From positions 90,001 through 122,000 of the forward strand of contig NZ_CP097765.1 in NCBI RefSeq assembly GCF_023585785.1: a DNA stretch of 32,000 bases, given 5' to 3'. This DNA is from Blochmannia endosymbiont of Camponotus modoc. GTDB taxonomy: Bacteria; Pseudomonadota; Gammaproteobacteria; Enterobacterales; Enterobacteriaceae. Below the pieces are notes generated by a model. That model had not been told where the DNA came from and did no database searches. It saw only the letters and a list, made by a program, of their open reading frames with translations. Positions 1 to 32,000 of this stretch are shown piece by piece; positions within the stretch are counted from its first letter, which is position 1, and every line of letters begins with the position of its first letter. The position numbers were made by a program, and so were the translations under genes.

Positions 1-2
1 CG

Positions 3-275
3 TCAGGAAAAAAAAATAAGCCGAACTGGTTTATGCAAATTGTTAATTTTTGGATCAGAAAGTATCTGTTTAAGCAATTTAATCAATTTGACCCTGATTG
101 GTATAATGGCGCTCACTTGGTAGGTTTGCGTAGTACGGTAATAAAAAGTCATGGAGCAGCTAATCAACACGCATTTATCGCCGCTATCACACAGGCAATG
201 CATTCCGTGGAACGGGAGGTTCCAGAAAAAATTTCTCATCAATTAAGCGCAGTGCTATCTAAAAATAATCATTAA
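3..275 (+). CDS. plsX: Phosphate acyltransferase PlsX, C-terminal fragment (gene begins upstream of the window)
   Basis: Frame 3 is open from the window edge. The translation ...[32 protein letters not shown]... carries the conserved PlsX C-terminal block (G..VKSHG.A...AF..AI). The gene lies directly upstream of fabH, as in the enterobacterial plsX-fabHDG-acpP cluster. Confidence 0.85.
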
Positions 276-280
276 TATAC

Positions 281-1234
281 ATGTTTACTAGAATTCTTGG
301 AACAGGGAGTTATTTACCTAAAAACATTAGATCTAATATTGTTTTAGAAAAAATGGTAGATACATCGCATGAATGGATTGTCGCTCGTACTGGTATTCAA
401 GAACGGCGCATTTCTACCTCTGATGAAACTGTTGCCAAAATGGGTTATTTTGCTGCTAAAAGAGCTTTAGATATGTCTTGTGTGCACGCTGACAAAGTAG
501 GGATTATTATTGTTGCAACTACATCTTCCAGCCATGCATTTCCTAGTTCAGCATGTCAAATTCAACGTGATCTACATATACGAGATACTATTGCCTTCGA
601 CTTATCAGCAGCTTGTTCTGGATTTGTTTATGCACTAGGTGTAGCGGATCAATATGTTAAAAATGGAAGCGTAGATTATGCTTTGGTTGTAGGGTCAGAT
701 ACTTTAAGTCATACTTTAAATCCTAGAGATCGTGGAACGTTGGTTTTATTTGGGGATGGAGCAGGAGCAGTAGTACTTGGTCGCTCGAAAACACCAGGTA
801 TTATTTCTATTCACTTACATGCAGATGGAGATCATGGGGATTTATTGACTCTTCCTAATTGTAATAGGAAGAGTCCTTCTATATCTAATTATTTAACCAT
901 GTCTGGCAACAAAGTATTTAAAATAGCTGTTTCTGTTTTAGCACGTGTTATAGATGAAACTTTGAATGTTAATAATTTACATCAAGCTGAATTAGATTGG
1001 TTAGTCCCGCATCAGGCTAATTTAAGAATTATTTCTGCTACTGCTAAACGATTAGATATGGATATGAGAAAAGTAGTAATTACGATTGACAGACATGGGA
1101 ATACATCTGCAGCTTCTGTTCCTTTAGCGTTAGATGAAGCTGTACGTGATGGTCGTATCAAGTCAGGTCAATTAGTATTACTAGAAGCGTTTGGGGCTGG
1201 ATTTACCTGGGGTTCAGCGTTGTTACGGTTTTAA
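281..1234 (+). CDS. fabH: 3-oxoacyl-ACP synthase III (KAS III)
   Basis: 317 aa, the same length class as E. coli FabH. The N-terminus [13 protein letters not shown] is FabH-like. Catalytic Cys (DLSAACSGF), His (VPHQAN) and Asn (HGNTSAAS) are present, and the fabH-fabD-fabG synteny is conserved. Confidence 0.96.
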
Positions 1235-1257
1235 TTATGAGAGGAATATTAATTATT

Positions 1258-2196
1258 ATGAATATATTAGCGGTAGTATTTCCAGGACAGGCAGCTCAAC
1301 AAGTAGGGATGCTAAACACTCTTTCGGAACATTATCCGTTAGTAAAAGAGACTTTTTCTGAAGTATCGGAGGTTCTAGGTTATGATATATGGAAATTGGT
1401 ACAACGTGGGCCTGCTACAGAATTAAATAAAACTTATCGAGCACAGCCGGCTATTTTAACAGCTTCAGTAGCTATTTGGAGAATATGGAAACAACAGGGA
1501 GGTTGTACACCAAAGATAATGGCTGGTCATAGTTTAGGAGAATATTCTGCTTTAGTATGCGCGGAAGGTATGGATTTGCATTCTGCAGTTAAATTAGTAA
1601 TGATACGTGGTATGTTGATGCAAGAAGTAGTACCGTATGGACGTGGAGCTATGTCTGTAATTATCGGGCTCAGTGATGATGTTGTTTTTGAATTATGCAA
1701 AGCAGTACAACAAGATCAAATTGTTTCTCCTGCTAGTTTTAATGGGCCTGGACATGTAGTTATTGCCGGACATAAAGAAGCAGTAAATCGTGTCAATTTG
1801 TGTTGTAAAAATGCAGGTGCAAAACATATACTTATGCTGCCGATTAGTGTTCCATCGCATTGCTCATTAATGAAACCAGTAGTTGTAAAGTTCAGAAAAG
1901 AATTAGAAAAAATCGTTATCACTACTCCTAGAATACCAGTAGTAAATAATGTTGATGCGTGTGTTGAGTGGGAACCTAAAGATATTCGTAATGCATTAAT
2001 ACGGCAATTATATACTCCGGTGCGTTGGAATGAAATCATGCAATATTGCATTCATCAAAAAATTAAGAGATTTTTAGAAATGGGACCTGGTAAAATATTA
2101 ACTGGATTGATACGTAATACTGTTAGTGATGTGTTTAGTTTGTCAGTAAATGATCCTGTTTCTTTATCAGAAGCAATTAGAATTAATAAGAATTAA
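1258..2196 (+). CDS. fabD: Malonyl-CoA:ACP transacylase
   Basis: MNILAVVFPGQ aligns to the E. coli FabD N-terminus (..FAFVFPGQGSQ). The active-site GHSLGEYSA is present. I chose the ATG at 1258 rather than the ORF-track 1237 because it restores the E. coli N-terminal alignment and follows a GAGG at about 1240-1245. Confidence 0.93.
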   Translation: MNILAVVFPGQAAQQVGMLNTLSEHYPLVKETFSEVSEVLGYDIWKLVQRGPATELNKTYRAQPAILTASVAIWRIWKQQGGCTPKIMAGHSLGEYSALVCAEGMDLHSAVKLVMIRGMLMQEVVPYGRGAMSVIIGLSDDVVFELCKAVQQDQIVSPASFNGPGHVVIAGHKEAVNRVNLCCKNAGAKHILMLPISVPSHCSLMKPVVVKFRKELEKIVITTPRIPVVNNVDACVEWEPKDIRNALIRQLYTPVRWNEIMQYCIHQKIKRFLEMGPGKILTGLIRNTVSDVFSLSVNDPVSLSEAIRINKN

Positions 2197-2225
2197 TATA
2201 TTTGTATAAGAGGAGTATATGTAGG

Positions 2226-2960
2226 ATGAATTTTAATGGAAAAATTGTCTTAGTAACTGGTGCTCGTCGCGGTATTGGTCGTGCTATTATCGAAATGTTT
2301 GCAATATATGGAGCTACTGTAATAGGAACTGCAACTAGTGAATTAGGCGTGAAAGACATTAATAGGTATTTAAGAAATCAAGGGAAAGGGATGCAATTGA
2401 ATGTTGCGGATAAATGTTCTGTCGATCTTTTTTTTGAAAAAATGCGTCAAGAATTTGATAGTGTTGATATATTAGTGAATAATGCTGGTATCGTTCAAGA
2501 TAATATTTTGTTATATATGAAAGATGATGCATGGCAATCTGTTATTGATGTAAATTTAACTGCTGTATACCGTATGTCTAAAGCGGTAATAAAATCGATG
2601 ATAAAAAAACATTATGGTAGAATTATTAATATTGGTTCTGTAGTTGGTGTTATGGGCAACGCTGGGCAATCAAATTATTCGGCTGCTAAATCAGGGTTGA
2701 TTGGGTTCACAAAATCTTTAGCTCGTGAAGTTGCTTCGAGAGGCATTACGGTTAATCTGGTAACACCAGGATTTATTTGTACAGATATGGTTAAAAAATT
2801 AACTGATAAACAAAAAAATGATATTTTATTACAAATACCAGTTAATCGTTTTGGAGATCCAAAAGATGTGGCTTATGCGGTAATATTTTTTGCCTCTGAT
2901 CATTCAAACTATATTACTGGACAAACGATGCATATTAACGGGGGAATGTATATGGGTTAA
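2226..2960 (+). CDS. fabG: 3-oxoacyl-ACP reductase
   Basis: MNFNGKIVLVTGARRGIGRAI matches E. coli FabG MNFEGKIALVTGASRGIGRAI. The SDR triad context GSVVG...NYSAAKSG is present. Starting at ATG 2226 gives 244 aa, as in E. coli, and AGGAG at 2210-2214 precedes it. The ORF-track TTG at 2202 is rejected. Confidence 0.95.
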   Translation: MNFNGKIVLVTGARRGIGRAIIEMFAIYGATVIGTATSELGVKDINRYLRNQGKGMQLNVADKCSVDLFFEKMRQEFDSVDILVNNAGIVQDNILLYMKDDAWQSVIDVNLTAVYRMSKAVIKSMIKKHYGRIINIGSVVGVMGNAGQSNYSAAKSGLIGFTKSLAREVASRGITVNLVTPGFICTDMVKKLTDKQKNDILLQIPVNRFGDPKDVAYAVIFFASDHSNYITGQTMHINGGMYMG

Positions 2961-3093
2961 TTTATTCTATGTGATTTATTTTAAATAAAAATATAAGAAA
3001 ATAAAAATGTATTTTATTCATCGTTTGCAGTGTGGTGTGTTTTATATTTTTGGATACTATTATATAAGCGCATGTTGATAGGAAAATAAAAAT

Positions 3094-3345
3094 ATGAGTA
3101 CTATAGAAGAAAAAGTAAAAACAATTATCTCTGAACAATTAGGGGTTAAACAAGAGGAAGTAGTAAATCATGCTTCATTTGTTGATGATCTTGGAGCTGA
3201 TTCTCTTGATACTGTTGAGTTGGTTATGGCGTTAGAGGAAGAGTTTGATACTGAAATTCCAGATGAAGAAGCTGAGAAAATTACAACTGTTCAGGCGGCA
3301 ATAGATTTTATTAGTAATAGTCATCAACAAAATAAGAGTAATTAA
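3094..3345 (+). CDS. acpP: Acyl carrier protein
   Basis: [23 protein letters not shown]...[19 protein letters not shown] is near-identical to E. coli AcpP, including the DSL phosphopantetheine site. It has a short extra C-terminal tail (NSHQQNKSN). Confidence 0.97.
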
Positions 3346-3976
3346 TTATAAACTGATATCTTTATCTTGTTGTATTAAATAATATATGAATGATTTTTAG
3401 CGCATTATATTCATAATCATAATATAAATTGAATTCTATTGGAGATAGTTCTTGTTATGTATACATTTGATTAAATGTGCAAGTATTATATTTATCTAGG
3501 TTAATAACTTAATATACTGATTAAGTGTAAGCGCGTATTATTGATTAATAAATTCACGAATTATTTCTTATGAATAAATCGAATTATAGTATGAAAAATA
3601 GTAATAATAGTATATGAACATTAAAAGATAGTAGTTTCAAAAAATCTGTTTCTATAGAGAACATTATGAATATTAGTATAAATCGTTTTGTTTTATTATA
3701 ATATCAAAGATATTATAAGAGCTATATGATAATCAGGTTAGAATAAAAATTTGTGTACATAGAGATATAGGGTAAGATAGATATTAATTGTATGTGTGCT
3801 GATATTATATGCGTTAATGTGTGATTATGTTTATTTTAATGTGAGTAACGCATAGTGCATATAAATAAAAAATAATTGTTTATCTTTTTGTTGTGTATGA
3901 TCATTAAGAATTGTTTTAGTATTAATTATATTAAATAATTATTAACATTATTAAACATTTACTGATTGAGATTAAC

Positions 3977-4801
3977 ATGTATTGGGTGAATGGAATTTCA
4001 AAAAAAACAATATCATTAAATAATCGTGCTTTACATTTTGGGGATGGATTTTTTACGACTGCTAAAGTACAGAATGGAAAAATAGATTTTTTAGATTGGC
4101 ATATGGATAGATTGGTTATCTCAGCAAAAAGGTTAATATTTAACAATTTTAATTTTAATCTTCTATATAAAGAAATGCAGCAAGCGGCTGCATATAATGA
4201 TATATATAGTGTTATTAAAGTAATAATAAGTAGGAGTAATAGTCACAGATTATATGGATATCGATGTAATAATGATATTGAACCATTACGTATAATTCAT
4301 GTTAGTCGATTGCCAAAATATTACGCGCGCTGGATTCATTCTGGGATTCGCTTAAGAACGAGTATTGTGCGGTTAGCACGTAATGCTTGCTTGGCAGGAA
4401 TAAAGCATCTTAATAGATTGGAACAAGTTATGATTGCCATTTGGGTAAGCAAAAGCGAAACAACTGATGAAGCACTAGTTTTAGACACTGATGGAAACGT
4501 GGTAGAATGTTGTAGTGCCAATATTTTTTGGAGATATAAATACCAAGTATTTACTCCATCTTTATATTATTCTGGTGTTAATGGAATTATGCGTCAATTG
4601 GTATTAAAATTATTACCAAAATTAGGCTACTGTATACGAGAAGTGATGGTTGGACCTGAACATTTAAAAAGTGCAAATGAAGTTTTTATTACAAATTCTT
4701 TATTACCGTTAGCGCCAGTTAATTCAATTGATGATTGTGTGTATTCGGATAGGACATTATTTCATTTGCTACATTTTCATGTTATACATAATAAAATTTA
4801 A
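3977..4801 (+). CDS. pabC: Aminodeoxychorismate lyase (class IV PLP enzyme)
   Basis: 274 aa versus 269 aa in E. coli. Colinear matches are RALHFGDGFFTT (E. coli RATQFGDGCFTT), LAGIKHLNRLEQV (identical core containing the PLP lysine), DEALVLDTDGNVVECCSANIFW and GVNGIMRQ. Confidence 0.92.
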   Translation: MYWVNGISKKTISLNNRALHFGDGFFTTAKVQNGKIDFLDWHMDRLVISAKRLIFNNFNFNLLYKEMQQAAAYNDIYSVIKVIISRSNSHRLYGYRCNNDIEPLRIIHVSRLPKYYARWIHSGIRLRTSIVRLARNACLAGIKHLNRLEQVMIAIWVSKSETTDEALVLDTDGNVVECCSANIFWRYKYQVFTPSLYYSGVNGIMRQLVLKLLPKLGYCIREVMVGPEHLKSANEVFITNSLLPLAPVNSIDDCVYSDRTLFHLLHFHVIHNKI

Positions 4802-5189
4802 AATATTTACAATGTTGTTTAAAATAATATATATATAAAATATTTATGCTCTCTGTTAGTTATAATTATATGTTGTATTAATTTCTTTAAAAGTAACTAA
4901 TAATTTCAATAATAATTGTTATTTAAGATATTACTATGTAGAGTAAAACATGATATTTGCATCCGTAGGATATAAATCGTGTTTGGCAATCCTTGTAAGA
5001 TTGATTAGGTTTTATTATTTTGGGTTTTATGGTTATATATTTGAAAAGATACGATTAGAGCATATATAAGATTATATGTTTTAATTATTGTTTATTTTCA
5101 TCAATATATGAAATTTTATGGACTTTAATAAATAATTAAATAATTAAATAAAAACGATTACACACATTTATATCAGGATGCTCTATGCT

Positions 5190-5825
5190 ATGGACAATAG
5201 GTTTATTACGATTGAAGGGTTAGATGGCGCTGGAAAAACTACTATTACTCATAGAATAAGTAAATACTTAAAAAATCAATATGGTGTAACCAATATTTTG
5301 ACTACTCATGAACCCGGTGGGACGCCAGTTTCGGATTTTTTACGTGTATTGATTAAATATGGCGGTCCTATGAATGAACCTATCAATAGTATATCAGAAT
5401 TATTAATGATATACGCTGCGCGATTACAATTGATAGAAAATGTTATTAAACCATCCTTATCTCAAGGTTATTGGGTAATTGGAGATAGATTTGATTTGTC
5501 TTCTCAGGCGTATCAAGGAGGCGGAAGAGAAATTGATATATTATTGTTACATGCTTTATCAGATAGGATCACAAATACCTTATCTCCAGATTTGACATTT
5601 TATCTTGATATTTCTCCAGAATTAAGCATATCTCGTATAAATCATAGACAGAAATTAGATCGTATTGAACAGGAGCCTCTGAGTTTTTTTGATCGCGTGC
5701 GTTCTTGTTACAAAAAATTAGCTTCTGAAAGAAAAAATATTGTCACGATTGATGCTACTCAAAGTTTAGAAGAAGTTTCCGTGTCTATTTATAGACATTT
5801 AGATTGGTGGTTCTTGCATCCGTAG
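5190..5825 (+). CDS. tmk: Thymidylate kinase
   Basis: MDNRFITIEGLDGAGKTT aligns residue-for-residue with E. coli MRSKYIVIEGLEGAGKTT. TREPGGT-like HEPGGTP and the DRF..SS.AYQG block are present. I prefer ATG 5190 (AGGA 12 nt upstream) over the ORF-track ATG 5178, so the start is uncertain by 12 nt. Confidence 0.93.
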   Translation: MDNRFITIEGLDGAGKTTITHRISKYLKNQYGVTNILTTHEPGGTPVSDFLRVLIKYGGPMNEPINSISELLMIYAARLQLIENVIKPSLSQGYWVIGDRFDLSSQAYQGGGREIDILLLHALSDRITNTLSPDLTFYLDISPELSISRINHRQKLDRIEQEPLSFFDRVRSCYKKLASERKNIVTIDATQSLEEVSVSIYRHLDWWFLHP

Positions 5826-5837
5826 GAATAATCTATA

Positions 5838-6839
5838 ATGAGATGGTATCCTTGGTTAGATAGTACTTATAATCAAATATTAAATGCTTATCAACAAGAT
5901 AGAGGACATCATGCTCTACTTTTAAATAGTAAACGAAACAATGGTGAAAATACTTTAATTTATGCTATTGCACGTTGGTTAATTTGTTCTCATCCTGACG
6001 CGAATCGATATTGCAATATTTGTTATGATTGTAGATTAATGAACGTAGGACATCATCCAGATTATTACGAAATAGGTCCTGAAAATAATACTCAAACTAT
6101 AGGTGTAGATACTATGCGTGCTTGTATTAATTCTTTACGCAAACATGCATGCCGAAGCAAAGTAAAAATTATATATATAGAATATGTGGAATGTTTAACG
6201 GATCAGGCTGTTAATGCATTGTTAAAAACACTTGATGAACCCCCAACAAATACTTATTTTTTTTTTAAAACTCGAGATTACATGAAAATATCATTAACGT
6301 TGTTGAGTCGATGTATGCGATGGTCTATTATATCTCCGAAAGAATCGATAGGATTACAGTGGTTAATGAAAAATAGAGAAGGGATAAGTGATATTTTGTT
6401 GGCACAATGCGCATTACGGTTGTGTGATGGATCGCCTATAGAAGCTGCAGATATGTTTAAATTAGGTTTATGGAAACAACGATTAGAATTGTGCAAATGT
6501 ATAAATTATGTAATTGCAAACGGGGATTTTTTAAAACTTGTGCCATTTTTAAATACTTGTAAGAATGATGTATATTTGTATTGGTTTATAACTGTACTTG
6601 TAGATGCATTAAAATGGAAGAAAGGGATAAAAAAAAGATTTTTAATAAATTTAGATCAAGTAGAATTGATTACTGTTATTACAGTTCATTGGAGTATTGT
6701 ATCTTTAAGTCGTCAGTTACAACAATGGTTGGTGCTGTTACGTTATTTTCAAGAATTTACTAATATTGATCGCGAGTTATTATTGACTTATCGATTATTA
6801 AACTGGCAACAAGATATTGTTGAATCTTGTTTGTATTAA
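5838..6839 (+). CDS. holB: DNA polymerase III delta-prime subunit
   Basis: MRWYPWL is identical to the E. coli HolB N-terminus. GHHALLL, the four-Cys zinc module (C..C..C..C around CNICYDC), HPDYY and ALLKTLDEPP are present. The tmk-holB-ycfH synteny is conserved. Confidence 0.94.
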   Translation: MRWYPWLDSTYNQILNAYQQDRGHHALLLNSKRNNGENTLIYAIARWLICSHPDANRYCNICYDCRLMNVGHHPDYYEIGPENNTQTIGVDTMRACINSLRKHACRSKVKIIYIEYVECLTDQAVNALLKTLDEPPTNTYFFFKTRDYMKISLTLLSRCMRWSIISPKESIGLQWLMKNREGISDILLAQCALRLCDGSPIEAADMFKLGLWKQRLELCKCINYVIANGDFLKLVPFLNTCKNDVYLYWFITVLVDALKWKKGIKKRFLINLDQVELITVITVHWSIVSLSRQLQQWLVLLRYFQEFTNIDRELLLTYRLLNWQQDIVESCLY

Positions 6840-6855
6840 TGGAGTATATAATGTT

Positions 6856-7641
6856 ATGTTTTTGGTGGATTCCCATTGTCATTTAAATCAATTGAATTAT
6901 CAAGATGTTCACAAAAATGTCTCAGATGTGTTAAAAAAAGCTAAACAAAAGGGGGTTCAATTAGTCTTGTCGGTCAGTCTTACTATGTCGGATTATGATG
7001 ATATGGTAAAATTAATCGGATATAGAAGTGATGTTGTGTTTTCTTGTGGAGTACATCCCACACATATATATGATATTAATAATTTTGACAGCGAAAAATT
7101 GTATGTTTTGTCTTCTAAAAGGAATGTAGTAGCTATCGGTGAAACTGGATTGGATTATTATCATCGATTAGAATCAGATAGCAAAAAAAAGCAAAAAAAA
7201 GCATTTAGAGAACATATTCGTGTTGCTAAAGTAGCAAAAAAGCCAATTATTGTACATAGTCGCGATTCTTGCAAGGATACTGTCACTCTTTTACGATCAG
7301 AAGAAGCAGAGGAATGTGGTGGTGTATTGCATTGTTTTAGCGAAGATATAGATACTGCAAGATTATTGTTAAATCTCAATTTTTATATATCTTTTTCTGG
7401 AATGATAACGTTTACTAAATCTTATATGATGCAGGAAGTAATTAAATATGTACCTTCCGACCGTATTTTGTTAGAAACTGATTCTCCTTATCTAACTCCA
7501 GTTCCTTATAGAGGGCAAGAGAATCAACCTGCTTACATATATGAAATTGCCAAATACGTAGCGTCTATAAAAAATATAAATATAGATGAGTTAGCAGCCA
7601 TCACTACATCTAATTTTCGTACCTTATTTCATTTGAAATAA
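6856..7641 (+). CDS. ycfH: TatD-family metal-dependent DNase/hydrolase YcfH
   Basis: MFLVDSHCHL is identical to the E. coli YcfH start. FSCGVHP, GETGLDYY, IVHSRD, GGVLHCF, FYISFSG, ETDSPYL and ENQPA are all conserved. ATG 6856 is preceded by GGAG at 6841-6844, so the ORF-track start at 6817 is rejected. Confidence 0.93.
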   Translation: MFLVDSHCHLNQLNYQDVHKNVSDVLKKAKQKGVQLVLSVSLTMSDYDDMVKLIGYRSDVVFSCGVHPTHIYDINNFDSEKLYVLSSKRNVVAIGETGLDYYHRLESDSKKKQKKAFREHIRVAKVAKKPIIVHSRDSCKDTVTLLRSEEAEECGGVLHCFSEDIDTARLLLNLNFYISFSGMITFTKSYMMQEVIKYVPSDRILLETDSPYLTPVPYRGQENQPAYIYEIAKYVASIKNINIDELAAITTSNFRTLFHLK

Positions 7642-7918
7642 AATTATAATAATATTATGTATTAATTTGTATGTATGTATGAATAGATTATTGTTCGTAT
7701 TTTTGTTAATTTTTAGAGTATAATAATTATACTGGCGTTGAATTGTGCTTCAGTTAATGTGAGATTCATTGATGTGGTAATTATAGAACAAAATATAAGG
7801 GATAGTATTTTGAAGTAATGTAGTATCTGTATTTGTTGTTTTAAGAGTATAATGTTATTTGGTGTATTTAAAAAAAATTATTGTAGAATTCATATGATTT
7901 TTAGGAATAGAATAAGTT

Positions 7919-8269
7919 ATGAAAAAAGACAATATTTTTATGAATATTATTCAAAAAAAAGTTGAAACCGATATCTTATATCAAGATGAGTTAGTTACCG
8001 CATTTTATGATTTAAATCCTAAGGCACCTGTTCATGTATTAATTGTTCCTAATATCTTGATTCCTACTGTTAATCATGTAACAACTCATGATGAAATAAT
8101 ATTAGGTAGATTATTTATAGTAGCAGCAAAAATCGCTGCACAAAAGAATATACATTCTTCAGGTTATCGTTTAATAGTTAATTGTAATGATCATTCTGGC
8201 CAAGAAATTTATCATCTTCATATGCATTTATTAGGTGGAAAGCCTTTGGGTCCTTTGTTGCAGAAGTAA
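7919..8269 (+). CDS. hinT: Purine nucleoside phosphoramidase, HIT family
   Basis: 116 aa. IFMNIIQKK...ILYQDELVTAF...APVHVLIVPNILIPTVN...GYRLIVNCN..GQEIYHLHMHLLGG.PLGP matches E. coli HinT throughout, including the HxHxH histidine triad. Confidence 0.94.
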   Translation: MKKDNIFMNIIQKKVETDILYQDELVTAFYDLNPKAPVHVLIVPNILIPTVNHVTTHDEIILGRLFIVAAKIAAQKNIHSSGYRLIVNCNDHSGQEIYHLHMHLLGGKPLGPLLQK

Positions 8270-8458
8270 CATAGTTTGATTAAAAATGAATTTTTAAATC
8301 AATTGTGCGTTTTTTTTAAATAAGATAGCGTACTTATATATATGCATGATGCATAGATAACGAAGCGCGGTGCTTGTTGTATCAAATTCATATAATTAAA
8401 TAAAAAATTTAAAAAAAGTAATATTAAATTTTATTGTCAACAATAGAATATATATATT

Positions 8459-8995
8459 ATGATTGTAAATAAACAAATAATGTATCTATTTCTTAGTATG
8501 ATTTTTTTAGATAATATTGGTTTGTGTGACAATAATGTGCCTATTTTGACGACAGAACCTACTTTATTAATACCACAAAAAATTAATTTAATTAATTGGC
8601 AACCGGTTTTATTAAGAATGCTTCAGAGTGTATTTTTTTTTGATAGTATCGAACGTGATAGCGTATTATTGGTAAATATGGTAAAGAATAAAACTGATGG
8701 TATTTTGCAGTCTAGCAAAATTACGAATATTTTGATTAATTATATTATAGAGAATACCAGCAAATATAATGTTATCGATATGGAAGTACTGTATTCTGTG
8801 TATAGGAAATTAGGTATGTTGCCAGAAGATAATAGAAATTCTTATAGTTTTTCTATGAAAATTGCAAATTATTTAAAAGCTAATTATATTTTGTATGGCA
8901 CTGCCTATGGAGATGCATTAAAACCAAATTTAGAATTGCAATTAATATCCGTTAAGACCGGTGAGATTTTACGTGTTGTCAATAGTTCTGTATAG
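8459..8995 (+). CDS. lpoB: Penicillin-binding protein 1B activator LpoB-like lipoprotein (ycfM homologue)
   Basis: The C-terminal two-thirds align to E. coli LpoB: SVLLVNMVKNKTDGIL versus SVLLVDSVNNRTNGSL; LGMLPED versus LGLSPQD; NYILYGTA versus HYVLYSSA; LELQLISVKTGEIL versus LQMQLMLVQTGEII. The position after hinT matches E. coli hinT-ycfL-lpoB. The N-terminal signal/lipobox is atypical (see findings). Confidence 0.8.
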   Translation: MIVNKQIMYLFLSMIFLDNIGLCDNNVPILTTEPTLLIPQKINLINWQPVLLRMLQSVFFFDSIERDSVLLVNMVKNKTDGILQSSKITNILINYIIENTSKYNVIDMEVLYSVYRKLGMLPEDNRNSYSFSMKIANYLKANYILYGTAYGDALKPNLELQLISVKTGEILRVVNSSV

Positions 8996-9241
8996 AGGAT
9001 ATGAAAAGTTCTTAATAATATTGAAATGTTAGTAATTTAAAAAACTCTTTTAAGAGACTGAGAAATATAATACTGAGGAATAATTCAGTTATTAAAATTT
9101 AATTAAAGTAATTATATTTATAATTTCAATAAATTTTGTATCTGTATGCATATGTGTATGTAATCATATATTTCATATAATGTAAAATATATGATTGTGT
9201 ATTATTTTTTTATATTTATGAGGTAACTTAAACAAATATTG

Positions 9242-10447
9242 ATGCATCGATCAACTATATTGTTTATTGCGCTACGTTATATTTCAGGAAAATCGATAGA
9301 TCAATTTGGTCGGTATATTTATTGGTTTTCTAGTTTTTCTATTATGATTGGTGTGATGGCTACAATAACCGTGTTATCAGTCATGAACGGTTTTGAGCGT
9401 GAGTTAAAACAAAATCTTCTTAATTTTATACCTCATGCGTTACTCACGACCCCTAAAGGATACGTACATGTTAGAGACAAACCAAATTTAGTATTAGATC
9501 AACTACACAATATAACACGCAAGGAACCATTGGTCATATCCGATGTGATATTACAAAGTTCCAATAAAATGTCGTTTGGGGTGATGTTAGGGATCAATCC
9601 AAATTGTTTTGAACCGTTGTGTGATTATTTGCTAAAGAAACATGAAAATCAATTGGTTTTAGGAAAATATTATATAATTCTTGGCGCAGCATTAGCAAAA
9701 AAAATTGAAGCAAATATCAATGATCAAATTCGTTTGATTATTCCTTCTGTTATGCAGATCACTCCTATTGGCTATATCCCCAGTCAACGATTGTTTACGG
9801 TATTAGATATTTTTATTACTAACAGTGAAGTTGATTCTTATCAAGTATTAGTTCATCAATCAGATGCTGCTGCGTTAATGCATTATCCATTACAATGTGT
9901 TACTGGGTGGCGTTTATGGCTAAATGAACCATTTTTACTCAGTGACTATACTCAACAATTGCGATTACATACAGACTGGATTTGGAAGGATTGGAGAGAA
10001 TATAAAGGATCTTTATTTCAAGCGATGAAAATGGAAAAAAATATAATGTCTTTGTTGTTAGGTTTAATTATAATAGCAGCAGGTTTTAACATTGTTGCTT
10101 TTTTAGTATTATTAATATTGGAAAAACAAATAGAAATTGCAATACTCAAAACATATGGTTTCACTCGCCGCCAGATTATTTTGCTGTTTATGGTTCAAGG
10201 AGTTACTAATGGTTTTTTTGGTATTATATTGGGAACAATATTAGGAGTATTGTTATCTCATAAGTTAAATAAAATATTATTATTTTTAAAAATATTTCCA
10301 GATACTATATTTTTACCTATAGAAATAAAATATTCTCAAATATTAAGTATCATATTTATGACGTTTATTATGATCTTATTGGCTACGCTATACCCATCGT
10401 GGCGAGCAGCTTCCTTTCATCCTGCAAAAATTTTACGTTATGGCTGA
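9242..10447 (+). CDS. lolC: Lipoprotein-release ABC transporter permease LolC
   Basis: [76 protein letters not shown] and LYPSWRAA all parallel E. coli LolC. I take ATG 9242; the TTG at 9239 is an alternative start. Confidence 0.94.
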
Positions 10448-11141
10448 TATTCCATTATTGCATTGCATCCAGTTAACAAAATATTATCAACGTGCTAATT
10501 TCTTAATTAGAGTGTTGAATTGCATTACTCTGAGTATACAACTTAATGAAATGATTGCTGTGGTAGGCGCATCTGGATCTGGTAAAAGTACATTGTTACA
10601 TTTGCTTGGAGGATTGGATAAACCAACTGAAGGAGAGATATTTTTTGAGGGTCATGCGCTACATAAGTTAACTGACAATGAACGTTCTGTGATACGTAAT
10701 AAACGGTTAGGGTTTGTTTATCAATTTCATCATTTATTGTTAGATTTTGATGTTTTAGAAAATGTAGCAATGCCCTTGTTGATTGGAGGTATTGAGTTTA
10801 ATCAGGCAAAAAGTAGAGCACAATGTGTATTAGAGTCAGTTGGATTAAAAAATCATATTCATTCTTTTCCGCATGAATTATCTGGAGGAGAAAGTCAACG
10901 AGTTACTGTAGCTCGGGCTATAGTAAATAATCCATCTTTAATATTAGCTGATGAACCAACTGGTAATTTAGATCAAAAAAATTCAGATAGTATTTTTCAA
11001 TTATTAAAAAAGTTAAATACATATTATGGCACAACTTTTGTAATAGCAACGCATGATTTAGATTTTGCTAAACAATGCCATAAAATATTAATGATATCTA
11101 ATGGTAAAATAAAACTGAGGCAGAATGATTCGTTTAGGTAA
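10440..11141 (+). CDS. lolD: Lipoprotein-release ABC transporter ATPase LolD
   Basis: Walker [10 protein letters not shown], signature LSGGESQR and Walker B LILADEPT are present, and it is flanked by lolC and lolE. Its start overlaps the lolC stop by 8 nt (ATGGCTGA), which suggests translational coupling. Confidence 0.95.
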
Positions 11142-11151
11142 TTGTTTATAA

Positions 11152-12387
11152 ATGATGTTGTCTTTGAAAATTGCATTAAAATTTCATCGAGGTTCGAGTG
11201 GTAATATTTTAATATCTTTAATGTCTTTGATTTCTGTTATTGGTATTACTATAGGAATATCTATATCTATAATTGCATTAAGTACAATGAATGGTTTTAA
11301 ATATGAATTAAGTAATCGTATTTTATCAGTTATTCCACATGGAGAAATTGAACCAATAAAAGCGCCATTCATTAATTGGCAAACAGTTTTAGAGTGTATT
11401 CGTCAGATACCAGATATTAGTCATGTGAATCCTTATATTAATTTTTATGGTGTTGTTGAATATAATAATAAATGGCATGTAGTTTATGTTAGAAGTGTAG
11501 ATTTAAAGCAAAACGTGAATGAAAACGCATTACTTAATTTTATAGAAAAAGATTCTTGGAAATATTTTTGTGAAAATATAGAAAAAATTATTTTAGGGAA
11601 AGGTATATCAGAAGATTTAGGAATTAAAGTGGGTGATTGGATTACCGTTTTGACTGCTCATGATTTTCGTTCGAACAATAAATTATTATCATCCAAAAAA
11701 ATTCGTTTACAAGTAGCTGGGATATTAAATTTAAATAGTCAATTAGACTGCAATATTGCAATAATGTCTTTATCAGATGTGCAACGTTATTATGATGAAA
11801 CGTCAGATGTTTCAGGCATAGCTATTAAGATTAACAATATTTTTTCTGTTAATAAAATACTGTATAAAATTCAAAGAATGCTTAACCATCAGGTTTGTAT
11901 GCGAAGTTGGATGGATACTTATGGGTATATTTATCAAGATATTCAAATGGTTCGCATAATTATATATTTATCAATGATATTAATTATAGGTATTTCTTGT
12001 TTTAATGTAGTTGCTGTACTGATTTTATCTATAAAAGACAAAAACTATGATATTGCGATAATACGCGCATTGGGGGCTAAAAATATTTTCATTCAATGTG
12101 TTTTTTTTTGGTATGGGTTAATTATTTATACAATTTCTAGTATTATAGGGACTGGATTGGGTATTTTTATAGCTTTTAATTTAACGAGTTTAATTACGAT
12201 ATGTAATGATTTATTGGGAAGTAAAATTTTATCAGAAGGAACTTATTTTATTAATTTTGTACCCGTTAAGCTAAACGAGTGGGACATATTGTTGGTATTA
12301 AGCACAACATTATTACTAGGTTCATTAACTAGTTGGTATGCAGCGTCAAAAATAAGGAAGGTTAATTTATCTAAAATCTTAAAATAG
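11152..12387 (+). CDS. lolE: Lipoprotein-release ABC transporter permease LolE
   Basis: LSTMNGFKYELSNRILSVIPHGEIE, APYINF-like NPYINFYG, VSGIAIK, GYIYQDIQMVR, CFNVV, SIKDKNYDIAI and LGAK are colinear with E. coli LolE (411 versus 414 aa). Confidence 0.94.
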   Translation: MMLSLKIALKFHRGSSGNILISLMSLISVIGITIGISISIIALSTMNGFKYELSNRILSVIPHGEIEPIKAPFINWQTVLECIRQIPDISHVNPYINFYGVVEYNNKWHVVYVRSVDLKQNVNENALLNFIEKDSWKYFCENIEKIILGKGISEDLGIKVGDWITVLTAHDFRSNNKLLSSKKIRLQVAGILNLNSQLDCNIAIMSLSDVQRYYDETSDVSGIAIKINNIFSVNKILYKIQRMLNHQVCMRSWMDTYGYIYQDIQMVRIIIYLSMILIIGISCFNVVAVLILSIKDKNYDIAIIRALGAKNIFIQCVFFWYGLIIYTISSIIGTGLGIFIAFNLTSLITICNDLLGSKILSEGTYFINFVPVKLNEWDILLVLSTTLLLGSLTSWYAASKIRKVNLSKILK

Positions 12388-12669
12388 CATGATCATGGTT
12401 TTTATTAGAGTATTATAATGGTGCTTTGAGTAGATCAATTGGTTAAATCATATGATCGGATTATTAATAAAATGTCAAGTTGATACAAATATAATAAGAT
12501 GATATACTATGTTTATAGTTTCAAAATATATGTGATTGTTATATATTAGAAATACAATATAACCTGAATCGTTTGGTTTGTTTCATATGTTTTATAGTAT
12601 TTATTTCATGGTTTCATTATTTTCACAATAATAATGATTAATTACATATATAATAATTGATTATTTTTA

Positions 12670-14052
12670 TTATATTATATCAGTGATGTCATTTGCCATG
12701 ACTGCTGCCAATCCTATGTAATCAAGTGGAGTGATCTTCTGTAATCGTATTTTTTCTGCTGCTGGTAATGGTAGTGATTCAATAAAAATTTTTATTTTTT
12801 CAGGATTAATCTTGGTATTATTGATGAATTGTTTTGTGCATTCATAAGATTCATGAATATTGTGTCGCCGCATTACTGTTTGAATAGCTTCGCTTAACAC
12901 TATCCAGTTTTTATTTAATTCGGTTAATACATGTTCTTTATTAACTGTCAGTGTTTTTATGCCTTTTAATACGCTATGGTAGGCAATTAAGGCATACCCC
13001 ATGGCCATGCCTAGATTTCTTAGAACAGTAGAATCGCTTAAATCACGTTGCCAACGTGATATTGGCAGTTTAGCGGAAAAATGGTTAAACATGGCATTTG
13101 CTAACCCTAAATTTCCTTCAGAATTTTCAAAGTTTATAGGATTTACTTTATATGGCATAGTAGAAGATCCAATTGTACTATTGTTATGATTTTGTTTAAA
13201 ATAATTAAGAGCAATATATCCCCATATGTCTCTATTAAAATTTATTAATATGGTATTAAATCGTGCAATGCAGTCGGATAGTTCGGCAATATAATCGTGT
13301 GGTTCTATTTGTGTTGTATAAGGGTTCCATTTCATGCCTAAAGATATAACAAACTCTTCACTGAATTTGCGCCAATTTATTTCTGGATATGCTATTATGT
13401 GAGCATTATAGTTTCCTACGGCACCATTAATTTTACCTAAAATTTTGATTGATTCTAATTGATGATATTGACGTATCAAACGGTATGCAATATTAGCCAT
13501 TTCCTTTCCGATAGTAGAAGGGGTAGCGGGTTGCCCATGGGTTCTAGATAACACAGGAATATCTTTATAATTAATACTCATTTTTTTTATTTCGTTAATA
13601 ATTTGTTTCCAAATAGGCAAAAAAATAGTTTTTTTGGCGTTAGTCAGCATCAATCCATATGCAAGATTGTTAATATCGTCTGAAGTACAAGCGAAATGAA
13701 TAAATTCTCTGATTTTTTTTAAATTAGGTAATATGTTTATTTTTTCTTTTAAAAAATATTCTATTGCTTTGAGATCATGATTGGTTATTTTTTCTATTTC
13801 TTGAATACGTTCTGCGTCTTTAATATTAAAGTTGATTGCCAGTTTATTTAAAAAATCACATTCGATTTGTGTAAAAGGTGGTATTTCTTTGATAGAAATT
13901 GTGTTAGCCAGTTTTTTTAACCAATGAATCTCTATTTGGACACGAAATTTTAGTAAACTAAATTCACTAAAAATATTACGTAAAGAATCAGTTTGTTTGT
14001 AGTAACGGCCATCAATAGGAGATATTACAGTTAAGGGCGATAATGTTATCAT
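12670..14052 (-). CDS. purB: Adenylosuccinate lyase
   Basis: 460 aa with very high identity to E. coli PurB: SPIDGRY, HFACTSDDINN, LSRTHGQPATPSTIGKEMAN, ILGKINGAVGNYNAH, WNPYTTQIEPHDYIAEL, GSSTMPYKVNPINFENSEGNLG and SRWQRDLSDSTVLRNLG. Confidence 0.97.
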   Translation of the reverse strand: MITLSPLTVISPIDGRYYKQTDSLRNIFSEFSLLKFRVQIEIHWLKKLANTISIKEIPPFTQIECDFLNKLAINFNIKDAERIQEIEKITNHDLKAIEYFLKEKINILPNLKKIREFIHFACTSDDINNLAYGLMLTNAKKTIFLPIWKQIINEIKKMSINYKDIPVLSRTHGQPATPSTIGKEMANIAYRLIRQYHQLESIKILGKINGAVGNYNAHIIAYPEINWRKFSEEFVISLGMKWNPYTTQIEPHDYIAELSDCIARFNTILINFNRDIWGYIALNYFKQNHNNSTIGSSTMPYKVNPINFENSEGNLGLANAMFNHFSAKLPISRWQRDLSDSTVLRNLGMAMGYALIAYHSVLKGIKTLTVNKEHVLTELNKNWIVLSEAIQTVMRRHNIHESYECTKQFINNTKINPEKIKIFIESLPLPAAEKIRLQKITPLDYIGLAAVMANDITDII

Positions 14053-14459
14053 TTTTTCCTCTTCATAATTAATTAGATGCTTATATTTTATATTTTATTT
14101 AAAAATTACAAGTTTATCCAAGATATAATATGTATATCTTATTGAATATTTTATATTTTTGTAAGAAAGTTTTATTTCATAAATATAGATGATTATATCG
14201 ATACTAGCATTAATGTTAAAAAATATATGGGATGATAATAATTAATGATAATTGATCATAATGATAGACATGATTTTGTAGAATATTCATATGATTGATT
14301 TATTGATATTTATTTAGGTGATTTTAGTTGTAACTAAACCCATAAAACTATAATATTTATTTAAAATGGAAGTGTAAATTACATGCAATAACTATTAGTT
14401 ATATTTGATCTTAATATAATTGATGTTTTTGATATTTGTTAGAACAATTATTCTAATAC

Positions 14460-15572
14460 TTAAGAATCTAAAAAAGGGTATATTTTTGTAATAATTCCCC
14501 CGCCCAAACAACGTTCTTTTAAATAAAATACTGCTGATTGTCCTGGTGTAATTGCTAAAACTGGAATTTTTAAAATAACTTTAAGATTGTTGTTTAAAAG
14601 GGGATATACTTGACATTGAATATCGGGGTGTCTATATCTGGTTTTAACTGTGCAATGTAAAGGGGATGCAAGTGCGTGTCGTTTTACCCATTGGGTTTGT
14701 TCAGTAATGAATGCGATAGACATGAGACGTGGATGATTACGTCCTTGTGCTGCAATTAATGTATTATTTGATATATTTTTATCTATTACGTACCATGGTT
14801 GTCCATTTCCTTGTTTCAGTCCACCTATTTTTAGGCCTTTTCTTTGTCCTAAGGTATAAAATGATACTCCTTGGTGCGCTCCGATTGTATCTCCATTTAT
14901 ATCGATTATAACTCCCGGTCGTATTGGTATATATTTACTAATAAAATCTTTAAATTTACGTTTACCAATAAAACAGATACCAGTTGAGTCTTTTTTGTTT
15001 GCTGTGATTAAGTTTAATTTTTTAGCAATATTTCTAACTTGAGATTTATTTAATGTTCCTACAGGAAATAAACATTGTTTAAGTTGTTTATAGCTTAGTG
15101 TATATAAAAAATAACTTTGATCTTTATTTCGGTCTGCACCACGCATCAGATAAGTTGTTTTATTCATATCAACACGGCGTACATAATGTCCGGTTGCAAT
15201 GAGATCTGCGCCTAGATCTTGCAATGCAAATTTTAAAAAATACTTAAATTTAATCTCTTTGTTACAAAGTATATCAGGATTGGGAGTTCGACCCGCTCTA
15301 TATTCTTGTAAAAATACTTGAAATACATCTTCCCAATATTCTTTAGAAAAATTTATGGTATGTAGATATATGCCCAAATTATCGCAAACAGCATGAGTAT
15401 CTGATAAGTCAGATGCTGATGCACAATGTTCTGTGTTGTCGTCATCTTCCCAATTTTTCATAAATAATCCTTCTACTTTATATCCTTTTTGTTGTAGCAA
15501 CCATGCAGATACAGAAGAATCTACACCACCAGACATGCCAACAATTACTTTTTTTGTGTGATTATATGACAT
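14460..15572 (-). CDS. mnmA: tRNA 2-thiouridine(34) synthase MnmA
   Basis: The PP-loop [15 protein letters not shown] is present, along with the catalytic Cys contexts [13 protein letters not shown] and STGICFIG, and also DQSYFLY. It lies next to purB as in E. coli purB-hflD-mnmA. Confidence 0.95.
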
Positions 15573-16295
15573 AATTTATAAAAAAAATAAAACATCAAAT
15601 GATTTATATAGTATGTAATATAGAAACTTTATATTTTAAGTATTTACTTACATAAATGTATTCGGATAATAATAGTATACTGGATAATCTATACGATTTA
15701 TTTTTTAATTTTCAAAATATACATTTTAAAAAATTAAATATTTTTAACTCATATGCAAGATGAAATTAAAAGATATTTATTTGATCTATGAAGATAATGA
15801 TCTAGTGTATTAGATGAGATTATCATTATTCAAGGGTAATTTGACATGTAAATATCATATTCTTCTAAAGATGTTGTCAATTAATTATCTATTCTATCAA
15901 CGTACGTTGATTACTGTTATTACATATTCAATATATGGATAAATTACGATAGATCAAGATAATTTTTTATGTAATCAATTATTAAAAGATATACATAAAA
16001 AATCTATCTAATATTCGGATAATTGTTCTGTCTACTTAAGAGATCAGCACGATAGTCAAATATTTAATTTGTTTCTATGTTATACATATATATGTAGTGT
16101 TTATTATTTTTATTTACATATATAAATTATTTGATATATGGTGTTTACTAATATGGAGTATAGCAATGTAGATTGTGAACTGTATATTTACACATGTAAA
16201 CAAGTATATAACGATTATTATTTATTAAATATAACATCTACTTACGCAAATCGATAAAAAAGTATTATTATTTACAAGTAATATGAGATTTTATT

Positions 16296-16760
16296 ATGAC
16301 TAAAAATGATATAGAAGTATTGTCCAGTAATTTAGCATGTTTTCAAAAAAAAACAGATAATTTACAAGGATTTATCCAGGTTAGAGCAGCACATCGACGC
16401 GAGCTTGTTGATGATTATATTGAATTAATTGCAGATTTAATTCAAGAACGTGGGGAAGCGCGTCAGGTAGATTTAGCATTAAGACTTGGAGTAACGCAAC
16501 CAACAGTAGCAAAAATGTTAAAAAAGTTGATTGCTTCTTCATTAATTAAGCATAAACGTTATTGTGGAGTATCGTTGACAGAACAAGGAAGACAATTGGC
16601 TAATGAAAATCATATACGACACAAAATTGTAAAAACTTTTCTAATAGATTTAGGCATCAATAAAAAAATCGCTCAAAGAGATGCAGAAGGCATCGAGCAT
16701 CATGTTAGCAATGAAACATTGTTGGCATTTATTCAATTCTCTAAGCGCTTCAATAAATAA
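16296..16760 (+). CDS. mntR: Manganese-responsive transcriptional regulator MntR (DtxR family)
   Basis: 154 aa versus 155 aa in E. coli. [53 protein letters not shown] closely matches E. coli ...[68 protein letters not shown] matches RDAEGMEHHVSEETL. Confidence 0.93.
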
Positions 16761-16780
16761 TTATCTATGTACGTGATTTT

Positions 16781-16803
16781 ATCTATGTATGTAATACATA
16801 GAT
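16781..16803 (+). terminator. Hairpin 21 nt downstream of the mntR stop: 10-bp perfect stem ATCTATGTAT / ATACATAGAT with a 3-nt loop. Candidate weak terminator or protein-binding palindrome.
   Basis: Read directly from the sequence. No U-run follows it (GGTAAAAAGT), so it is not a canonical intrinsic terminator. The stem is AT-rich. Confidence 0.25.
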
Positions 16804-17222
16804 GGTAAAAAGTAAATTTTAACATTGTGTATTATAATTATAGATATTTAATTTTGAGTTTTTGTTTTAATAATTTTTTTGTTTAAATTCATTTAAGTAA
16901 TTATTATTTAATTTTAGTAAAAAACGTATAAAACTTATGTTATCCTTATCTGTTAAAGAAATAAATATTTTGTTCTATACAGAACAGTCAATGTTTTTAA
17001 ATATTTTTAGTATAAACTTTAAGTATAATTATTTTTTGGTAACAAATATAACATGAATCATTATTCGTGTATTTATGTGTGTATCTATACATACATAGAT
17101 GTTCCTATATATTTTAATTATTAAAATTGTGAAAAAATTAATTTTTTAAAGTATGAGAGCATCACTTTTGTATAATAATTTTATGAAGAAATACATATTT
17201 TGATCATAAAAATCATGAAATT

Positions 17223-17867
17223 ATGAAGATATACATAATACATTTAGTTGTAATTTTGTTACTAACAACTTGTGCTCAAAAAAATATTGAAAAAAATACT
17301 ACATGGACATTATATACTAATTCAAAGTACAAGATAATTTGTTTTCCTAAACGAATTACACCGTCTATGTATAATGATTACATTCATTATTGTGCTATGA
17401 ATTATGGAGTAGATGCATCTTTAGTGAAAGCCATTATTCAAGTAGAATCTAATTATAATCCTGCTGTAATCAGTAAATCTAATGCTGTTGGGTTAATGCA
17501 GCTTAAAGCGGATACTGCAGGAAGAGATGCTTATCGTTTGAAAGGATGGAGAGGAGAACCTAGTATTCATGAATTAAAAAATGCTGCTGTTAATATTGAT
17601 CTTGGTACTGCTTATTTGTCTATATTGCAAAAACAATTAGAGGGAATTATTGATATAAAAACTAGACGCTATGCCATAATTGTTGCTTATGTGAATGGTT
17701 TAAGCGCATTATTGAAAACATTTTCTATTGATCGTAATTATGCTATTGAAAAAATAAACAAACTTAATCCCGAACAATTTTACCAACATATACAATCTCA
17801 TCATCCATCTAAGCAAGCGCAACGCTATTTATTTAAAGTTAATTCTATTTATATTACACAAAATTAA
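17223..17867 (+). CDS. emtA: Lytic murein endotransglycosylase E (lipoprotein)
   Basis: IIQVESNYNPAVISKSNAVGLMQLKADTAGRDAYR..GW.GEPS..ELKN matches E. coli EmtA ...[50 protein letters not shown], including the catalytic Glu. The C-terminal HHPSKQAQRYLFK matches NHPAPQAPRYIYK. The N-terminal signal ends in LLLTTC. Confidence 0.92.
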   Translation: MKIYIIHLVVILLLTTCAQKNIEKNTTWTLYTNSKYKIICFPKRITPSMYNDYIHYCAMNYGVDASLVKAIIQVESNYNPAVISKSNAVGLMQLKADTAGRDAYRLKGWRGEPSIHELKNAAVNIDLGTAYLSILQKQLEGIIDIKTRRYAIIVAYVNGLSALLKTFSIDRNYAIEKINKLNPEQFYQHIQSHHPSKQAQRYLFKVNSIYITQN

Positions 17868-18798
17868 TTATAATCATAGTGTATATTTATAAAAATATTT
17901 TATTTTTGATAAAATTTTGTAAGATATACTTTATGGTTATTGTGATTTGATAGAACATATTATTAGTATAATTTGTTCATAGTAAGTTAATTTTATGTAA
18001 TTTAAATAAGTAAATGGTATATTTAATTTCGGTTGTTGTTAAAATAAATAAATACAGGATATTGAAATTTTGAACGATAATAAACAGTTGGTCTGACTAA
18101 GTTAAATTGGCTATAATGATATTGAAAATATTATAATATTTTCTTTTTCTAATTATTTAATTAGAAAAACTTTATCTTATGCAGAGAATAATTTGTGTCT
18201 ATCTATTTGATAGATAATATATGTATTTATATGCAGTGATACATATTCATCATTGTTGAGCAGATATAAATGTCAGTTTATTTTAATGATTTAGATATAT
18301 ACGATTGATTTATATTTTTTTAGGGGCATCCCTATTCTGGGGAGTACCTATTAACAACGAATTAAAAAATAATAATTTTTTAATTTTTGTGATGTTTATT
18401 TTATAATGTGATTTTTTTAGTAAAAATTTAAGAATTAAAACAATGCGATAATGTCTTATAAGAGAATAGTATTATTTTTTAAATAAATAGTTGATAGATA
18501 TCATCTATAGTGTTTGTTAAATTTTAACAAAAGGGAAATGTGTTGAATTTAGTTAGTTTATTTAACGAATTTATAAATGGGTGTTTTCATTGAAGAAGTG
18601 GTTTTTGATTGAAAGAATATATAAATAAATGTATTTTATTTTTCATATGTTTTTAGGAATTATTAGTGAATAATGCGTACAATCCAGGTAAGTTGTTGCA
18701 AGCGCATATTGTTATTATATGCATGTTGTATAAAAATTAAAAATTTTAGAGTTAAAAATCAAGATAATATGAATTATATTATTATTTATTTGATTGTG

Positions 18799-19437
18799 TT
18801 ATGTAATTTCGGTGCATTGCATAATGCAGTCATTGCATTCAAATCCCAATTCTGAATGAAAAGCGCAAATGTTACATGAGTTTATTTCTTTACAACAATA
18901 TAGTTTAATATGATCTTTTTTAGTGTATAAGTACACAAAACCAATGCTGAGTAATATTACGACCATTATCGTCAGGGTAATCATATATTTTATATGAGCT
19001 TTGATATTTAGTAAAATAGAAGATGATAATAAATTATTGTTTTGATCTGTGGTTTTATGTAGAGGGGAAGATACGCATGGTCTATCTTCGTGTATTTTTT
19101 CTATAATCAATTGATTGTTTAACTTTAAACCTCGTTTAGGAATAGTTATAATGGATGAGGAATCTAATCCAAAAGATGTTAAAGTTTTTCGTATTAAACT
19201 AATTTGTTGATTTAAGTTGCCGTTAGATGGTTCCAGTCCATAAGCTCTCCAAACGATTGAAAACAAATGTTCTCGAGTGACTGGCGCACAAATATCAATA
19301 TTGTGTCGTTTAATTAGCTCTTCTAATACCCGTCCAGCAGAATTAGATAATTTTACTGATGTATTGGAATCAGTTAATGATGTCAGAGTATACTCTGTAG
19401 TGTCAAATATTATAGTCGATTGAATGACATATTTCAT
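18799..19437 (-). CDS. ToxR/CadC-like membrane-anchored transcriptional regulator: N-terminal OmpR/PhoB-type winged helix, one TM helix, short Cys-rich C-terminal tail
   Basis: 212 aa. Residues about 8-108 follow the ToxR/CadC wHTH pattern (F....L.......L...E..L..L......V.R..L...VW.........L.Q.IS.LRK.L......I.T.PKRG..L): IIFDTTEYTL...VKLSNSAGRVLEELIKRHN..APVTREHLFSIVWRAYGLEPSNGNLNQQISLIRKTLTSFGLDSSSIITIPKRGLKL. There is a single hydrophobic helix YMITLTIMVVILLSIGFVYLY at about residues 151-171. The tail that follows is 41 aa and contains 7 Cys. An intact ORF of this length is unlikely by chance in such AT-rich DNA. Confidence 0.75.
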   Translation of the reverse strand: MKYVIQSTIIFDTTEYTLTSLTDSNTSVKLSNSAGRVLEELIKRHNIDICAPVTREHLFSIVWRAYGLEPSNGNLNQQISLIRKTLTSFGLDSSSIITIPKRGLKLNNQLIIEKIHEDRPCVSSPLHKTTDQNNNLLSSSILLNIKAHIKYMITLTIMVVILLSIGFVYLYTKKDHIKLYCCKEINSCNICAFHSELGFECNDCIMQCTEIT

Positions 19438-19672
19438 GTAATTACTCTATATGAACTGTACGTGGATAAATCAACATTTGCGTCAGCTGTTTACATAAGA
19501 TTCAGATAATATATTTTTTTTATTAAAATATATATAGATACTATAAAAAGTATTTCATTATAAAAATGCATTAACATGATTGTAATGCGTGTTATTTAGA
19601 TTGCGCGCGTTTGCAATTTATTTTTTGATAGTATAACAACATTTTGTAAAAATCTAGCATATTAGTACGTGT

Positions 19673-19715
19673 ACTGCTCAAAATCAATATCGTCTTAATA
19701 TTGATTTTGAGCAGT
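19673..19715. promoter_or_regulatory. 18-bp perfect inverted repeat (ACTGCTCAAAATCAATAT / ATATTGATTTTGAGCAGT) with a 7-nt spacer CGTCTTA, in the divergent spacer between the ToxR-like gene and the receptor gene
   Basis: Verified base by base: the reverse complement of 19673-19690 equals 19698-19715. It is the longest perfect inverted repeat I found in the window. No T-run follows on either strand. Its role (operator, RNA hairpin or relic) is unknown. Confidence 0.5.
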
Positions 19716-20034
19716 TAATTCTTGTGATAAATTAAATAAAACGTGTTAACTAAACTTTAGTTGAAGATATAGAAATAGTAAGTACTTTAATTTCCTCAGT
19801 GTTAGTGTAATGTTGCAAATTCAATGTTATATAGATCACAATTTCTTTTTAAGAAATATGATATTTGTAAATAATTTCAAGATTATTTTTTTAGTCAGAA
19901 ACGATCGATTTTGATCAAGATTGTTAATATTATCTATTTATCTGATTTTATATTAGAAGAAATTAAGTTTTTAATATATATTGTAATAATGATATTAGTA
20001 TCTTGAAAAGAATGCAATAGTTACGAGCATACAT

Positions 20035-22185
20035 ATGGTATATGGTAAGTTTTTTTATAGTCATGAAATATTAATGCATATGATATTATTTTTGATATGT
20101 TTTGTGTTAATCATATTTACTGTTAATAATTCTCAAGCTAATTCAAATGATGTATCTGTTAGCAGTAGACATAAAGATACTTCGATATCAATATTTAGTA
20201 GCATACAAGAACTACCTATATTACTCCAAGGAAAAATGCATGATGATGTCATAACTGTTATTTCGACAAAAAATTCCCCGTTGATTTTTAGTGATTCTCC
20301 TGCAACATCTTTGCAGTCGTTGTATGTAATTGATGTTTCTGATTATTTAAAAGGTATTGCTGGATTCTCTGCTATTCGTAATGGAGGAGTGAATAACGAA
20401 CCAGTGTTTAGGGGAATGTTTGGATCTCGAATACGTATTTTGATGGATAATGGAGAAATACTTGGTGCCTGTTGTTCTCATATGGATCCTGTTAGTGCTT
20501 ATATTTTTCCTGAGACTTTTGATATTTTAAATATCATTAAAGGCCCTCAAACAGTACTATGGGGTCCTGTAACATCTGCGGGTACGTTGCAATTTGAACG
20601 ATATCATCCTCGATTTGATAAATCAAAAATTCAATTGCGTAGTAATGTAACAATCGGTGCAAATAATAAAATAGATAAAAATATAGATAGTATTATGGGG
20701 AGCAAATACGGCTATATTAGATTGATAGGCAATATTTCTCGTTCAGACGACTATCATGATGGTAATAAAGACCAGGTACATTCTGCGTGGTATAAATGGA
20801 ACGCTGATGCGATTTTGTCATTTAATTTGAGTGCAGATACATATTTAGAAGTCAGCCTAGGACAGGGAAATGGTACTGCAAATTATGCCGCTCGATCTAT
20901 GGATGGGTTATGTTTTGCTAGAGAAAGTTATGGAATGAAAATAGAAACTTTAGATATCAGCAAAATATTAGATAAAATTGAATTGCAAGCTTGGCATAAT
21001 TATGTAAGCCATATTATGGCTGATACTGTGTCTCATAATACAGAACTATCTACTGGAAAATGCTGTGGGTTTAGTAGTGGTAATATTAACAATAATGTTG
21101 ATCGATTAATATGGGGTGCACGAGGTATTACTGTATCTCAATGGGACAATATCAAATGTCATAGTGGCGCAGATGTTCAAATTAATACACATAGAAAACG
21201 TATAGAATCTAATTCTAATTGGAAAACGGACATTGTCTCTCGAGACACTGGTATATTTACCGAATTGATCGTTGATTCATTGTCAAACAGAAGATTTATT
21301 GGAGGGACACGACTGGAATACAGTGTAATTAATTTTAATAATTGTTCTAAATATAAACGACATGGTATAGTATATCCTGCTGGGTTTGTACGCTATGAAG
21401 ATAATATCAATCCGTTGTTGTCGTATTATATTGGTGTAGGTACAAGTTTTCGTTTGCCTGATTATTGGGAGTTATCTTATACTAAATCCGGAGAAAATAT
21501 TAATAATATAGATGATATTTTAAAATTAAAACCTGAAAAAACTGTTCAGATAGATATAGGAGCATGTTTTCAACATCTACAAATAAATGGATGGATATCA
21601 TCTTATGCTGGATATGTTAAAGATTTTATCGTATGTGATTATCGCAATGATGATACCATACAAGATGGTATTATTTACGCAGAGAACATTCATGCTAAAA
21701 TATGCGGAACTGAAGTAGGATTAAATTATCAATTTAATGAGCATTGGCACACTGCAACTAATATCTCGTGGTCCTGGGGCATGAATATTGATAATGGTTG
21801 CACTTTATTCAGAACGCCTCCATTGGAGGGTAGGGTTACATGCCAATGGATACGAGGAAGTTATAGTATAGCTGCTAAGTGGAGATTGGCATTGGCGCAA
21901 TCTATTAATAATTCGTTGATGTCACAGGAATCTTTTGTTTCTAGAAATATGTTGCCTCATACAAGTGTAAATTGTAATACTTCAGGATTTGGAATATTAT
22001 CCATGAATTTTGCGTGGAAAAGTTCCCAATTTTATAAATTTAGCATTGGTGTAGATAATTTACTAAATCATTCTTATAGAGAATATCTGAATTCGTATGT
22101 TCATAAACGACTTGGATATCCTTCTGGCACTCTGATTTATGAACCAGGGCGTACCTGGTGGATTAAATTAGGTATGGAGTTATGA
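20035..22185 (+). CDS. TonB-dependent outer-membrane receptor, OprC/NosA copper-receptor family
   Basis: 716 aa. The N-terminus is hydrophobic and signal-like (MHMILFLICFVLIIFTVNNSQA). A TonB-box-like DDVITVIST is present. The plug region NEPVFRGMFGSRIRILMDNGEILGACCSHMDPVSAYIFPETFDILNIIKGPQTVLWGPVTSAGTLQFER has the pattern I recognise from TonB-dependent copper receptors (RG..GSR...L.DG...GAC...MD.P.SYI.PE..D...V.KGPQTVLWGP..SAGT..FER). The rest is a long beta-barrel-like segment ending GRTWWIKLGMEL. The true start may instead be ATG 20074 or 20080. Confidence 0.85.
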   Translation: MVYGKFFYSHEILMHMILFLICFVLIIFTVNNSQANSNDVSVSSRHKDTSISIFSSIQELPILLQGKMHDDVITVISTKNSPLIFSDSPATSLQSLYVIDVSDYLKGIAGFSAIRNGGVNNEPVFRGMFGSRIRILMDNGEILGACCSHMDPVSAYIFPETFDILNIIKGPQTVLWGPVTSAGTLQFERYHPRFDKSKIQLRSNVTIGANNKIDKNIDSIMGSKYGYIRLIGNISRSDDYHDGNKDQVHSAWYKWNADAILSFNLSADTYLEVSLGQGNGTANYAARSMDGLCFARESYGMKIETLDISKILDKIELQAWHNYVSHIMADTVSHNTELSTGKCCGFSSGNINNNVDRLIWGARGITVSQWDNIKCHSGADVQINTHRKRIESNSNWKTDIVSRDTGIFTELIVDSLSNRRFIGGTRLEYSVINFNNCSKYKRHGIVYPAGFVRYEDNINPLLSYYIGVGTSFRLPDYWELSYTKSGENINNIDDILKLKPEKTVQIDIGACFQHLQINGWISSYAGYVKDFIVCDYRNDDTIQDGIIYAENIHAKICGTEVGLNYQFNEHWHTATNISWSWGMNIDNGCTLFRTPPLEGRVTCQWIRGSYSIAAKWRLALAQSINNSLMSQESFVSRNMLPHTSVNCNTSGFGILSMNFAWKSSQFYKFSIGVDNLLNHSYREYLNSYVHKRLGYPSGTLIYEPGRTWWIKLGMEL

Positions 22186-22363
22186 GTTATAAACATAAAC
22201 AAAAGATAAAAAATCTTTACTGATATTAATGTGATTGATGCAACGAGTATGTATGAATTTACCATGATTTTTGAAAAAAACCTAACAGATGGACTTGCAT
22301 TTCACATTGGATATTAACGGTGTTAATATATAATATATAAAAGTTTAAATTAAGTTTTGATTA

Positions 22364-22582
22364 TTATCGGCTACGGAAAATAATCCTTCCTTTACTTAAA
22401 TCGTATGGTGTCAGTTCAACGGTGACTTTGTCTCCTGTTAATATTCGAATGTAGTTTTTTCTTATTTTTCCAGAAATATGTGCTACAACGACGTGTCCGT
22501 TTTCTAATTTTACACGAAACATCGTATTAGGCAAGGTATCTAATACTGTACCGTGCATTTCGAAACTATCTTCTTTTGTCAT
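22364..22582 (-). CDS. infA: Translation initiation factor IF-1
   Basis: 72 aa, near-identical to E. coli InfA: [64 protein letters not shown]. Confidence 0.98.
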
Positions 22583-23084
22583 TATGATCTCTAAAAAATT
22601 AAATAAACGATTCGGAATTTTCTCATAAGATTAGAAGCTAATCAAGTGTTGATTTTATTCGTACGATAATTGAAATATTTAATTTTAATAAATTTATTAG
22701 AAAAGTTCATTTTTTGTCAAATACAATTACTACATTATAACTATAATAATAGACTATAATTGGGATCTATATTATTAGAATTTGGTTACTTGTTTCATTT
22801 GCTTTAGACGTCATATATATTACTTACTGCTTCAGTACAAATCCTGTTTTTGTTTTGTATTTTATGTATTCAGATTGTAATATATTCACTATATATTTGT
22901 GTAGTTAACTCCATATATCTATTCAACGTTGTTGCTACGTATTCTGAATAGCACTAAACATTATTTTTTTTACTTATTAAATATTAATTTTTATTTTTAG
23001 ATTTTGTAAGTACGAATAATTATATATTTTATTTAAAAATTAATGGATAGTTTTATTTGAATTTTGTTTTATTTGTTTAGTATA

Positions 23085-24056
<972 letters not shown>

Positions 24057-24197
24057 TTATATGCTGATTAAGTATATTGTAGTAAGCATTATATTTTGGT
24101 TTCTAATATTAATAGAAAACAGATGCAATATTATAATTTAAAAATAAATTATTACTTAGTTTAAATTATTCTTAAAAATCATATTTTTCTATGTATG

Positions 24198-24213
24198 TTT
24201 CTATGCATAGAAA
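24198..24213. repeat. Perfect 16-bp palindrome TTTCTATGCATAGAAA, preceded by a third direct half-site TTTCTATG at 24186-24193
   Basis: Read directly. It lies in the trxB/ftsK divergent spacer, about 160 nt upstream of the trxB start codon and about 470 nt upstream of ftsK. Confidence 0.4.
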
Positions 24214-24681
24214 TGTATTTTTAACGATATTAATGTTTGATCGGATACATAATTCTTATGTAGTTGCAAATAAGGATCGCAGTCAAAACTACAAATTTTA
24301 TTATTATATAACAAAATTACTGTAATTAATACTAACTCACACAAAAAATCGTATGTATTTGCGAGATATGTTTGCAATATGCATCAAGCGTTTTATATAA
24401 ACTTAAAAGTATTTGTTAGTTTTATTAGGATTTTAATTTTTGTTAAAGATATATATGGTGTTGAAGTAATATATTTGAAACATTATTTGTTTATAACTTC
24501 ATAAATTAGAGCATATATATAGCATGTATATTGAATCCATGACACAATGATATTATGTGCAATTGTTTATATGAATTAACAAACAGTATCATTATTACTT
24601 AAATATAAAGCAATACTTGATATAAATAAAATAATTATTACATAAAAATGATTATCAATACTTAATTAAGAGATATCTTTA

Positions 24682-27063
24682 GTGATTAATGTTATATTGA
24701 TTGGTGTAAGTATAATTTTATTATATTTAATTATTTCATTAATTAGTTTTAATCCTGCAGATCCTGGCTGGTTACAGACTATGTGGGATGGATCTATTCA
24801 TAATGTTGGAGGTATGTTAGGAGCGAAAATTTCTGATTTTTTATTTTTTATTTTTGGTATTCCAGTTTATATAATTCCGTTATTTCTCTTCTTTTATCTT
24901 TGGAAAATTTGTGTGCAGGGTATGCGTATTACTGTTTTTATTTTTATATTTAAATTAATAGGTATCTTGATATTATTATTCGCGTGTTGTGGATTAGCTC
25001 ATATAACAATCGATAATTTTTTTTATTTTTCTTCTGGAGGCATAGTAGGAAGCATATCGTATGATATTATTTCATCTTATGAAAAAATGACTCATCATGT
25101 CAGTATAATTTTATTTTTTTTAATTGGAATTATTGATATTACAGTGTTTTTTAATAAATTTTTTGGGATGATTCTAAAAACTATTAAGAATCAATTATTT
25201 AATTATTTACGCTATTTAAACGCATTATTTTTTTTTACAAAAAAATATCGATATCAATTTATTCATCAAAAATCGTGTGCTAAACGACTCATGTATCCAT
25301 TGGTTTTTTCTACACAAGATCCTAATTTTTTTAAAAATTTAAAAAATGATTTATTAAACATACAAATCATCCCTGATGTATCTAACAATATTAGTAGATC
25401 TACTAAGCAATTTAATCCTATTTTAAAAAATAATTCTTTTAAAATGAAATGCATTTCAGCGATAAAGATATTTAGTCAAGGTCTCGATTTTATTGAGCGC
25501 TTGTTATTTTGTTCTAAACTATGGATAAGCAGGGCAGGTTACAACGATTATCAAAAAAAATATGTGACTAATGTTGTTTATAAAGGAAAAAATTGTTCTG
25601 TAAAAATTAATAAATTTGATAAAACAATTTGTAGTAGCAATGACAATATACATTGTGTTGACAAAAGAGAACAAAAATATAATGTATCATTGATACAAGA
25701 TTTAAATGTAATACGTACTGATAGAAATAATATTGATCAAAAAATTCCCGTATTTGTTAAAAAAAACATAAAACAACATGTACCTTTGTTTAAATATAAA
25801 AAAATCCCCACGGGACATCCTACTCTATGTTATGACAATCGTGCTGCTACTTTTCCAGATATAGGCTTATTGACTACATCTTCTTCAGAAAAAACAACGA
25901 TAGACTTCTTGGAATTAAAAAAAATTTCTCAATTGTTAGAATCGAAACTATTGGAATATCACATTATAGCAAATGTGGCTAATATTGTTCCTGGACCGGT
26001 AATTACTCGATTTGAGTTGAATTTATCACCGGGTATAAAATCTTCAAGAATTTCTAATTTATCACGCGATTTAGCTCGTGTTTTATACACAAATTCTGTT
26101 AAAGTGGTAGATGTAATTCCGGGTACTCCATATGTTGGATTAGAAATTCCTAATAAACAGCGCAGAACAGTATATCTAGGAGATATAATTGGTTCAGATC
26201 AGTTTAGGAATATCAATACTCCATTAGCGTTGGTCTTGGGAAAGGATATAGCTGGATACCCATTAATTGTAGATCTTAAATCTCTACCTCATTTATTAGT
26301 TGCCGGTACTACTGGATCAGGTAAATCTGTGGGGATTAATGCTATGATTATTAGTCTTTTATATAAAGCTACGCCAGAAGAAGTGCGTTTTATTATGATT
26401 GATCCTAAAATTTTAGAATTATCAATATATTCAGGTATTCCTCATCTTTTAAAACAAATTATTACCAATACACAAGAAGTTTATGAAGTATTACAATGGT
26501 GTGTAAAGGAAATGGAGCGTCGTTATAAATTGATGGCTATGCTCAGTGTTCGGAATTTAGAAAATTATAATAGCCATATAACGCAATTTTATTCTAAAGA
26601 ATATGTAGCAAATAATATTATCAGCAAATATGTGAATAATAATACTGCATCTTGTTCTAATACATTAGACAAATTACCTTATATTGTAATTATTGTAGAT
26701 GAATTTTCAGATTTGATGATGACTACAACAAAAAAAGTGGAAGAATTAGTGATTCGTTTAACACAAAAGGCTCGAGCTGCTGGGATTCATGTAATATTAG
26801 CAACTCAAAGACCATCAGTGGATGTAATTACTGGGGTAATTAAAGCAAATATTCCAGCTCGTATAGCTTTTACTGTATCGAGTAAAATAGATTCTCGTAC
26901 TATTCTTGATCAATCTGGAGCAGAATCTTTATTAGGTATGGGCGATATGTTATATGTAGGGCCTCACTCGTCCATGGCTACTCGGGTACATGGAGCCTTC
27001 ATAGAAGATCGAGAAATACATGCAGTAGTTAATTTTTGGAAAAATCAAACGATTAGTTCATGA
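24682..27063 (+). CDS. ftsK: DNA translocase FtsK: shortened linker, gamma domain absent
   Basis: The N-terminal membrane domain LISFNPADPGWLQTMWDGSIHNVGGMLGA matches E. coli [29 protein letters not shown]. The motor has Walker A GTTGSGKSV, Walker B IVIIVDEFSDLMM, and ATQRPSVDVITG..KANIP.RIAF and GAESLLGMGDMLY. The only in-frame start after the upstream stop at 24667-24669 is GTG 24682. 793 aa versus 1329 aa in E. coli. Confidence 0.93.
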   Translation: MINVILIGVSIILLYLIISLISFNPADPGWLQTMWDGSIHNVGGMLGAKISDFLFFIFGIPVYIIPLFLFFYLWKICVQGMRITVFIFIFKLIGILILLFACCGLAHITIDNFFYFSSGGIVGSISYDIISSYEKMTHHVSIILFFLIGIIDITVFFNKFFGMILKTIKNQLFNYLRYLNALFFFTKKYRYQFIHQKSCAKRLMYPLVFSTQDPNFFKNLKNDLLNIQIIPDVSNNISRSTKQFNPILKNNSFKMKCISAIKIFSQGLDFIERLLFCSKLWISRAGYNDYQKKYVTNVVYKGKNCSVKINKFDKTICSSNDNIHCVDKREQKYNVSLIQDLNVIRTDRNNIDQKIPVFVKKNIKQHVPLFKYKKIPTGHPTLCYDNRAATFPDIGLLTTSSSEKTTIDFLELKKISQLLESKLLEYHIIANVANIVPGPVITRFELNLSPGIKSSRISNLSRDLARVLYTNSVKVVDVIPGTPYVGLEIPNKQRRTVYLGDIIGSDQFRNINTPLALVLGKDIAGYPLIVDLKSLPHLLVAGTTGSGKSVGINAMIISLLYKATPEEVRFIMIDPKILELSIYSGIPHLLKQIITNTQEVYEVLQWCVKEMERRYKLMAMLSVRNLENYNSHITQFYSKEYVANNIISKYVNNNTASCSNTLDKLPYIVIIVDEFSDLMMTTTKKVEELVIRLTQKARAAGIHVILATQRPSVDVITGVIKANIPARIAFTVSSKIDSRTILDQSGAESLLGMGDMLYVGPHSSMATRVHGAFIEDREIHAVVNFWKNQTISS

Positions 27064-27179
27064 TCCTTTCTGAATAATCAGAATTATTATATCTTGTATA
27101 GGGATGTATATATACAGATATATAATGTTATTGTTTATTTAAACAAATATATAATGATAATGGAGATAATTAATTCAGA

Positions 27180-27797
27180 ATGACGAAACAGATAATATAT
27201 GCTGTTTTTTTAAGCGTTATTATAGCTATTACGGTAGTAGCTGATGATGCATCTGTTTTTGTTTTACAAAATCGCCTTAAAAAAATAAATAATTTTTATG
27301 TACATTTTATTCAGAAAGTTATTAATTCTGATAAAAATGTGGTGTTAGAATACCATGGAGAATTATGGATAAAACGTCCTAATTTACTTAATTGGCATGT
27401 GATATCCCCTGAAGAAAATTTTTTGATATCTGATGGGAAAACACTTTGGTTTTATATTCCTTCTATCAAACAAGTTACTGCGTATCGGTTGCGAAACTTT
27501 TCTGATAATATTTTTTTTATGTTATTTTCTAGTCACAATATACATGAATGGAATGAATATACTGTATCCCAGCAAGGGGATTTTTTTTATTTAATACCGA
27601 TAAGTAATGATTTTAATTTAAAAGAATGTAGAATTAAAATTACTGATCAGGGTATAATCGAGAAGTTTAGTATTTTCGAAGAAAAAGGACAACGTGTAGA
27701 TTACTATTTATTAGATCAAAATAATAATGACATTGATATAAGTAAGTTTTATTTCGCTCCTTCTAAGGATATCCAAGTAGACGATCAAAGAAAATAA
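27180..27797 (+). CDS. lolA: Periplasmic lipoprotein chaperone LolA
   Basis: 205 aa versus 203 aa in E. coli. [31 protein letters not shown] matches [33 protein letters not shown]. The C-terminal VDDQRK is identical to the E. coli C-terminus. It follows ftsK as in E. coli. Confidence 0.95.
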   Translation: [205 protein letters not shown]

Positions 27798-28573
27798 TAT
27801 CTATTAGATATTTTAATTTAAATTTTTGTTAAATAAATAAGAAAAATTATTTTTTTATGCGAGATATATACCAAAAGTCATATAAAGTACGTTCAGTTAA
27901 TTTTTATTGATATGTTGTAAGGAATTTGACGTGTATCGCGATATCTATATAATAAAAGAAATTTAGAAAATGTTGTAGTTCGATATTCCATAATAATAAA
28001 ACATATTTGATTATTGTATTATTTCTATATTAGTTTTCACGAAATATTAACAGAATACATATTTTGTATTATCGAAAGATAATGGAAGTATTATTATGAG
28101 AATGTATATGATTTTAAAAGTCATATATATATGACATATATCTTTGTTCTTTAATAAAGATGCGGTAAATTCATTTGAATTGTTTTTAAGTTATTGCCTA
28201 TATAATATATGGGTGTGTTTATATATGAAAGAGGTATGTTTTTATAAAAGAATCAAAAAAATACTATAAAGTAGTGCTACTACTGTGCATAGTGTGCAAA
28301 TGTGTTGTGTTTACAAACATTAATTGTTTTTAGATATTTTTAAAGAGTTAAATTGGATAGGCACTAGGAAAGTGCAAATATGCACTTGAAATATCATTAA
28401 CATAATAAACCATGAGATTTTACATTTGGTATAGTGAATTATATGATATTGTGGATTGTAATAAATAATAATATGGTATGAATTTATTATAATAGTGTAA
28501 ATTTGTTGTAGTTGTGAAAAAATATATTATTAGTAAAATTAGTATATGATAAAACGAATAGTATAGGTTAGAT

Positions 28574-29860
28574 ATGATTGATCCCAATTTGTTGCGCAGT
28601 AATCTTGATTTGGTTGCTAAAAAGCTTGCTCGTAGAAAGTTTATACTAAATATTAATAAATTTCGTCAGCAAGAGAGTTTGAGAAAAATTTTACAAAAGA
28701 AAACTGAAAGTTTACAGACAGAACGTAAAGCTAAGGCTAAAATTATAGGAATAGCTAAGTCTCGTGGAGAAAATGTAGAATTTTTATGTCAAGAAGCATA
28801 TGTTTTAGGAAAAAAATTAACTTCTCTTAAACTTGAAAATAAAGCATTAAAAAACAGGATTAAACAATTTGAGTTATCTTTACCGAATATTCCAGATGAT
28901 CAAGTGCCTTATGGATTTAGAGATCAAGATAATTTAGAAATTATGCGTTGGGGTAAACCGGTTCAATATAATTTTCCAATACGGGATCATGTAGCGTTGG
29001 GCGCATTAACTAATGGTTTAGATTTTGCTAACGCAACAAAATTAACTGGATCACGTTTTATCGTAATGAAAGGACAAATAGCGCATTTGCATCGCGCTTT
29101 GTCTCAATTTATGATAGATTTGCATGTTAAATGTCATGGATACGAAGAGTATTATCTACCATATTTAGTAAATCAGGAATCTTTATATGGTGCAGGTCAA
29201 TTACCAAAATTTTATGAAGACTTGTTTCATATGCAACACTTACAATCTGAAACCAATCCATACGCATTAATACCTACCGCTGAAGTACCTCTAATCAATT
29301 TAGTTCGTGATGTAATTCTTGATGAAGAAGAATTACCCATTAAGATGGTTGCTCATACTCCATGTTTCCGTTATGAAGCAGGATCATATGGTCATCATAC
29401 TCGTGGATTAATTAGGATGCATCAATTTGACAAAGTTGAAATGGTTCAAGTAGTACATCCAGATAAATCTATGCAGATATTAGAAGAAATAACTAGTCAT
29501 GCGGAGAAAGTATTGCAATTACTTAAATTACCATATAGGAAAATATTATTATGCACAGGAAATATTGGATTTTCTTCGTGCAAAACATATGATTTGGAAG
29601 TATGGCTTCCAGCGTATAATGCTTATTGCGAGGTTTCTTCTTGTTCAAATGTTGGAGATTTTCAAGCGCGTCGTATAAGAGCGCGATATAAAGGAAGAAT
29701 GCATAGAAAAACGAGATTATTACATACTTTAAATGCTTCTGGAGTAGCAATAGGTCGAGCATTAGCAGCGGTGCTTGAAAATTATCAATTAGAAGATGGA
29801 CGAGTGGCGATTCCTTCGGTGCTATATCCTTATATGAGTGATATAACACATATTAATTGA
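28574..29860 (+). CDS. serS: Seryl-tRNA synthetase
   Basis: [98 protein letters not shown] and SSCSN..DFQARR all match E. coli SerS. Confidence 0.97.
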
Positions 29861-30198
29861 ATATTAATTTTTAAATATAGGTTTTTGGTTTAATTAATTG
29901 TTATTATTATTGTTAAATAAATAAATGTATATATTTATTATGAGTAATTAGATCATTGAATTAAAGATAATAATAAGAAAAATTCATTATTTTTGATAAA
30001 AAAATTTTATTTTTTCATTGTACATTGAAAATGTTGTTTAGGATAAAACAAGAGTTTTCGTTTTATTATATTGAATGAAAATTTCAATACAGTGTGTTGC
30101 TTAACATTATTTTATATTTTTTAATTATTATTTTCAATAGTAGTTCATTATGAAGGATACTGTTTTAATTAATTTAATTATTTATGATCGATCATTAT

Positions 30199-31287
30199 AT
30201 GAATAAAGTATTCAATTTTAGCGCGGGTCCAGCAATGTTGCCAAAACAAGTTTTAAGGCAAGTTAAAGAAGAATTATATAATTGGAATAATATGGGCATA
30301 TCTGTCATAGAGATAAGTCATCGTAGTAAAGAATTTTTACAATTAATGCAAGAAGCGAAACAAGATATGCGTGATCTTCTTGATATTCCAGAAACTTATG
30401 AAGTTTTATTTTGTCATGGTGGGGCGCGTGCACAATTTTCTGCGATTCCTATGAATTTATTAAACAAATCTTCAGAACGAGTTGATTATATAAAAACTGG
30501 GTATTGGGCATACAATGCAGCAATAGAAGCAAAAAAATATTGTGATCCACGTATAATTAATGTGGTCGGAAAAAAAAATGGACTATATAATATTCAACCT
30601 ATATCTAAATGGGATGTTTCTGAAAATAGTCTGTATATTCATTATTGTCCTAATGAAACTATTGATGGAATAGCTGTATATGAAACCCCAAATTTTTCTG
30701 ATAAAATAGTGGTAGCAGATTGTTCTTCAACTTTATTTTCGGGTCCACTGAATATAAACCGTTTTGGTATAATTTATGCTACGGCTCAAAAAAACATTGG
30801 AATATCTGGTTTGACCGTAATAATTATCAGAAAAGATTTACTGAAAGAACCTTACCGAGTAGTACCTTCTATTTTAAATTATAAAATTTTAGCTGATAAT
30901 TTCTCAATGTTTAATACGCCTGTTACTGTATCTTGGTATGTTGCTAGTTTAATGTTTAAATGGTTAAAAACACAAGGAGGCTTAAAGGAAATTAATAAAC
31001 GTAATCAAGAAAAATCAGCTCTTTTATATAATGCTATTGACTCTAGTAATTTCTATTATAATAACATTAGTTTATCTAATCGTTCATATATGAATATCCC
31101 CTTTTTTTTAGAAAACAATAAATTAAATGATCTTTTTTTAAAAGAATCAATATCTTTCGGATTGCATGGTTTGAAAGGACATAAAGTAGTGGGGGGTATG
31201 CGGGCATCTTTATATAATGCCATGACATTAGAAGGTGTAAAAAAATTAATTAGATTTATGAAATTATTTTCTGAAAAATATCGCTAA
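30199..31287 (+). CDS. serC: Phosphoserine aminotransferase
   Basis: [15 protein letters not shown] aligns to E. coli MAQIFNFSSGPAMLP. Starting at ATG 30199 gives 362 aa, as in E. coli. The matching blocks are [25 protein letters not shown], the PLP-lysine context AQKNIG, SMFNTP and [18 protein letters not shown]. The ORF-track start at 30184 is rejected. Confidence 0.95.
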
Positions 31288-31417
31288 TTAGATTCAATCG
31301 ATTGCTATGTCCATGTGTTAAATCGTTAAATGCAATCACATATTATTATTGTAAATGGTGTATTATGAGTTATTAATTTCAAGAATTAAATTTTTTTATA
31401 TAAAAAGTTGGTGAAAA

Positions 31418-32000
31418 ATGAATGATTTTATCAAATTAGCTCCTATAAAAAAAATACAGGGAACCATTCATCTTCCTGGTTCTAAAAGTATATCAAATCG
31501 AGCATTGTTGTTAGCAGCTCAAGCTACAGGTACTACTCAGTTAACTAATTTGTTGGATAGCGATGATGTGCGTTGTATGCTGGATGCTTTACGTAATCTA
31601 GGAGTATCATATTGTCTTTCAAATAATAGAAAAACTTGCGAAATTAATGGTGTTGGTGGTCCGATTCAATCAAAAAATAATAATCAATTAATTTTGTATT
31701 TGGGAAATGCCGGGACTGTTATGAGACCTCTTGTTGCGGCATTGTCTGTAGAGATTCAAAATATCGTGCTCACCGGTCATCCTCGTATGAAAGATAGGCC
31801 GATTGCACACTTAGTAGATGCCTTAAGACAAGGAGGAGCGCGTATTGAGTATATGGAACGTGATGGTTACCCTCCCATACGATTGTATGGAGGGTATTAT
31901 GGAGGCGAAATTTTTATTAAAGGGAGTATTTCTAGTCAATTTTTGTCATCTGTGCTTATGATGACGCCATTAGCTTATCGAGATACTCTTATTAAAGTAG
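31418..32000 (+). CDS. aroA: 3-phosphoshikimate 1-carboxyvinyltransferase (EPSP synthase), N-terminal part; runs off the window
   Basis: Not in the ORF track because it is open-ended. My own translation from ATG 31418 is [65 protein letters not shown]...[11 protein letters not shown]...[24 protein letters not shown]...SSQFLS. This matches E. coli AroA (..[76 protein letters not shown]). The serC-aroA synteny is conserved. Confidence 0.93.

Follow-up and report, generated by a model that had tools for sequence, protein, structure and literature searches.

What keeps a membrane-bound regulator and a copper receptor side by side in the genome of an obligate symbiont? The two genes lie divergently in a window of 32,000 nucleotides (GCF_023585785.1, NZ_CP097765.1:90001-122000) from the Blochmannia endosymbiont of Camponotus modoc, which we assigned to the pennsylvanicus group of Blochmannia. 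A first-pass annotation, made from the sequence alone, proposed them as a candidate module, undescribed and locally controlled, for sensing and taking up copper. If the regulator controls the receptor gene or senses copper, it would rank with the very few regulators that still function and respond to signals in a genome of ~0.79 Mb; if it senses copper, it would be the first ToxR-type metal sensor.

Both open reading frames (ORFs) are intact, open and divergent (212 and 716 aa), with 597 bp between the longest ORFs, as first annotated. In the sister strain CP097754.1 the ATG at 20035 of the receptor gene, oprC, does not lie in the reading frame: a 1-bp homopolymer difference and an upstream stop intervene, and GenBank gives a product of 693 aa. 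The start is likely the ATG at 20074 (M14), which yields the signal peptide MHMILFLICFVLIIFTVNNSQA, a protein of ~703 aa and a spacer of 636 bp. Purifying selection (dN/dS) acts on both genes, in agreement with the view that the pair is intact and not decaying. Two other parts of the annotation did not hold. The pair is not the only non-housekeeping island in the window, since an MntR-type metalloregulator lies two genes off, at 16296-16760. Nor is either gene new: the Blochmannia literature names both oprC and yqeI and gives them as neighbours, Bfl390 having been named yqeI as early as 2006 and the order infA-oprC-yqeI-emtA appearing in Williams & Wernegreen 2015.

Coordinates of features at the oprC-yqeI locus, counted from the first nucleotide of the window
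Feature	Position	Strand	Basis or remark
yqeI-like gene, 212-aa ToxR-fold YqeI/MarT-family membrane-anchored winged helix-turn-helix (wHTH) regulator	18799..19437	-	ORF, homologues, alignment
Periplasmic Cys cluster CCKEINSCNIC (C181-C191, includes CxxC)	18865..18897	-	alignment, enrichment
Single transmembrane helix, residues ~141-174	18916..19017	-	Kyte-Doolittle and AF2
Cytoplasmic OmpR/ToxR-type winged-helix DNA-binding domain, residues 1-115	19093..19437	-	Pfam, profile against PDB, AF2, Foldseek
Divergent intergenic spacer	19438..20073	.	holds cruR (DUF2946) upstream ORF (uORF) in B. tofi
Conserved non-coding footprint (~35 bp), (A/G)CTAGATTTT(T/A)A then ..T.TT.TT.TA.T	19620..19660	-	spacer alignment
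Perfect 18-bp inverted repeat, 7-nt loop	19673..19715	.	window and sister strain L001 only
oprC, OprC/NosA-family TonB-dependent copper transporter	20074..22185 (longest ORF from 20035)	+	TIGR01778, Plug and barrel, 6FOK match
Ton box DVITVIS, residues 71-77 (716-aa numbering)	20245..20265	+	aligned with P. aeruginosa OprC Ton box 68-PSVVTGV-75
Plug-domain copper ligands CxxxM (C146, M150)	20470..20484	+	aligned with OprC C143, M147
Barrel-wall copper ligands HxM (H326, M328)	21010..21018	+	aligned with OprC H323, M325

Receptor identity and energy supply

The assignment of the receptor to the OprC family of copper TonB-dependent receptors was upheld. It scored 484.6 bits against TIGR01778 TonB-copper, above the curated equivalog cut-off of 472.45 (next family, 68.6 bits), and matched Plug PF07715 (E=8.4e-9) and TonB_dep_Rec PF00593 (E=5.2e-20); P. 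aeruginosa OprC (PDB 6FOK) aligned over its full length with 437 bits. Databases name the B. pennsylvanica, floridana and vafra proteins ‘TonB-dependent copper receptor’ or ‘OprC’. Both the core of the Ton box and the four ligands C146, M150, H326 and M328 are kept in all eight orthologues compared (six Blochmannia, Sodalis Psp and B. tofi). The product is probably a working outer-membrane copper importer: copper would bind at the CxxxM-HxM site and, once TonB acts at the Ton box, pass into the periplasm. In most Blochmannia the protein ends in Leu, where an aromatic residue is usual.

In the published Blochmannia gene tables tonB, like oprC, is pan-Camponotus only, and the paper's text lists both among parallel losses; exbB and exbD are missing from six of six tabulated genomes, and tolQRA is present in all lineages. 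Of the tonB-exbBD system that the first annotation named as a condition for energising the receptor, these tables list tonB in the Camponotus clade and neither exbB nor exbD in the six genomes. The distribution of oprC follows that of tonB, not that of yqeI. Because ExbBD is absent, it is probably TolQR, retained in all lineages, that energises TonB, as suggested by the cross-complementation of TolQR and ExbBD known in E. coli.

The same tables list cyoABCDE in all lineages, and do not list copA, cueO, sodC or cus. They contain one canonical cuproenzyme, cytochrome bo3 oxidase (cyoABCDE), which is the most likely copper client. Its dependence on oprC would not be absolute, because cyoABCDE is retained in B. 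obliquus and B. turneri, both of which lack oprC and tonB. Also retained are zur, dsbA and dsbB.

Regulator, cysteine tail and spacer

Homologues of the regulator occur in all Blochmannia, in Wigglesworthia (‘yqeI’), in Sodalis and in Bruguierivoracaceae, and the sources name those of Wigglesworthia and Sodalis YqeI. E. coli YqeI aligned with 26% identity over 204 columns (E=7e-14), spanning the wHTH, the transmembrane helix and the first periplasmic Cys; with identity this low, the protein is best called a homologue, not a proven orthologue, of the ETT2 gene. Against Pfam Trans_reg_C (PF00486) the single sequence fell just short (residues 26-104, 23 bits; gathering score 26.2), whereas a profile of the regulator family searched against PDB matched the DNA-binding domains of ToxR (E=1.8e-14) and CadC (1.3e-5). 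The AF2 model of the domain (pLDDT >90) superimposed by Foldseek on ToxR 8b4d, from ToxR-DNA complexes, with TM 0.89, rmsd 1.5 A and 31% identity. The hydropathy maximum (Kyte-Doolittle 2.55) lies at residues 152-170, within the AF2 helix, and a helix at 149-171 was given for Bfl390 in 2006. These data bear out the description of a ToxR-like, membrane-tethered wHTH regulator, and the gene is tightly constrained (dN/dS 0.00-0.13, unsaturated pairs).

What the regulator has lost is periplasmic. It is C-terminally shortened, with 212 aa versus ~270 aa in free-living homologues, a loss of ~60 aa. Only ~40 residues follow the transmembrane helix (~100 in homologues), with pLDDT <50, and no folded periplasmic sensor domain was found among them. 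Of the alpha/beta periplasmic domain, in which a disulfide joins the last two strands, the C-terminal half with the ...AKC...CLNF... cysteines is deleted in all aligned Blochmannia. A FidL gene lies directly downstream of the regulator in every free-living relative, including B. tofi, Acerihabitans and Sodalis; tblastn with B. tofi FidL found no homologue at any Blochmannia locus, and the partner is also missing in Sodalis Psp and Wigglesworthia. As a ToxR-fold membrane-anchored activator that lacks both the lipocalin-like FidL/YqeJ partner and the greater part of the periplasmic sensor domain, YqeI is most likely a largely signal-blind, or a redox/disulfide-tuned, regulator.

In place of the ~100-aa sensor domain stands a Cys-rich tail of ~40 aa. 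The cysteine richness remarked on at first annotation is real: 7 of 42 residues are Cys, against a background of 1.6% in the other ORFs of the window (P ~5e-6). Nearly all retrieved Blochmannia homologues have the complete cluster; in P0026 (CGKETSTCSIC) and in the lineages without oprC, only its last three Cys remain. Homologues outside Blochmannia read F-F...C...Y in these columns, and the cluster would have arisen by Blochmannia-specific F-to-C, F-to-C and Y-to-C substitutions. AF2 confidence is low over the tail.

The spacer has also been stripped. CruR (DUF2946) is a copper-responsive upstream ORF that heads TonB-dependent transporter operons (Roy et al. 2022), and we found copies immediately upstream of oprC in B. 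tofi (CxxC-45 aa-RAPP) and Serratia (CxxC-46 aa-RAPP). A tblastn search with B. tofi DUF2946 returned nothing in any Blochmannia locus, no CxxC...RAPP ORF occurs in any frame of six Blochmannia spacers or of Sodalis Psp, and an Rfam search of the spacer gave no match. In free-living relatives this arrest-peptide uORF, together with Rho, puts oprC under copper control; as the uORF has been deleted in Blochmannia, oprC is probably expressed there without copper feedback. Rho is still encoded in Blochmannia.

One conserved element of ~35 bp appears to persist in the oprC promoter region. It is the sole invariant block in the spacer alignment, with one exact copy per spacer in 6/6 oprC-bearing Blochmannia, 147-235 bp upstream of yqeI. 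Its position weight matrix scored 30-51 bits in oprC-bearing spacers and at most 4 bits in oprC-less lineages and outgroups. This footprint is a candidate promoter or operator element; it is present exactly where oprC is, and therefore some factor presumably acts there, the nearest candidate being YqeI. The inverted repeat close by is absent from the other Blochmannia species compared.

Coupling of the two genes

The pair is co-localised in some relatives: oprC and the regulator adjoin each other in Biostraticola tofi, in Sodalis sp. Psp and in all Camponotus-clade Blochmannia examined, and their adjacency was inferred in eight further contigs. The divergent adjacency is old, as would be expected of a regulator and its target. 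It counts against separate functions, as does the precedent of MarT, a member of the YqeI/MarT family, which activates the adjacent misL.

Distribution tells against local control. In the Polyrhachis and Colobopsis lineages yqeI is intact beside infA and oprC is gone, and Table S3 of Williams & Wernegreen 2015 gives yqeI in all lineages and oprC as pan-Camponotus only. The absence of oprC concerns sister lineages, not sister strains. In Wigglesworthia, yqeI stands as an orphan flanked by pgpA and rpoD, and no oprC lies closer than 10 kb. About nine free-living relatives have hxlR and a ketoacyl synthase, rather than oprC, as divergent neighbours of the regulator, and no such regulator lies near oprC in Serratia or Sodalis sp. 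C49. Furthermore, the known control of this receptor class is the CruR uORF, which ancestrally lay between the two genes and is lost here. None of these points supports the proposed locally controlled copper module.

We therefore think it probable that these are two ancestral genes, neighbours since before Blochmannia and now kept for separate reasons. Because yqeI is kept in every case where oprC has been lost, the target or targets that make it essential would lie elsewhere. Regulation of oprC by YqeI is possible, and this account does not require it.

Such regulation is central to another reading, which we hold possible but do not favour, in which YqeI is a broad, possibly constitutive activator with oprC as one of several targets. 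After the loss of CruR, transcription from the spacer would have come to need the adjacent YqeI, acting on the 35-bp element, and YqeI would be kept in oprC-less lineages for its other targets. The divergent adjacency is indeed older than Blochmannia, but most free-living relatives lack it. The footprint is found only with oprC, although its absence from oprC-less lineages may reflect the same deletion that removed oprC; moreover, the family has no known binding motif and the footprint no obvious direct-repeat architecture. Very strong constraint on the DNA-binding domain (dN/dS 0-0.13) and the MarT precedent fit a broad activator, whereas STRING predicts no partners for Bfl390.

A dedicated module, in which the CxxC-bearing tail of YqeI detects periplasmic copper and adjusts the transcription of oprC, seems unlikely. 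CxxC is a recognised Cu-binding motif, as in CruR, whose loss leaves a vacancy for a copper sensor, and the enriched tail cysteines are kept in nearly all retrieved Blochmannia where relatives have F/F/Y. However, conservation of the C-x5-C-x2-C core, and of the gene as a whole, is just as strong in lineages without oprC and without tonB, the regulator is kept in Wigglesworthia with no oprC nearby, and the tail is modelled with low confidence. The periplasmic cysteines of ToxR, TcpP and CadC work via disulfides rather than metal, and dsbA and dsbB are retained. A dedicated copper-sensing pair is thus weakly supported, with the comparative evidence against it. A related proposal, in our judgement improbable, is that after the loss of CruR and FidL Blochmannia rebuilt a minimal sensor from the truncated YqeI, whose newly evolved CCx5CxxC would bind copper or report periplasmic redox state and control oprC via the 35-bp element; no ToxR-type one-component metal sensor has yet been described, and this, if true, would be one.

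Least credible of all is a receptor that is a decaying or repurposed relic (unenergised for want of ExbBD, a TonB-independent pore, or an importer of another metal such as zinc): exbB and exbD are missing from all tabulated Blochmannia, oprC has disappeared in two independent events, Leu is a non-canonical C-terminal residue, and the related receptor ZnuD imports zinc with zur retained, but oprC evolves at dN/dS 0.20-0.23, similar to the adjoining housekeeping genes, its four copper ligands and Ton box are invariant across lineages in which synonymous sites are saturated, tonB is kept only where oprC is kept, ZnuD scores 30 bits against 485 for TonB-copper, and a Zur-box scan was not above chance.

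As both genes had already been annotated, the main gain is a cleaner annotation. oprC, whose copper site and Ton box are intact, is found together with tonB; ‘yqeI’ is a truncated, partner-less member of a co-component regulator family; and CruR, the copper switch of the ancestor, is gone. Together they give a concrete picture of an obligate symbiont simplifying its control of metal uptake.

Comparison with known systems

The regulator belongs with the YqeI/YqeJ, MarT/FidL and GrvA/FidL co-component systems of the VtrA/VtrC superfamily (Kinch et al. 2022). Like these it has an N-terminal ToxR-type wHTH, a linker and a single transmembrane helix, and it keeps the start of the periplasmic domain and the first conserved Cys; its full-length orthologues in free-living relatives share an operon with a FidL_like (PF15941) gene. 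In contrast to these systems, the Blochmannia protein lacks the FidL partner gene, has a periplasmic part of ~40 aa without the partner-docking C-terminal disulfide strands, and carries the new CCx5CxxC cluster. Vibrio cholerae ToxR is the closest match of the DNA-binding domain in both structure and sequence. ToxR and E. coli CadC share with the regulator their membrane topology and periplasmic cysteines, but the Blochmannia protein has neither a ToxS-like partner nor a folded periplasmic sensor domain.

In the CruR system (Roy et al. 2022), B. tofi shows the ancestral arrangement at this locus, with cruR immediately before oprC and pointing away from the regulator; Serratia has the order cruR-oprC, and Blochmannia and Sodalis sp. 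Psp have wholly lost cruR. Compared with OprC of P. aeruginosa (6FOK; Bhamidimarri et al. 2021) and NosA of P. stutzeri, Blochmannia oprC has no upstream cruR uORF and no downstream PA3789-type reductase, ExbBD, CopA, CueO and Cus are missing from the published Blochmannia gene tables, and its product ends in Leu. The Blochmannia proteins contain 14-22 Cys each versus 3-5 in free-living relatives, which fits the local 1.6% background. At ~40% identity, the Blochmannia receptor shares with OprC and NosA the plug and barrel, and has the CxxxM-HxM ligands and the Ton box at homologous positions.

Distribution of yqeI and oprC across relatives

The regulator (yqeI) and the receptor (oprC) are present in this AT-rich window (GC ∼23–37%) as two divergent ORFs 597 bp apart, as the first-pass annotation had read them. 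The sister strain CP097754.1 (genome 789,868 bp) has a protein 100% identical to the regulator and a receptor copy at 97.6% identity; the receptor of B. pennsylvanica is 93% identical. The window thus represents a sister strain within the B. pennsylvanica group. The description of the pair as the only non-housekeeping island was somewhat overstated, because an MntR-type metalloregulator is encoded close by. Some Blochmannia lineages lack this mntR gene or have it rearranged, and none was called in B. vafra (L023).

Features of the yqeI-oprC locus and its surroundings (window coordinates)
Feature	Position	Strand	Remark
MntR-type (Fe_dep_repress) metalloregulator	16296-16760	+	two genes from the yqeI/oprC pair
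Non-coding gap, 931 bp	17868-18798		between convergent emtA and yqeI
yqeI, regulator, 212 aa	18799-19437	-	
Cys cluster CCKEINSCNIC	18865-18897		regulator residues 181-191
Footprint (A/G)CTAGATTTT(T/A)A, then semi-conserved T-rich stretch	~19620-19660	yqeI-sense	
Block CTAGATTTTTA			in the 636-bp spacer
Perfect 18-bp inverted repeat, 7-nt loop, ACTGCTCAAAATCAATAT / ATATTGATTTTGAGCAGT	19673-19715		between the divergent genes
oprC, receptor ORF, 716 aa	20035-22185	+	

We favor, with some reserve, the reading that yqeI and oprC are neighbors with separate raisons d'être. That YqeI regulates oprC among other genes is a tentative alternative, and a dedicated copper-sensing module formed by the two, as first proposed, is distinctly improbable. 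The argument for coupling is the age of the divergent adjacency, which is found in B. floridanus, B. vafra, B. vicinus, B. ocreatus and the window lineage and, judging from contigs of matching length, probably also on eight further assembled contigs; for seven contigs of 10–44 kb carrying yqeI, no matching oprC contig was found. Sodalis sp. Psp has the pair in the same serS-lolA-ftsK-lrp-trxB flank as Blochmannia, and the free-living Biostraticola tofi also has a divergent oprC/yqeI pair. Other observations argue against coupling. Table S3 of Williams & Wernegreen 2015 records yqeI in B. obliquus, B. turneri and the pan-Camponotus clade, but oprC in the latter only, and our own inspection of the symbionts of Polyrhachis and Colobopsis showed an intact yqeI adjoining infA and no oprC. 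In Wigglesworthia, yqeI is full-length and flanked by pgpA and rpoD, and no receptor gene lies within 10 kb of it; in approximately nine free-living relatives the divergent neighbor of the regulator is hxlR plus a ketoacyl synthase gene; and oprC of Serratia and of Sodalis sp. C49 has no such regulator close by. Thus, retention of the regulator is independent of oprC, and the proposal of a copper-sensing module is not supported. In the literature searched, we found no paper proposing or testing a regulatory link between yqeI and oprC, and no expression data for Bfl389/390.

Weak matches to several OprC queries (E 0.15–7) were seen in the Polyrhachis locus (L024, ∼5230–5413, offsets 687–869 of the infA-yqeI gap). 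They correspond to plug-domain residues ∼100–170 and are colinear and on the strand expected for oprC. These alignments suggest that oprC was not cleanly deleted here but survives in the gap as an almost obliterated pseudogene, amounting at most to a very eroded plug-domain trace. In most relatives other than Sodalis sp. Psp and B. tofi, hxlR-KAS and not oprC lies upstream of the regulator; the oprC-yqeI order in these two may mark, by synteny, which free-living lineage is nearest the Blochmannia ancestor.

The receptor and its copper supply

Assignment of the receptor to the OprC family of copper TonB-dependent receptors was upheld. Both Pfam Plug and TonB_dep_Rec domains are present, and the NCBIfam model TIGR01778 (“TonB-dependent copper receptor”) scored 484.6 bits against a curated cut-off of 472.45, with the runner-up family at 68.6 bits. 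Among solved structures the best match is OprC of P. aeruginosa (6FOK; 437 bits over residues 72–713), for which the OprC paper describes a copper site of C143, M147, H323 and M325 and a Ton box at 68-PSVVTGV-75. Receptor residues C146, M150, H326 and M328 and the sequence DVITVIS align with this copper site and Ton box. Six Blochmannia lineages, Sodalis sp. Psp and B. tofi all share them without change or with conservative changes only, although the overall identity of these orthologues falls to 40–50%. The dN/dS of oprC was 0.20 relative to the sister strain and 0.23 relative to B. vicinus, in the same range as its neighbors trxB (0.15–0.16), mnmA (0.18–0.23) and emtA (0.28–0.44); synonymous sites are saturated between more distant Blochmannia lineages. 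By these sequence measures, oprC appears to be a functional gene and encodes an OprC, the name it already has in public records (“TonB-dependent copper receptor” or “outer membrane protein OprC”), and it is very hard to credit that the receptor is a relic or a non-copper receptor.

Codons 1–13 of the 716-aa ORF (20035–20073) are not conserved as coding sequence; in CP097754.1, a 1-bp T/A homopolymer difference puts ATG 20035 out of frame, and a stop lies upstream. Starting at ATG 20074 yields a signal peptide ending in SQA, and this is probably the true start, which would make the spacer 636 bp long. At the other end of the protein, outer-membrane proteins usually carry an aromatic C-terminal residue as their assembly signal. 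OprC (window 22180–22185) ends in Leu in the window lineage, B. vicinus, B. ocreatus and B. vafra, and in Phe in B. floridanus, Sodalis sp. Psp and B. tofi.

In E. coli, TolQR can partly replace ExbBD. The published table contains no exbB or exbD at all, and tolQ-tolR-tolA is universal in it. In the same table the phyletic pattern of oprC is that of tonB, both being pan-Camponotus only, and Williams & Wernegreen 2015 count both among parallel losses. From the published gene order, we estimate that tonB lies ∼25 kb or more outside the window. In the most likely mechanism, OprC would take up ionic copper into the periplasm with the help of TonB, for which TolQR would probably supply the drive. 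The published tables list a single cuproenzyme, cytochrome bo3 (cyoABCDE), and no copper efflux or detoxification genes; this oxidase would be the copper client of OprC.

The divergent spacer and the ancestral copper switch

Among six oprC-bearing Blochmannia, the spacer is ∼55% identical apart from a single invariant block, a footprint of ∼35 bp. It occurs once per spacer in 6/6 of these lineages, 147–235 bp upstream of yqeI. A position weight matrix built from five lineages scored 30–51 bits in oprC-bearing spacers and ≤4 bits upstream of yqeI in the oprC-less lineages, Sodalis sp. Psp, B. tofi, Wigglesworthia and Acerihabitans. The footprint is real, and its presence tracks oprC; its absence elsewhere may be a mere consequence of the deletion that removed oprC. 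As a fixed −35/−10 promoter of either gene the footprint was rejected, its spacing being inconsistent between species by eye. Zur control of oprC was also rejected (18 Zur-box matches versus 12.9 ± 3.7 expected, the local match not being palindromic in other species), an MntR-box scan for control of oprC gave no match, and neither scan accounted for the footprint. An Rfam scan of 18500–22700 (E≤1) returned no RNA element, and a sigma-70 promoter scan was uninformative because it gave 36 sites against 32 expected in AT-rich DNA. The inverted repeat between the genes was rejected as an operator because it is confined to this lineage, being found in the window and CP097754.1 only. An AT-only palindrome occupies the corresponding site in B. 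vicinus but is unrelated to it.

B. tofi carries a DUF2946 gene in the interval separating the regulator from oprC, in the same orientation as oprC, and Serratia likewise has a DUF2946-oprC pair. Roy et al. 2022 described DUF2946 proteins (CruR) as copper-responsive upstream ORFs in which a CxxC, ∼45 residues and a RAPP arrest motif control Rho-dependent termination before a TonB-dependent transporter gene; P. aeruginosa oprC has cruR upstream as well. The motif spacing agrees with this system in B. tofi (CxxC-45-RAPP) and Serratia (CxxC-46-RAPP). No cruR relic was detected in any Blochmannia spacer, in the 931-bp gap next to yqeI or in Sodalis sp. Psp by tblastn (word size 2, E≤10) and six-frame motif scans. 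Thus, the copper sensor described for this class of receptor once lay in the spacer and has since been deleted, which explains the length of the spacer more simply than a new copper sensor of ToxR type would. Although cruR has been lost, rho is retained in Blochmannia; loss of CruR suggests that oprC would be expressed without copper feedback.

The regulator compared with co-component systems

The regulator is a membrane-tethered winged helix-turn-helix (wHTH) protein, as had been read from the sequence. Its single sequence scored 23 bits against Trans_reg_C, just below the gathering threshold of 26.2, and a profile of 18 homologues matched the ToxR DNA-binding domain (E = 1.8e-14) and CadC (1.3e-5). 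The AlphaFold model has a confident wHTH at residues 1–115 (pLDDT >90), followed by a disordered linker, one long helix (141–174) and a low-confidence tail; hydropathy peaks at residues 152–170. The top Foldseek matches were ToxR-DNA complexes (TM 0.89, rmsd 1.5 Å, 31% identity). Homologues are present in every Blochmannia and, at ∼40–50% identity, in Sodalis, Wigglesworthia (annotated yqeI), Acerihabitans and Biostraticola; identity to E. coli K-12 YqeI is 26% (E = 7e-14). The regulator dN/dS is 0.00–0.13.

The cysteine-rich external tail was likewise borne out: ∼40 aa after the transmembrane helix contain 7 Cys (P ∼5e-6 relative to a local 1.6% Cys). The core CCKE(I/V)xxCx(I/V)C is common to nearly all retrieved Blochmannia sequences. 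P0026 departs from it with CGKETSTCSIC, as do the oprC-less lineages, in which the last three of the four Cys remain. Homologues from outside Blochmannia all read F-F...C...Y here. Each of the F, F and Y to Cys changes is a single-nucleotide substitution, kept across nearly all retrieved Blochmannia sequences.

The pair is not undescribed. The Blochmannia literature and GenBank annotation already contain the two genes under these names and as neighbors, a 2006 publication gave the wHTH and transmembrane architecture for Bfl390 (yqeI), the orthologue in B. floridanus, and the finding itself is already known. New, on a small scale, are the recognition of yqeI as a co-component regulator that is truncated and lacks its partner, the loss of CruR in Blochmannia, the footprint linked to oprC, and the Blochmannia-specific Cys cluster.

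In free-living relatives the regulator is ∼270 aa long, with a FidL_like (PF15941) gene directly downstream and a dCache-GGDEF gene beyond it; in Blochmannia the non-coding gap 3′ of yqeI takes the place of these two. No fidL relics were found in that gap or in Blochmannia spacers (tblastn word size 2, E≤10; six-frame motif scans), and the gap retains no detectable remnant of either gene. The FidL-like partner has no significant BLASTP similarity to E. coli YqeJ, and the Pfam FidL_like assignment is the sole link between them. Wigglesworthia (L022, L005) and Sodalis sp. Psp (L020) have lost the FidL gene and keep a full-length regulator (267–271 aa); in these genomes the partner was therefore lost with the regulator untruncated, independently of the Blochmannia truncation. 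In the most likely reading, YqeI persists as a conserved, inner-membrane-anchored DNA-binding protein that has lost its ligand-sensing apparatus, is probably constitutive or tuned by disulfide/redox state (dsbA and dsbB are retained), and would have at least one target other than oprC. Kinch et al. 2022 described YqeI/YqeJ and MarT/FidL as “co-component” systems, in which the periplasmic domain of the regulator has a C-terminal disulfide and docks a lipocalin-like partner. The regulator and FidL_like gene order of the free-living relatives is this same architecture. In contrast to these systems, Blochmannia has neither the partner gene nor the ∼60 C-terminal residues of the periplasmic domain.

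Follow-up and report, generated by a model that had tools for sequence, protein, structure and literature searches.

The cysteine-dense tail of the ToxR-like regulator encoded in the window (the whole 32,000-nucleotide stretch of Blochmannia DNA analysed here) is, according to our alignments, a truncation product of the alpha/beta domain of ToxR-type regulators and no new mini-domain. The tail is homologous to the beginning of a larger four-cysteine periplasmic domain, and in Blochmannia this domain has been truncated, its FidL partner has been lost, and cysteines have been gained and are held under purifying selection. Our preferred reading, to which we assign a probability of about 0.5, is that the regulator is a reduced form of a YqeI/MarT-type ToxR-family "co-component" transcription factor and that its tail is a disulfide-stabilised or cross-linked stub controlling stability and dimerisation. 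Obligate endosymbionts hold very few regulators, and yqeI is among those kept in all Blochmannia genomes considered here.

Architecture of the regulator and its tail

The gene (Table 1), annotated as yqeI (Bfl390) in published Blochmannia genomes, encodes a winged-helix DNA-binding domain (wHTH) without a receiver domain, as seen with Pfam, a PDB profile search and AF2. Pfam Trans_reg_C (PF00486) matched the protein with E=8.6e-5 and 23 bits, a score below the gathering score of 26.2, and NF007540 (CadC) matched it weakly (E=6e-4). The best PDB sequence match of the family profile was the ToxR DNA-binding domain (1.5e-14), with the DNA-binding domain of CadC at 1.5e-5, and AF2, run on the full protein with a 56-sequence alignment, modelled residues 1-110 with a pLDDT of ~95. 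One strong hydrophobic segment was detected at residues 152-170 (Kyte-Doolittle mean 2.55; runner-up 0.77), and an AF2 helix spanning residues 137-174 covers the transmembrane (TM) region; a single TM helix after a variable linker, the arrangement found here, is a feature of co-component regulators. We infer an extracytoplasmic location of the tail from the family architecture, a cytoplasmic DNA-binding domain plus one TM; the Lys/Arg residues flanking the TM, two before it and three after it, are ambiguous for orientation.

Table 1. Features of the yqeI-like gene and its divergent neighbour (positions in the window)
Feature	Position	Strand	Description and basis
yqeI-like gene	18799..19437	-	212 aa + stop; ToxR-family membrane-anchored transcription factor; ORF, homologues, literature
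OmpR/PhoB-type winged helix-turn-helix domain, cytoplasmic	19102..19437	-	residues 1-112; Pfam, PDB profile, AF2
Variable low-complexity linker	18994..19101	-	residues 113-148; AF2 pLDDT <50 for residues 119-140
Single transmembrane helix	18925..18993	-	residues 149-171; Kyte-Doolittle, AF2
Periplasmic stub with 7 Cys (inferred location)	18802..18924	-	residues 172-212; homology to ancestral ~100-aa domain
Core CC-x5-C-x2-C	18859..18906	-	residues 178-193, KLYCCKEINSCNICAF; conserved in Blochmannia alignment
Clade-specific distal cysteines C-x2-C-x3-C	18814..18837	-	residues 201-208; alignment
Stop codon truncating the ancestral periplasmic domain	18799..18801	-	alignment; tblastn
Divergent intergenic region, yqeI-like gene to oprC	19438..20034	.	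candidate motif and palindrome
TonB-dependent copper receptor (oprC/nosA type)	20035..22185	+	TIGR01778, 484.6 bits against a cut-off of 472.45 (equivalog)

Minus-strand translation of 18799-18924 reads TKKDHIKLYCCKEINSCNICAFHSELGFECNDCIMQCTEIT followed by the stop, the C-terminus of the 212-aa ORF, with seven Cys (residues 181, 182, 188, 191, 201, 204 and 208), two His (176, 194) and one Met (206). The preliminary description had reported a short Cys-dense tail on a ToxR-like single-pass regulator, and 7 Cys in 41 aa, one TM and the wHTH matches bear it out. Against a background of 1.66% Cys, taken from the other 22 ORFs of at least 100 aa in the window, finding 7 or more Cys within 33 aa has a probability of 1e-6, which becomes ~0.008 on multiplication by all window positions, and the maximum in any other window ORF is 4 Cys per 33 aa. 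AF2 gave the tail a pLDDT below 50 and no confident fold, so that disulfide and metal geometry are not distinguishable and no particular Cys pairings are supported. Many Cys in fewer than 40 residues, with CC and CxxC spacings, also occur in knottin-like peptides, metallothionein and CxxC Cu(I) sites, mini-domains in which cross-links or metal stand in for a hydrophobic core, but the likeness is in composition only, with no significant sequence or profile matches; searches with the tail alone against Pfam and PDB sequences returned chance-level matches only.

Truncation of the ancestral domain and loss of the FidL partner

Although the preliminary description knew of no characterised homologue, the tail is what remains, from its N-terminal end, of a ~100-aa periplasmic domain with four Cys that YqeI/MarT-type regulators possess. 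Its homologues comprise Blochmannia proteins of 197-229 aa, the shortest of which (P0039) is cut at the N-terminus, and long forms of ~270 aa that go under the name "YqeI" in Sodalis, Wigglesworthia, Acerihabitans and Biostraticola. In the alignment the tail corresponds to the initial ~40 aa of the long-form periplasmic domain, which cover beta1-beta2 and the beginning of helix 1. AF2 models this domain as beta1-beta2-alpha1-beta3-beta4-beta5, placing C3 and C4 on its two final strands, and the best PDB fold match of the model is the ToxR periplasmic domain 6utc (probability 0.92, TM 0.51-0.57, E=0.13), with VtrA ranking sixth. Family relatives were defined by an exhaustive profile search, and among 135 representatives counted for Cys after the TM, 127 have exactly 4; the post-TM length of the long forms has a median of 100 aa. 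The window protein, with 41 aa after the TM, is without this periplasmic alpha/beta domain of ~90-110 aa, the strands bearing C3/C4 being deleted and different Cys being present instead, and all Blochmannia are missing the C-terminal ~60 aa and with them three of the four Cys. A tblastn search of the 930-bp downstream gap (17868-18798) detected nothing left of fidL or of the missing ~60 aa, and Rfam gave no matches there; the gap is non-coding and poorly conserved even between close relatives.

ToxR-like co-component regulators of the VtrA superfamily are characterised by a neighbouring gene that encodes a lipocalin-like periplasmic co-component (ToxS, VtrC, FidL or YqeJ). A FidL_like gene (Pfam E=1.8e-21) lies directly downstream of the regulator in 12 free-living or Sodalis loci, its carriers among the free-living relatives being Sodalis, Acerihabitans and Biostraticola. 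It is absent in all Blochmannia, in Wigglesworthia and in Sodalis sp. Psp, and FidL-like coding potential was found neither anywhere in the window nor in any Blochmannia locus. These lineages form a series from the full system (Sodalis, Acerihabitans), through loss of the partner with an intact domain (Wigglesworthia) and loss of the partner with eroding Cys (Sodalis sp. Psp), to truncation with Cys regained under strong constraint (Blochmannia). This suggests that regulators of this family can do without the fold and the partner but not without four periplasmic cysteines.

The nearest described relatives are YqeI/YqeJ of E. coli ETT2, MarT/FidL of Salmonella SPI-3 and GrvA/FidL of EHEC, signal transduction systems of the co-component kind, whose periplasmic disulfides are conserved (Kinch et al. 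2022, PMC9214523). The window protein shares with them an N-terminal ToxR-like wHTH, one TM and a periplasmic C-terminus, and its closest long homologues have the four-Cys ~100-aa domain together with an overlapping downstream FidL_like gene. E. coli YqeI likewise has four periplasmic Cys. BLASTP against E. coli YqeI gave 26% identity (E=7e-14), mostly over the wHTH, with the alignment ending at EINGC/EINSC, and hhalign of the long periplasmic domain against it was not significant (E=0.19), with C1 and C2 in register; the four-Cys count and the FidL_like partner in relatives support a putative relatedness to YqeI at the family level. Unlike these systems, Blochmannia has a periplasmic domain of 41 aa from which the last two strands, with the conserved disulfide and the partner-contact edge, are gone; it has no FidL/YqeJ gene and carries three to six new Cys.

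With FidL gone, the stub might bind another periplasmic or host-derived molecule in its place, the Cys forming a covalent or structural docking surface. A short exposed peptide under such strong constraint is what one typically sees in an interaction motif, and periplasmic domains of the superfamily act by protein-protein contact with the co-component (PMC9214523), but the partner-contacting C-terminal edge strand is precisely what was deleted, and there is no candidate gene nearby, the downstream gap being non-coding and poorly conserved. We regard a new partner as improbable.

Cysteine gain and purifying selection

Homologues of yqeI were found in every other Blochmannia genome or assembly located here, and the gene is kept in 6/6 genomes compared by Williams & Wernegreen 2015 (PMC4389277). 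An alignment of 37 Blochmannia sequences, which span roughly 40 My of divergence (PMC4389277), and the dN/dS values show that orthologues keep the tail and that purifying selection acts on it. The preliminary description had proposed to check each Cys for conservation in orthologues; four are kept genus-wide (C181 or C201, C182, C188 and C191), and the others are restricted to clades. In the core, C181 is present in 34/37 sequences, C182 in 36/37, and C188 and C191 in 37/37 each, C188 alone being ancestral. The distal C201, C204 and C208 occur in 13/37, 7/37 and 8/37 sequences, respectively, and all three are invariant in the window's clade, to which the seven-Cys form is limited; in some Blochmannia clades the Cys count goes on rising. 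The 2 His and 1 Met also listed in the preliminary description are indeed present, but none of His176, His194 and Met206 is conserved among Blochmannia.

At the core positions the gained Cys replace aromatic residues, with Phe (17/19) giving way to Cys (34/37), Phe (14/19) to Cys (36/37) and an invariant Tyr (19/19) to Cys (37/37), that is, FF to CC and Y to C. All three changes are to G at the second codon position and oppose the AT bias of a genome of 24-30% GC. Between species the Cys codons switch between TGT and TGC, and dN/dS in the tail core (residues 172-195) is 0.045, the lowest of the protein (wHTH 0.108; linker 0.236).

These data bear on whether the tail is a functionless relic, in which only the wHTH and the membrane anchor would matter and the Cys of a decaying tail would stem from small-population drift. 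Slightly deleterious changes do become fixed in endosymbionts, the AF2 model of the tail has no confident fold, the distal half of the tail is variable, and the stop position varies (proteins of 207-229 aa). Against this stand the low dN/dS of the core, the conservation of four Cys columns in 92-100% of the 37 sequences from across the genus, the synonymous turnover at Cys codons, and gains that run from AT to GC against the mutation bias. Moreover, truncated relatives elsewhere (P0083, P0119) have 1 Cys after the TM and gained none. A relic is thus disfavoured, and we hold it to be very unlikely. The preliminary description had named a stop position that varies between strains as a sign of a read-through artefact. 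The stop does differ between species, but only beyond the conserved Cys core, and selection acts on the tail, so that it is no such artefact.

Candidate roles of the stub

Extracytoplasmic Cys under selection and an oxidative folding machinery are both present in Blochmannia (alignment, dN/dS and Table S3 of PMC4389277). Literature searches found nothing on dsbA, disulfide or copper regulators in main texts on Blochmannia. Gene content was taken from a supplement, where dsbA, dsbB, degQ and rseP appear in all Blochmannia columns of Table S3 and dsbC and dsbD are not listed for Blochmannia (PMC4389277). As dsbA and dsbB are kept in all compared Blochmannia, periplasmic thiols are expected to be oxidised, and with dsbC and dsbD not listed, correct pairing of 7 Cys would take place without an isomerase.

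In our preferred reading, the disulfide-stabilised stub, the starting point is the form of the free-living relatives, a ~100-aa periplasmic alpha/beta domain with four conserved Cys and a co-encoded FidL/YqeJ-like lipocalin partner. In the Blochmannia lineage this partner disappeared, as did the C-terminal ~60% of the domain, with the partner-contacting last strands. The remaining 41-aa stub, a beta-hairpin and a short helix, is too small for a hydrophobic core, and its former core aromatics gave way to Cys, restoring at least four. DsbA/DsbB would oxidise these to intra-chain disulfides, odd counts such as seven making inter-chain disulfides also possible. Such bonds would stiffen the stub and guard the regulator against proteolysis in the periplasm (DegQ) and within the membrane (RseP), and/or keep it dimeric. 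No ligand-sensing partner would then be needed for the cytoplasmic wHTH domain to be active, and the tail would serve stability and dimerisation, possibly with some sensitivity to the redox state of the periplasm, rather than act as a ligand or metal receptor. We infer disulfide formation as well as its effect on stability or dimerisation. Besides the unlisted isomerase and the low-confidence AF2 model, further points count against this reading: where the Cys number is odd (5 or 7), one thiol or more must stay unpaired; vicinal CC and CxxC also occur as metal-binding elements; and in the window's clade Cys make up 25% of residues 181-208, near metallothionein-like density.

A precedent for such control is found in Vibrio ToxR/ToxS and TcpP/TcpH, where disulfide-dependent stability, proteolysis and dimerisation are under the control of the periplasmic Cys (PMC9214523 and works cited there). 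The Blochmannia regulator shares their architecture, and its DNA-binding domain and the long-form fold match ToxR best. However, in ToxR and TcpP the periplasmic domain is full-size and contains two Cys, and both proteins depend on a partner (ToxS or TcpH), whereas Blochmannia has 4-7 Cys in a 41-aa stub and no partner. The tail could serve as a natural minimal construct for disulfide control of the stability and dimerisation of a ToxR-like protein.

It is doubtful that the Cys instead form a reversible redox switch, their oxidation reporting the status of DsbA/DsbB, quinones and the respiratory chain and tuning transcription. CxxC, a classical redox-active motif, is present in the tail, and Cys number is still rising in some clades. 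With dsbA/dsbB and without dsbC/dsbD, oxidation state would track DsbB and quinone status; conversely, DsbD, the reductant pathway that would undo oxidation, is not listed, and the computed results in no way separate a static from a switchable disulfide. Among known regulators, an acid-reduced periplasmic disulfide partly activates CadC and ToxR needs oxidised disulfides (PMC9214523). CadC, too, is a wHTH regulator integrated in the membrane, and a periplasmic disulfide takes part in its perception of the signal, but its periplasmic sensor is large and has two subdomains, it acts together with LysP, and the tail shows no detectable similarity to it.

The preliminary description likened the tail to a metal-thiolate (Cu(I)) or disulfide-switch sensor, and as a rival to the disulfide reading we considered that the tail Cys bind Cu(I), or Zn or Fe-S, with occupancy tuning a regulator of oprC. 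The neighbouring divergent gene is an equivalog-level copper receptor. Vicinal CC and CxxC are classical metal-binding elements, and CC, CxxC and C-x2-C-x3-C, the spacings found in the tail, are typical of thiolate ligands. In the Blochmannia gene list cyoABCDE (cytochrome bo3) is kept and copA, cueO and cueR are not found by name, so that a dedicated Cu regulator would otherwise be missing. The idea nevertheless rests mainly on adjacency to oprC, and this adjacency holds only in Camponotus-clade Blochmannia, where the two genes are divergent in all genomes examined. B. obliquus and B. turneri keep the regulator and the four-Cys core without oprC, and because of these two lineages we discounted adjacency as strong evidence of regulation. 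In Sodalis and Wigglesworthia oprC is not beside yqeI, free-living relatives show no linkage, and adjacency weighs little in a reduced genome of ~790 kb. Furthermore, oprC and tonB have undergone independent losses in multiple lineages while yqeI stays in 6/6 genomes (PMC4389277). Pfam and PDB searches gave no match of the tail to metal-binding families, His176, His194 and Met206 are unconserved, and the retention of dsbA and dsbB favours oxidised Cys. Periplasmic Cu(I) sites known so far are mostly built from Met and His. We thus consider a metal-thiolate sensor unlikely, and a Cu(I)-thiolate sensor less likely than the disulfide reading, with oprC serving only as neighbourhood context and a candidate link. 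Two further motifs were rejected: a c-type haem site (CxxCH), as CNICAFH has the spacing CxxCxxH, and a ZAS motif (Hx3CxxC), whose spacing does not fit the tail; the His is unconserved in both cases.

More broadly, the stub may have been rebuilt as a new Cys-cluster input module reading periplasmic redox or copper status, which we also think unlikely. For example, if Cu ran short for cytochrome bo3, the quinone pool would become reduced, oxidation of the tail by DsbB/DsbA would fail, and regulator output would change, including oprC expression where present. If so, the protein would represent a minimal transmembrane sensor of the one-component type that arose de novo, and it would be among the very few functional regulators that respond to a signal in a symbiont genome of ~790 kb; a tail sensing redox or copper would be a rare case of a sensor remodelled during genome reduction. 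In the intergenic region, a putative motif at 19647-19658 is conserved in oprC-bearing Blochmannia, a co-occurrence that speaks for the metal-thiolate sensor, and a perfect 18-bp palindrome lies at 19673-19715 between the yqeI-like gene and oprC.

The YqeI-like regulator and the origin of its tail

The yqeI-like gene lies in an AT-rich window (GC 24-37%) from a carpenter-ant endosymbiont of the genus Blochmannia, and the top matches to its product are Blochmannia proteins with at most 95% identity. Its preliminary description as ToxR-like proved sound: the N-terminal domain matches Pfam Trans_reg_C (E=8.6e-5), the family profile retrieves from the PDB the DNA-binding domain of ToxR (1.5e-14) and CadC (1.5e-5), and AF2 models this DNA-binding domain with pLDDT ~95. 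The protein has been known since 2006 as the CadC-type wHTH protein Bfl390 (PMC1360075), and its tail goes unmentioned both there and in PMC4389277. Residues 152-170 form the single strongly hydrophobic segment, after which the tail would be periplasmic, judging from the family architecture. Translation confirmed seven cysteines (residues 181, 182, 188, 191, 201, 204 and 208), two His and one Met in the tail. The unusual density also stood, with a probability of 1e-6 for at least 7 Cys in 33 aa against a background of 1.66% in the other 22 window ORFs of at least 100 aa, none of which exceeds 4 Cys per 33 aa.

Features around yqeI (window positions)
Feature	Position	Strand	Remarks
mntR, second metal-related regulator	16296-16760		NF008273, E=4e-63
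emtA-yqeI gap	17868-18798		930 bp, non-coding; 82% identity to closest relative
Part of this gap	~18514-18655		about 70% identity over ~120-150 nt to loci L023 and L024
yqeI-like ORF	18799-19437	-	212 aa
C-terminal tail, TKKDHIKLYCCKEINSCNICAFHSELGFECNDCIMQCTEIT	18802-18924	-	41 residues, from translation
Motif TAAAAATCTAGC	19647-19658	+	
Inverted repeat ACTGCTCAAAATCAATAT / ATATTGATTTTGAGCAGT	19673-19715		perfect, 18 bp, 7-nt loop; yqeI-oprC intergenic
Third half-site of the repeat	19904-19917		imperfect
oprC, TonB-dependent copper receptor	20035-22185		divergent from yqeI; TIGR01778, equivalog-level; apparently intact

The homologues fall into two groups, Blochmannia proteins of 197-229 aa and proteins of ~270 aa from Sodalis, Acerihabitans, Biostraticola, Wigglesworthia and related MAGs, several of them annotated YqeI. 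The tail had been thought to lack a characterised homologue; the alignment instead places it as the first ~40 residues of the ~100-aa post-TM domain of these long forms, whose C-terminal ~60 residues are missing from every Blochmannia sequence. AF2 predicts the long domain (mean pLDDT 77) as beta1-beta2-alpha1-beta3-(short helix)-beta4-beta5, and the stub, matching its first ~40 residues, thus retains beta1, beta2 and part of alpha1 in this model. The best PDB fold match is weak (ToxR periplasmic domain 6utc, probability 0.92, TM 0.51/0.57, E=0.13) and points to the right family, with VtrA from the VtrA/VtrC complex sixth. For the tail itself AF2 gives a hairpin (179-184/187-191) and a short helix (205-211), all at pLDDT <50.

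The yqeI product is a reduced form of a known regulator class: it descends from a ToxR/YqeI-type regulator and would work like one. Orthology to E. coli YqeI is loosely supported, with 26% identity mostly in the wHTH domain and hhalign E=0.19 for the periplasmic domain.

Cysteine replacement and selection on the tail

When 1.84 billion representative proteins were searched exhaustively with a profile, 1161 relatives were found at E<=1e-10. A TM is recognisable in 135 of the best 150, and 127 of these 135 carry exactly four post-TM cysteines in a median post-TM length of 100 aa; E. coli K-12 YqeI has four too. Comparison of 19 long forms with 37 Blochmannia sequences located the replacements, C188 (C1 of the four conserved cysteines of the ancestral domain) being the only cysteine invariant across the whole alignment.

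Residues at the tail cysteine positions
Residue	Long forms	Blochmannia
181	F 17/19	C 34/37
182	F 14/19	C 36/37
191	Y 19/19	C 37/37
201	K or R	C 13/37
204	Y, L or M	C 7/37
208	I, V or L	C 8/37

The expectation of cysteines conserved among orthologues thus held for 181, 182, 188 and 191 (34-37/37) and failed for 201, 204 and 208 (7-13/37). With the sequences ordered by a tree from residues 1-171 alone, four tail cysteines are found in the basal symbionts of Colobopsis and Polyrhachis (xC-x5-C-x2-C...EC), most Camponotus symbionts have four as CC-x5-C-x2-C and some five, and seven occur in the window's clade (P0001-P0006) and B. ocreatus. All Blochmannia have at least four, with the sole exception of P0026 from a short Logan contig, which has three. 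Two other truncated relatives with 42-aa post-TM tails, P0083 and P0119, carry one cysteine each, the ancestral one; they may be fragments or pseudogenes, and as a natural control they show that truncation does not by itself bring cysteine enrichment. The tail pattern has no earlier description in the literature searched; it is clean and experimentally tractable, and still elaborates known biology.

Among the four closest genomes, dN/dS was lowest in the tail core (residues 172-195, 0.045), followed by the wHTH domain (0.108), the TM (0.164), the distal tail (0.186) and the linker (0.236). TGT and TGC alternate between species at every cysteine position, so that cysteine itself has been maintained through synonymous turnover, and an F/Y-to-C change needs G at the second codon position, contrary to the strong AT bias. 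Table S3 of PMC4389277 lists the gene for B. obliquus, B. turneri and the pan-Camponotus set. The suspected variation of the stop codon is real (207-229 aa), but it lies solely distal to the conserved core, so the tail can be regarded neither as an artefact of read-through nor as a relic in decay; these selection data make a functionless relic very improbable.

We favour, at about even odds (roughly 0.5), the reading that DsbA/DsbB make the stub into a module stabilised or cross-linked by disulfides. A peptide of 41 aa is too small for a hydrophobic core; cysteines took the place of the former core aromatics, which brought the count back to the four of the family. In related regulators the periplasmic domain is stabilised by disulfides, and ToxR needs the oxidised state (PMC9214523); as DegQ and RseP are retained, this stability logic could hold in Blochmannia, and an odd cysteine count could give covalent dimers. 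We infer each step, from conserved cysteines to disulfides and from these to stability or dimerisation. A reversible redox switch, as the preliminary description had proposed, is doubtful.

Loss of the FidL partner

The co-component class includes ToxR/ToxS, VtrA/VtrC, TcpP/TcpH, YqeI/YqeJ, MarT/FidL and GrvA/FidL (2022, PMC9214523); unlike its members, the yqeI product lacks the full periplasmic domain, the partner gene and the C-terminal disulfide. The Sodalis ligni gene overlaps a downstream FidL_like gene (PF15941, E=1.8e-21), and tblastn placed a FidL-like gene immediately downstream at 12 loci of free-living bacteria or Sodalis; Wigglesworthia, Sodalis sp. Psp and all Blochmannia gave none. 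That the stub is a new partner interface is distinctly unlikely. Wigglesworthia (three loci) has lost fidL and kept all four cysteines. The symbiont MAG Sodalis sp. Psp (P0037) keeps a full-length periplasmic domain, but fidL is gone, as are two of the conserved four cysteines (AKS and HY where AKC and xC are expected); it looks like an intermediate erosion stage of the same system. The gap between emtA and the yqeI 3' end is unusually long for a reduced genome and contains no ORF, no Rfam element and nothing left of fidL or of the missing domain; among Blochmannia its length ranges from 247 to 913 nt.

The copper receptor and the intergenic region

The order infA-oprC-yqeI-emtA-mntR is shared by the window, B. 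floridanus, B. vafer and four other Camponotus symbionts. A Cu(I)-thiolate sensor had also been raised in the preliminary description. A copper or zinc thiolate sensor controlling oprC is partly favoured by the TAAAAATCTAGC motif: all seven Blochmannia genomes with oprC conserve it, 155-235 nt upstream of the yqeI start, and the two without oprC (the Polyrhachis and Colobopsis symbionts) lack it in that region, where no CTAG occurs at all. The motif may equally be the oprC promoter. Against such a sensor, these two symbionts keep the regulator and its four-Cys tail without the receptor, no copper gene adjoins yqeI in free-living relatives, and His176, His194 and Met206, previously counted with the cysteines, are not conserved. 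Table S3 of PMC4389277 lists dsbA, dsbB, degQ, rseP and cyoABCDE in all columns and does not name dsbC, dsbD, degS, rpoE, copA, cueO or cueR; from its dsb gene content an oxidising periplasm is expected in Blochmannia, in which disulfides would be favoured over thiolates. Such a thiolate sensor is doubtful.

In the same table rseP is kept although rpoE is not listed, tonB appears in the pan-Camponotus column only, and exbB and exbD are not named for Blochmannia while tolQ and tolR are. The intergenic inverted repeat is terminator-like on the oprC-sense strand and could be an operator or leader hairpin for oprC; the closest relative (L022) has the repeat as well, and in L023 and L024 it is not obvious. 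None of the mntR Pfam families turned up in the part of the Polyrhachis locus that was examined, and mntR was found in the Colobopsis one. In the window MntR lies two genes from yqeI, so that, of the few regulators retained, two fall within 3 kb.
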